From the NCBI GenBank assembly GCA_964016885.1, contig OZ024741.1, forward strand, positions 175,832,001 to 175,896,000: a stretch of DNA of 64,000 nucleotides, given 5' to 3'. This DNA comes from Eledone cirrhosa (taxonomy: Eukaryota). Shown piece by piece: positions 1 through 64,000 of the stretch. Each line of letters opens with the position of its first letter. Position 1 is the first letter of the stretch. The notes beneath the pieces are model-generated. The model was not told the origin of the DNA. It ran no database searches and worked only from the letters and a program-made list of their open reading frames with translations. The position numbers were made by a program, and so were the translations under genes.

Positions 1-744
1 GAAATGCATGTTTAAATAGACCTCGCCTTGATTACATCAGATACGAAGGAATTGATGAGTAACTGAAAGAAATATATGTATTAATCTTCTTTCCTACTAC
101 AAAGATTTGTTTCCTTTTTTAAATCAATATTCTTTTAATTGTCAGATAATTTCACTGGATAATCAAATAACTGGCAATTTTCTTGAAGATTATGTAAGTA
201 AATCGTCTCTTATACAAAATATGGTCTTTATTTTATTGACTTCAACGAGATATATTTAGTGCTTTTATTCGTGAAGAAATATTATGTATATAACTATTTC
301 TTCAAAAGAATTAATTTCACATTTCATGCTAGATAGTTTCAGACGGAGCATAGAAATTCCAAAAATACCCTATGATTAATTCCGAGAGAGAGATTGTGGA
401 AAAATTGAAAATGTCGGCCATATATAGTACAACACTAGGCTAAAATGTTTTCCATGATTTAGTTTAGATTTTCAATTTCTAAGTACAAACTCTATCACGG
501 TTCACTTTGTATTTTATCTCTTTAGACACAACTTGAGAATACTTTTCTGTTGTGTAAGAAGCTTACAACCTTGATATTGTCGGTGCCATGATATAATCAA
601 TCCGAATCCGATACACACTATAAAGAGATTGGTGATAAGAAGGAAATCCAGCTGTGGCAACAGTCATGAAACTAGAAGGTATGTAAGCGAGACACGGCTT
701 CCAGCCCATCTCAGAGAATAGATAGAATTGGTAGAACGCAAGGT

Positions 745-1175
745 AAAATTATACTTACATCCTACCAATTGTGTTATATGGTCTTGACTGTGTTAATTGG
801 ACGACAAGGTCACTCCAGAAGCTCTCTACATTCCAGAACCACATCATGTGTCTTATGACTGGCAAGCGGCTCAGCGACCGTATCTGTACCAGTGAGCTGC
901 TCAACATTACCAAACGTAGACCAATTACATAAATTATCAAGTCTAGAGTACTCAAACTATACAGCCATATAAAAAGATCAACTCGTGGTGTGAGTAGGTT
1001 ATGCCTGGAAGGAAGGTTGGCTAGTAAGAGAAGCAGAGGCCGGCAGCCAAAACGATGGCTTGACAATGTCAACTTATGGTCTGGGCTTGATCTTTGCTCT
1101 TTGAACTCTGCTGATGATGATGGAACTTTCTGGAGAGAGATATCACATGTTAATGTGCACTCTGCAACTGGCTGA
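745..1175 (+). mobile_element. RTE-like non-LTR retrotransposon, decayed 3' fragment
   Basis: Translates (with stops/shifts) to YILPIVLYGLDC..W and LEGRL..KRSRGRQPKRWLDNV, typical of the RTE ORF C-terminus. Confidence 0.75.
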
Positions 1176-3834
1176 GTGTAGCGTTACAAAAGAAGGTAAA
1201 ATATCACATCAGTATTTGTCCTTTTTTTCATATTATGATTTCAAATCCCACCGAGGTCAACTTTGTCTTTTATCGAATAATAAATAATAAATCAGACAAT
1301 AACTGGGTTTGATTTAATAAACATCACCTTTCTCTCAAAATTACAACGGCTATATGTTTATGCTGCAATCTTAGAAATAAACAAAAACCTACTTTCCGTT
1401 AGAATCGCTTAATTAACAGTGTTACTAAGCAGACGGTATTAGTTGAGCATTTATCTCATCCCCTAAGGTCAAAGCCTACATTTCCATATTTTTTCTATGT
1501 CAGGATCTAAAAGAAAAGTGCAACTAGAGTGAACCCCGCGAGCCTGAATGGCTATTTAATCACATCTTCTTCGTTGTCCTCCGAGCTACGCCTTTCTCCA
1601 TTCTTCTCGCAGGGACCACGAGGCGGCTTGTGTCGGGGGTTCCGCATACCAGAGAACATTCTCCAACATATTATGGACATGTTTAACTGCTGTTGCGATG
1701 GTATGTTGCTGATATCTACACACCTCTCGGCACATACCCAAATACTACACCACAAAAATGGTTAAAGGGACAAAAACGACATATAAACGGAATTATAAAA
1801 CATATTTGTAACGGACTGGTGTAATTAACTTAGCCTAACGAATTAATTGTAGTCGCAATCACATGTCATGTTGTTTAACTACAACGATCGAAACGAATCA
1901 ACGACCGAATCTCTACGGTATTGCTTGACCTGCTAGCAATATTAAGCAAACCACATTCACATCAAGTCACACCGTCTTTAAAAAGAGAAGGACATATCGG
2001 ATAAAATAGTAGTAAGTTACACAGCATCAGAAACTAATGATAAAAACCCGAGATGATCATGGCTGTAATGGCCTTGAACAATGTTTAGCAGTTTGAAAAG
2101 GACAGGCCTAGGATTAAATAAGAAAAACAATGATGTAGGAAAATAAGTGATAATACTTTGTATTATCAAACGTAGTTAATGTTTTGCTAGATATTAGACA
2201 CCTTAGTGTTTATTTCTTTCTTCGTTGATAAGTAAAGTACCATCGAAAGTTGGTGGGGAAGGGATTTGTGGAATTGGTAGACAGTCGGACGAAATACTTT
2301 GTGGGATATGTTGCGATTTTTTGCGTTCCAGGTTCGTAATCCCCTCGCTGTATAACCCGTACGTGGCGATATAGGCCTACAACAACACAATTGACGACGC
2401 GTTGTTCTACAGAAAATGGAAAAAGGCTGCGAAACAAGAAATCTTAGCCAAAGTTAAATCTATATCATGATTTGATTTCAGGGCTTAACCGTCATTTTAC
2501 ATGCAGAGGAGGCTTTTAAAAACAAAACATGTTATATTGTTATCAATATTGTAAGCAGCAAGTTGGCGTCATATAGTTGTAAATCTCGCTGAGGTCAACT
2601 TTGCCTTTCATATTTTCCATGTTGAAAAAATAATTTACCAGTTAATGGCGGCGGATTGGCGCGCAGAATTGTTAGAGCGCTAGATATGATGGTTAACAGT
2701 AGCAGTATCTATTCTAGAACATTGCGTCATGAGTTCAAATTCCACCTAAGTATTCAAACCCTATCGATAACTATGGCTTATCACTTCACCACGAGTCAAC
2801 AACTGTTTATCGGTAGAAGAGGATTTTGACCGTATGCTACTGCCGTCAAACGATGAAGGTGGTTCTGAACATGCACTGGTTACAACTTAACCAGCATAAC
2901 TAAGTACCGTAATGAAGTAGAATTAGAATAAATAAATATACGGACGCATATACTTAGGTATTAATCTCGCTGTGAGATTAGACCACATAAGCATATTTTC
3001 GACAACTTCGGACGGATCCTGAGATGATGGGCTTCATGGTGACATTAATATATGTTTCATTTGAGAAGTGGACGTAAGCATATCATAACAAACTGTTATG
3101 TAACAATGAAAACTCCCACTCAGTTTAAGAGCAAACGTCAACGAGAATTTAACTACTTACGCATATTTATCTATAAACCAAGCTGTGTTATAATCTAGGA
3201 ATTATGGAAAACAGAGTTATGTGCATTTTTACAGTGGCATAACTGAATGTAAGTAGTCATAAAGGCTCGAACATTATTAACATTCCGAAAAATGAAAGGC
3301 GAAACTGACGTATGAAACGATTCGAAATTAGATCGATAAACAGCTCTAATATAGCTAAATGTTTTATTCAATGCTCAGACAATCAAGCGTGCCATCTTAG
3401 ATAATGCCATATGGTATTAAATATGAATACTTACCTTTTGAGGGAGCCACTACGCAGTCGCTCATCTCGGAAATAACAGATAAGTCTCACTAAAACAATA
3501 CAGTATAGACTTCAGGAAAGACGCGCGTATTAGATAATGCAGAAATGTTATACAGTATTATATAAATTATAAAGAAAGGGTCGCTGTTCAAATTTTGATC
3601 ATAAGCTGCGCTCGATAGAGTCGGTCAACGATATCAACAACTAAAGATCCAGACAGATAACAAATGACGAACAAATGTTATTATTATTAACAGTGGAAGA
3701 AATGCAGACATTTCCATTTCTGACCAATGGTCTATGACGCCATACATACAGAAAAAAAGACGAACATATTTGCAGCAATAGCATTAATTTATTCCGATTC
3801 CCAAGCGTCGTAACACTTACCACTCTATAATTTC

Positions 3835-3881
<47 letters not shown>

Positions 3882-3965
3882 CTTCTTCTTCTTCTTCTTC
3901 TTCTTCTTCTTCTTCTTCTTCTTCTTCTTCTTCTTCTTCTTCTTCTTCTTCTTCTTCTTCTTCTT

Positions 3966-3996
<31 letters not shown>

Positions 3997-4016
3997 TTAT
4001 TATTATTATTATCATT
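3835..4016. repeat. Compound triplet microsatellite (TTG)n(TTC)n(TTA)n
   Basis: Directly visible. Confidence 0.97.
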
Positions 4017-4181
4017 ATAATATATATGTATATATATATATATATGTGTGTGTGTGCACAAACATATTGCAGTTTTGAATATGTGCACACACACACATAT
4101 GTATGTTTTTGTATATAATATATGAGCATATATATATATACACATACATTCATATATAGGCATGTATATTATATGGACATG

Positions 4182-4249
<68 letters not shown>

Positions 4250-4708
4250 GCGCATGTATTATGCACACTCATAAAACAGGTTATTACATATATTTACACA
4301 TGTACACTCACATATATACACACAAACCCTCATGCATATATATGAATACATATCTACATATGCAAATGTAGACACACACACACACATACACACACACACA
4401 TACGAATATCTATATATGTATATATGTATATATACATAAAATAAACATTATAAATGTATACATCCTATCCTATTTCATTTGCTGTCTAGCAATGTTATTG
4501 GTTATTTTCGTTATCATTCACTTTTTGTCATATATTTCAGCGCGATGCACATCCACACACATACGCTCATACTATATATATATGAATGCTTATATATATA
4601 TATACATACATGCATACTCACACACACTCACACACACACGCACATATATGTATGTGTGTGTATATTACAGATTTAAATGCACACATACAGACACTAAATA
4701 TGTGGGTT

Positions 4709-4739
<31 letters not shown>

Positions 4740-4863
4740 TGCCCCCTCGTTATCGAGAATGGCCATTGCACGAGAAAAAAAAAATCATAATAATAACAAT
4801 AATAATAATAAGTGTTTCTACTTTAGGCACAAGGCCAGCAATTACCCAGTGCTTTACAAAATC

Positions 4864-4918
<55 letters not shown>

Positions 4919-5034
4919 CAATAATAATAACCACAAAAAAAATATACATATATATATACACACACACGCACACACATAAATATATCTATACACACACACA
5001 CACGATAGCAATTAACAGCGCTGCAATCGAATGT

Positions 5035-7790
5035 GGCTTTTTAGCCCAGCCAATGATCTAAAATGTCTTGCACAGAGTCAGCAACCAAAACATTCACTGG
5101 GAATAGCTGGCAGTCTGAAACCAGATGGTCAATGGTTTCAACATGACCATCACAGAATCGACACTTTCGATCAATTTCATTTCTGATCACATTGGCTTGA
5201 AAGTTACGCTTTGGAAAACACTGGTATTGTGCAACCAAATGAAACTCTCACTCTCTGCCTTTAGCCCAGAACTCTGCAGCCACTGATGGGTGAGAATTTG
5301 ATATACAAAGTTCTTTGCTACGGAGGGTATACTGCCCATGCAGTGGCTTTTGTTCCCATCTATTGCAGTCTCTGTTGATCTTCATATTTTTAACACTGAT
5401 ATTCGTTGCGGCTTTAATTACAAATTTGCCATCACTTTCAAACTATATTCTCAGTTCTTCCGTAAACTTTCTACTTTCCTTTGTGACTAATGTGTGTGAC
5501 CATTTTTATCATCCAGTCATCTGTTATTTTAAGGTACTGATTGAGGCCAATGGTCGATAACCTGTATGAACGCTTTAGCTGGATAATTCCTTTACCTCAA
5601 TTCTTTTCTAGGGAATTAAAGGCAATCCACATCTGCTTTTGGGTGATGTATTTTATTACAGGTCAAACGTTCCCTGATTATGGTGTCCATGTTCTTAATT
5701 TCGTTAACGGTCAAGGTGACAATTGGAATTGCAAGCGTATTTATGGCAGATAATTTATTTCTCGAGCTAAGCTCTGTTTTCATGACAGCACGTACTCTCC
5801 TGTGACATTTCTTACTAATGTTCACTTTCATGCTGGTGTGATGAATACCTTGTCCTTCATTGACCCCTATTATTTGTAGGCTTGTTCCTGTTCTCGTTCC
5901 CTAATTACATTTACATTAATAATTCACATCTATTTCCATTGAGTTTGAGCTTGTCATTCCGTCTTACCTAAATGTTGCTTTGTCGCATTGTTCCAATCCA
6001 AATTCCATCCCTACATCATCACTGAAACCTTAACTGTCTTCAGTAGTCCTTCCAATTCGCTGTCGTCTTTGGCATCCAGCTCCAGGTCATCCAGATGATT
6101 ATTGGTTTGTCTATTTTGTAGCCATATTTTGTATTGTTGAGCGCTAAAGACAGCGGCGTGAGTGCAATGCAAAATATAAAAGGAGAAAACGATTCACCTT
6201 GAAAAATAGAAAAGTTAATACTTATAATGCTAGAATTTATAGTTCAATCACTGTGTGACAATAATATGTTTGTATTCTATATAGACATATTATATTTCAG
6301 GAAGTTTGCTATTATTAGGGAAGCTTTAAAAACATCCAACGTTTTCAAAATCAATTGTGGGATCACTGTCAAATTCGTTCGTATAGTCAATACAAGCAGT
6401 ACTCAAATTTCTATATTTTTTATGACAGTTTTCCAGAACCATACGGTTAATGAGAAGTTAGTCCAGGGGCGTGCAACAGTGGCCCGCGGGCCACAATCCG
6501 GCTCACCAGACCTGTCAGAGTGACCCGCGATGACTGTTTTTAATTTTTACCTTGTAGGTTTATTTAGAATTTTTTTCGTAATCGTAATACAATTTTCTGT
6601 TAGTTGACCTATACTAAAGGGCTTCACTGATAGGGTTATGTGGGTTATAATTTTCCAGTTCCATGTTATGGAAAGAAGTTGTGGCGAATCTTTGGAATAG
6701 TGCTTAATAAATATTAATGGCTCTACTAGTTGTTCCAATGATCAAAAGTGGCCCGCCAATGGAATATGTTGCACACCCCTGAGTTAGTTTTTGCACACGT
6801 TCGATCAACATTGACAACCTTTCTGCTCAATAAGGAAAATATGAATTCCATCCATAAATTTGTACGTTATCTCAGTCAAGAGTTATGTGAGAATGTTGTA
6901 TGATGTGGGATGGTAAGTGATAGGGTGATCATCTTTTGGAATATTTGTTTTTGTCGTTTTGGCAATTGGCATGTTATACCTTGTGCAAACCAATCAGGGG
7001 TTCTTCGGGATTACGCATTATTTCGTTATACCATTTTACCAACATGGATAGCAATTAGAGAAGATAACCAGAAGTATGGCACTTTATCAACACCAGGGGA
7101 TTTCCATTTGTTGGCTTTCTTTAGTGCTAACTCCAGGTCTTCCATAGTCATGTCTTGTCAAATTTGATTTCTAGATTATCGTATGCTTCTCCCATGTTCG
7201 TCATCCATTCTGCATTAATTTATTATGGGATTTTTCTGTACTCATACTGTTTTCCAGAAATCCTCAATATCATGAATTGAAGGAAGTGCCTATACTTGAA
7301 TTGTCTGTATCCCAATGTCCCTAAAAACCTTTTTGAATCATACATAAACAGCTTATTTTGCCTGTAAAACCTATTTCGCTTTTCAAATCTGATTCTTTGA
7401 GCTTTCGACTGTACTTTCTCTTTCAGGTTGTTTTGATTGCTAGAATATCTGGTTTTGAAGTTACATTGCATTTCTTAATCACTTTCCTTCCTTTCCTTCA
7501 TTTGACAGATTCTCCAGCACAGATTTCATCCAGGGTCGATATTTCCCCCATCAGCATATCAATTTCTTTCTCAATGTTTATCTTCCAGAGTTATTTTTTG
7601 TGAATGTTGTGTCCGTATCGCTTTTTCCTTAACCCACATTTCCTTTTATATTACCGTTGTTGTTGCATAAATAACCTCATTCGGTTCTCATATATCAGGC
7701 GCCATCTCCTCAATTATTGTTTTAAAAGCCTGATTTCCAGTTCTTATGTCTTTTGTTCTGGTTGTTATTTGTCATTTTTTTCAAGAGCAT
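5035..7790 (-). mobile_element. Decayed R4/Dong-like (RLE) non-LTR retrotransposon, fragmented, interrupted by a MITE
   Basis: Minus-strand peptides CRFCDGHVETIDHLVSDC (CCHC knuckle), LHGQY, ELSSRNKLSAINTLAIP, HHPKADVDCL, RFYRQNKLF. Confidence 0.75.
6464..6781. mobile_element. hAT-type MITE (318 bp)
   Basis: 14-bp TIRs CAGGGGCGTGCAAC / GTTGCACACCCCTG (1 mismatch); 8-bp TSD AGTTAGTC / AGTTAGTT; subterminal GGCCCGC motifs. Confidence 0.88.
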
Positions 7791-7799
7791 CCGACATCA

Positions 7800-7985
7800 T
7801 GCTTTGCAGCATAGAGTTATGCCCATTTAAGTTCCGAGTTCAAATCCCGCCGAAGTTAGTTTGCCTTTCATTCTTACGAGGTCGATAAAATAAAGTACCT
7901 GTCATGCACTGGGGTAGATTTAATCGACTTTCCGCTCCCTCCTTCCAACTTGCTGGCCTTGTGCTATAGTAGAAACCATCATTAT
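7800..7985 (+). mobile_element. tRNA-derived SINE family 1
   Basis: B-box GAGTTCAAATCCC followed by GCCTTTCAT..GGTCGATAAAATAAAGTACC (resembles Nin/Deu domain). Confidence 0.85.
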
Positions 7986-8674
7986 GATTATAACTTGCCG
8001 AATTAATGCATATGTCTAACTTAAGTCATTCCTTTTTGTTACTTGTTTATGCTGCATTTATTTATTTATTCATATATTGGCAAATTATTAAGCAGACATA
8101 TTTATTACTATTATCTATTGTGGCCGTATCATTTCTATTGTTATAGCAATTGTTGTTGTTGATCTAGCAGTTTTAATTGTTGTTCATGTTGTTCATGTTG
8201 CTGTTGTTGGTGATGTTGTTGTTTGTATTGGTGTTAATGTTGGTGGTTTTAGAATTTATATGGATGTTGTTGTTGGTGGTGATATTGTTGGTAGTGTTGG
8301 TTGTAGCATTGGTGGCCGTTGTAGTTTTTTAGTGGCGCTAGTATTGATATCGATGATGGTATTGCACTCGTTATAACTGTTTTGTGTTGTTTGTGTGAAA
8401 CTGTTTTTGTTGCAATTGGTGTTTTACAACCACACGCTAGATCTGATCAAGAAATCCGTCTTCTGCGCAATTATAATAAATTTGGAGCTAAAACAAAACT
8501 GATTGATTTAGTAGCAAATAAGTGATAAACAAAGGTTCTTATTGCTACAAGAACAACATGTCCATAGTCCATACTTCCTCAAATCTTGTTTCCGTGTAAT
8601 CGAGCACATCATTTTACAATTCAACATGCTGTGTTGAATCGTATCGGATATTATCTAACATGTGACATCGAACA

Positions 8675-8880
8675 TATTGTAGAATTTCAAGTGTGCAGTA
8701 TACTTCTTACTGTAGAATCTCCAGTGTGCAGAATATTTTTTTACTGTAGAATTTCAAAAGTGCAGTATACTTCTTACTGTAGAATCTCTAGTGTGCAGAA
8801 TATTTTTTTACTGTAGAATCTCCAGTGTGCCATATATTTCTTACTGTAAAATCTCCAGTGTGCAGTATATTTCTATATCT
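8675..8880. repeat. Minisatellite, ~36-37-bp unit CTGTAGAATCTCCAGTGTGCAGAATATTTTTTTA, ~5-6 copies
   Basis: Directly visible tandem units. Confidence 0.9.
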
Positions 8881-9502
8881 ATAAATTTGTAGGTTCAGGC
8901 TACTAAGCGGAGGAGGACTCGATTGATGCAAGATGGCTAAATATTCTCTTCGCTCATTGTTAACTGTGTGCATCTCAACACAATATTTCGGTTCAGGCTA
9001 GTAAGCAGTAAGGCTAGTGATGTTGCATCTCTCTCTCTCCTCCCTCTCTCTTGCTCCCTCTCTCTCTCTCTCTCTTCTTTGTGTTACTTTTTCTTATCTG
9101 AGATAAGGTGGGGGTGGAAGAAATAGTGTTTTAAGTTATAGTTGGAGTAGTGTTTTGATGTTTTGATACATTTTGTTGGCTATTTGGTTTGTACTTATCT
9201 CCATTGCCTTGAAGATAGAAACAATTTCTTTGTTTCGTTCGAGCTTCATAGCTACTTGTATTAGTTTTCAATTCTTCTTTATCAGATATTTTTGAAGTCT
9301 TACAGTGGATAATTTGAACTAGTTTTCTAGTCTTTCATGTTTTCATTGTAGATATAATTTTACTGTCATATTTTGGTAAGTGTATGCTAAATGCACCGAT
9401 TTTTCTTCTCAGAGTCGTTTCACTAAATAATTTCTCTTCGGTTGAGCATATTATAATTAAAAGTTATTCCTACAGTAGCTATAGATTTAATTGTCATTTT
9501 AT

Positions 9503-9722
9503 TGGCAGAATCGGTAGAGCGTCGGACAACAAGCTGTGCAACCTAGAGTTACGGCCCTGTACGTTCTGAGTTCAAATCTCGCCGAGGGTTTCTTTGCCTT
9601 TCATCCTTACGGGGTCGATAAAATAAAGCACCAGTAACATACTGGGGTCGATTTTATCGACTTACCCCTCGCCCAAAATTACTGGTGCTTTATTTTATCG
9701 ACCTAAGGTAGAAACCATTATT
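9503..9722 (+). mobile_element. tRNA-derived SINE family 1 with internal 25-bp inverted duplication
   Basis: A-box TGGCAGAATCGG, B-box GAGTTCAAATC, family-1 core. Confidence 0.9.
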
Positions 9723-9909
9723 TTGTTTCTTTTGGCTCCTTTAAAAATAATAATGTAACGCTTGTATAATATTCATTCTTTATATTTTTCTACCTGCGTA
9801 TTGTGCATTGTCTATTTCATTGATTTCTAAGTAATTGTAAATGAGTGTCTGGTGAAATTCTCTTATCGCAGTCTCTTGTTTTCTAACATCATATCATTAT
9901 TTCAACTTT

Positions 9910-10195
9910 GCGGTGGATTGGCAGTATCGGTAGAGGGTTGGACGCCATGCTTTCCAGCATAGTTACGTCCCTTTACGATATGAGTTCAAATCCCGCCGAG
10001 GTTGACTTTGCCTTTCATCTTTACGGGGTCGATAAAATAAAGTACCAGTAGTGCACTGGGTAATTGCTGACCTTGTGCCTAAAGTAGAAACAATTATTTC
10101 AACTTTGCCTTTCATCCTTACGGGGTCGATAAAATAAAGTACCAGTAATACACTCGATAATTGCTGGCCTTGTGCCTAAAGTAGAAACAATTATT
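9910..10195 (+). mobile_element. SINE family 1 with tandem duplication of its 3' half
   Basis: A/B boxes, then two copies of ACTTTGCCTTTCATC..GTAGAAACAATTATTT. Confidence 0.9.
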
Positions 10196-10274
10196 TTTCA
10201 TGTTTCTAGTTTCTAGGTTGCTTTGGTGCATTTAAAAAATTAAAACTCACCTCAGTTCCTCTTAGTTCCGAAAG

Positions 10275-10352
10275 TTGTTGTTGTTGTTGTTGTCGTCGTC
10301 GTCGTCGTTGTTATTGGTGTTGTTGTTGTTGTTGTTGTTGTTGCTGTTGTTT

Positions 10353-10384
<32 letters not shown>

Positions 10385-10453
10385 CTTCTTCTTCTTCTTC
10401 TTCTTCTTCTTCTTCTTCTTCTTCTTCTTCTTCTTCTTCTTCTTTCTTTCTTT
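10275..10453. repeat. Compound microsatellite (TTG)n(TCG)n(TTG)n(TTC)n
   Basis: Directly visible. Confidence 0.95.
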
Positions 10454-10937
10454 CATATTATATTGTGTACCACTCATACAGTGGGGTCAATTAAATTGAT
10501 ATAAGACATCACATATAATCGTGTCGTGTTCTGACTGAGAAATTATTGATTGATTATAAATTTTCACATTAATTAAGTCAACAGTGATATTTTGATATCT
10601 AATGCCGACAAGTTTACTGTAGAATGATTATGAGAAGAACTGAATTGTAGTTAACACAGTTAGCCTCTCTGTCACTTCTTAACGCGCACGAGGTGCAAAG
10701 TTCAGTAGTTAGATTTAATGAAACGACAGTTAATCTTAGATTGGCGTCAGTACTTGCTTTAGCACTGCATTGAATCCTATCTTACATGCTTACAATTAAA
10801 TTATCTTCAGACCGGTGTCTGTGACCATGCTTATGTGACCAGTTGCAGTGACGCAATAAACGTTGCCAGCCAACAAACCTATTGCTTAGTGTGTTACTAT
10901 ATCAGCAACTCACAATTTAATAATTTACAAAGCTAGG

Positions 10938-11105
10938 GTGGTAGATTAGCAGAATTGGTAGAGTGTCACATAAAATACAATTGCAGTATTTGTTATGGCT
11001 TTTTGACATTTTGCTTTGCTTTACAACCTCACCGTAGTCAACTTTGCCTTTCCTTCTTCCGAAGTCGATAAAAAAGTACTAGTCAAGAACTGGGGCCAAT
11101 TTAAT
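10938..11105 (+). mobile_element. SINE family 1, decayed
   Basis: GTCAACTTTGCCTTTCC..GTCGATAAAAAAGTAC. Confidence 0.75.
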
Positions 11106-11189
11106 CACCTTCTACAAGGTTACTACAATGGAATAGCTGCAAAGCAATGCAGTCAATATGTTTGTGTATACATGTTGTAGATCCTAACG

Positions 11190-11580
11190 TAGCCTCATCC
11201 CATCCTCAAATCTGAGGTCGGGTGTCATGGACTAATGGACCAGCTCTCTCCATCTTTTCCTGTCTCTTGCCATTGCAGTACATTCCACCAAAGTCTTTCC
11301 TGTCATTTATCCATGTCCTTTCGTGCCGTCCCTTGGCCAATTTCCCTTATATTCGTCCCTCAAAGATGTGGGTAATCAGATTTTGGGCCCTGGTGACATG
11401 ACTAAAATACTGAAGTTTCCTCTTCCTTACTGTTTCAACTAATTGTCGATTGACACCAATCTCTTCAAGGACAGATTCATTTGTTCTGTGAGCTGTCCAG
11501 CTAATTCTGAGTGCACGCCTATAGCATGGCTTTTCAAATGCACTCAGTCATTTCAAGTCAGATGCTTTTAAAGTCCATGA
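11190..11580 (-). mobile_element. RTE-like LINE 3' fragment
   Basis: Minus-strand RKRKLQYFSHV.R, FEGRI, MARDRKRWRELV-like peptides. Confidence 0.7.
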
Positions 11581-13440
11581 TTCACATCAATATAGAGCTA
11601 CCGAACAGCTGGATAAATACCTTAGCAAAATGTTCCCGGCTTATTTGTACAGCTTGTATGTGGACGCAGCTATCATCGCTGGTGGGTAACAGATTCGCCT
11701 TGCTTTCATGACCTGCCGTTACCAATACAACTGCATGTAATTTCTCCACAATAAACTCGGATCGCCTCAAGCACTGTCATGTCATTGAAATTAAGTAGAC
11801 GGAATATGTCTGGAAGTCTGCCGAATGGATTAAAACTACAATTCAATCTTCCTGTCGTCATCTGATGTATCACGCCGGTTCCTTACGTTATGGTACACTT
11901 GTCTATGGAATACTCAACGAATTTTATATGAATTGCACGTGTCGGACGATCGAAACCGACGTAGGGTCCAGATTTGAGGGTAGAAGCTACTGACTAATGT
12001 GTAAGTCTACTGTGACGAATTGTCGGTGTATATGAAATTTAATTAGAAAAAAATGGTTTACAGAGACTGATAACATAAAATAAATAGGATAATATCAATA
12101 ATTGGGCAGATATCCAATATAGGGAATGTATAAGGACAGCAAATTGTGATCCATGATATTTAACCTGATGAGAGCAGACGATACTTTATTATGATAAAAG
12201 AAAAATGTATTTGATATATAAGTGTATCTTGTTACTTGTTAAATGAAATTAAATAAATGATAAAATACGACGGCAAATAGTCTGTTTATCAGTGATGTAT
12301 TATATTTTGTAATGATAAATTATAGCTTACAAAGTTGCTAGTTAACTTCCTCAAAGATTTTATTGATTGAAGTTATTTCTTAAAAGAAGTTATAAATCTG
12401 ATTAACTTTCTTTACTAACATTTTCCATATGTTGTTTTTGTTTTTGTTCAGCCATTTTAATGGTAGAAATACACACAGACTCCAATCAATGTACACAAGA
12501 CTTTTCCAGGGAACATTTGAAAAACAGCAAAATATTTTATGAGAACCATAAAACTATCTAAGTTAGAGTAAAATTATCTCCAATGTTTTATTTATTTATA
12601 CATTTCTAGACTAACCCCTTTTAATCCACTTCTATTTTTAGTTATTAATGTAGAGAATATGCCTGTAGCATCTGAGCATTAGTTACATCGAATTATTTTC
12701 CACAAGACTTACTTCGTTTGCTAAATTTTTATTTTTACTTCTCCCAATTACGGTATATCTTTCTTTTCTCTGTCTAAATATTTACAAAGGAAGAGTTTGA
12801 AGGAGAAGAATAAGAGATTTTGTGTAGTCTTGGAATGAAGAAGTTTATTTAAAAATACGAAAAGATTCAAAACAAAACAAAAAGGCGAAACGTTTTTGAA
12901 GACTAAAGTAATGAATGTAAGAAAAGGATTAACCCATAAGAAACAGAAATTAAGTTAATGTCATGATAGATATTTTATTTTTGTTTTATCCCTATATAAA
13001 ATTTTATGTTTGCATGATAAATGACTATGGTAACCTGAAAGTATTTGTTGGATCATTGCCACAACATTTCCTAATATTTAAAGTCATAGGATTTTTTTTT
13101 ATTACTATTGATTAGATTCTGTGAGGGTAATTATAAGTAACCACATAATATATACCATCATTACATAGTTACGTAACTTACAACTATCTTTATATTTGTA
13201 TTTATAATGTTTTGTATAGCAGCCACCACTCTGTTGGTTACTCCATTATATTATACGACTTTTACGAGATTAATAAACCAAATAAATTTATAGATTGATT
13301 TCCATGAACATTTCGTATACGATACAATATTCAACCCACTCACACACTCACGCACACACTGATATATGTGTGTGTATGTGTGTCTGTGTCTGTGTATTGT
13401 TGTTACATATATATACATATGTATATATATAAGTATAACA

Positions 13441-13500
<60 letters not shown>

Positions 13501-13517
13501 ACACACACACACACACA

Positions 13518-13612
<95 letters not shown>

Positions 13613-13630
13613 GTATATATATATATATAT

Positions 13631-14077
<447 letters not shown>

Positions 14078-14120
14078 TATATGCAATATATATGCAATAT
14101 ATATATATATATATATATAT

Positions 14121-14310
14121 ATTGTTATATTTGGGGAGGGTCATATTTGCGTAATATTGCCAGAATTAATAACAGAACACACTCACTGTTTGGTTGGTTT
14201 TCGCTTCTCGCTGTCTTTTATATATATATATCTGCGATCTAACTTACTCGGTCCTCAATGTTGCCATTGACTGACCGGCGGTCAAAAATAATACAGATAC
14301 AATATAGACA
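14121..14310 (-). mobile_element. Microsatellite-associated repeat family C end (probable PLE terminus)
   Basis: Terminal ATGACCCTCCCCAA.TATAACAAT shared with 18245-18294, 42858-42972, 43371-43484. Confidence 0.65.
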
Positions 14311-14718
14311 AACACATATATATATAGTTTACATAATTTACATAAATCTTTCGTTGCACATCTGCAACATCGTCAGTGGTGTTATATTCATTGTTCCTCC
14401 TGTTGTGTTGTATGTCTACGCCATTTTTTTTTTTTTTTTTTTTGTATGTTTATTTATTTATTTGCTTGTTTGTTTATCTTATTTTATTTTGTCTTCTTTG
14501 CGCATGCGTTTGCGTGTGTGTATAGTGTTATGTGTGATGTGTGACTAGTGTGTATAGTGTTGTGTCTGCTGGGTGACTAGTGTGTGTTTATGTGCTTGTG
14601 TATGTATTTATTTATCTTATTTTATTTAATTTAATTTACTTATTTATTTATACTTCTCTTAGGTCAGTGTTGTTTGTTTGGGTGTTGTTGTTGTTGTTTC
14701 ATATAAAAAACCTCGCAA

Positions 14719-14788
<70 letters not shown>

Positions 14789-14793
14789 GTGTG

Positions 14794-15000
14794 TTGGAGC
14801 TCCGAAATAGCGATGTATATATGAATGTACATATTGTATATTTAATAATATACTGTATGTTTATTATAAAACATTTTGATTGCCGTTTCACTACGAATTT
14901 ATGGGAACGACTATAGTCACATACCGAGCTTCAGCAAAGACAACGGGAAATAACCGATGATCGTTTCTCGTTGTTTGGTGGTTATCAAGGTAACCCATCA
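14794..15000 (+). mobile_element. Family E diverged copy
   Basis: TTGGAGCTCCGAAATAGCGAT..ATATATGAATG..ACTGTATG..ATAGTC..TTCAGCAAA homologous to 22018-22250. Confidence 0.75.
14953..14991 (-). ncRNA. Decayed U3:A8-core hammerhead motif
   Basis: Minus strand ACC-TTGATAA-(14 nt)-GAAA-CGATCA-TC-GGT; stem I ACC/GGT pairs, stem II does not. Confidence 0.55.
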
Positions 15001-15080
15001 AGGTTATATATCACCATTAAAACAGTGGGGATGTGTTATGTCCTTGAGCAAGACACTTTATTTCACGTTGCTCCTTTTAC

Positions 15081-15110
<30 letters not shown>

Positions 15111-15114
<4 letters not shown>

Positions 15115-15340
15115 ATATTAAATAAATGGAAAACTAAATTTATAAAACCATATTTATTCTATTTTACAGTCTGAGTTCAAATCCCGCCGAGGTTAACTTT
15201 GCCTTTCATCCTTACGGGGTCGATAAAATAAAGTACCAGTAATGTACTGGATAATTGGTGGCCTTGTGCCTAAAGTAGAAACAAATATATATATTTCAAG
15301 GGTACCAACATTTTGGTACGCTATCATCAGATAAAATACG
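15111..15340 (-). mobile_element. PLE terminal family F copy interrupted by a SINE family 1 fragment (15168-15284, +)
   Basis: Both flanks of the SINE match the 34822-34935 unit. Confidence 0.8.
15286..15339 (-). ncRNA. Type I hammerhead (family F), 3' strand of stem I displaced by SINE
   Basis: CTGATGA-tagcgtaccaa-aatg-ttggtaccctt-GAAA-tatata-TA. Confidence 0.7.
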
Positions 15341-16317
15341 AAGTGTGTTTTCTAAATTTTGACATAACCAAGGAGAATATACCTTAACGGTTCAAGTTTT
15401 CCTTGGATAGTAAAGGGATAAGAGAAGAAAAGTCAGATATTTCAAATTATTAAGATGATTATGCAAATGAGGTTTAGGTAAAAGGGCTGAAAAAAACGTA
15501 TTTTAGACGCTATGGAAAATTCAAATAATTATGATAAGTTATTGTATGCGTAGGAAAGAAGCGAATGAAAGAAGAAATTAACGTTATTCGTACCAGGTTT
15601 CGTACCAGGTTGATGGTTCTTCTGGGTGGGATGTTACCCTCGGTAGAATATTAGGCTGATGGGGCTGTCCCCTTGGCGGCGAGCCAACGTACAGCCTGTC
15701 ACAGTTGGTCTGGAACCACCCTTGGATGCTGGTCCTGCTAGGGTAATCCTACCAGGATCAAAGTTCCTCAGAGTACAAGCCCCGTCACCACGAAAAGGCC
15801 AGACCCAGTAGTATTTTGTACATATATAAAGTACAAAATATTTTGGAAAAATACGTATTTCAAGCTGGAAAAAGTTCTGCCTTCCTTATGATACCAATTC
15901 ATGTCACGAAAACCATAACAAAAATTGATCTAAGCAATCGATCATAGATCATCAGCTATCTATTTTGGTAATCAATCATCAGAGGAATTTCGTCTTTAAA
16001 TAAAGTTCCATTAGAGTTTAGAGTACAAAATAATACTTTTATATCTGCGGGATCCACAAGTTAGGCCACACCACAGACAGCATGGTGTGATAACGTTTTA
16101 ACTGTGGCTGTAGCTATACACAGGATTGGACGTCATATCCAGTAGAAAGAGGTGCGAAGTACTAGTGACAGAGTGAGCAGCTCAACAAATAAATAATTTG
16201 GAGCAGTTATGTACTAATTTATGGTATCACAACATATACACTATGCATGATTACATATGTTTCTCATTAGAAAAGCTCAATGGACATTTGTCCAGAGCAT
16301 CAATAATTCAAATTAAG

Positions 16318-16354
<37 letters not shown>

Positions 16355-16358
<4 letters not shown>

Positions 16359-16536
16359 AACGAGTAGGACCCCGACGGCTGAGCTCAAGCCGTTTCGAAG
16401 GTTAATTCTGGACTGAAATGGCTTGAGCTCAGCCGTCGGGGTCCTACTCGTTCCTATTATCCACTCTACTACCCTAAGTATTGAGTACTTTGGTGCGTTA
16501 TGGTCCACCTGGTTACTTACCACATTTCCTTCGTTA
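16355..16536 (+). mobile_element. PLE terminal family A fold-back insertion in (TA)n
   Basis: Inverted arms ~16355-16398/16413-16456 plus tail matching the 3' end of the PLE at 25100-25221. Confidence 0.85.
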
Positions 16537-16552
16537 TATATATATAGAGAGA

Positions 16553-16627
<75 letters not shown>

Positions 16628-17630
16628 ATATACTGTCTGAGAAGCAGTATTTTGTACATATATAAAGTAGATATTTCGGAAAATACATAAGTGAAGGTGG
16701 AATAAGTTCTTTCCTTAAGCATACATTTTGTTATGTCCAACTAGTATTCTCTTTTAAGTATATCAAATGTGTAGATCATGTCTTTTAGTAAAAGTGAACG
16801 ATTTATTGTTTAGAGCAATGATCGTATGTGTAAACATGAATTCGAGTTCGGTTCCTTGAACCAATTTCTTTTCTCTCAATCGCTGTAGTCTTATTTTCTA
16901 AACCTAGCCTAAATTCAACCCCCAAACTCATTTTTTCATTTAAGCATATCGAATATGTAGACATTATTTTTCCTAAAGCCAACATTTTAGTTTGTAGAGC
17001 ACTTTGAACGCCCTGTAGAACAGGCTGAACGCCATTTATCACCCTCCTACTCCCACCAACACAACTTGAGACAACGACAGGGTGGCTGAGGGTTGCCATC
17101 TCATTGAAACAAGTCACTCGGCCATCCACATATTCCCTCTATAGTAAATACTGTACCGGAGACATCAGAGATACACGGATGGCCTAAGTAATTTATGGAC
17201 CTAATGACTAGTGGTAAGTTCAGCTGACACTGGTTCTTGTGGTGACAATAAACATCCGAGGGCCAATACAGTACAAAACAAAACAATATATGAAAGAGCC
17301 TAACGTGCATGTTCCCCCACCACCCCAACACACCGATTATCACTGACCATTCGTCCGGACCCCTACCCCTAATGCCCAGGAAAAGAGAAATACACTCATG
17401 TCGTTCCCTCTACATTGAACGTGAAATCTCAGCTTTGTCACTATAAATGTCGAAACAATGACCAGCAAGAATAGTGATATATGTTAGGGTGGAGTCGAGT
17501 AGATGTCTGCCTCTCTGCCTGTCTGCCCGTTCGTCTGTCCGTCTGTCTGTCTCTCTCTCTTCCTCTCTTTCTGTATATATATATACATATGTATACAGAA
17601 CTAGAGGGGAAGATATATATATACGAGCTC

Positions 17631-17723
<93 letters not shown>

Positions 17724-18094
17724 TGTTGTAGTTTGCTTGAAGCAATGTGGAATAGGAAATACAAATTTAAATAGGTTTAAATATTTGGAAGGCCTACAAT
17801 GCGTAAGATTAAAAGTGATAAGGTAATAGAGGATATAGAGGAAATATGAAGACGATAAATTCTAACTTAGCAAATTTATATATCTCAAATATTTTCGGGT
17901 TTAAAAACCTATTCTCAAGTGAGGGTCCGTGTATAGTTGTTCAAAGAGCAATCGGAGAAATGTTGTTTGGGTGGCAGATTTAATTTATATACATATATAT
18001 ATATATATATACGCACATGCACACACGCGCCCACATTCATACACACACACATGCACACACACATAAATATATATATACAGAGAGAGAGAGAGAG

Positions 18095-18200
<106 letters not shown>

Positions 18201-18244
18201 ATATTTGTATGTATATTTGTATGTATACATGCATATATATATAT

Positions 18245-18288
18245 ATTAATTCTGGCAATATTACACAAATATGACCCTCCCCAAGTAT

Positions 18289-18294
<6 letters not shown>
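18245..18294 (+). mobile_element. Family C terminal 50-bp fragment between TA tracts
   Basis: Reverse complement of 14121-14170. Confidence 0.7.
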
Positions 18295-18332
<38 letters not shown>

Positions 18333-18338
<6 letters not shown>

Positions 18339-18424
18339 ACAGAGTAAAGTTTAAGCAAAGAATCGCTGCTTTCACCCTTAACCGGATCTTCTGAAACTCT
18401 TTGGATTTTAGTCTTCAAATATTA

Positions 18425-18429
<5 letters not shown>
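18333..18429. mobile_element. Family D short insertion in (TA)n
   Basis: AATAACAGA.TAAAGTTTAAGCAAAGAAT and TCTTCAAAT shared with 25640-25797 and 60679-60757. Confidence 0.7.
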
Positions 18430-18461
<32 letters not shown>

Positions 18462-18699
18462 TAATTAGTTAAGCAAAACAAGACCACAAAATTCACAAGG
18501 AAGACGTTAGATATCTCTATATATAGAGAGAGATATATAAATATCATATATACGTACTATATACTAATAAGGCCACGATTAGTTCATATAGAAATCATAA
18601 ATTAAATATGAAAAGACATCTACAAGAGTCAACTGATATATATGTCTGCATGCGTCTGCACGTGTGCGTGTGTGTTTGTGTATGCCCTCATAAGATACT

Positions 18700-18733
<34 letters not shown>

Positions 18734-18821
18734 GCTTTCACCGTATTCTTTTTTGACTAAAGAAATTTTAGTCTGATAATGGGGTTAGAACCCTCAGATA
18801 AATGGAAAAAGATGAGTATAG

Positions 18822-18891
18822 ATGTACATGGGAGCCGAACCCACATCTTTGGTTATCCAGACCACTGTGCTACCATTACACCAACATATCA
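18822..18891 (-). other. tRNA-like sequence (repeat-derived or pseudo-tRNA)
   Basis: A-box TGGTGTAATGGTAGC, arm TGGT-CTGGATA-ACCA, B-box-like GGTTCGGCTCCC; acceptor stem poor. Confidence 0.55.
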
Positions 18892-19369
18892 TGTGATGTG
18901 TTGGTGTAATGGTAGCAAGGTGCTCTTCAGTAGGTATCCAAACTTAGTAGACCTTTCACTTCTAAGAATCTAAGAAGACTGAATAGTATGCTCATATAAA
19001 AGCCTATGTTACAGCGCCTAGCGTGTTTCACATACTCATGTCGCTAAAAATAGCAGCCGGGTTTATGAGACTAAAGTTAGCTCTACGAACCGGAGCCGAG
19101 AATATCATACATTTACTTTAAATCGGGTCACGCAAACCATATTGTTTTAAGTTAGTATTCTTTTCAACCTTGTTAACTTGGTCCTTTGCAATTGGAACAC
19201 ATGTATACTTATATCTGTGTTCATCTCTCTCATATTCAATTATATTGCACGGCTCGGAAAAATGTCTTTCTTGGAGCTATTTAATTGTAAAAGACTATTT
19301 TGTGTTTCTAACTCAATGTGTGATATATATACATGTGTCTGTGTATAAATACATACATAGACACACATA

Positions 19370-19424
<55 letters not shown>

Positions 19425-20344
19425 GTGTATGTGTGTATAAATACATAGACACACATACTTATATATATATTACTTTATATGTTGCTTCCTCATCTATTTA
19501 TTTCCTTTTTGCCTTCTCCATTTTGTTAGAAAGATTTGAATATGTAATTTTTCTAACACATACCTGATAATCTTATGAATAATTTCTTATATATTTCAAT
19601 ATTTGTATACATTTTCCAAGCAGGTTTTTGAACTCTAGCCAATTAATTTTCTTTCCAATAGTTATTTTTGTTTACCTTCCAAGCCATAATCATTTCATCT
19701 CCACTAAAGTTTTTCATACTATCATTTCTTTTATTACCCACTTGTAAAACTGTTTACTAAATGTTTTCTTTATATTTTAAAAGTTCACTTTAAAACTTAC
19801 TTTCGCATAAATTAAATTACAAAAAATATGTCGTAGTCTGCATGAAGTTCTTTAAGTTTCCTAATTCTTATTTAAGTACTACATATGAAAAATAATTTTC
19901 CTAGTTGTATTTTACTCGTTTCTCTATTAACACTTCACTCTCAGAAGGAATTTAAAAAACATCTTGTGCTTAAAATAAACTTCTTGTTATTTTACCTATA
20001 GCTTATATTAGAGGCTTTTAAAATAGATTTGATATTCCTTTTTATATTACTCAATATTTCCTATCTTGTATATGCTACCCTTCTTTCAAGAGAAGAGAAT
20101 AGAATTTCATTTATTCCACTGCATATAATAATGGCCTTGCAGCAATATATTACTTCGTTCTTCAGCACGAATTTTCCATTCGTATCGGCATATACTTCCC
20201 AATTAAGGAGTAGGGATGCCATAGTGACAAACGATGTGTTTTAGACATTTGAAACGTAGCAGATCACATCCCAAACTATGTCAAAACACAGTCGATGTTT
20301 TACTGAGAGAGCGTGAGAGAGAGAGAGGGGTGGGTGGGAATCCA

Positions 20345-20455
20345 CTTAGTACTTGACTGTTACTTTTTTATTGACGTCGAAATGATGAAAGGCCGAGTTG
20401 ACCTCGGTGAGATTTGAACTTTAAGCACAGAGCGTCGAAACGAATACCGCAATGA
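20345..20455 (-). mobile_element. SINE family 1
   Basis: Reverse complement of GTTCAAATCTCACCGAGGTCAACTCGGCCTTTCATC. Confidence 0.75.
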
Positions 20456-21325
20456 ATTCGCTAATTGTCAGCGATTTTTCTTCTCTAATTCTCTCCGCAG
20501 CTATTAAATTTCTAATCCAGCTTCTTTGAGACGTCGTTATTTATCTCAAAACAACACACTCGATAACCATCAAATCTCATAATAATTCTTTTTCTAAAAG
20601 CATTTATCATCCATTAAATAATCTATTGGTAATAGAAATGTTTCTTTTCTCTCTAATAACCATATTGTCTCGTTTTGTCAAATCGTTTTCAATTTCGGTG
20701 TCTGGTATCGTTTTCAAAATATTCTGCACTCGTATCTGTGCTTCTCCATTTCTCCACCTACTAATAGCAACAAAGTTCCTATATTTCACTTTTTCCACTC
20801 TCTAAAATAACGTTCTGCAACCATTAAATTCTTCGTTATTCAATACGAATTTTCCATACGTTATGAATTTCTGTATGCATGGACCCATTACTCCCAACGG
20901 AGCCGTAGTGGCACCGAAGTGACATGTTACGCGTTTTAGCCATTTTAAATCTGTCAGAGATCATCCCTCTCCGGGTCTGAACACACCAGATTTATCCCAA
21001 CACCAATATACACCCCATAAAAACATGACAAACTTCTGAATGCAGAACCAGCAGTTGTAAGAATAAATAATAAGAAAATATATAAATAATTTCGTCAGCC
21101 TAATTTTTACTTACCTCATATCAATCGTAGCGACTGACTTTTCCTTAGAAATTTGACACATTAGCCCACCGACCAGCCCCAACTGACTAAAACTATAGAG
21201 TAGTATCTACCACATATTGCTTGCCTACAGCCATCGTTCTGTACATAAGAAGGTCGCTTGTAGCTGGACTGGTATCATCGTGTTCCTAACTATACCAAGC
21301 TTATAAAAGACTTTAACACTTTAAC

Positions 21326-21395
21326 ACCTATCTGATGACAACATTAAAGGATTATTATGCAATCACGTTAATGTCTTAGAAATGCGCATAAGGAT
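21326..21395 (+). ncRNA. Type I hammerhead motif (family H)
   Basis: CTGATGA (21332-38), stem II ACATTAA..TTAATGT, GAAA (21379-82), palindromic stem III ATGCGCAT, AUA triplet; stem I imperfect. Confidence 0.65.
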
Positions 21396-21532
21396 TATAT
21401 ATTACACAAAAGATGTAACATAAAAATGTCTCTCTTCTATATAATATTGATACTTCGTCTGATACCTTGTAGGTAGTACCTTAAAGTAACCCACGCGTTG
21501 AGTGCTTAGTTCTATTTACACTAATGGATCGA

Positions 21533-21561
21533 TTATTGTTAACCAAATTTTCTTTAGTTGG

Positions 21562-21601
<40 letters not shown>

Positions 21602-21622
21602 CCAACTAAAGAAAATTTGGTT

Positions 21623-21630
<8 letters not shown>
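21533..21630. repeat. Fold-back of the family H 3' end around a (TA)n spacer
   Basis: TTATTGTTAACCAAATTTTCTTTAGTTGGAATTA and its exact reverse complement. Confidence 0.9.
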
Positions 21631-21711
<81 letters not shown>

Positions 21712-21830
21712 ATATATATATATATGAATGTATATATATTGTATTTTGCAATACACTGTATGCTTAATTAAAAGCATTTCGAAGACTTTACGCTATTGTT
21801 TTAGAGTAGTGATAGTCTCACTTACTTTAA

Positions 21831-21926
21831 ATTTTCAGCAAACAAGGGGAGATAAAGCTGACAGAGCTCTGTTTCGTACTTTTTGGTACTTATCAAAGCT
21901 AAGTACTCTCCCTGTTTGCTGAAAAT
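21831..21926 (-). ncRNA. Type I hammerhead ribozyme with U3:A8 variant core and extended stem I
   Basis: Minus strand AGCT-TTGATAA-GTAC-CAAAAA-GTAC-GAAA-CAGAGCTCTG-TC-AGCT enclosed by a ~19-bp outer stem; GUC triplet. Confidence 0.8.
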
Positions 21927-22153
21927 CAAGAATGTTTAATTCTTATAGAATTCTAGTAATAATCAGGAACTGATTATACAGAGCGGTTGCCGGTCAAGCA
22001 AACATTGAACATTAGAATTGGTGCTCTGAAATAGCGATATATATATATGAATGAATATATAGTGTATTTTGCAATACACTGTATGCTTAATTAAAAGCAT
22101 TTCGAAGAGCTTACGCTATTGTTTTAGAGTAGTGATAGTCTCACTTACTTTAA

Positions 22154-22248
22154 ATTTTCAGCAAACAGGGGAGATAAAGCTGACAGAGCTCTGTTTCGTA
22201 CTTTTTGTTACTTATCAAAGCTAAGTACTCCTCCTGTTTGCTGAAAAT
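22154..22248 (-). ncRNA. Second copy of the U3:A8 hammerhead
   Basis: Same fold; one stem II substitution (GTAA/GTAC). Confidence 0.78.
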
Positions 22249-22312
22249 CATGAATGCTTGATTCTTATAGATACTTATAGAATTCTAGTAATAATCAGGA
22301 ACTGGTTATACA

Positions 22313-24305
22313 GAGCGCTTTTTTTCTACGATAGATACCGCGACAATCAGGACTTCGACACCAAGGAGAGATTCGGATTCAATACCTACAAATCTCCCCC
22401 TCCGGACCCTATGCTCTCACTCTTCGAGAACGACCTTTTCCACTTGGTCAAGAGCATTAAATTCATACCCATACACAACATAATCCTACAACAACTCCAT
22501 AGCAAAATAAAAGAGTATGAAAACACCAACGACATCAGGGTGCACTCGGACAAAACAGGAAACCTCTATTTCGTCAACCCTGACAGATACCACACACTGA
22601 TCAGGAGCAGCCTAAACTCCACCTATAAAAAGACTAACCATTCAATTATCGAGGACATAAATCGAGATGGACAACAAATTACCTCCAGTCTCGGGGTCGC
22701 CGACCGCACTGAACCTCTAGACCCACGGACTCCCTACTTCACACTAAAGGACCACAAATCCGACTTCGACCGCAAACCATCCATTAGGCTTATAAACCCA
22801 ACGAAGTCGGACATAGGAGAATCTGTAAAAAGATCCTAGACCGAGTTATACCAACAGTTAAGCAAAACGTGAGACTTAGCCTATGGGTCAGCATCCAGGA
22901 AGTAATCTCATGGTTCAGGAATATGGAGGACAAACGAGACACAAAATTCATCCAGTTTGACATAGAGAGTTACTATGCATCTATTACCTTACCGCTCCTT
23001 ACGGCCGCCTTGGACTTTGCCGAAACACTCACACCCATCACTGAGCAGGAAAGAAATATCATTCTCCACGCCAGGAAGACAGTCCTACTTTTCGACAACT
23101 CTAAAGGTATAAAGAGAGCTCCCGACTCCCCCTTCGACGTCAGTATGGGCGCGAGGGATTCGGCCGAGGTGACAGATCTTATAGGATTATTCCTACTATT
23201 TAAACTCACCGAAATGTTTCCTGCATTCGGCGGTAGATTGTACCGCGATGATGGGCTCCTCACCCTCAGAGGGTACAACCCCAGTAGTACAGACCGGGTC
23301 CGTAAACAACTAATCAACTTCTTCCGGGACTGGGGATTTAAAATCACCCTACAAACGTCCCTAACCCGAGTCAATTTCCTAGACGTTACCCGTAACTTCG
23401 AAAATGATCTGTACTACCCATACAGGAAACCAAACGACAACCTGCACTACATCCACCGCCGCTCTAACGATCCTAGAAACATCACTAATAACCTGGTTAA
23501 AAACATCCCCCTCTGCATATCTCGTTTGTCCGCTAATGAGCAGATATTCGACGAACACCCGCCTCATTACAACCAGGCCCTCAAGCGGAGTGGCTTCCAG
23601 GAGGAAATATCCTTTTATGCAGCTTCCCTTAGCGGATCCAGCATGCGACACTGCCGCTCATGCAACGTAACGGGGTTCAATCCTTCCCATAATGCCGAGG
23701 TGGTAACACCTATCGGGAAAATCTTCTTTAGACTCCTCAAAAAACACTTTCCACTACAACACCGCTACCACAACATAATCAACAAAAACACCACCAAACT
23801 CTCCTACAGCACCACACATAACTTCGTACAAAACATCGTCTCCTCAAACAACAAAAAGCTCAACCCCTATGGAAGAAATAACCTAGACATCAGTGGAGAG
23901 CCGACCAGGAGGTGTAACTGCCCTGATAGATCTATGTGCCCCCTCAACAACAAATGCCGAGAACGTAACGTGATCTACCAGTGCAACGTGAGGGCGGACA
24001 CCTCCAACAAAGCTTATATAGGATTAACCGCGTGTGACTTCAAGACCCGGCTCTACCAACACCGACGTACTTTCCGAAACCTGGTCCGGCGACATGCCAC
24101 TACACTTTCGGGCCACATCTCGGAACTCCAAGATAATAATATAACCTACAATCTCACTTGGAGCTTACTGTCCAAAGCTAACTCTTACACGGGAGGATGC
24201 CCTCCGTGTAACTTATGCTCGGAGGAAACATTACAAATGTTGTTTTCGAAGGACCAACTCCTAAACAAGAAAGAGGAACTGGTAACCGCATGCAAACACA
24301 GATAG
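22313..24305 (+). pseudogene. PLE RT + GIY-YIG endonuclease, one frameshift near 22830
   Basis: SDKTGNLY, LKDHK..RLINPTKSDIG, FDIESYYASI, MGARDSAE, LYRDDGL, CNCx5CPLx3C linker, NVIY..YIGLT..FKTR..QH, CNLC..E, CKHR. Confidence 0.92.
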
Positions 24306-25025
24306 TGTAGAACTTACCTCCCCTTCAAACCCCATAAAGACCAGGGTGAGTAGACAAGGGTTGATACCCCCTACTTGCCGAATAAGTTAGGGGAAACCCC
24401 AGCTTACTTAGGTAGATGTATATCTTTTCTTTTCTTTTCCTCTTTGTCTTCTTCTTCCCCGTCTCATCCTATCACTTCCTTCCACCCCCTATTTTCTTCC
24501 TCCTCTGCTTTTCCCCTTCGCCTACCCCGATGCAGACCATCGGGCCTCTGTAGCATCAGTTCCCCCACCCCTGTAATCTTAAGATAGAATTGGCCGAATA
24601 CATTTTACTAACTACTTATAACAGACGTGTTATACCCCTATAATTCTGTATCAGTTCTGGTACTACTCAATTCTACAAGTTTTTTCTATTCTCAACTTAT
24701 TAACCTGTAATTGTAAGATAGCATGGTGATATTTTTTATTCATTTCTCATTTTATATATTTTTTTATTTATTTCTATTATCTTTTATTGTCTCCTACTCT
24801 CATTTGATTTACCTATTCTATAACCTCCCTCCTCCACTTCATAGTCTATCCTCAGAATCTGCTGTATTCATATCACTTTCAACGCTTGACCGCTCCTGTC
24901 ACTCCCCTATTGTTCTACAGGCAAGTTCAGCCACCCCTACCTCTCACCAAATGCCATGATAGACTTATTTGTGTTTACAACAAATTTTAATCAATCCTCT
25001 TGACAACTACAATCTTCCCATATAA

Positions 25026-25135
25026 GGAAGTACCCCCTTGAAAAGTTTTGCTATTTATTCTCCAGGCTAAAAATTCTAGTTTAGTCCAGAAATAGCTGTC
25101 GAAACGGTGTGAGCTCTGCTGTCGGCGTCATACTT
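25026..25135 (+). ncRNA. Type I hammerhead (family A) with U3:A8 core and long stem II
   Basis: CCCCC-TTGAAAA (25038-44), stem II GCTATTT..GGCTAAA/TTTAGTCC..AAATAGC, GAAA (25101-04), stem III ACGGT/GCTGT with GAGCTC loop, GUC (25121-23). Confidence 0.68.
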
Positions 25136-25344
25136 TTTCTTATTTCCCACTCTTCTACCCTAAGTATTGAGTACTCTGTGCGTTATGGTTCATCTGGTTC
25201 CAGACCACAATACCTTTGTTATATATATATATATAATATATACATACATGTAGGAACGATCGACTTTCGTCAAATCGGACCGAGGGAACAATGTTTCCGT
25301 TGGTCTTTCCAATTGCTAATACTATCTATCGGTCGCAACTCCAG

Positions 25345-25468
25345 GTAGAAGGAGCAACGTGAAATAAAGTGTCTTGCTCAAGGACATAACGCATCGCCTG
25401 GTCCAGGAATCGAACTCACAACCTTACGATTGTGAATCCAATTCTCTAACCACTCAGCCACACGCCTT
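25345..25468 (-). mobile_element. tRNA-derived SINE family 2
   Basis: Minus strand TGGCTGAGTGG A-box, GAGTTCGATTCC B-box, GTCCTTGAGCAAGACACTT core; also at 15035-15074, 41165-41260, 55980-56080. Confidence 0.8.
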
Positions 25469-25582
25469 CACATACATACATACATACATACTTATATATA
25501 TATATACTGTATATATATATATATATATATATATAGTAATAATAATAAATTATACATACATACATACTTATATATATATATA

Positions 25583-25639
<57 letters not shown>

Positions 25640-25793
25640 GTAATAATAATAAATTTGAAAACTAAAATCCAAAGAGGGCTCGATAAGGATAAATATATAT
25701 CAAATATATAAGAACCGTAGAGCAAATATTTATTAACATAACATATTAAAATCTAAGCAAAGAATCCTTTGCTTAAACTTTAATCTGTTATTT

Positions 25794-25797
<4 letters not shown>
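25640..25797. mobile_element. Family D insertion in (TA)n
   Basis: Both ends match 18333-18429 in reverse orientation. Confidence 0.65.
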
Positions 25798-25830
<33 letters not shown>

Positions 25831-25831
<1 letters not shown>

Positions 25832-26016
25832 AGGAACAAGTAGGACCCCGACGGCTGAGCTCAAGCCGTTTCGACGGCTAATTCTGGACTAGATGTCGAA
25901 ACGGCTTGAGCTCAGCCGTCGCGTTCCTACTCGTTCCTATTACCCACACTACTACCCTAAGTATTGAGTACTTTGGTGCGTTATGGTCCATCTGGTTCCT
26001 TATCACATTTCCTTCG

Positions 26017-26019
<3 letters not shown>
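25831..26019 (+). mobile_element. Family A fold-back insertion in (TA)n
   Basis: Same two termini as 16355-16536. Confidence 0.85.
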
Positions 26020-26063
<44 letters not shown>

Positions 26064-27462
26064 TAATGGCTGCATACGTCGACGTCTTGCGGATGCTGGT
26101 GAACTATCTGAGCCGCCTGTTTTCATGAACCCCCAACGTCGGCAATTAGATTAATCCAAAGGTGTGGAGAGAAGTCTATGTTGTGAAAAGAGTTGTAATG
26201 AGTTTGTAACGCGTTCTGAGGGAGAAATAGCCCGCAAAGATTTGAGGACGCTATCATTTCAGGCTAGACCGTGCTAGGGTAAACACCACTTGTTCTTTTG
26301 CTCCGCCAGCACAAATAATATGTAACGACACAACAATTTTACTACGGAATTGGCTAAACGCCTCAGCCAGTCGACCGTATTTTCTCTTGTAATCTTAATT
26401 GAATTATTTCATTTCTCTTGGCATACCAGCTCAACCTCTGTTAATAAATAATGTAAAACCAAGCTAAAGTCGTTGTCGATATTCCTATCATATCTTTCTA
26501 CCAAACCTGGTTCCTCGTGGCAACATTACAACTCTCGAAATATACTTCTCTGCTAAATTGGTACTTATATACCTCAACCAAATTGGTGACTTATATTCAA
26601 CAAAGAGAAACATTCTTTTCCTTTAAGTTCTATACATCCATGTTTGTAAGTAGGTATAACAAACATTTTGCTATTTAAGCATTTAGATTTCAATAGCTCA
26701 TCAGGATGTACAAATGGCGTACCTGATTAGCTGTTGGACTCTAGTACCTATTTGTAAACAGCTCCGTTGTCACACTCCTTCACCCTTTCGTTCATGCACG
26801 CATTCACGCAAACATATTCACGTTTTATTCTACAATTAAATATGAATATATATATACAAAGATTTTCCTCACACTCACTTAGCCATATTCACATGGTAAC
26901 CATGCCAAAAGTGTCGGGAGGATTCTGAGTGTGTCATGAGCAAGGGAACCTCTACAATGTTGAGGATTTACACGATAAACGCGGCCAACACATTGTAAAG
27001 TGATTGGAGATAGGAAGGACATACAAAGCGTCAGAATGCCTCTTCAGCTATGCTATAGACATGACCACCTCCCTGGCATTGCTGATATACAACATATAAG
27101 ACCATCCAGTATACATTGTAAAATGGGTGGTGATAGAACATTCATGTGGCGATTACGTCATAATAAAGGCAATCAAATATTTGAAACATCGTAACCGATA
27201 TCAGTATACCTAACTAAAGTATAGTTAAGTTAATATATGAAGAAGGATAACAACTACGAAAAGTTTCGATAGTGCAATTAAATTTGAGTTTCACATATGT
27301 GCTTATAGATTAGAAAACTGCTATAGAGATACAACTAATAGTTACATAACAACGTTATTTCTAAATATATGAACACCTCTACGCACATATACATTTATAC
27401 ACTTACATACAGACACACACATATATATATAAACAATGTACATAATGTCACATACATAGACC

Positions 27463-27537
<75 letters not shown>

Positions 27538-27562
27538 GGGAGTGTATATATATATATATATA

Positions 27563-27597
<35 letters not shown>

Positions 27598-27601
<4 letters not shown>

Positions 27602-27700
27602 ATGTTCAAGACCCCGACGGCAGAGCCCACGCCGTTACGACGGCTATTTCTGGACTCTGATGCATTATGGTCCACCTGGTTCCTTACCACTCTTCCTTCG

Positions 27701-27703
<3 letters not shown>
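27598..27703 (+). mobile_element. Family A inversion/deletion insertion
   Basis: Inverted HHR segment joined to the direct tail at ACT microhomology (~27655-57). Confidence 0.8.
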
Positions 27704-27746
<43 letters not shown>

Positions 27747-28794
27747 GCACGTCCTGAAAATATATTTACTCAAGTCAACAATATAGACATATAAAACGCA
27801 GACGATTTCTCTTAATCACTGCTATACATTCCTTGTGTTATAAAAAAGTTCACAGTACATATACATAAATATATACGATTAACATTCCTGTCTTCATATA
27901 TACGATTACCATTCATGCATTTAACATTCTGTTAAAATTATGCATGTCTGCAATCAAAACTGCGTGGTTAAGCAACATATCTCTTACCCACAGACATAGA
28001 TATACATATATATATATACACATATACATGTATAAATAAATATTTGCGTGCGTCTTCCCGCATCGCTCATGTATACATAGACATATATACAATCATAAAA
28101 AACCTATAACACTTTTATATGCATTTTAATAAACATACACGTTTGTATAGAGATAATCAAATATCAATATATTACTAAGGATTATACTTTGGAAATATAA
28201 TTATAACAATATAAATTTAAACTACCATAATTTTGGAAATACAATTACCAGTATAGTCAAAAGGACAAACGAATTCTAGAAATATCAAAGCATTAAATAT
28301 GTTTAAAACACTATAGAGTATTTTCAGTTAAAATAATATGTTTCATATATTTAGTATAGAAATTTATCCTACGTATATTTCAATCTAGATATTGAAAGGA
28401 TAGACTTATGAAAATTATGAGAAGCTATCAGAATCAAAACAAAACTAATAAAAAAAAAATAAATAAATAAAATAAATAAAAATAAAAATAAAAATAAAAA
28501 TAAAAATTAAAATAAGAGTTAAATAAATATTATATCAATATAATTTAAGAATTTGAAAATTTAAAAATTTAAAAAAATTAAAAAAACCCAAGGAATCTAC
28601 AGATATCCTTATATTTGGTATAGAAATTTATCTTACGTATATTTTATTTAAGACATTGGAAGTATAGATATTTTAGAGTAGTTTATTATATCTATGTTTA
28701 TATTTAGGAAGAAAGTTTAAAAAGAAAAAGGTGAAGGAATCTAATGATTTATCGACAGGTTTCATATATTAACTAAATTACTTAATTAATTATA

Positions 28795-31022
28795 CTACAT
28801 TTTAAATTTATATTTATATTTAAACGTTGAGTTCAATCTATGTCTGCAGCAACTGAATAAATTGTTCCTTAAATTAAGGGAATTTTTGGACTTTAATATA
28901 AAGAATATTTCTTCAATACAAAGATCACAATTTTCTGAAGAGGAATTAAAAGGAGTAGCTTTGGTAATAATATTCCAAGTCATCGAATATTTAACATTAT
29001 CTCGTTTTAGGTCCCATAGTAGGCTAGATAGCGAAGTTGAAGATTTTTTGTTTGGATCTGTGAAAGAATTTTTATGATTATTGAAGCGAAATTTAAATTC
29101 TGTAGAGGTAGAACCAACATAGTTAAATGAATTTAAATTTGTTTCAACATTACAATTGTACACTACATTTTTAGCTAAGCAGTTGTTATTTAACGGACAG
29201 TTAGATTTATTTCTACAGTTACAGCTATTCAATTGAATATTGCTTGGGTTATTATTGGTATTTTGGTTAGGTTTTAAATTTCTATTATTAATTCTATTAA
29301 TATTTTGTGCTAAATTTTTGGTGGACGAGTAAGTTAATTTTATAGTGTGTCTATTAAAAATTGAGTAATATTTATGTGGTCTAGGGAAGCGTTTGTCAAG
29401 AGCTTTAAAGAATAGTTTAGCAATAGGGGTTTTAATATTTAGTGAGAAAGGGGGAGCAAACCATAATATATTTCTAGTTCTATTTCTTTTTCGGCTTTTG
29501 GTATTATTGTAATGTTTTCTATTATAGTTGTTAAAGTTGTTACCATAATTAAAATTGTTATTATTTTGGTTAGTTTGCTTATTATTATTATTATCAATGT
29601 ATTTAATTTTATTTCTATATCCAGCTCTACCTAACGCTTCGTTGTAGTACTGCGCTTTTTCATCAAATATGATTTTATTAGATGAAATTCTTGAAATTCT
29701 TTCTTGAACAGAGTTCAATATAGTATTTTTAACAGATCTGGGGTGATTAGAGTTAAAATTAACATAATTCAAGTTCTCATTTAGTTTATGAAATGGATAA
29801 TGAAGGCATGTGCTGAGATTTAGTGTTACGTCAAGAAAATTGACTATTTTATGGTTATTCTCTATTTCTACTTTTAGGTTAAGGTAATAAAAAAATTGTA
29901 TAATTTGTTTTCTTTTTCTATTTAGTTCACAGCTTTTATTTTGTATAAGTAAAAGCATGTCATCAGGATATAAGCCTCCGGTTACACCTGGTATTTTTCT
30001 ATGTAGCGAATTAATTATAAATAGGCCCACAAGGTCCGTTACCTGAGCTGAGTCTGATGATCCCATAGTTATGTCGAAATTATTATTTCTATCTGCCCTA
30101 GTCCAGAGTTGGTTATTAAATTCTATCAATGTTTTCCTTGCCGATAATATAATGTGTATTTCATTGCTAGTTAGGTCTGTATGTTTAAATGCGTAATTTA
30201 GTGCCTTATTCAGTAGATTAGGAGTGATAGATGAATAGTAGTTAACAATATCCAGCTGAATAAACTTATTATCATAGTTATATTTAATTTCTTTAAACCA
30301 ATCGATAACCTCACTAGTCCCTTTCCATAATTTTAAGTAAGATAAATTTGGTAAGTTTTTAATTTGTTGTATTACCCTGTCTAGAATATTTTTGCTAAGT
30401 TTGCCCAGGTCAGATTTAGATGGTGCAATTAATCTGACTGGTAAATCATTTTCAAAGTTTCTTTTGTGATCCTTCATATTGATCTTAGGTTTCCTAGGCA
30501 TGAAGGGTTGTGTTTTATTCTCAATGTCTAATTCATGCATTATACAAGATGCATCTGTATTCAGTTTTTCAAGTTCGTCCTTATTTGCTACATTGTACTT
30601 TTTCCTTAGTTCTTTCAATATAAGGTCGTTATAAATGTACTTTTGTATTCCATAAAGATTATTAGTTTTGTCCGACTTCACTAAAATTTTCTATGTTTTC
30701 TCCAAGTTTTCAATATTATCCTTAATACTTCTTAAGCAATCCTGGCCTTTAAGTTCTTTCTGAATTTGATGCCTTGGATGATAGATACGATATCATTTTC
30801 AAAATCCATTAGTAGTTTGTTGTGGGGTGGATTTTTTTTAGATTTGAAAATGTTATCCAGATTTGAAACATTTTCATTTAGATTAGATTTATCAGAGTGG
30901 AAAGCACGCCACCTGATTCTTCTTATAAAAGAGACTGATTTTTCTATTAATTATTTAATAAAATCTTTGTTCCTAGGTAGAGGTATGTCTTTTAGAGAAG
31001 AAGAGATCTTAAAGAATTCCAT
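28795..31022 (-). pseudogene. PLE RT + GIY-YIG (N-terminal TAA stop and a frame disruption near 30690; 628-aa open C-terminal part)
   Basis: MEFFKISSSLKDIPLP..RIRWRAF, SDKTNNLY, MKDHK, LDIVNYYSSI, MGSSDSAQ, LYPDDML, CNCRNKSNCPLNNNC, NVVY..YVGST..FKFR..NH, CDLC.EE, CRHR. Confidence 0.92.
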
Positions 31023-31198
31023 TTTTTCAGTTATAATGTAAAGCGCTCAACAATACAGGAGCAGAATATATGCAAAATTTTTATTTAAAATGTTGGGATA
31101 CAACAAGTAAACATTTTTATAACTGATATAAAGCACTCGACAAGTATTTGGAGTAGATATACGATATTAATAAATGGAAACTATATTTATAAAACCAT

Positions 31199-31272
31199 AT
31201 TTATTTCATTATACATATTTCAGGGATACCAAATTAAATTAAGGTATGCCTTCATGAGACAAAATACAATAT
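31199..31272 (-). ncRNA. Family F hammerhead with mutated core (CTCATGA)
   Basis: Homologous to 34822-34895; G5C substitution. Confidence 0.65.
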
Positions 31273-31319
31273 ATAACAGTTTTAAAAATAAGCTTTGACG
31301 TACCCTATTAAAATACAAC

Positions 31320-33129
31320 AAAAAGTACAAGGTAGCAAATAAGGACGAACTTGAAAAACTGAATACAGATGCATCTTGTATAATGCATGCATTAGACATT
31401 GAGAATAAAACACAACCCTTCATGCCTAGGAAACCTAAGATCAATATGAAGGATCACAAAAGAAACTTTGAAAATGATTTACCAGTCAGATTAATTGCAC
31501 CAACTAAATCTGACCTGGGCAAAATTAGCAAAAATATTCTAGACAGGGTAATACAACAAATTAAAAACTTACCAAATTTATCTTACTTAAAATTATGGAA
31601 AGGGACTAGTGAGGTTATCAATTGGTTTAAAGAAATTAAATATAACTAGGATAATAAGTTTATTCAGCTGGATATTGCTAACTACTATTCATCTATCACT
31701 CCTAATCTACTGAATAAGGCACTAAATTACGCATTTAAACATACAGACCTAACTAGCAATGAAATACACATTATATTATAGGCAAGGAAAACATTGATAG
31801 AATTTAATAACCAACTCTGGACTAGGGCAGATAGAAATAATAATTTCGACATAACTATGGGATCATCAGACTCAGCTCACGTAACGGACCTTGTGGGCCT
31901 ATTTATAATTAATTCGCTACATAGAAAAATACCAGGTGTAACCGGAGGCTTATATCCTGATGACATGCTTTTACTTATACAAAATAATAGCTGTGAACTA
32001 AATAGAAAAAGAAAACAAATTATACAATTTTTTAATTACCTTAACCTAAAAGTAGAAATAGAGAATAACCATAAAATAGTCAATTTTCTTGACGTAACAC
32101 TAAATCTCAACACATGCCTTCATTATCCATTTCATAAACTAAATGAGAACTTGGATTATGTTAATTTTAACTCTAATCACCCCCAGATCTGTTAAAAATA
32201 CTATGGTGAACTCTGTTCAAGAAAGAATTTCAAGAATTTCATCTAATAAAATTATATTTGAAGAAAAAGCGCAGTACTACAACGAAGCGTTAGGTAGAGC
32301 TGGATATAGAAATAAAATTAAATACATTGATAATAATAATAATAAGCAAACTAACCATAATAATAACAATTTTAATTATGGTAACAACTTTAACAACTAT
32401 AATAGAAAACATTACAATAATTCCAAAAGCCGAAAAAGAAATAGAACTAGAAATGTATTATGGTTTGCTCCCCCTTTCTCACTAAATATTAAAACCCCTA
32501 TTGCTAAACTATTCTGTAAAGCTCTTGACAAACGCTTCCCTAGAACACATAAATATTACTCAATTTTTAATAGACACACTATAAAATTAACTTACTCGTC
32601 CACCAAAAATTTAGCACAAAATATTAATAGAATTAATAATAGAAATTTAAAACCTAACCAAAATACCACTAATAACCCAAGTAATATTCAATTGAATAAC
32701 TGTAACTGTAGAAATAAATCTAACTGTCCGTTAAATAACAACTGCTTAGCTAAAAATGTAGTGTACAATTGTAATGTTAAAACTAATTTAAATTCATTTA
32801 ACTATGTTGGTTCTACCTCTACAGAATTTAAATTTCGCTTCAATAATCATAAAAATTCTTTCACAGATCCAAACAAAAAATCTTTAACTTCGCTATCTAG
32901 CCTACTATAGGACCTAACATGAGATAATGTTAAATATTCGGTGACTTGGAATATTATTACCAAAGCTACTCCTTTTAATTCCTCTTCAGAAAATTGTGAT
33001 CTTTGTATTGAAGAAATATTCTTTATATTAAAGTCCAAAAATTCCCTTAATTTAAGGAACAGTTTATTCAGTTGCTGCAGACATAGATTGAACTCAACGT
33101 TTAAATATAAATATAAATTTAAAATGTAG
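31320..33129 (+). pseudogene. PLE RT + GIY-YIG with TAG stops (31647, 31779, 32908) and a frameshift near 32185
   Basis: Four track ORFs reassemble the 628-aa protein of the left arm. Confidence 0.92.
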
Positions 33130-34821
33130 TATAATTAATTAAGTAATTTAGTTAATATATGAAACATGTCGATAAATCATTAGATTCCTTCACCTTTTTC
33201 TTTTTAAACTTTCTTCCTAAATATAAACATAGATATAATAAACTACTCTAAAATGTCTATACTTCCAATGTCTTAAATAAAATATACGTAAGATAAATTT
33301 CTATACTAAATATAAGGATATCTGTAGAATCCTTGGGTTTTATAAATCTTTTAAATTTTTAAATTTTTAAATTTTTTAAACTTTTTAAAATTTTTAAAAT
33401 TTTTAAAATTTTAAAATTATATTGATATAATATTTATTTAACTCTTATTTTTATTTTTATTTTTATTTTTATTTTTTTATTTATTTATTTTTTATTTTTT
33501 TATTTTTTTTATTTGTTTTGTTTTGATTCTGATAGCTTCTCATAATTTTCATAAGTCTACCCTTTCAATATCTAGATTGAAATATACGTAGGATAAATTT
33601 CTATACTAAATATATGAAACATTATTTTAACTTAAGATACTCTATAGTGTTTTAAACATATTTAATGCTTTGATATTTCTAGAATTCGTTTGTCCTTTTG
33701 ACTATACTGATAATTGTATTTTCAAAATATAATCCTTTGGTATTTTAAATTTATATTGTTATAATTATATTTCCAAAGTATAATCCTTAGTAATATATTG
33801 ATATTTGATTATCTCTATACAAACGTGTATGTGTATTAACATGCATATAAAAGTGTTATAGGTTTTTTATGATTGTATATATGTCTTTATATACATGAGC
33901 GCTGCGGGAAGACGCACGCAAATATTTATTTATACATGTATATGTGTATATATATATATGTATATCTATGTCTGTGGGTAAGAGATATGTTGCTTAACCA
34001 CGCAGTTTTGATTGCAGACATGCATAATTTTAACAGAATGTTAAATGCATGAATGGTAATCGTATATATGAAGACAGGAATGTTAATCGTATATATTTAT
34101 GTATATGTACTGTGAACTTTTTATAACACAAGGAATGTATAGCAGTGATTAAGAGAAATCGTCTGCGTTTTATATGTCTATATTGTTGACTTGAGTAAAT
34201 ATATTTTCAGGACGTGCGTATATATATATATATATATATTTGTGTGTCTTTGCCTAAGATACTGATTTCTCTAGCATTTTGGTTGATTAAACCCAAATTT
34301 TGGTATATTGATCTCAAGTTTTAAACTATACATGTAGTCATCATTGAACAATGCTTAATTGCTCATATTATATATTTATGTCCCATTCATGAATATTAAT
34401 ATTTATAGTTTTATTATTCATTTCATATAAATTGTTAACTCAACTTAATATGACATGACGCAAAATGTTCATTATTTCCCCCTCTCTCTATATAATATTT
34501 CTCTCTCTTGAGTTTTCCTATCTGTCTAATGATTTAATATCTCTTTGTTGCTTTCCTCTGTTTTTCTTATTTCTTATTTCTTCCTTTTTTCTTTCTTTCC
34601 TCCTGTCTTTATTTATCTCTTTCTTTTTTCTGCATGCATCTCTCTCTGATACTTCTCCACTTTGTTTTCTTTCTCTCTCTCCGTCTTTTTCTTTCTCTCC
34701 GTGTTTTTCTAATTGTATGACTTATTAAAATAATATAAACAACTCACTATCCGGATGGCTTCCAAAAATAATGGTTGCATTTTAATAGGGTACGTCAAAG
34801 CTTATTTGTAAAACTGTTATA

Positions 34822-34895
34822 TATTGTATTTTGTCTGATGAAAGCATACCATAATTTAAGTTGGTATCCCTGAAATATGTATAATGAAATAAATA
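34822..34895 (+). ncRNA. Minimal type I hammerhead ribozyme (family F)
   Basis: Stem I TATTTTGT/ATGAAATA, CTGATGA (34835-41), stem II ATACCA/TGGTAT, GAAA (34872-75), TATGTA, AUA triplet. Confidence 0.8.
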
Positions 34896-34967
34896 TGGTT
34901 TTATAAATATAGTTTCCATTTATTAATATCGTATATATATTCATATATATATATATATATATATATA

Positions 34968-35750
34968 AACTTTAACTTTGATAACTTTCGATAGGTTTCG
35001 GCCAGTATTGGCCCAGGCCATGTCTAACTTAATAGCACCACCTGGCGAAGTCTTACAAATCAGTGTTTGGGCACCATGGCCCACTCGAGCAGAGAGTTAT
35101 TGTTTACGGAGGCATATCCGGGTGTAGGAGGTTTATCCGGGATTTCTTGAATGAATTTATCTAAAGACTTCTTGAACTTGATGGGGTCTGTCTCTGCTTT
35201 GATGTGTTTTGGTGTAATGTTAAAGAGTGCAGGGCTAATTGATGTGAAATAATTGCGCCGTATTGTTGTTATGTGATGCGAGTGAGATTTTTGTCGTGGG
35301 AGGATAGCACGGGGACCAAGCCTTGGGTGTACACTAAAGGTGATGCCAACATTATTTGGGCAAAGCTGATGGAATATTTTCCACATCATACATATAATGT
35401 AGCGCTCACCGCGACGTTGGAGAGAATAAAGTTTGAGCTTTTCTAATCGACTCCAACAGTCAAGGCCTGTCATGCCATCTATCTTTTTTGTAATTGACCA
35501 TTGGGGTTCCTCAACTTTCATAATACTTTGTTGCGTGTGGGGTGACCACAGTGGACAACAATATTCAAGGTGCGGTCGAACAAAAGTGGACAAGAGAAGT
35601 ATACCAGTGTGAATATCTCTCGACTGGAAAGTTCTAAGAATCCAGGAACACATTCTGCGGGCCATATCAACTTTGCTGTTTATATGAGTGGCCCAGCTTA
35701 TGTTGTTGTCCACAATTACTCCCAGGTCTCTGATGTTATTGAATGTCATC
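34968..35750 (-). mobile_element. CR1/L2-group LINE 3' portion with 3' UTR
   Basis: RDLGVIVD, VRPHLEYCCPLWSP, RLEKLKLYSLQRR.ERY, PDKPPTPGY; 3' stem-loop GGCCA-ATAC-TGGCC and AAAGTT tail. Confidence 0.88.
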
Positions 35751-38700
35751 AAACCGGCGGACAAGGGAGGCGCAGTGATGGTGTGGCGCGCTGACTTCTA
35801 CACGGCCGAAGCTGTCGGGCCTCCGCTCCCTCCGTAGACGAGATGACAACGTCATGAAACCGGCGGACAAGGGAGGAGGCGTGGTGGTGCGGCGCGCTGA
35901 CTTCTACGCGACCGAAGCCCTCAGGCAGCTCCGTAAACCCCTCTTCTACCGCCCTCTACCCTCCAACCCCACATCCCTTCACCAACAACAAGTTTCCTCC
36001 ACCATCAAACACCTTGTCTCCTCCTCTCTCCTCCCTCCCACCGCTTCCTACCTCATCGTTCGCACCCCCGCACCCCTACTATCTACCTCCTCCCCAAACT
36101 CCACAAACCCGACAAACCCGGCCGCCCCATCGGCTCCGCTTGCATCTGCCCCACCGAACTCATCTCCGCCTTTCTTGACTCCATCCTCGCCCCCCCACCT
36201 CGTCACCAGCCTCCCCTCTACCATCTCCTACACCAACCACGCCCTTCGCCTGTTCGACTCCTTCACTTTCGCACACCGCCCACACCCTCTCCTCTTCACC
36301 CGAGATATTAAGTCCCTCTATACTGTCATTCCCCACGCCGACGGCCTACGTGCTCTCCGGCACTACCTCGACCTTCGCCCTTCCCCCTCTCCTCCACCCC
36401 AACCTCCTTCGGATCGTCGAGTTGGTTCTCACCCTCAACTGCTTCTCCTTCTCGGGTGAGTTTTACCAACAGGTCACGGGGTAGCCATGGGCACAAGATT
36501 GGGCTCAAATTATGCCAACCTTTTCGTTGGCCATATTGAGGCAGAAATATTTTCCCAGTACACCGGCCCCACGCCCGAACTGTACGGTCGTTATATCGAC
36601 AACTGTATCGGAGCCACGACCCTCACCCGAGAACAGCTCGACTCCTTTCTCTCCTTCTTCTGCACCTTCCAGCCTCCCTCCACTTCACCACCTCTATCTC
36701 CACCACCCACGTCCACTTCTTAGACATCTCCATCGCCATCGACCCCTCCCACCGCTCCCACGTCACTTCCGCCTTCTTCAAACCCACCGACTCCCACTCC
36801 TATCTCGACTTCACCTCCTCCCACTCTACACACATTAAACACTATATTCCCTACTCCCAACTCCCCCGGATCCGCGGCCTCTGAAGCCGAGATGCTGACT
36901 TTGAGATACAGGCACTTTCCCTAGTCAGCCATTCCATCCGGCGAGGTTACCCCCTCCCTCGTCCACACCGCCCTCACTCGCACCCATGCTGTCCACCGCT
37001 CCACCGCCCTCATCCCACGCCACCGCACACCCGCCCACCGTCTCCTCTTCCCTATCACCTACCACCCATCCACCCTACTCCTCCACCGTACCATCCTCCG
37101 CCTCTTCCGACGCCTCCAGTCCGACCCCTCAACCTTCCCCTATCTCCCATCCCCACCCTCCCCTCCTTCAAACGCGCACGCAATCTCCGCACCCTCCTCG
37201 TCCACAGCCCCCCCCAACCCACGACCCCCTGGTTCCCTTCCCTGCTCAAGGCCTCGTTGCCACACCTGCCCCCACATCACCAACAACACCACCTTCCAGG
37301 GTCTCAACGGTCACTCTCTCTCTGTTCGGCACGCCTTCCGCTGCACCTCCTCCAACCTAGTCTATGGACTTCGCTGCACGGAGTGCAGCGCAACCTACTT
37401 CGAACAGACTGGACCTCGTCTGGCGAACCGTTTCACGGAACACCTCCGGGATATTCGTCTCGGCGGGAGTACCCCGACCGCCCGCCAATTTTGCTCCCCT
37501 GGACATTCCGCCCACCATCTCACAGTCTGTGGCCTACTCCAATGCCATGGAACACCGGCCACCAGCCTCACGGTCGTACAAAGCAATATCTTCACCCTAC
37601 AGACCCACACACACCCCGGCCTGAACTACCCACCCCTATTCGTTTAGCCTTCGACCACCCACCCTGCCCCCACACATTCCCCACTAACACCACTAACACA
37701 CTCCTCCTTTTCATCGCCCCTCCCCCTTGGCCCATCCCTCAACTAACAATACTAACACCCACTAACACCCTCTTTACCAAACACACACTCATCCAAACAC
37801 GCACACACACCAGTCCCCAACACCTTTTCTCTCCCTCTCCCTCTCTGCGCTGCCCCTACACCCCTTCACCACATACATACCACTAACACCTCTACTAATA
37901 TCCCACCGTCCCCCCACATCACCACCTTCGCCCTACACCCTTCACACCTCCCCATCCTCCCCACACTGACCGTTTCTCCACCTGTCATCCACCTCTACTG
38001 CTATCTCTTCACGCTGCCTGACCCTCTGACCACTTCCCTCTACTTCAGACCACTACCAACATAGGATTCTACACCAGTGGTCATCGTTCCAGCCATCCAC
38101 TCCATAACATGAAAAATATCCAGCAACTCTTCGCACACTCCATGGAACTACCTTAGGAACTTACCCACGAACATACACTCACATTTATTTTCGCACCACT
38201 CCTCCTACATCCACACCACGTATAAACACAAACACACACGTATACACACTCAGCCTCCGGAATCCACACGCCGGCTCCCCCACCCTCTGACCCCTCTCCT
38301 TCCACACGCACGCACACTCCGACTTACACCCCATCCTGCGCACACACCTTTTCCTGAACATGGAACCTCGTTCTTACCCCAACTCTCACATTCACATACA
38401 CACGCACGCACACACACGTACACCTACACACATACACAAACACCACCTTCAGCCTTCCTCGCTTCGAACCCCCGCCTCCTTCTCCCAACTCCACCCGCCA
38501 CCACCCTTATGCGCCTCACACCCTTCCACCACGTGTTCATTTTATTGTTTATTTTTATGTTTATTTTTATGTTTATGTTTATTTTTATTTTTATTTGTTC
38601 TCCTTTCCCCTTTTTTCTAAATGTCTTTCCTCCCCTTTTCTACACACCCTCGGAACTCTCTTCCTACCCAATTTTCTCCTGAAGAAGGGCTTATGCCTGA

Positions 38701-38793
38701 AACGTCGTTCCCCACCCCTCCACTCTCAAGAGCGTGAACCTAATAAACCTTTATTTGTCTGACTCTCTCTTTTTGTTTCCGTTCAAATGTTCA
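35748..38793 (+). mobile_element. C-rich Penelope-like element PLE3 (Neptune-like), frameshifted RT + GIY-YIG at ~35748-37650
   Basis: KPADKGG, DIKSLYTVIPH, GVAMGTRLGSNYANLFVG, YGRYIDNCIG, CTSSNLVY..C..C..Y..QTG..L.NRF.EH; terminal HHR; ends in TA. Confidence 0.88.
38679..38706 (+). ncRNA. Minimal hammerhead core in the PLE3 terminus
   Basis: CTGAAGA-AGGGC-TTAT-GCCT-GAAA-CG-TC with palindromic ACGT stem III; stem I ambiguous. Confidence 0.7.
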
Positions 38794-38836
38794 CTATATA
38801 TATATTTATATACGTATATGTCTATATCTGTATATG

Positions 38837-38911
<75 letters not shown>

Positions 38912-39329
38912 GTATATATATATATGTTTATATATCTATTATTTCTTCATAGGTGCCCTTTAATCTTATAGCCTGGTTTAATTGGTTTTTGTGTGGTTGA
39001 TTATGCTGATTGGGAGGGGGAAATGATGTATATATCTTATCAAATGATTCTATGGACATAATTTATAGTATATTGCTCTGATTATTTAATTTATTAATTC
39101 ATCATTCAGCCACACCGTGAATGGTCGCCAAAAACATATATATCTATGACTTTGTCTAGTTTGTGTATATGTAAATCTTTATATTTGATAATCTCCCATA
39201 AGTTTGAGATGCAATTTAGGCAATATTAGGCTCTGCTTTCTAGCAACCAGCCCACTCGCCGTAAGGCACCAATCACATTCTTTCTGACTTTACCACTGTC
39301 ACATCACAGTCCTTAACCATTTTGAATTC

Positions 39330-39815
39330 GTTTCTGTGTTGGACCCACTTCTTTTCATCATCTACATTAATGACATTACTGACATCATGAAGCACAGCAA
39401 CATAAGAATCTTCGCAGATGATTCCAAGCTCCAGAAGGTCATCCACGAAGTGGGTGACCGGTCATGCCTTCAGTCAGACCTACTAGCGAAAAAGAGCAAT
39501 ATGCTGCTGAACGAGGATACATTTGAGTTAATCCACTTTGGAAAAGAGGGTTCCCATACTCCCTTCCTTCAGGCGAAACTCTCGTGGCATCCAACAACAT
39601 CAGGGACTTGGAGTAATTGTGGACAACATAAGCTGGGCCACTCACATAAACAGCAAAGTTGACATGGTTCGCAGAATGTGTTCCTGGATTCTCAGAACCT
39701 TCTACTCGAGAGATATCCACATAGTCATCCTTCTCTCTCCACTTTTGCCCGACCCCACCGTAAGCGCTACATCATCTGCATAATGTGGAAAATATTCCAC
39801 CAGCATTGCCCAAAT
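39330..39815 (+). mobile_element. CR1/L2-group LINE RT fragment, same family as 34968-35750
   Basis: PLLFIIYINDI, IFADDSKL, LGVIVDN.ISWATHINSKVDM. Confidence 0.85.
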
Positions 39816-39849
39816 GATATAAACAGAAGCATAACCTATAAATACAATC

Positions 39850-40900
39850 AAAATACATAGACATAGAAGGACTCGTATTCTATAGAAATAAACATGAATT
39901 GTGGTGAAGTACGTAATAAGAATTGAAAATGGAATGAAATAGTAAGTAAAAGAGATTAAACTTAATCCAAACAAAGGCTCAGGCTGAACAAGGTGGATCA
40001 TACCTCCTATTGAAAAATTGGACACATATTAAGCTGATAGACTTCCAAAATAGAACGGGCACACGATTTTAACAGAATCTATCATAGAGCATTGTTGATG
40101 ATAAGAAGTTTTAGATTTTTAAAAGCAGAAATGAATTGAGCCAAGGAGGTATAGCTGTTGAGATTCTCCCACTTCAATAAATGTAAACTGAAATTATTAT
40201 AACAAGTCGTAAAGCTGCTATTCGTAGCAGCTATATAGAAACGTGTGTGTATAGATGGTACATTCATATACTATATTTTTCCTAAGGCAATACCCATTTA
40301 GGGGACATTTACTAAGAATTCTACAGTTACAATCATATTTAAAGTTAGTAACTTTGTTTGAAGATAGGCTACGTATGTTATTAAGTAGTGTGTAGCTACG
40401 GTTTAGATAGCTCATTGTTAAGGTATGGTTGTTAGAGTTGTTACATAGGTTTAGTTTTTGACATTGTTCGGGGTTTACTAAAGGCTATGTAATCAACAAG
40501 ATTAGGTAACGTGGTGAAAGGTATTTTTGCGGTGTTTTTGTTTATCAATTTATGATATCTGAGTTCAGGTAGAAATATGTTATCTAAGATGCTAAAGAAT
40601 AGTTTAGGAATATTAGAGGCAACATGATTTCCGAAAAAGGGAATAAACTACATCATTCTGAGGCAACGATTTTTACGTTTACAATGTGGTGTGTCAGCAG
40701 CATACGGTTGTGAGTTAGCGGTAGTACTATTCGAAGGATTTTGGCTAAGAATTTAAACTATATCCTGACGTAAGTAAGATGTTACAAAACTGGTAATCTT
40801 TATTAGGATTTGAAGGTATAAGAGATGGGATGCTGGGAACCAAACCATTGTATTCATTCTAGTTACGAGGAGTAGCAGATTTAGGATTAACTCACGTATT
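39850..40900 (-). mobile_element. Decayed PLE (Cys-linker type) C-terminal fragment
   Basis: FIPFFGNHVASNIPKLFF..RYHKLINKNTAK and CNCRILSKCPLNGYCLRKNIVYEC. Confidence 0.8.
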
Positions 40901-41685
40901 ACTATTACAACGATAGTGAGAGTTACAGAGTTTATAGATATCCTTCCGATTCTTAAATTCATTATGTCTATTTCTATTTTTACTTCTATTGACAGACAAA
41001 TTCGTAACCACATTCATAATTGTATTAGGCTTATGAAAATGTGTGGTGGGCATTTTCACCCTATAACCAGGTCTGGCTAAAGATTCATTATAATACCAGG
41101 TGCTTGATTTTGAAAATATCTACCATTCCAGGTACTATCTTCAGACTGCAATTCTAGGATATAGGAAACACGCGAAATAAAGTAATTTGCTCAAGATTAC
41201 AACACACCGCCAATTCCAAGAATCGAAACCACGACCTTAGGATCGTTAATGCAACACCCTACATATTTCTATAGAGAAGTTATTAAAAATAAGAACGTTG
41301 AACAAATATCACTTCTGCCGCTCACCTCACAAAAAGGCCAAACACATTCATAGCAATTATGTTAATCTTATATATCTCAGTTCATTAGGTCCCTCAGATA
41401 GACCTTAATATCAATTATACGTGCTTAACTTAACATCTCCATAAATAAGAGTGATCATATCTGAAAGAAGTACCTATTACATCTCCCATTTACAGAAATA
41501 CACACACATTAATATACATACACACACACACACATATATGTATATATACAATGTGTACTGATATATATATATATATATATATATAAGTACACATTTATAT
41601 TGAAACCATATGTCTATAAATATTCATACATATGAGATTAACTGTATATGTATATATATTTTGTGTAAATATGTGTGTTTAGCCA

Positions 41686-41723
41686 CGTGCGCACTGTTGA
41701 AGAGAACGTGTGTGTGTGTATGT

Positions 41724-41767
<44 letters not shown>

Positions 41768-41811
41768 GTGTGTGTGTGTATTAGTACACGTTCTCTTCAA
41801 CAGTGCGTACG
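41686..41811. repeat. 26-bp inverted repeat flanking a (TG)n tract
   Basis: CGTGCGCACTGTTGAAGAGAACGTGT / ACACGTTCTCTTCAACAGTGCGTACG. Confidence 0.85.
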
Positions 41812-42058
41812 CAGGTAAACACACACACACGTGTATACAAGTTCCAATGTCTGTATATCTATCCATATCTATGTTCGCGTACACACACACACATACACCC
41901 ACATAGACAAACATACACACACGCACGCACACACACCACACACGCACACACACATTTATATTTATGATCTATATCTGTTTGTCTCTCACCTTACGATTCG
42001 AGCTCTCTGTCTCTGTCTCTGTCTCTGTCTATGTCTCTCTCTCTCTCGTTATATACGT

Positions 42059-42108
<50 letters not shown>

Positions 42109-42115
42109 GTATATA

Positions 42116-42190
<75 letters not shown>

Positions 42191-42258
42191 ATTATAATTG
42201 AATGTGTGTGTGTACATGTGTATATGTATATCTATCTATCTATTTATCTCTCTCTCTC

Positions 42259-42472
<214 letters not shown>

Positions 42473-42478
42473 TATATG

Positions 42479-42557
<79 letters not shown>

Positions 42558-42762
42558 TTGTGTGTCGTTGAATGCTTGTGTGAGCGTGTGTGGTAAATTG
42601 ATATAAAATTTGATTGGCTATCTATGACAAGATCTTGTGTTTTGCTATCTATTTCAAGATCCAAAGTTTTATACGTATATATTATAGTATTTAATATCTC
42701 ATATATATGAATTTTAAATGCATAGTTTATACGAATAGGCACACTCAATATCTATCTATCTA

Positions 42763-42800
<38 letters not shown>

Positions 42801-42857
42801 TTTCGTTTCTGAATTTGTTTAGCAAGATTCTTTATCTGAAAACGTGAGTTGAAACCG

Positions 42858-43484
42858 ATATTGTTATACTTTGGGAGAGTCATGTTGCCAATAAGTAACA
42901 CACGCACAAGTTGTTTCACATCAATTTATTATAAATTAAATTTATAAATTTAGGAATTTATAAATTTCCGGTTGGTTGGTTGGTTCCACAACCAGATGAT
43001 TGTTCATATATTGTCAAAGTTCTTTCGTCACACATTATGTGACCTCTTCAGTGACTGGGGATTCTTTTCTTTGTTTTTGTGCCTCTCCTTTGTTCTGTCC
43101 TACGCCATCTTGTTTTTGTGTGTGTTGTGTGCTTAGCTTGCGCATGTGTTACATCCGGGTGTCTGGGTGTGTTTATATTTGTTTATTTATTTGTTTATTT
43201 ATATGTTACTGGATGGTTGTTTGTTCTATGTGTGTGTGCGTTTTCATTTTGTCCTTAATTGTAAGTTGTGATGTTGCTATTCCATTCATGTTTTCTATTT
43301 AATTTTGGTTGGAGTTCTTTTATGTTTATTGCCTCTGTGATGTGTCTAAATATTGCGTCTTTTCTTTGTGTACCGGAAATTTATAAATTCCTAAATTTAT
43401 AAATTTAATTTATAATAAATTGAAGTGAAAGCATCTGGTGCGTGTGTTTCTTATGGTTTCATGACCCTCCCAAAGTATAACAAT
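42858..43484. mobile_element. Family C fold-back, ~115-bp inverted arms with ~400-bp spacer
   Basis: Arms 42858-42972 and 43371-43484, both ending in the family C terminus. Confidence 0.75.
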
Positions 43485-43572
43485 ATATACACACATATAT
43501 ATATATATATATTATGTTTATGTATGTATATATATATAAATATATATATGTACATGTGTATATGTATGTATG

Positions 43573-43646
<74 letters not shown>

Positions 43647-43648
43647 CA

Positions 43649-43683
<35 letters not shown>

Positions 43684-43716
43684 ATATATATATATGTACA
43701 TATACACATATATATT

Positions 43717-43754
<38 letters not shown>

Positions 43755-43761
43755 TTATATA

Positions 43762-43793
<32 letters not shown>

Positions 43794-43803
43794 AATATAT
43801 ATA

Positions 43804-43891
<88 letters not shown>

Positions 43892-44278
43892 TGTGTGTAT
43901 ATATATATATGCACAAATATAGAGACTGATATTTCCGCTTCGTCTTTAGACTTACTCACACACTGGAATACACACATTAGTAGGGCCACATCTATACTAT
44001 CATATCCAAACGATCTATAAAACTCCGTCTTTGTTTTTGTGAAGACATTAAAATAATGACATCTAAAGAGTGTTTTTATGACCCAATTCGTCCATAACAC
44101 TTCTTTATCGATATTCATTGTCAACAATTAGATCTCATTTACAGCAAAACTAAGCGTTGCTTGATAATGGAGGTGCCGAAGCTGGTGGTGGTTTTCGTGG
44201 TGGGGCTCAATATTAACCTTACTTGTAATTACGGTCACTATATCTTTATGTCTTCATATATCTTTATATATATATATC

Positions 44279-44411
<133 letters not shown>

Positions 44412-44470
44412 AGACACATACGTACATACATATATATATGTATGTATATATATATATATGTATGTATATA

Positions 44471-44516
<46 letters not shown>

Positions 44517-44808
44517 CGTAGTTCATAATAAGGGTGTATGTGTTAATGTATCATTAACATAGGAGTGTCTTGCTATATATATTTTTAAAAGAGTTATCTC
44601 AACAGCAATGAAAATGCCAGACAGCTGTTTCTGGATTTTTAACCGACTTCGGTGATATTTAATTACATTGTATTGAGAGGAGAATAAGCTAAAGACTATA
44701 TTCCTTGTGCATAAGAAACAACCGCTGGAGATGCTTATTTGCATATAGGGCATATTTAGCTGGTTAGGGTTAATTAACATATTTTCATCTGATTACGGGG
44801 TGAAGAAA

Positions 44809-44850
44809 TGTCACCGATGACGGATAAATATCCTGACACGTGTCTAAAAT
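44809..44850 (+). ncRNA. Decayed hammerhead-like motif
   Basis: CCGATGA-CGGAT-AAAT-ATCCT-GACA-CGTG-TC (two core substitutions), ~85 nt before a TA tract. Confidence 0.45.
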
Positions 44851-44926
44851 ATCACCGGCTGCTGAGATATCTATGAAATATTCATGGTGAGCCACTTGTA
44901 TGTTTATTATTCATAGACGTATCTTT

Positions 44927-44993
<67 letters not shown>

Positions 44994-45113
44994 CATATAC
45001 GTGTGTGTGTGTTTGTGTGTTTATGTACACATACATACTACTTCTTTCTAAGAGTGATACTAATAAGCCTACGGTTTTTTGCATCTGTGTGTTCGTCTTG
45101 TCATTTTCTGAAC

Positions 45114-45208
<95 letters not shown>

Positions 45209-45454
45209 CCTAATTTCTGTCTTGAAATATAGAAAGTATACAACATAATATTAAGAGTTATCTTTGGGAAAAAATTAATGTTCTGCTTATCAAATTTTAT
45301 AAGTACATAGAAGAAAAACTCAATGACTAAAGTATTAGCGAACGATTGATTCCTTTAACTGCTTTGTTAATGGAGAGATTCATATGAACAAACAGTTACC
45401 TACGTAGGCGTGATTACTGCCTGGTTTTCGATTCGGTGGTGATAATTGACAGAG

Positions 45455-45590
45455 TCGTTATGACGTCGGATAGAATGTTGCCATATTTCTTTCAGCTCTC
45501 TATGCTCCGTGTTCAGAATTTGATGATTTAAAATTTGCCTTTCATACTTTCGAACTCAATGGGAAAGTACCAGTCTGGTACTGCTATCGA
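45455..45590 (+). mobile_element. SINE family 1, decayed
   Basis: TTTGCCTTTCATACTTTCG..AAGTACCAGT. Confidence 0.6.
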
Positions 45591-48500
45591 TTCTTCCTCT
45601 ACCTCTTTTTATCGCTCCCTCCTCTCTTTCTGTCTCACACACACTCACTTTCCCTCTCTTCCTCTCAGGTCAGTCTTTCCCTCTCTCTCGCTCTCTCAAA
45701 TCTGTATTTTTCCCTAACTCATTACCTCACACACTCAATCTCTCTTCTCTCTCTTCTCTTGGACTTTAGGGTCTTTGGCATGTTATAACATGTAGGAAAC
45801 ACTACTGTTATATGTCCATGGAAAACACGCCTTCAATAAGAAGGTAACAGAAAAAAAAGAAAGAAACATGCCCTTAATACTTTCTTTCCTGCTTCCTTTA
45901 GCCCTTAAATCAACCTATGATACAATTATAGGAGTGTGTTTGTGATATGCTGTGTGTCTGGGGCATTTTAATTTAACGCAGTCTATTTTTCTCACGGTCT
46001 CAAACCACGGCCGATTACTTCCAGAATGAAATAGAGATAAGTAGAGATATTCAGTTTAGATACATAGATAAAGATAGAAAGAAGAAAAACATTAGTACTC
46101 TACTGGTACTTTATGTATCAACTAGAAAAAAATGAAAGACAATTTTGACCTTGACGGCATTTAAAATTAGAGACACAATGAATAGCGCCAGCCATTTCAT
46201 CCCGCGTATAAATATGTATTGTTTTACTAGAGTCTTTGGAAGTAAGTGAGTATTGTTTAAGGCAGTGAATTTTTCTTACTCATCTACAATCTTCTATTAG
46301 TCTATTAGTTATTCCCTGTTAGTTTCATTACCTCATCACATTAGAATTTTCTTTATTTTTTACTTTTTATTTACGTTAGTGATTAAAAAAGATGTTTACT
46401 GAAGGGAGTATATATGTGTAGGGAAATAGCCGCTCCAACTAACTTGGCTCACACATGCGAGTGGCCAACTTCGCCTCGATAGCTGTGAAAAGCGAGATGG
46501 TACAAGGAGGTCTCTATCCCTACAAATTCAACGACAAAAATATACGAAAGCAGCTGATACTTCCATAAGTTTCCGTATTATCCCTGGTTAACACATTATA
46601 TTTCACAGATATCTCTCTATCTTAGTATTTAAAGTTAATTGTAATAAAACATGTTCTACTGGGAGACAGTCTTTTCCGAAACGAAACTATTGTCAGACGC
46701 CAATCTCAATGGATATCTGTGTTCCGTCAGGAAATTCCACATATATTTTAAATTTGAAGATGATGCAACAGATAAAAAATAACAAAAAAATAAAAGGAAC
46801 TGTGGTATATGTGTCTATATTTTATTTTATTTTATATTAATCTATTTTTAATATCTTTTCATTGAACGCTTTCCAAGAAGTTTCTTAATTTTTTTCTCTT
46901 TACAAGTTAACTTTGATCATCGACTATGACATACATTTTTCATTCGTCTACATACTTTTAAATCTCTGCCTATACCACCGTATTATAATTTCATCGATGT
47001 CTGACGTGATTTCACAAGAGAGACACAGTTACAATTTAAACATGACACATTTATTTCTCTACCTTTGAAGTATGATACAAATGAAACTTTTATCACACCA
47101 ACAATTTGACAGTAAATTCTACCAAGATATAATTATAGGCCTAAACCACATATAAGGATTCAGCTCAATTAGTCATGGCATTGTTAGAGCTTTTGATCAT
47201 TTGTAGAATTTTTTTCTTTTCTTTTGTATTTGGGTTTGATATTTTATTTCCATTAATCTTGAATATATATTTTGAGATTCTTAGAAATATATATCTAGAT
47301 TAATTATCTTTATAAACATTATACATATATAATTATTTCTCTAATATATTCTTAATAGAAAGTAGAAATCAAAAACTAATATAAAATGAAATGTTGATAA
47401 AAGAAGCGAGGTAACAATTGGTAAAAATAATTAATAACCAACTCAGTGACAACTGATTTTATGATCTTTAAATACTCGTCCCAACTAGGGAACAATAGTG
47501 TCATTATGTTTGAAGTAACAAGAGAGTGTCTATAACATGTTACAGAGACATATCGTAAATGACTGCGTCCGAAAAGCAACGAGGTTTCAGTTTTCTTTGC
47601 TGATCTTTGCTCCCTTTACCGACATAAATCGGTGAGAAACATATCCACACACACACACATACAAACACACGCATTCAGCTACGATGGCGTTCCAACAGAT
47701 GAATGAGTATGATTATCACTAACAGTTAGAGAATGTAATGCCAACAATGCCCATACGACATTTAAGTCGAAGTTAGCTTACACAAAAATGCAGCGATTTT
47801 CAGCTACGAAAACAATTTAGCCTAGAGACAAGTTGAAGGAAGGTATGTTTCAACAAATTTACTTGGAATTATATCAGAGTTACTTTCTCCTACTGCCATT
47901 TAACTAAGTCTAATGTATCCTTCGTCCCAGGGGTCTTATGGTGCCACTAGACGCTTGCTCTCTTTGTATACTTTCTCATTTATATTCCTTCCTTCTCGTA
48001 CACCGTCCATATGCTTAATATTAACAGAACTTCACTTGTAAGCATGTGGTTAAAAACTTCCCTTCGCAATCACGTAATTACGATTTTCATCCCACTGCAC
48101 AGCCCCTTAGACAAGAGTATTCAACTGCATCCTCCAGTTCAAAGTGTATTTGTGGAGTTCGGCAGACGGAAAGTCTGCACAAAAACATTGTTATTAGGTA
48201 AATGCTTGTGTTAACCGGAAGAAGTGTTTACAACGTATCGGATGGTGGTCTTCCATCGGCAAAGAAACAGGGGTGGGAGATAATTTAAGAAACGGAAAGA
48301 AAGAAAATATTAAATTGAAGAAACGAAAATGCAGGTTGGTGTCATCAGAAGTGCTTATGTGAATAAAAGTGTATGGGTTTATTTATGCCTTTATGTGTAT
48401 AAAGTTGTGAAGTAAGAATGTTTGGGCCTATATGTCGAATTGGTGTGTGTGTGTGTGTGTGCTGTGGATGCGTGCGTTTGAAGTACACCGTGTGAGTACT

Positions 48501-48929
48501 CCTATCTTTTCAAGCTGCGTGTCGATCTAACTCTGTGTGTGTTAATGTGCGTACGTTAAGTGTGTGTATTTTGGTTTTTGGTAGTATCTTCGTACATAAA
48601 ATATCGGTTACGCTGTGACAATTGAAACGGAGCGCGAAATAAACTGTTATTAGTCACAGTTGTGGTGGAGGCGGTAATGACGGTCGCGACAATAATAGTA
48701 AGTGGACAGAGCACAAAATATAGATGTGGTGGGAGAGATAAAAAGATAATGGGAAGGGGGATAAGTGAGAGAGAGAGAGAGTGAGTGAGAGAGGATGGAG
48801 AGAGATAGAGATAGATAGATATATATAGAGAAAGATCAATATATAGATATAGAGATAGATAGATAGATAGATAGAGAGAGAGATAGAGAGATAGAGAGAG
48901 AAAGAGAGAGAGAGAGAGGGGGAGAAAGA

Positions 48930-49005
<76 letters not shown>

Positions 49006-49204
49006 TTTTAATCAGTGAAAAGACAGATAAAGAAAGAAACATTCATGAAAATGATGTATAATTAGAAAAAAAATGAGAAAATCTGAGAAAAAAAAGAGAC
49101 AGAAAAGAATCATAATATTTTAAGTTATAAATTATAATCATGAGTGTGATACAGTTATTGCCGATTGTTTGTTGTTGAGAGTAATATTAGCAGTTCTGGT
49201 GGTG

Positions 49205-49410
49205 GTGGCGTGGCAAGGGTATTGGTAGAGCTTTGGATAAAAGGCTATTGCAGTATTTGTTCTGACTCTTTACATTTTGAGTTCAAATCCCATCAAGTTC
49301 ATCTTTGCCTTTCCTCCTTCCAGCTCGATAAAATAATGTACCAGTTAAGTACCGATTCAATCAACTTTTCCTTTTCCCATATTTGCTGGCCTTGTGCCTA
49401 AAAATTAGAA
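49205..49410 (+). mobile_element. SINE family 1
   Basis: GAGTTCAAATCCC..TCGATAAAATAATGTACCAG..TTGCTGGCCTTGTGCCTAAA. Confidence 0.8.
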
Positions 49411-52400
49411 CCCAGTATTATTGTTGGTGTAAATCTGACGTCATAAACCTAATGAATTGATATGCTTTATTTTAACACTTTTACATTTTTTCACACTTAA
49501 ACTGACTTGTTGCACGCATATCTCTAAATCACTTTTTCACTTTAAACTCTGTACTGAATATTTGCTGTAGTCGTTCATTTAAGAGAGACATTTTTATTTC
49601 TGGTCTTCCTGTATTTTACGCTACTGTACTAACCTCCAATATTCTAAGTTTCATGCCGATTCATCTTGCAATAGCAACGGCTATAAATAATATTTTTGTC
49701 CTCAGGCATATCGATAAAAAGATAATGCGTTATAGATAGGTACCAGGTTTCATTGATTCAGGATTGGGAACAAAAAATACATATTGAAAAGATATTGATG
49801 GGTACAAAACTAAAATGAAACAAGCTGAATGGTTTATGGTATTGTGTGTAAAGGTTACATTTCCCTTTTATTATTATTGTTGTTGCTGTTGTTTATCTTT
49901 GGATCAGTTATAGTGCAGAACATCTATGATTAATGGCGTTTGTTTTAGTGGTTTATTAGGATTCCCTTTTATTGTATATGAGGAACATCATTATCTCATG
50001 GGTTCCTTTAAGATTGTACCGTACGATTTCAGGGATGTTTGGCATCTAGTGTTAGTAGATCGAGCGACATCGTAGATACTCCCTCGCTGGTTCGTATTAG
50101 CAACATTTCGTAATGTAAGATGATGGCATTTCCTCTAGCAATCTCATAATGGATCAGTTGTCTATTATCATGGAATGAGGATATAGCTCTGCTCACATTT
50201 TGGAATCCAATATTACTCGGTAATTTGCATGCAATATCCACGATGGAAGTTGAGAATCTATGATCAATATCACAAGGAATCAGTAGATTCAAAACAGGTT
50301 AGACACAATTATCTTTAAATAAAAGAAGTAAATAAATGAACGAATAAATAAGAAACAAAGTAAGAAATATGACCAATAAATGGTAAATTGTTTGTGATAA
50401 ACATCGCAGATACAAATTTTGATGGAACACATATTCAAACTGATAATTCTTCGAAAGACTTTCTTTGACAACCTAAATCTATATTCAAACATTACAATGA
50501 ATTTTATCGATTCCCTCTTCTAATGTATATTCACTTAAGGCTTGGTAATATTCTTTACTTTAAGCGATAAGATGCAATACAATTCAATAAATAAGTCAAT
50601 ATTTTCAAACTCTAAAATGTTCTTGTGGAAAGGTATAAACTAAAGTTTATCATGTATCGGCTAAATTCTTCAGTTAAGAGAAAGTTTCAGTATTGGTTTC
50701 TTCTCTGCTAATACATATGAAATGGAATGGCTGCATTAGGTTATTTAGGAATTGGTGAACGAAAAGAGACAGATGAAATTATTATTAAATAAGCTAACAA
50801 TTAACAACATTAAAGCATGGAAATGTTGGAAAGTTTCTATAAACTGCTTTACTCATCCTCAACTTAATCGTCAAAAGCATTATTTGCCATCATATTTTCA
50901 ACAGTTTAATGCGGGGTTTTACAATTTGTATTGGTCCTGCTTTAAATTATATATACCACATTTTCAAGAATCTATCCATTTCATGGTTTTACTGACCCGC
51001 CCCCATAAACAGTCAGAGACATTACAGTTTTCTTCCAGTCTGTGATTTGTGTACCACCAAGTTTAACTCTAATCTCATTGCCAAGTTTAGTTGGTTTGAC
51101 ATGGATGATATTTGGCAGGTTGTTATAAACGTGTTGTCAATACAATATCATCTATAAATTTACACGGACTTGACAACGACACAATAACCGGAGATGAGGT
51201 GATCAGTTGTCCATTTGTATTAACTGCATAATCTAAATTTAGTATCACTTTACATTGTTTCATATATCTGAAATTATGTGCGTCTAGACATCGGTCTAGT
51301 GTTTAGATTCTATTTTGTGTCGAGAGCTTATAGACCATTGTTGTCATTCGTTCTCTGTCAAGCCATTTATGATATTGACCATAGATTTATTTCTCTCAAA
51401 TTTTTCTTTTGTACATTATCAGATGCTCGTTTAATTTGTTAGTGAATTTGATACCTTTGCTTTGTTTTCGCTGTCGTTAATTTTAAGTTCGCACTTTAAC
51501 CCTTTATTAAGCCAACCAATTTCTATTTATTTACTGGCCTGTTTGATGCCTTTAGCAGCGACACTTTCTGATATATTCATTTGGTAGAAGTCTCAGATAA
51601 CATAATTCTACCAGTCATGGTAGCCTCAGAAAGGACCACGGATGCTGGCATTCTTCCTGTTGCCTCAAAAGCTTTACACTGATTACCAAAATATATATAA
51701 ATTCGTACAAGAATGTATGCTTACATGGATAATTTACCGGACGCGCTTCTTAATTATTTTACTTAAATGGATGTAGTTACGTTGTTGCTACTAATGGATT
51801 TCGGATCCATTGTGGTTGACATTATCAATGAAACTGGCTTCTAGGGTTTTCTAGCCTTCATGTCCATCAAAGAAAGATATACATATATGATAACTTTCCA
51901 TACAGTTTATATTTATTTACCAGATTTCATCCATAATGTATTGATCAGCCACGCACACAGTAGAATTACATCTATCAGAGCGTGGTTGAGAAGCGAACTT
52001 CAACTTCTAAACTAGGCAGTAAAGCCTACTCCCAGATTTGAAAGCATATTTAAAAGCCTTTCATTAGCAAAGAATATCAATTTTGTTAGTAATTAGATTT
52101 TATTTTCAAAAGAATGGATGTGGTATCATTTGATCTGGTTCTAATTAAAGAGCAGATAATTTGATAAAATGATTTCATGTTATACATGTCAGTAGATTCC
52201 TGCAACTGTTTTTGTTGTTGCTTCTACTACCAGAAAATGTATTTGCCTGTTCGCAAATTAATTTTGGCAGCATAATATGCTCTAGAATATGTGCAGAATA
52301 CTTAAATCTGTAACAGAGAATGTGTTGAATTTCCAAGTAATGTTAATTGAATCATCGCTAGTGTTTTCTTTCCGGGAAAAGAAAAAACTCAGCAATATCT

Positions 52401-52649
52401 AGAATATTCCATGATAATGCTCTCATGATACTTCAATGTCGACGTCACTAGGCTGAATCTATATACATAAATTTTCACATTTCTATGTTTCTTTGTTCCA
52501 AAATTTCTGTGACAGCAAATATCCTAGCAGAAGCAGCAGCAGTATGTGCGTTATTTTATACTTCATATTGAAAGGAAAATGTATCGTGTTTGTCTCTTTA
52601 TGCATAACTCTTATTTTTAATGAACTTAAACTAATTAATAGATTCTAAA

Positions 52650-53000
52650 TAAGGCACAACACCAACGATTTGAGAGAAGGAAAAGTGAATCATGCCGACC
52701 TCAGTATTTTACTGGTACTTATTTTAACCACCGGAAAGATGATAGGCAAACTTATCTCGGCTGGATTTGAACTCATAACGTAGAAATTTGTATGTATATA
52801 CCACACAATATTTTGTCCGACACTCTAACGATTTTTCCAACCCCCCGCCATATGCTCAAAATAATCAATAAAGGAAGATTTGGTGGAGTCGTTAGCGCAG
52901 CGGATAAAATTCCCTGCTCTACTTTTTCCTGTTTTCTGTGCTCTGAGTTCAAATCCTGCCGTAGTCAACTTTGCATTTCCTCTTTCGTGGTTGAATAAAT
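52650..53000. mobile_element. Two decayed family 1 SINEs, head-to-head (minus 52650-52840, plus 52880-53000)
   Basis: B-boxes GGATTTGAACTC and GAGTTCAAATCC with family-1 cores. Confidence 0.7.
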
Positions 53001-54626
53001 AATATATAAAACCAAAGAGTGGTGGTTGATTCTTCTTTCTCTCTATTTCAGTCTCCCCCTCCTTCTCCCTCTCGCAATCGGTATCGTTGTCTGGGCTTCG
53101 TCACAATTTCCATTTCTACAGAAATGGGGAAGAATCAAACAAACAGATAAATACACTTTACTGGAACCATCTGAAATGGAAATAAGAGCGAGTGAAAAAT
53201 AAGAAAATAAATAGTATCATCATCTAATTATTTTTGTAATGAATGGAAACTTCAAGAGCGACACAATATTGCTACAAAATAGCCTTCTATACATGATATA
53301 CCCTCACAATCACTCAGTTATTTTCCTTGCCACAAGTATAATTTAGCATCTACTCTCTTTCATCTCCCCTAATATTACTTCAACATACGTTGCAGCCACC
53401 TATGGCATCTATCAATTACCGAAAGCTTTATTTGGCTGAATATAGATGTGTTCATTTTATAGGTTTCAATATCCGGAGAATAACAGTTATTGTGTCTAGG
53501 TATGAAATTAATGTCCACCAAATATAAACATTTGAGTTAGTTTTCCTGTTTGAATTTAGCTTTAGCATTTTTGATTTGAAATTATGCGACATTTTTTTCT
53601 ACTTTTCTTAAGTATTATTATATCCTCATATCCGCAACGTATATTTGATGGATAACAAGCCTTAACTTTACATAATATGTATGAAATAACTTCGATTAGG
53701 GATACATTTTCAACAAACCCTAATTGATTGAAGAAAGTAAAGTCCAGATCCACTTGTAATTGCATTGTCCATATTGTCAAATTAATTTAATCAAATAATT
53801 GTTCTTGCTGGCATGAGATATTAAACTCATTGATTGAGTTCTTGACAACTAAATACTCAGATATGCTTAGACACTACCTTTCAACTATTTTGCGTATAGA
53901 ATGTAACATAGACGGTAGAGATTGACTAATAATAAGGTTTCAGGGATTTGTGTCACGGAAAGAGATAGGCTGTAGGTAGGGTTGTGTCTGAGTGAGCGGT
54001 GAAGTATGGGATCGAAGTTGGATTGGATATCGCGATCTGTAGAGACTACTATGAATAATATTCAAGTTCGTTGAATTGCTAGTAAAATATGGAGTTCTTG
54101 GTATACTAGTGAAATATGGAGTTGTCGGTGTTTATTCATATCTTTGTATCGGTGTAACCTGATCGCTGGGTGTTTTTAACGGAATAAACTGGTTTGCAAG
54201 CTTTTGGGTCCATTCATTTCACACCCTTTAACCAGTCGCGGTGGCCCTGAAAAGATAGATGATTGTGGCCTTTCCATCCCTATCTAGTTATGAACAAATA
54301 TATGGTAAAAATAATGTGCAAAAGAAAAAACCGAAACCAATTGAGCTGTAAACTCAATACTATGGTAAATAGGGAATGAATTACTGTAAATAGATTTCTA
54401 GACGGCAATTCCCATAATTCTAGATTGCAATAACAAATAAATATTTTTAAAAGAGTCAAGGAAGCGATTACTATCTGGTTGAACGACCTATTAAAAATAT
54501 CACCAAATTCTATTCCTATTGCATTCTATATCATATGTGCCACCAAAATGAGGTCATCACGGATATTGTGTAATGCTTAGCGTTTTAAACTAGGTTGACG
54601 ATCGCAGATATATTAGGTAATATAAG

Positions 54627-54715
<89 letters not shown>

Positions 54716-54721
54716 GCACAA

Positions 54722-54844
<123 letters not shown>

Positions 54845-56209
54845 TAGATAGATAGAGAGAGTGAGGGAGAGAGAGAGAGACAGAGAGAGAAAGTGAAAGA
54901 GACACTGAAATCCAGTTGAGGAGACGGATGATTTATTCATAATATACTTAAGGCTATTGAATCTGGAGTGTAGTGATCTGCTTCATGCACCTTTGTGAAC
55001 TGCAGCCATTTATAACAATATCGATTTTTCTTTGTTTCTTCTTTTCTTATAATACTAACTCCATTTCTTTATTTAAAAAAAAAAAATAGTAAAAGCTATA
55101 AAAATAAAAACTAACTTAATAAAAAATCAAGTATATTATGTATCTAAGTAGCCATCAGTCTTTCGAAATAAAGCTATTCTATAATTCAATGTCAGATGAA
55201 AGGATAGGAAAGCTATTTGTTATCATAGCATTCTCGTTATCTAAAGGTCAGAAATAAAACTGCAAAAGATATAATATCGTCTATAGCCTCAAGTTCATTG
55301 AAAACGCAACCTTCTAACATTCATGCATCTGTTTTCGATTTCTTGATTTTTACCTTTTTGTTGTTTGTTTTTGTTGCTCTTTCCATTTGTTTGATTAGTC
55401 TTAGGAGTTTCCAGAACACGAGGAAATACGAGAGACGTTAATGTGCAAAATGTATTTGCGAAAAAAATATAATATCATTTAATTTCTATTCTGTGAAAGG
55501 GGGAAATCAAAATTTAGTCTCAGCAAACCTGTTCCCATTTCCTGATATCAATCCAGAGAATCAATGATAAATATTTAGGTTCTGTAACGTTCAAAGTATG
55601 TTGACTTTTGGCTGTTATGTTTATAATTGTCGTTAATGTTTTTTCCGCAAATATTTGCAGACTAAATGACATGGAATGTGTCGGTAAAACAATATTTCAA
55701 ACAACTTATTTCGAAATTTAGGTGGTTCCAATCTCAATCATACTACACGGCGCAAATGCTGTTTACCTTACATTCGAGATCACCGATATTTTGCGTGAGA
55801 AATTTAATAGGGGAAAACTGTGTGCAGAAACCAGAATGTCATGAAGTTAAAATCAAAGTCTGTCTCACAAATAAATGCGCACCAGGAGGGGATTCACCTG
55901 GATTAAGCGAGGTGGAATACTAACACATTCTGGATAGCACTCCTGTTCATCGCAAGGTATCCAATTTCAGCTGACTGTACCGGAACAACATAAAATGAAA
56001 TGTTTACCCAAGAACACAACACAAGAATCGCGTCGACGACACTATCATCGTAAGTTCAATACACTAACCACTAGACGACATACTTACCATTTAAGCAGTC
56101 TTAACGTCAAATGTTTTAGTCACGCCCTTTTCAGTGATTATTTTCCTGAAACTCGATGGAGGCAGGTTTACATCTTCAGCTAATGTGTTCTTAGCATATA
56201 AATATACGA

Positions 56210-56365
56210 AAAATTAGCAGAAACATTAGAACATCAGATAGAATAAGTTGCGGTATTGGCTCCAAATCTCTGCGCATTGAGTTCAAATTCCGCCGAAGTC
56301 AACTTTGTCTTTCATCCTTTAAAGGTCGATAAAAAAGTACCTCTTCAGTACAGGGAGTGATTCTG
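56210..56365 (+). mobile_element. SINE family 1
   Basis: GAGTTCAAATTCCGCCGAAGTCAACTTTGTCTTTCATCC..GGTCGATAAAAAAGTACC. Confidence 0.8.
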
Positions 56366-57459
56366 CCTCTATCTATTTTTTTTGCATGGAGGCTTACTAA
56401 ATGGCATTACACTACCACTACAATTCCATTAGGTGTTACGAAATCTTACAAGTATACACAGCATGTAGATATATGTTGACAATATGCAAACATATCTAAA
56501 TCCTAAAAGAAATTTAGTCTACTTTTTCTTTTCTACCCACTTATCACTCTCCTTATATTTTCCTACACAGCACATTCGACTAATTGATTGAGTATCCCGG
56601 AGTTAAATATCCGCATGGGGCAAGACGCAGTGTTATATTATACATCGATTGCTGTTACGTTGTCTATTGGTTCCATTACACACCTACTCGCCCACTCACA
56701 AATAGGCAGAAAAACACACATAGAAACAAATGCAAACACACGCACATAACTCCACACATATTCAATCACACTTGAAAAATACGCACACACATACAAACAC
56801 ATAAAAACAGTACATGTAAGCATAGACACATTCAGGCATATTTAATATAATACACACACATACACATAACACACATAACACACGCTACCTTCGATGGATG
56901 GAAAGCACAATGGCTCCGACGAGATTTAGAATTCGAAATTGAAAAGGATTAAACTCAATAATTTATAATGTAGTTAGTTCAACGCTCTATCTATTCATAC
57001 CACATCCCTTACCTCAGCTCACCGCACCACTTTCAAATTTCTTTATAAATACAATTAACATATTACAATGTATTAATTGATGTTATCAAGCTTGGGTGAC
57101 ATCTCTGGGCTATTCCGTTGACAAAGAGAGGCGGACAGGCTGACTGAATAACTTCTCGGTCTTTAGCTGGTGTATCTTAAACTGAGTGGTGAGTGGCGTC
57201 GTGCATGGTGTGTAGGAAATCTCTTTTCTAATTAACCATGTCATTAAAGATAATTAGTTATATCTGTAGTGTCAGCTCTTTCTCTCTCTCACACACACCC
57301 ATACACTTTAACTCTCTCGGTCTCTCTCTCTCTCACACACACGCCACATACCCTCTCTCTCAGTCGAGCGGTGGCCTGCTTGTCTGCTTGCTGCTTCAAA
57401 TTGACATAACAATCAAGTTAGACGGATGACGCGATTAACATCAATTACATTAAATCATC

Positions 57460-57800
57460 ACCAGCCCAACTAACAACAGTACCAACAGCAGCAGCAGCAT
57501 CACCACCATCACCAGCAAGATGAACAACACCACCAACAGTAGCACAGCTAATACCAATGCGACCACCAGCAAGATTAATATGCCTATCACCAGCCCTAGC
57601 ACAACCACTACCAACAACAGCACCGCCACAAAGAACCCACAAGACAAACACTAACAGCATCACCACAAAATTTGTCACCACCAAGAAGACTAACTCCGTC
57701 ATCTGCAGCGTCATCACCACTAACAGTACCTCCACCAACGCAACCAACAGCATCTGCATTAGTAACACCAGTTGCTTTAGCACAACTAGTAATAATTCTC
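57460..57800. repeat. Degenerate (CAN)n low-complexity tract
   Basis: CAA/CAC/CAG-rich; mirror-type tract at 8130-8400. Confidence 0.8.
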
Positions 57801-58079
57801 CTACCAAAACCCATCAGTTCCTATAGCGCTCTCAACCGCCACCATCTTCAACGTCTGCCACAAATTCCACTACACATCCAAGGACACAAAACAAACACTC
57901 AGCTACTCCCTAATGAAATTCTCTGTAAACATGATTACGTTGATGCCACACTAATATTCGTCATCGGCACCACATCTACTACCATCGCCACCACCATCAT
58001 CATCGTCGTCATCGTCATCAGCAGCATTGCCATGGTCGTTATTTCTTCTTCTTCTTTGGGGTTTTGCCCGTAAAATCTG

Positions 58080-59030
58080 CCCAGCGATTCTTTCCTGGGA
58101 CATTCTAATTATATTCCCATAGAATAGGAGCTGTGATCTCTCAATTAGAAGTAGCGGCTCTACCTGGAGTGACTCCCTGGTTTCCTAGTTACGCACTCTA
58201 TCGAGGAACTTTACTCCACAGACCCTTTTCGGTCGCTTATATTCGCGATCGTATTCTTTCGGTCATTACCTAAGATTTATGACCATAGCTAAGAGTTGGC
58301 CCAATACCGAATTGAAGGTAACAAGTTTGGCTTTTACGCCTACCCCCCTTCTTCTGATTACTAAATTCTGTAGCAGGTTCAATTACTGCACAAGCAACTG
58401 CAGTTCTTGCACTTAATTCAACTTCCTGTTTTCTATCACTCACGAACACGGCCCCAGTCCCTGCTTCAGTGGAACTCCATTTACATGTAGGGAGGACTGC
58501 TCAGGATTCCTTGAGAAGACGAGCGTCTCTGTTTTCGCAGCAATCATTTTCATTCTGGCAAGCAGCACTCGGCATCAAAACTCCAAGTCGGAGATCACCT
58601 TCTGTCGAATTAAGTAACACCATGTCGTCTGCAAATTTCAGCCGACTGATTTTACACCTGCCAGTCGTGATACCACTTCCAACCCGACTGCACATGTCAA
58701 TTCGTTTCATGTACATAATTGACAGAAGGCATGACAGTACGCACTCTTGGCGGAGTCCGACTCCTACATTGAATGGTTACAATTTAGCACTCTAACCGAA
58801 CGCAAATACTAGGTCATTCTTATAAAGACACCAGACCAGCAAGATGCTGACCATTGACCCCATACTCCTACAGAACCCGAGGAAGATGGCCATGAGACTT
58901 TTGGGGGTCTACAAAACAAGAATATACTTCTCGAAGTATATTTCTCGAAGATTTCTCGAAAACTGCCGCGGTGTGAATATTTGGGCATCCGGAGCGAAAA
59001 CCCACACTGTTCATTACCTAGCATGGACAT
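58080..59030 (-). mobile_element. RTE-like LINE RT fragment
   Basis: GVGLRQECVLS.LL.IMYM, KISRLKFADDMVLL, EQCGF. Confidence 0.8.
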
Positions 59031-59699
59031 TAATATAAGGAATATTGTCATCAAATATATTATCATTGCTTCGTCATTACCACTCACAACAACACGATAA
59101 ACATCTTCATCATAGCAATCACTATCATCACTATAGCCATCAGTATAATCTTCATCATTTTCATTTTTATCCTCATCCTCATTATCATGAATTTCACCAA
59201 TTCACTCATTATTGTTATCAACTTCATCTAAGCACCGCCATAAATCCTTCTTCCTCCTCCGCCACCCCCTTTCTTCTCTCTTCTCCTTCCTTCTCCTCAT
59301 ACCCTTCTCCTGTCCCCCCCTCCTCATTATTGACATCATCGTCATGTTTTGATTATTCTGATTGATTATATTATCGCCTTTAGAGTCCTTACAATAATCT
59401 ACTCTTTCAACATCATCATTGTGAACTTCCTCACAAGCATCACCATACTCATTGTTAGCATCACTGACCTAATCCCCATGGTCAACATCATTTGTTACTT
59501 GTGTATCAAGATCGTAATTATAACCCACACATACAACCCCCCTACACAAATATATATATATATATATATATATATGCAAAGTTTTATTTAAATTGTTGGG
59601 TTACAACGAGTAAATATTTATAACTGATATAAAAGCACTCAACAAGTATTTGGAGTATATTTACGATATTAAATAAATGGAAACTATATTTATAAAACC

Positions 59700-59776
59700 A
59701 TATTTATTTCATTATATATATTTCAGGGATATCATATTAAAAATATGTTATGCCTTCTTCAGACAAAATACAATAT
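59700..59776 (-). ncRNA. Family F hammerhead
   Basis: CTGAAGA-AGGCATAACATATT-TTT-AATATGATATCCCT-GAAA-TATATA-TA. Confidence 0.78.
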
Positions 59777-59971
59777 AAACAGTCTTATAAATAGATAGAT
59801 TTGACATACCTTTCAACTTCATCTTCCATTTAAAAAGTTGATTTGGTAGTGAAAAATGTTAGGGACAGTTATAAAAAGAAAGAAAGAAAGAAAGAAAGAA
59901 TGTCCCTAACATTTTTAAATGGAAGATGAAGTTGAAAGGTATGTCAAATCTATCTATTTATAAGACTGTTT

Positions 59972-60048
59972 ATATTGTATTTTGTCTGAAGAAGGCATAA
60001 CATATTTTTAATATGATATCCCTGAAATATATATAATGAAATAAATAT
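59972..60048 (+). ncRNA. Family F hammerhead
   Basis: CTGAAGA at 59986-92, GAAA at 60024-27, identical to the inverted copy. Confidence 0.78.
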
Positions 60049-60084
60049 GGTTTTATAAATATAGTTTCCATTTATTTAATATCG

Positions 60085-60107
<23 letters not shown>

Positions 60108-60115
<8 letters not shown>

Positions 60116-60346
60116 AGTTTTATAAATAATTTTGACGTACCCTATTAGAAGCGACCATTACTTTTGGAAGCTGTCTGGATAGTAATGGTCGCTTCTAATA
60201 GGGTACGTCAAAATTATTTATAAAACTGTTTATATATTGTATTTTATCTGACGAAGGCATGCCATATTTTAATGTGGTATCCCTGAAATATGTATAATGA
60301 AATAAATATGGTTTTATAAATATAGTTTCCATTTATTTAATATCGT
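60108..60346 (+). mobile_element. Family F insertion with ~55-bp fold-back and hammerhead (60235-60310)
   Basis: CTGACGA 60248-54, stem II ATGCCATAT/ATGTGGTAT, GAAA 60285-88, AUA triplet. Confidence 0.85.
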
Positions 60347-60365
60347 ATATATATATATATATTTA

Positions 60366-60613
60366 TAGGAAAATGTATGACCCCCGACAGCAGAGCTCAA
60401 GCCGTTTCGACGGATATTTCTGGACTAAATTAGAATATTTAGCGCGGTAAAAAAAAAAAAAAAGAATTCTAATTTAGTCCAGAAAAGCCGTCGAAACGGC
60501 TTGAGCTCTGGCGTCGGGGTCATACATTTTCCTATTACCCACTCAATACCCTAAGTATTGAGTACTCTGGTGCGTTATAGTCCATCTGGTTCCTTACCAC
60601 AACTCCTTCGTTA
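60366..60613 (+). mobile_element. Family A fold-back insertion
   Basis: Same two termini as the other A copies; spacer contains an oligo-A run. Confidence 0.85.
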
Positions 60614-60678
60614 TATATATATATATATATATGTACACATATTATATATATGTATATGTATGTATATATATATATTTA

Positions 60679-60752
60679 TTAAAATAACAGATTAAAGTTT
60701 AAGCAAAGAATAGCTGCTTACACCCTTAACGGGATCTTCAAATTTATTATAT

Positions 60753-60757
<5 letters not shown>
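60679..60757. mobile_element. Family D short insertion
   Basis: Matches 18333-18429 with the central part missing. Confidence 0.7.
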
Positions 60758-60827
<70 letters not shown>

Positions 60828-60830
60828 GAG

Positions 60831-60924
<94 letters not shown>

Positions 60925-60942
60925 GTGTATGTGTGCGTGTAT

Positions 60943-60981
<39 letters not shown>

Positions 60982-61377
60982 TATATACACAAACATATAT
61001 GCATATGTGAGGGAGAGAATGGCACACATACACACAGTTGTGTACAGTCATTATGACAGACACTAAACAATAACGTATAATTACGATTCTGTTAGGATGT
61101 CACCACAAGATAGATTTGCTCCACTATCACATTTATCCTATTCCCGTAATCTAAAAGCCATTTAGTTTGTGTCCTTTTCATCTGGTTAAATGTCCTTCTT
61201 CCTCAAAGAGATAACTCCCTCGTGAGAGTGTCGTAGACTATACGAAATAGCTTTCGTTTGAAGAATATTCCTCATTGAAATTCTACGACATATCTCAAGA
61301 AACCTATTGAATAAGACGTTTAACAACTTATTCTCACTCCTTCCCTCCCCTTTCTCTCTCTCACTCTCTCTCTCTCA

Positions 61378-62330
<953 letters not shown>

Positions 62331-62601
62331 ATAAACTCTTTTTCATAATAATTTTTCAGATTATGGTAAAATAAAGCTGTTTATAGTTCTTTCTTCTTTT
62401 TCTCTTGGTAAAGCACACATATATACATATACGCACACACAATATACAGAAACACTACCGTATATACATATGTCCGTGTATAAAGGCATAATTTATATTT
62501 CTATGTATGCGTCAATATATGTGTATATGTGCGTTTCTATCTCTATCTCTCTCTCTATCTCACTCTCTCTCTATTTATATATATACACACACATATATGT
62601 G

Positions 62602-62679
<78 letters not shown>

Positions 62680-62687
62680 ATTAAATA

Positions 62688-62731
<44 letters not shown>

Positions 62732-62739
62732 ATTAAATA

Positions 62740-62795
<56 letters not shown>

Positions 62796-62803
62796 ATTAA
62801 ATA

Positions 62804-62867
<64 letters not shown>

Positions 62868-62871
62868 TACT

Positions 62872-62913
<42 letters not shown>

Positions 62914-63172
62914 TGGTGTGATCGACAGAACATATTTATGAGAAATTTATTCCTCCGTGTCCAACCATTAAAACTTTTTTGTTTCACAGGCATTGTGTTA
63001 TGATGTTAACATATAAACTCTGCGGTTTGTGGTTCGATTCCACTGCTGCTAACCTTAGGGAAGGCGTTTCTGTCCTAACCTTTAATAGATCGGTGGCTTG
63101 TTAGCGAAATTCAGCCGAGGAAAACCGTGTGGAGACCCGTTATGTGTGTATCTATGTATGTTTCTGTGCATA

Positions 63173-63280
<108 letters not shown>

Positions 63281-63318
63281 TGGGTGACCCTACAGTAAAT
63301 TCGCGTTACACTCCCTGG

Positions 63319-63365
<47 letters not shown>

Positions 63366-63401
63366 ATTTGTCAAGCTATTTAAACGTGTATATATATATA
63401 T

Positions 63402-63715
63402 ACGTTATTCCGGGTTGAATCGGAGGTAACCACAGTAAGTAAGGTACTCAATACATAGCAGAGTATAATAGTTTTAATATAGATGAGATTCTACAGGACT
63501 AGAACTGTTTCATTCATTAGAAATCATCAGGAATCTGGGTATCAAAAAATAAATATGGTATTTATAGGTCTCTACAAGTGGTAGGAGAGGGTGGGGAGTG
63601 GGATGGGTGCAGGTCATTGGTTGATAGAGAAGGGAATTCATTAAAGGCTAATTCTACATAGCTATAGTTAATTTATATTTATTTATGTTTTTAGAGTAAC
63701 AAAGGCAGACAGAAT
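63402..63715 (-). mobile_element. Family B PLE terminus
   Basis: Homologous to 13664-13795; ends in a TA tract. Confidence 0.72.
63486..63536 (-). ncRNA. Type I hammerhead ribozyme (family B), canonical core
   Basis: AGATTC-CTGATGA-TTTC-TAAT-GAAT-GAAA-CAG-TTCTAGTC-CTG-TA-GAATCT; 6-bp stem I, GUA triplet. Confidence 0.8.
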
Positions 63716-63900
63716 TCTATATATATATATGTGTGTATGTATATATGTGTATATATGTATATATATATATGTGTGTATGTATATATGTGTGTGTATATGT
63801 GCGTTATATCTCTGTATATATATGTGTATATTTATGTATAGGTCTGTGTATGCATGTGTATGTTTGTGTATGTATGGATATATATATATATATATGTGTA

Positions 63901-63951
<51 letters not shown>

Positions 63952-64000
63952 TTGTATGTGTGTGTATAGAGAGATATATATATATATGTATGTATGTGTG

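Follow-up and report, generated by a model that had tools for sequence, protein, structure and literature searches.

According to our analysis, a unit of 322 nt from the genome of Eledone cirrhosa is very probably a non-autonomous retrozyme of Penelope type, in which a single hammerhead on the minus strand is likely to be self-cleaving, copies are likely to be placed into (TA)n by enzymes borrowed from Penelope-like elements (PLEs), and a hammerhead-like motif on the plus strand is likely to be a part of the tail and not a ribozyme. We regard these copies, named here family E, as a new, young and abundant family of non-LTR retrozymes and a member of a class already known in metazoans. The unit was met in a stretch of 64,000 nucleotides (contig OZ024741.1, positions 175,832,001 to 175,896,000), called the window below, where a first-pass annotation had read it as an ambisense, viroid-like repeat with hammerheads on opposite strands. 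The parts of the locus on which the argument depends are, in coordinates of the window, as follows.

21565 to 21739, no strand: (TA)n target microsatellite called by TRF, merging with the tail-less (inner) end of the element; other copies also end in (TA)n.
21722 to 22317, minus strand: arm of the family E1 retrozyme, 1.85 units, with a fixed 3' end at the left and a 5'-truncated end at the right.
21828 to 21927, minus strand: hammerhead 1, with a long stem I, core at 21896-21890 (U3-A8) and predicted cut at 21860/21859 (scan, covariation, Rfam).
22178 to 22222, minus strand: hammerhead 2, core at 22218-22212, predicted cut at 22182/22181, one mismatch in stem II (scan, Rfam).
21860 to 22181, minus strand: predicted 322-nt monomer, running from one hammerhead cut to the other.
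14787 to 14992, minus strand: single truncated copy of the sister subfamily E2 (unit of about 326 nt), recognised by sequence comparison.

The tandem unit of about 323 bp that had been described at 21722..22318 is real: two copies are present, both partial, with 92% identity over 285 nt, and they are offset by 322 nt if the ribozymes are compared and by 323 nt if the left ends are. TRF, run on the window, did not call this unit as an array, which is explained by the presence of fewer than two full copies. Just to the left of the arm a flank of about 35 bp is duplicated in inverted orientation around the (TA)n tract (21532-21566 and 21597-21631), and this may be a repair product of a nicked target or an effect of the assembly.

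Hammerheads were searched for with a relaxed scan of both strands over the whole 64-kb window. On the minus strand each E1 copy was found to possess a complete hammerhead of type I, as had been noted earlier, with a UUGAUAA core, GAAA and a GUC cut; stem I is AGCU/AGCU extended into a long helix, stem II has 4 bp and stem III is palindromic. All the elements that define this ribozyme type (core C3/U3-U-G-A-N-G8/A8-A, GAAA, NUH and three covarying stems) are found on this strand, and the U3-A8 core is a variant already described in PLEs (PMC4209133). Rfam model HH9 matched the minus strand only, with 28.5 bits and E 5e-5 for the first copy, which is under the gathering score of 52, and with 17.6 bits and E 0.16 for the second. 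None of 3000 shuffled units reached the quality of this hammerhead. Across an alignment of 45 copies 93.6% of the cells are paired and 38 are double-change cells, values inflated by the relatedness of the copies; none of 500 shuffles was equally high, and slid registers gave 16-38% pairing. A G-U wobble, which pairs only on the minus strand, stands in stem I of 18 of the 39 rows. The UUGAUAA core is retained in 73/93 E1 and 26/31 E2 matches to a pattern that tolerated at most one core mismatch. In E2 the core is unchanged while the sequences of stems I-III differ, and the first pair of stem II is C-A, so that the ribozyme of this subfamily may be weak. Folding z-scores of the monomer region were -7.2 for the minus and -5.6 for the plus strand; both fold well, and the score does not discriminate between them.

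The earlier prediction that minus-strand RNA would cleave itself into a 322-nt monomer is thus supported for a unit of retrozyme type, with cut sites exactly as first given. The sequence features of non-LTR retrozymes are also present, namely a tandem unit within 150-450 nt, a type I hammerhead in each, no ORF and a GC content below 50%. In the genome 2,956 exact matches were counted for a 28-mer of the unit and none for its reversed control. The loci that we examined were 30 best matches, 29 of E2 and 63 distinct ones that had been selected by pattern along one contig in genome order (70 before removal of 7 duplicates of the same insertion). Long arrays exist in the genome: L112 with 14 units and L250 with at least 17 show 87-89% identity within the array, consist of one subfamily each and are candidate source loci.

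The claim of a second ribozyme on the opposite strand concerns the following two overlapping features.

22005 to 22039, plus strand: hammerhead look-alike with a core-like stretch at 22005-22011, GAAA at 22028-22031 and UA at 22038-22039, judged not to be a ribozyme.
22008 to 22037, minus strand: Penelope-type tail of about 30 nt, bounded by two fixed ends, an outer one at about 22008-22011 and an inner one at about 22037-22046 (an internal TA run), and defined by clustered arm starts.

The plus-strand letters at 22019-22039 are as they were quoted, and their likeness to the family F hammerhead extends to CT-GAAA-TA..A-TA and no further. The diverged copy at 14787-14992 indeed keeps both motifs at about equal spacing, for which plain homology suffices. 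The 5' half of the would-be ribozyme had been reported absent from every copy; the window copy, reading TTGAACA, agrees with this, but elsewhere TTGAAAA, which fits UUGANAA, sits 16 nt before the GAAA in 41 of 76 full E1 units. It was missed earlier because of the window copy's own reading and because tailed ends cut through the 7-mer. Core, GAAA and UH occur together on the plus strand in 35/76 full E1 units and in 0/17 E2 units, and not in the window copy. The absence of such a core from full-length copies, proposed in the first-pass annotation as decisive against a plus-strand ribozyme, is consequently what we see in E2 (0/17) and not in E1. On that ground alone the ribozyme is not rejected; what speaks against it is stem I, the cost of folding and the state of the sister subfamily.

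Stem I of the plus motif has 1 bp in every register, short of the at least 2-3 bp that would count as a stem, and stem II can form only with a bulge of 2 nt and with A-U as its first pair. Imposing the plus fold takes 17.5 kcal/mol; the corresponding figure for the minus hammerhead is 3.7. The relaxed scan of the window gave no plus-strand hammerhead within the unit, and Rfam gave no hammerhead match for the motif. The E2 copy at 14794 has UG in place of UH at the would-be cut, as do 12 of 17 E2 units, in which cleavage there would be impossible. There are about 11 fixed differences between E1 and E2 in the 70-nt motif region and three of them strike the would-be G5, A6 and H17, so the catalytic positions are not conserved between the subfamilies on the plus strand, whereas the minus core is. 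The reading of hammerheads on opposite strands within one unit is therefore not upheld. Another stretch, CTGATTA at 21970-21976, was considered as a plus core and rejected, since G8 is missing and the stretch lies in a hairpin arm that is replaced in E2.

We consider it very unlikely, though worth stating, that E1 has gained a weak hammerhead of this kind, dimer- or protein-assisted, and processes both strands. The joint presence of UUGAAAA, GAAA and UA in nearly half of the full E1 units, the palindromic UAGCUA stem III in 19/60, the position of the inner insertion end near the would-be plus cut, and the requirement of some PLE hammerheads for a protein (PMC11167929) all speak for it. When units were shuffled, 371/3000 gave core, GAAA and UH in order and only 28/3000 matched the candidate, by a criterion fitted post hoc; chance origin of the motif is plausible, not overwhelming. 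Against it, besides the stems and the fold, are the A8 to C change in the window copy, the lack of any compensatory changes seen in the motif, and the outer insertion end, which cuts through the plus 'core'. E2 has the same two insertion ends as E1 without plus core or UH, and the inner end is thus independent of plus-strand cleavage. The narrower version, in which E1 would have recently gained an antisense hammerhead core on the tail where reverse transcription starts and would cleave it with the help of a protein or a trans-partner, has in our opinion an equally slim chance; if true, an animal retrozyme encoded in the genome would have a ribozyme on each strand, which would be a step in the direction of a viroid-like replicon.

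Conservation of the plus-motif letters has another likely source, their pairing with partners elsewhere in the unit, CAGAGC with GCUCUG and AUAGCG with CGCUAU, in both subfamilies. RNAalifold, applied to 26 tail-region sequences, found a weak consensus of -4 kcal/mol that does not discriminate the strand. The motif is the complement of the tail, and it would be logical to suggest that it is likely nothing other than this tail, lying between two sites where copying starts. Viroids and ambisense viroid-like circles of the Avsunviroidae type are similar to the family E unit in size and in a highly paired fold. Family E differs from them in having a credible ribozyme in one polarity only, in being encoded by a genome and in spreading as a retrotransposon does, and so lacks what marks a viroid-like element, ribozymes of both polarities in one unit. 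With stem I missing, with G5, A6 and H17 lost in E2 and with the motif coinciding with a Penelope tail, processing of both strands and the viroid-like layout are not borne out.

The tail is seen in the insertion ends. Among 113 arms the starts cluster at unit positions 149-154 (37 arms; outer end, about 22008-22011 in the window) and 176-187 (57 arms; inner end, the TA run at about 22037), almost always in (TA)n, and the opposite ends are scattered. The fixed end at the target corresponds to the 3' side of the RNA, which points to the ribozyme-bearing minus strand as the template. About half of the loci have two arms joined head-to-head, and in 29/30 two-armed E1 insertions (28/29 strictly, L129 being misclassed) exactly one arm has the tail; the same holds for 7/7 E2 loci and for 5/6 unambiguous cases in the family of the neighbouring ORF. 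With its tail, 5' truncation, inverted arm and (TA)n target, family E shows the insertion anatomy of a PLE. An anole PLE has two internal start sites of reverse transcription downstream of the hammerhead, flanking a tail of 30-40 nt (PMC11167929), and the tail is described as carried by one of the inverted pLTRs (PMC3846280, PMC8557442). True opposite-strand hammerhead pairs do exist in family E, at 17/60 loci, where they arise from the inverted arms, as was noted earlier through inversion for Schistosoma PLEs (PMC4209133).

In the comparison of arm subfamilies (60 loci, with the complex loci L111-L113 excluded) both arms belonged to one subfamily by shared diagnostic ribozyme variants in 17/17 cases, against 23% of random pairs. 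From the sequences of the arms we infer that a single complex makes a nick in both strands and that priming on the two strands begins at different start sites of one RNA species. Alternatively, the second arm could come from fold-back or self-priming on an antisense template, a model proposed for rotifer PLEs (PMC3846280), and subfamily variants common to both arms as well as the palindromic junctions that do occur agree with it. We find this origin unlikely: either arm may be the longer one, and tailed arms hold sequence with which the tail-less arm does not begin (e.g. L006, L008), neither of which a simple fold-back could produce, and the partner arm is sometimes of another family. At one locus (L118:1383-2010) a sub-unit of 163 nt, comprising the tail region and no ribozyme, is present in four tandem copies that stand head-to-head with a different RT-coding element, an arrangement that points to either recurrent template jumps or a circle of smaller size.

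The partner of the E1 arm in the window is such a foreign element.

22318 to 24305, plus strand: ORF of a different Penelope-like family, 5'-truncated, with a frameshift near 22830, encoding RT and C-terminal GIY-YIG, head-to-head with the E arm.
25033 to 25222, plus strand: end of the pLTR that belongs to the ORF family itself, containing a degenerate hammerhead in sense orientation (core UUGANAA at about 25038-25044, GAAA at 25101-25104, cut at about 25123), read by eye and missed by the relaxed scan; its outer end is in (TA)n.

The Penelope-like ORF reported next to the repeat is confirmed and starts directly after the E arm. Its look-alikes in the atlas score 0.95-0.98 and carry HTH_animal, RVT_1 and GIY-YIG, and Pfam and PDB searches with the ORF found nothing; RT followed by GIY-YIG, together with a pLTR with a sense hammerhead, places it among the PLEs with a C-terminal endonuclease (EN+). 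The two elements meet directly and head-to-head at 22317/22318, and the far end of each is in (TA)n, which could suggest that the unit is an inverted pLTR of this ORF or its antisense control element. We hold this to be extremely improbable and reject the unit as pLTR of its neighbour, because 0/19 other copies of the ORF family have the unit upstream, these having their own pLTR with a sense UUGACAA hammerhead instead, and because E arms are found next to several unrelated PLE families in this arrangement too. The E arms have 41 ends that are not joined to an inverted arm of their own, and about 7 of these adjoin a different element (PLE-type ORF, pLTR or hammerhead element), head-to-head in every case, by a reading partly done by eye (L001, L020, L023, L118, L124, L135, L143). 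No autonomous PLE with an E-like pLTR was seen among the 19 ORF-family loci or the 93 E loci. In the window the tail is missing from the E arm and the outer end of the ORF arm is retained. This agrees with the rule of one tail per insertion, and on these sequence grounds the locus is probably one composite insertion made from two RNAs; an insertion with a deletion beside an older copy could also have produced the junction.

Further elements of related kinds lie in the window. The ORF family is also present as short inverted copies that consist of the pLTR alone and repeat its pattern of inner and outer ends, at 16360-16540, 25840-26020, 27600-27700 and 60370-60612, and a second Penelope-like family forms a large inverted pair at 27843-34122, with an open frame of 631 aa (28795-30690, minus strand) and an asparagine-rich stretch. 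Hammerheads of family F, which is separate from family E and has a CUGAAGA/CUGACGA core and an 8-bp stem I, occur at 59713-59762 (minus), 59986-60035 (plus) and 60248-60296 (plus), in inverted arms ending in (TA)n. At about 21330-21400 (plus) there is a degenerate motif resembling a hammerhead, CUGAUGA..GAAA-UGCGCA-UA, whose stem I is mismatched, and an Rfam tRNA match of 40.2 bits at 18820-18890 (minus) is possibly a tRNA-derived SINE head.

Whether copies respect the cut bears on the template. Of 1,230 copies that are exact up to the cut, 1,185 (96%) continue through it, and 43/113 arms are longer than one unit; with the arrays, this means that the template spans the cut, as a ligated circle or an uncleaved multimer. 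The 45 exceptions at the cut were compared by manual reading with 65 exceptions at a single control position one base earlier, and gave, genome-wide, 14 clean stops (12 insertions) against 4, and 6 ambiguous jumps against 3. In three insertions (L085, L189, L193) both arms stop at the cut, and in an unbiased sample of loci stops at the cut were not significantly enriched (5/50 in a 7-nt window, p 0.16). On balance the stops lend weak support to cleavage of the minus hammerhead in vivo. In L189 (G000:C10:13520548-13520624) the two inverted arms end exactly at the cut and are joined by about 30 A/T, a linker that resembles tailing of a cleaved end.

It is a real possibility, although we doubt it, that the template is uncleaved read-through RNA of tandem arrays and not circles, the hammerhead being conserved but dispensable for copying. 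The great majority of copies pass through the cut, long arrays exist and could serve as masters, and an anole PLE used mainly unprocessed RNA in vitro (PMC11167929). On the other side, strong covariation of the stems among amplified subfamilies indicates selection for cleavage, the three insertions named above have both arms ending at the cut, and circles are reported for animal retrozymes (PMC7229834). This possibility touches a single step, the fate of the monomers, and is compatible with everything else in the preferred reading of a Penelope-driven retrozyme.

Taking these data together, we propose the following order of events. The minus strand would be transcribed, as the polarity of the ends suggests, and the U3-A8 hammerhead is predicted to cut it at GUC, for which the genome gives weak support. 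Monomers may then be ligated into circles, or uncleaved multimers may serve as template, two alternatives that the copies do not separate. A Penelope RT/endonuclease would nick both strands of (TA)n and start priming on each strand at a separate internal site, the two sites lying about 30 nt from each other, as judged from the insertion ends. Both cDNAs would cross the cut site and join head-to-head, yielding the inverted arms, the one tail and often the true opposite-strand hammerheads, a structure visible in the insertions themselves. At the window locus the second arm would probably come from an RNA of a different Penelope family, which accounts for the adjacent ORF.

Among known systems family E is closest in several respects to metazoan non-LTR retrozymes (Cervera and de la Pena 2020, PMC7229834; Li et al. 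2026, bioRxiv 10.64898/2026.07.22.740005), with which it shares a low-GC unit of about 300 nt, one type I hammerhead in each, no ORF, a range from monomers to long arrays, thousands of copies and co-occurrence with PLEs. It differs from them in the U3-A8 core, in the palindromic stem III of 4 bp, and in copies that are mostly dispersed inverted insertions of 1-2 units in (TA)n. With EN+ PLEs (PMC8557442, PMC3846280, PMC11167929) the common features are 5' truncation, the inverted head-to-head arm, the tail of about 30 nt at one end, (TA)n targeting and two start sites downstream of a sense hammerhead; unlike these elements, family E has no ORF, its unit closes on itself, and no autonomous parent was found among the loci analysed. 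Minimal hammerheads of Schistosoma PLEs (PMC4209133) also form opposite-strand pairs, 100-700 bp apart, with the U3-A8 core, and stems II and III are full in family E in contrast to them. Our literature search, mainly of freely accessible texts, returned no report of family E or of an animal retrozyme with ribozymes of two polarities.

The ambisense claim would link retrozymes to ambisense RNA replicons, and the data do not carry this link. What the copies of family E do record is Penelope insertion itself: start sites used one per arm, arms usually drawn from one source RNA, a partner arm that is sometimes the RNA of another family, and a few copies that stop at the ribozyme cut. The 322-nt unit also offers a compact substrate for in vitro tests. 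These footprints support the mobilisation of animal retrozymes by Penelope elements, which the sources available to us had proposed from co-occurrence and pLTR homology.
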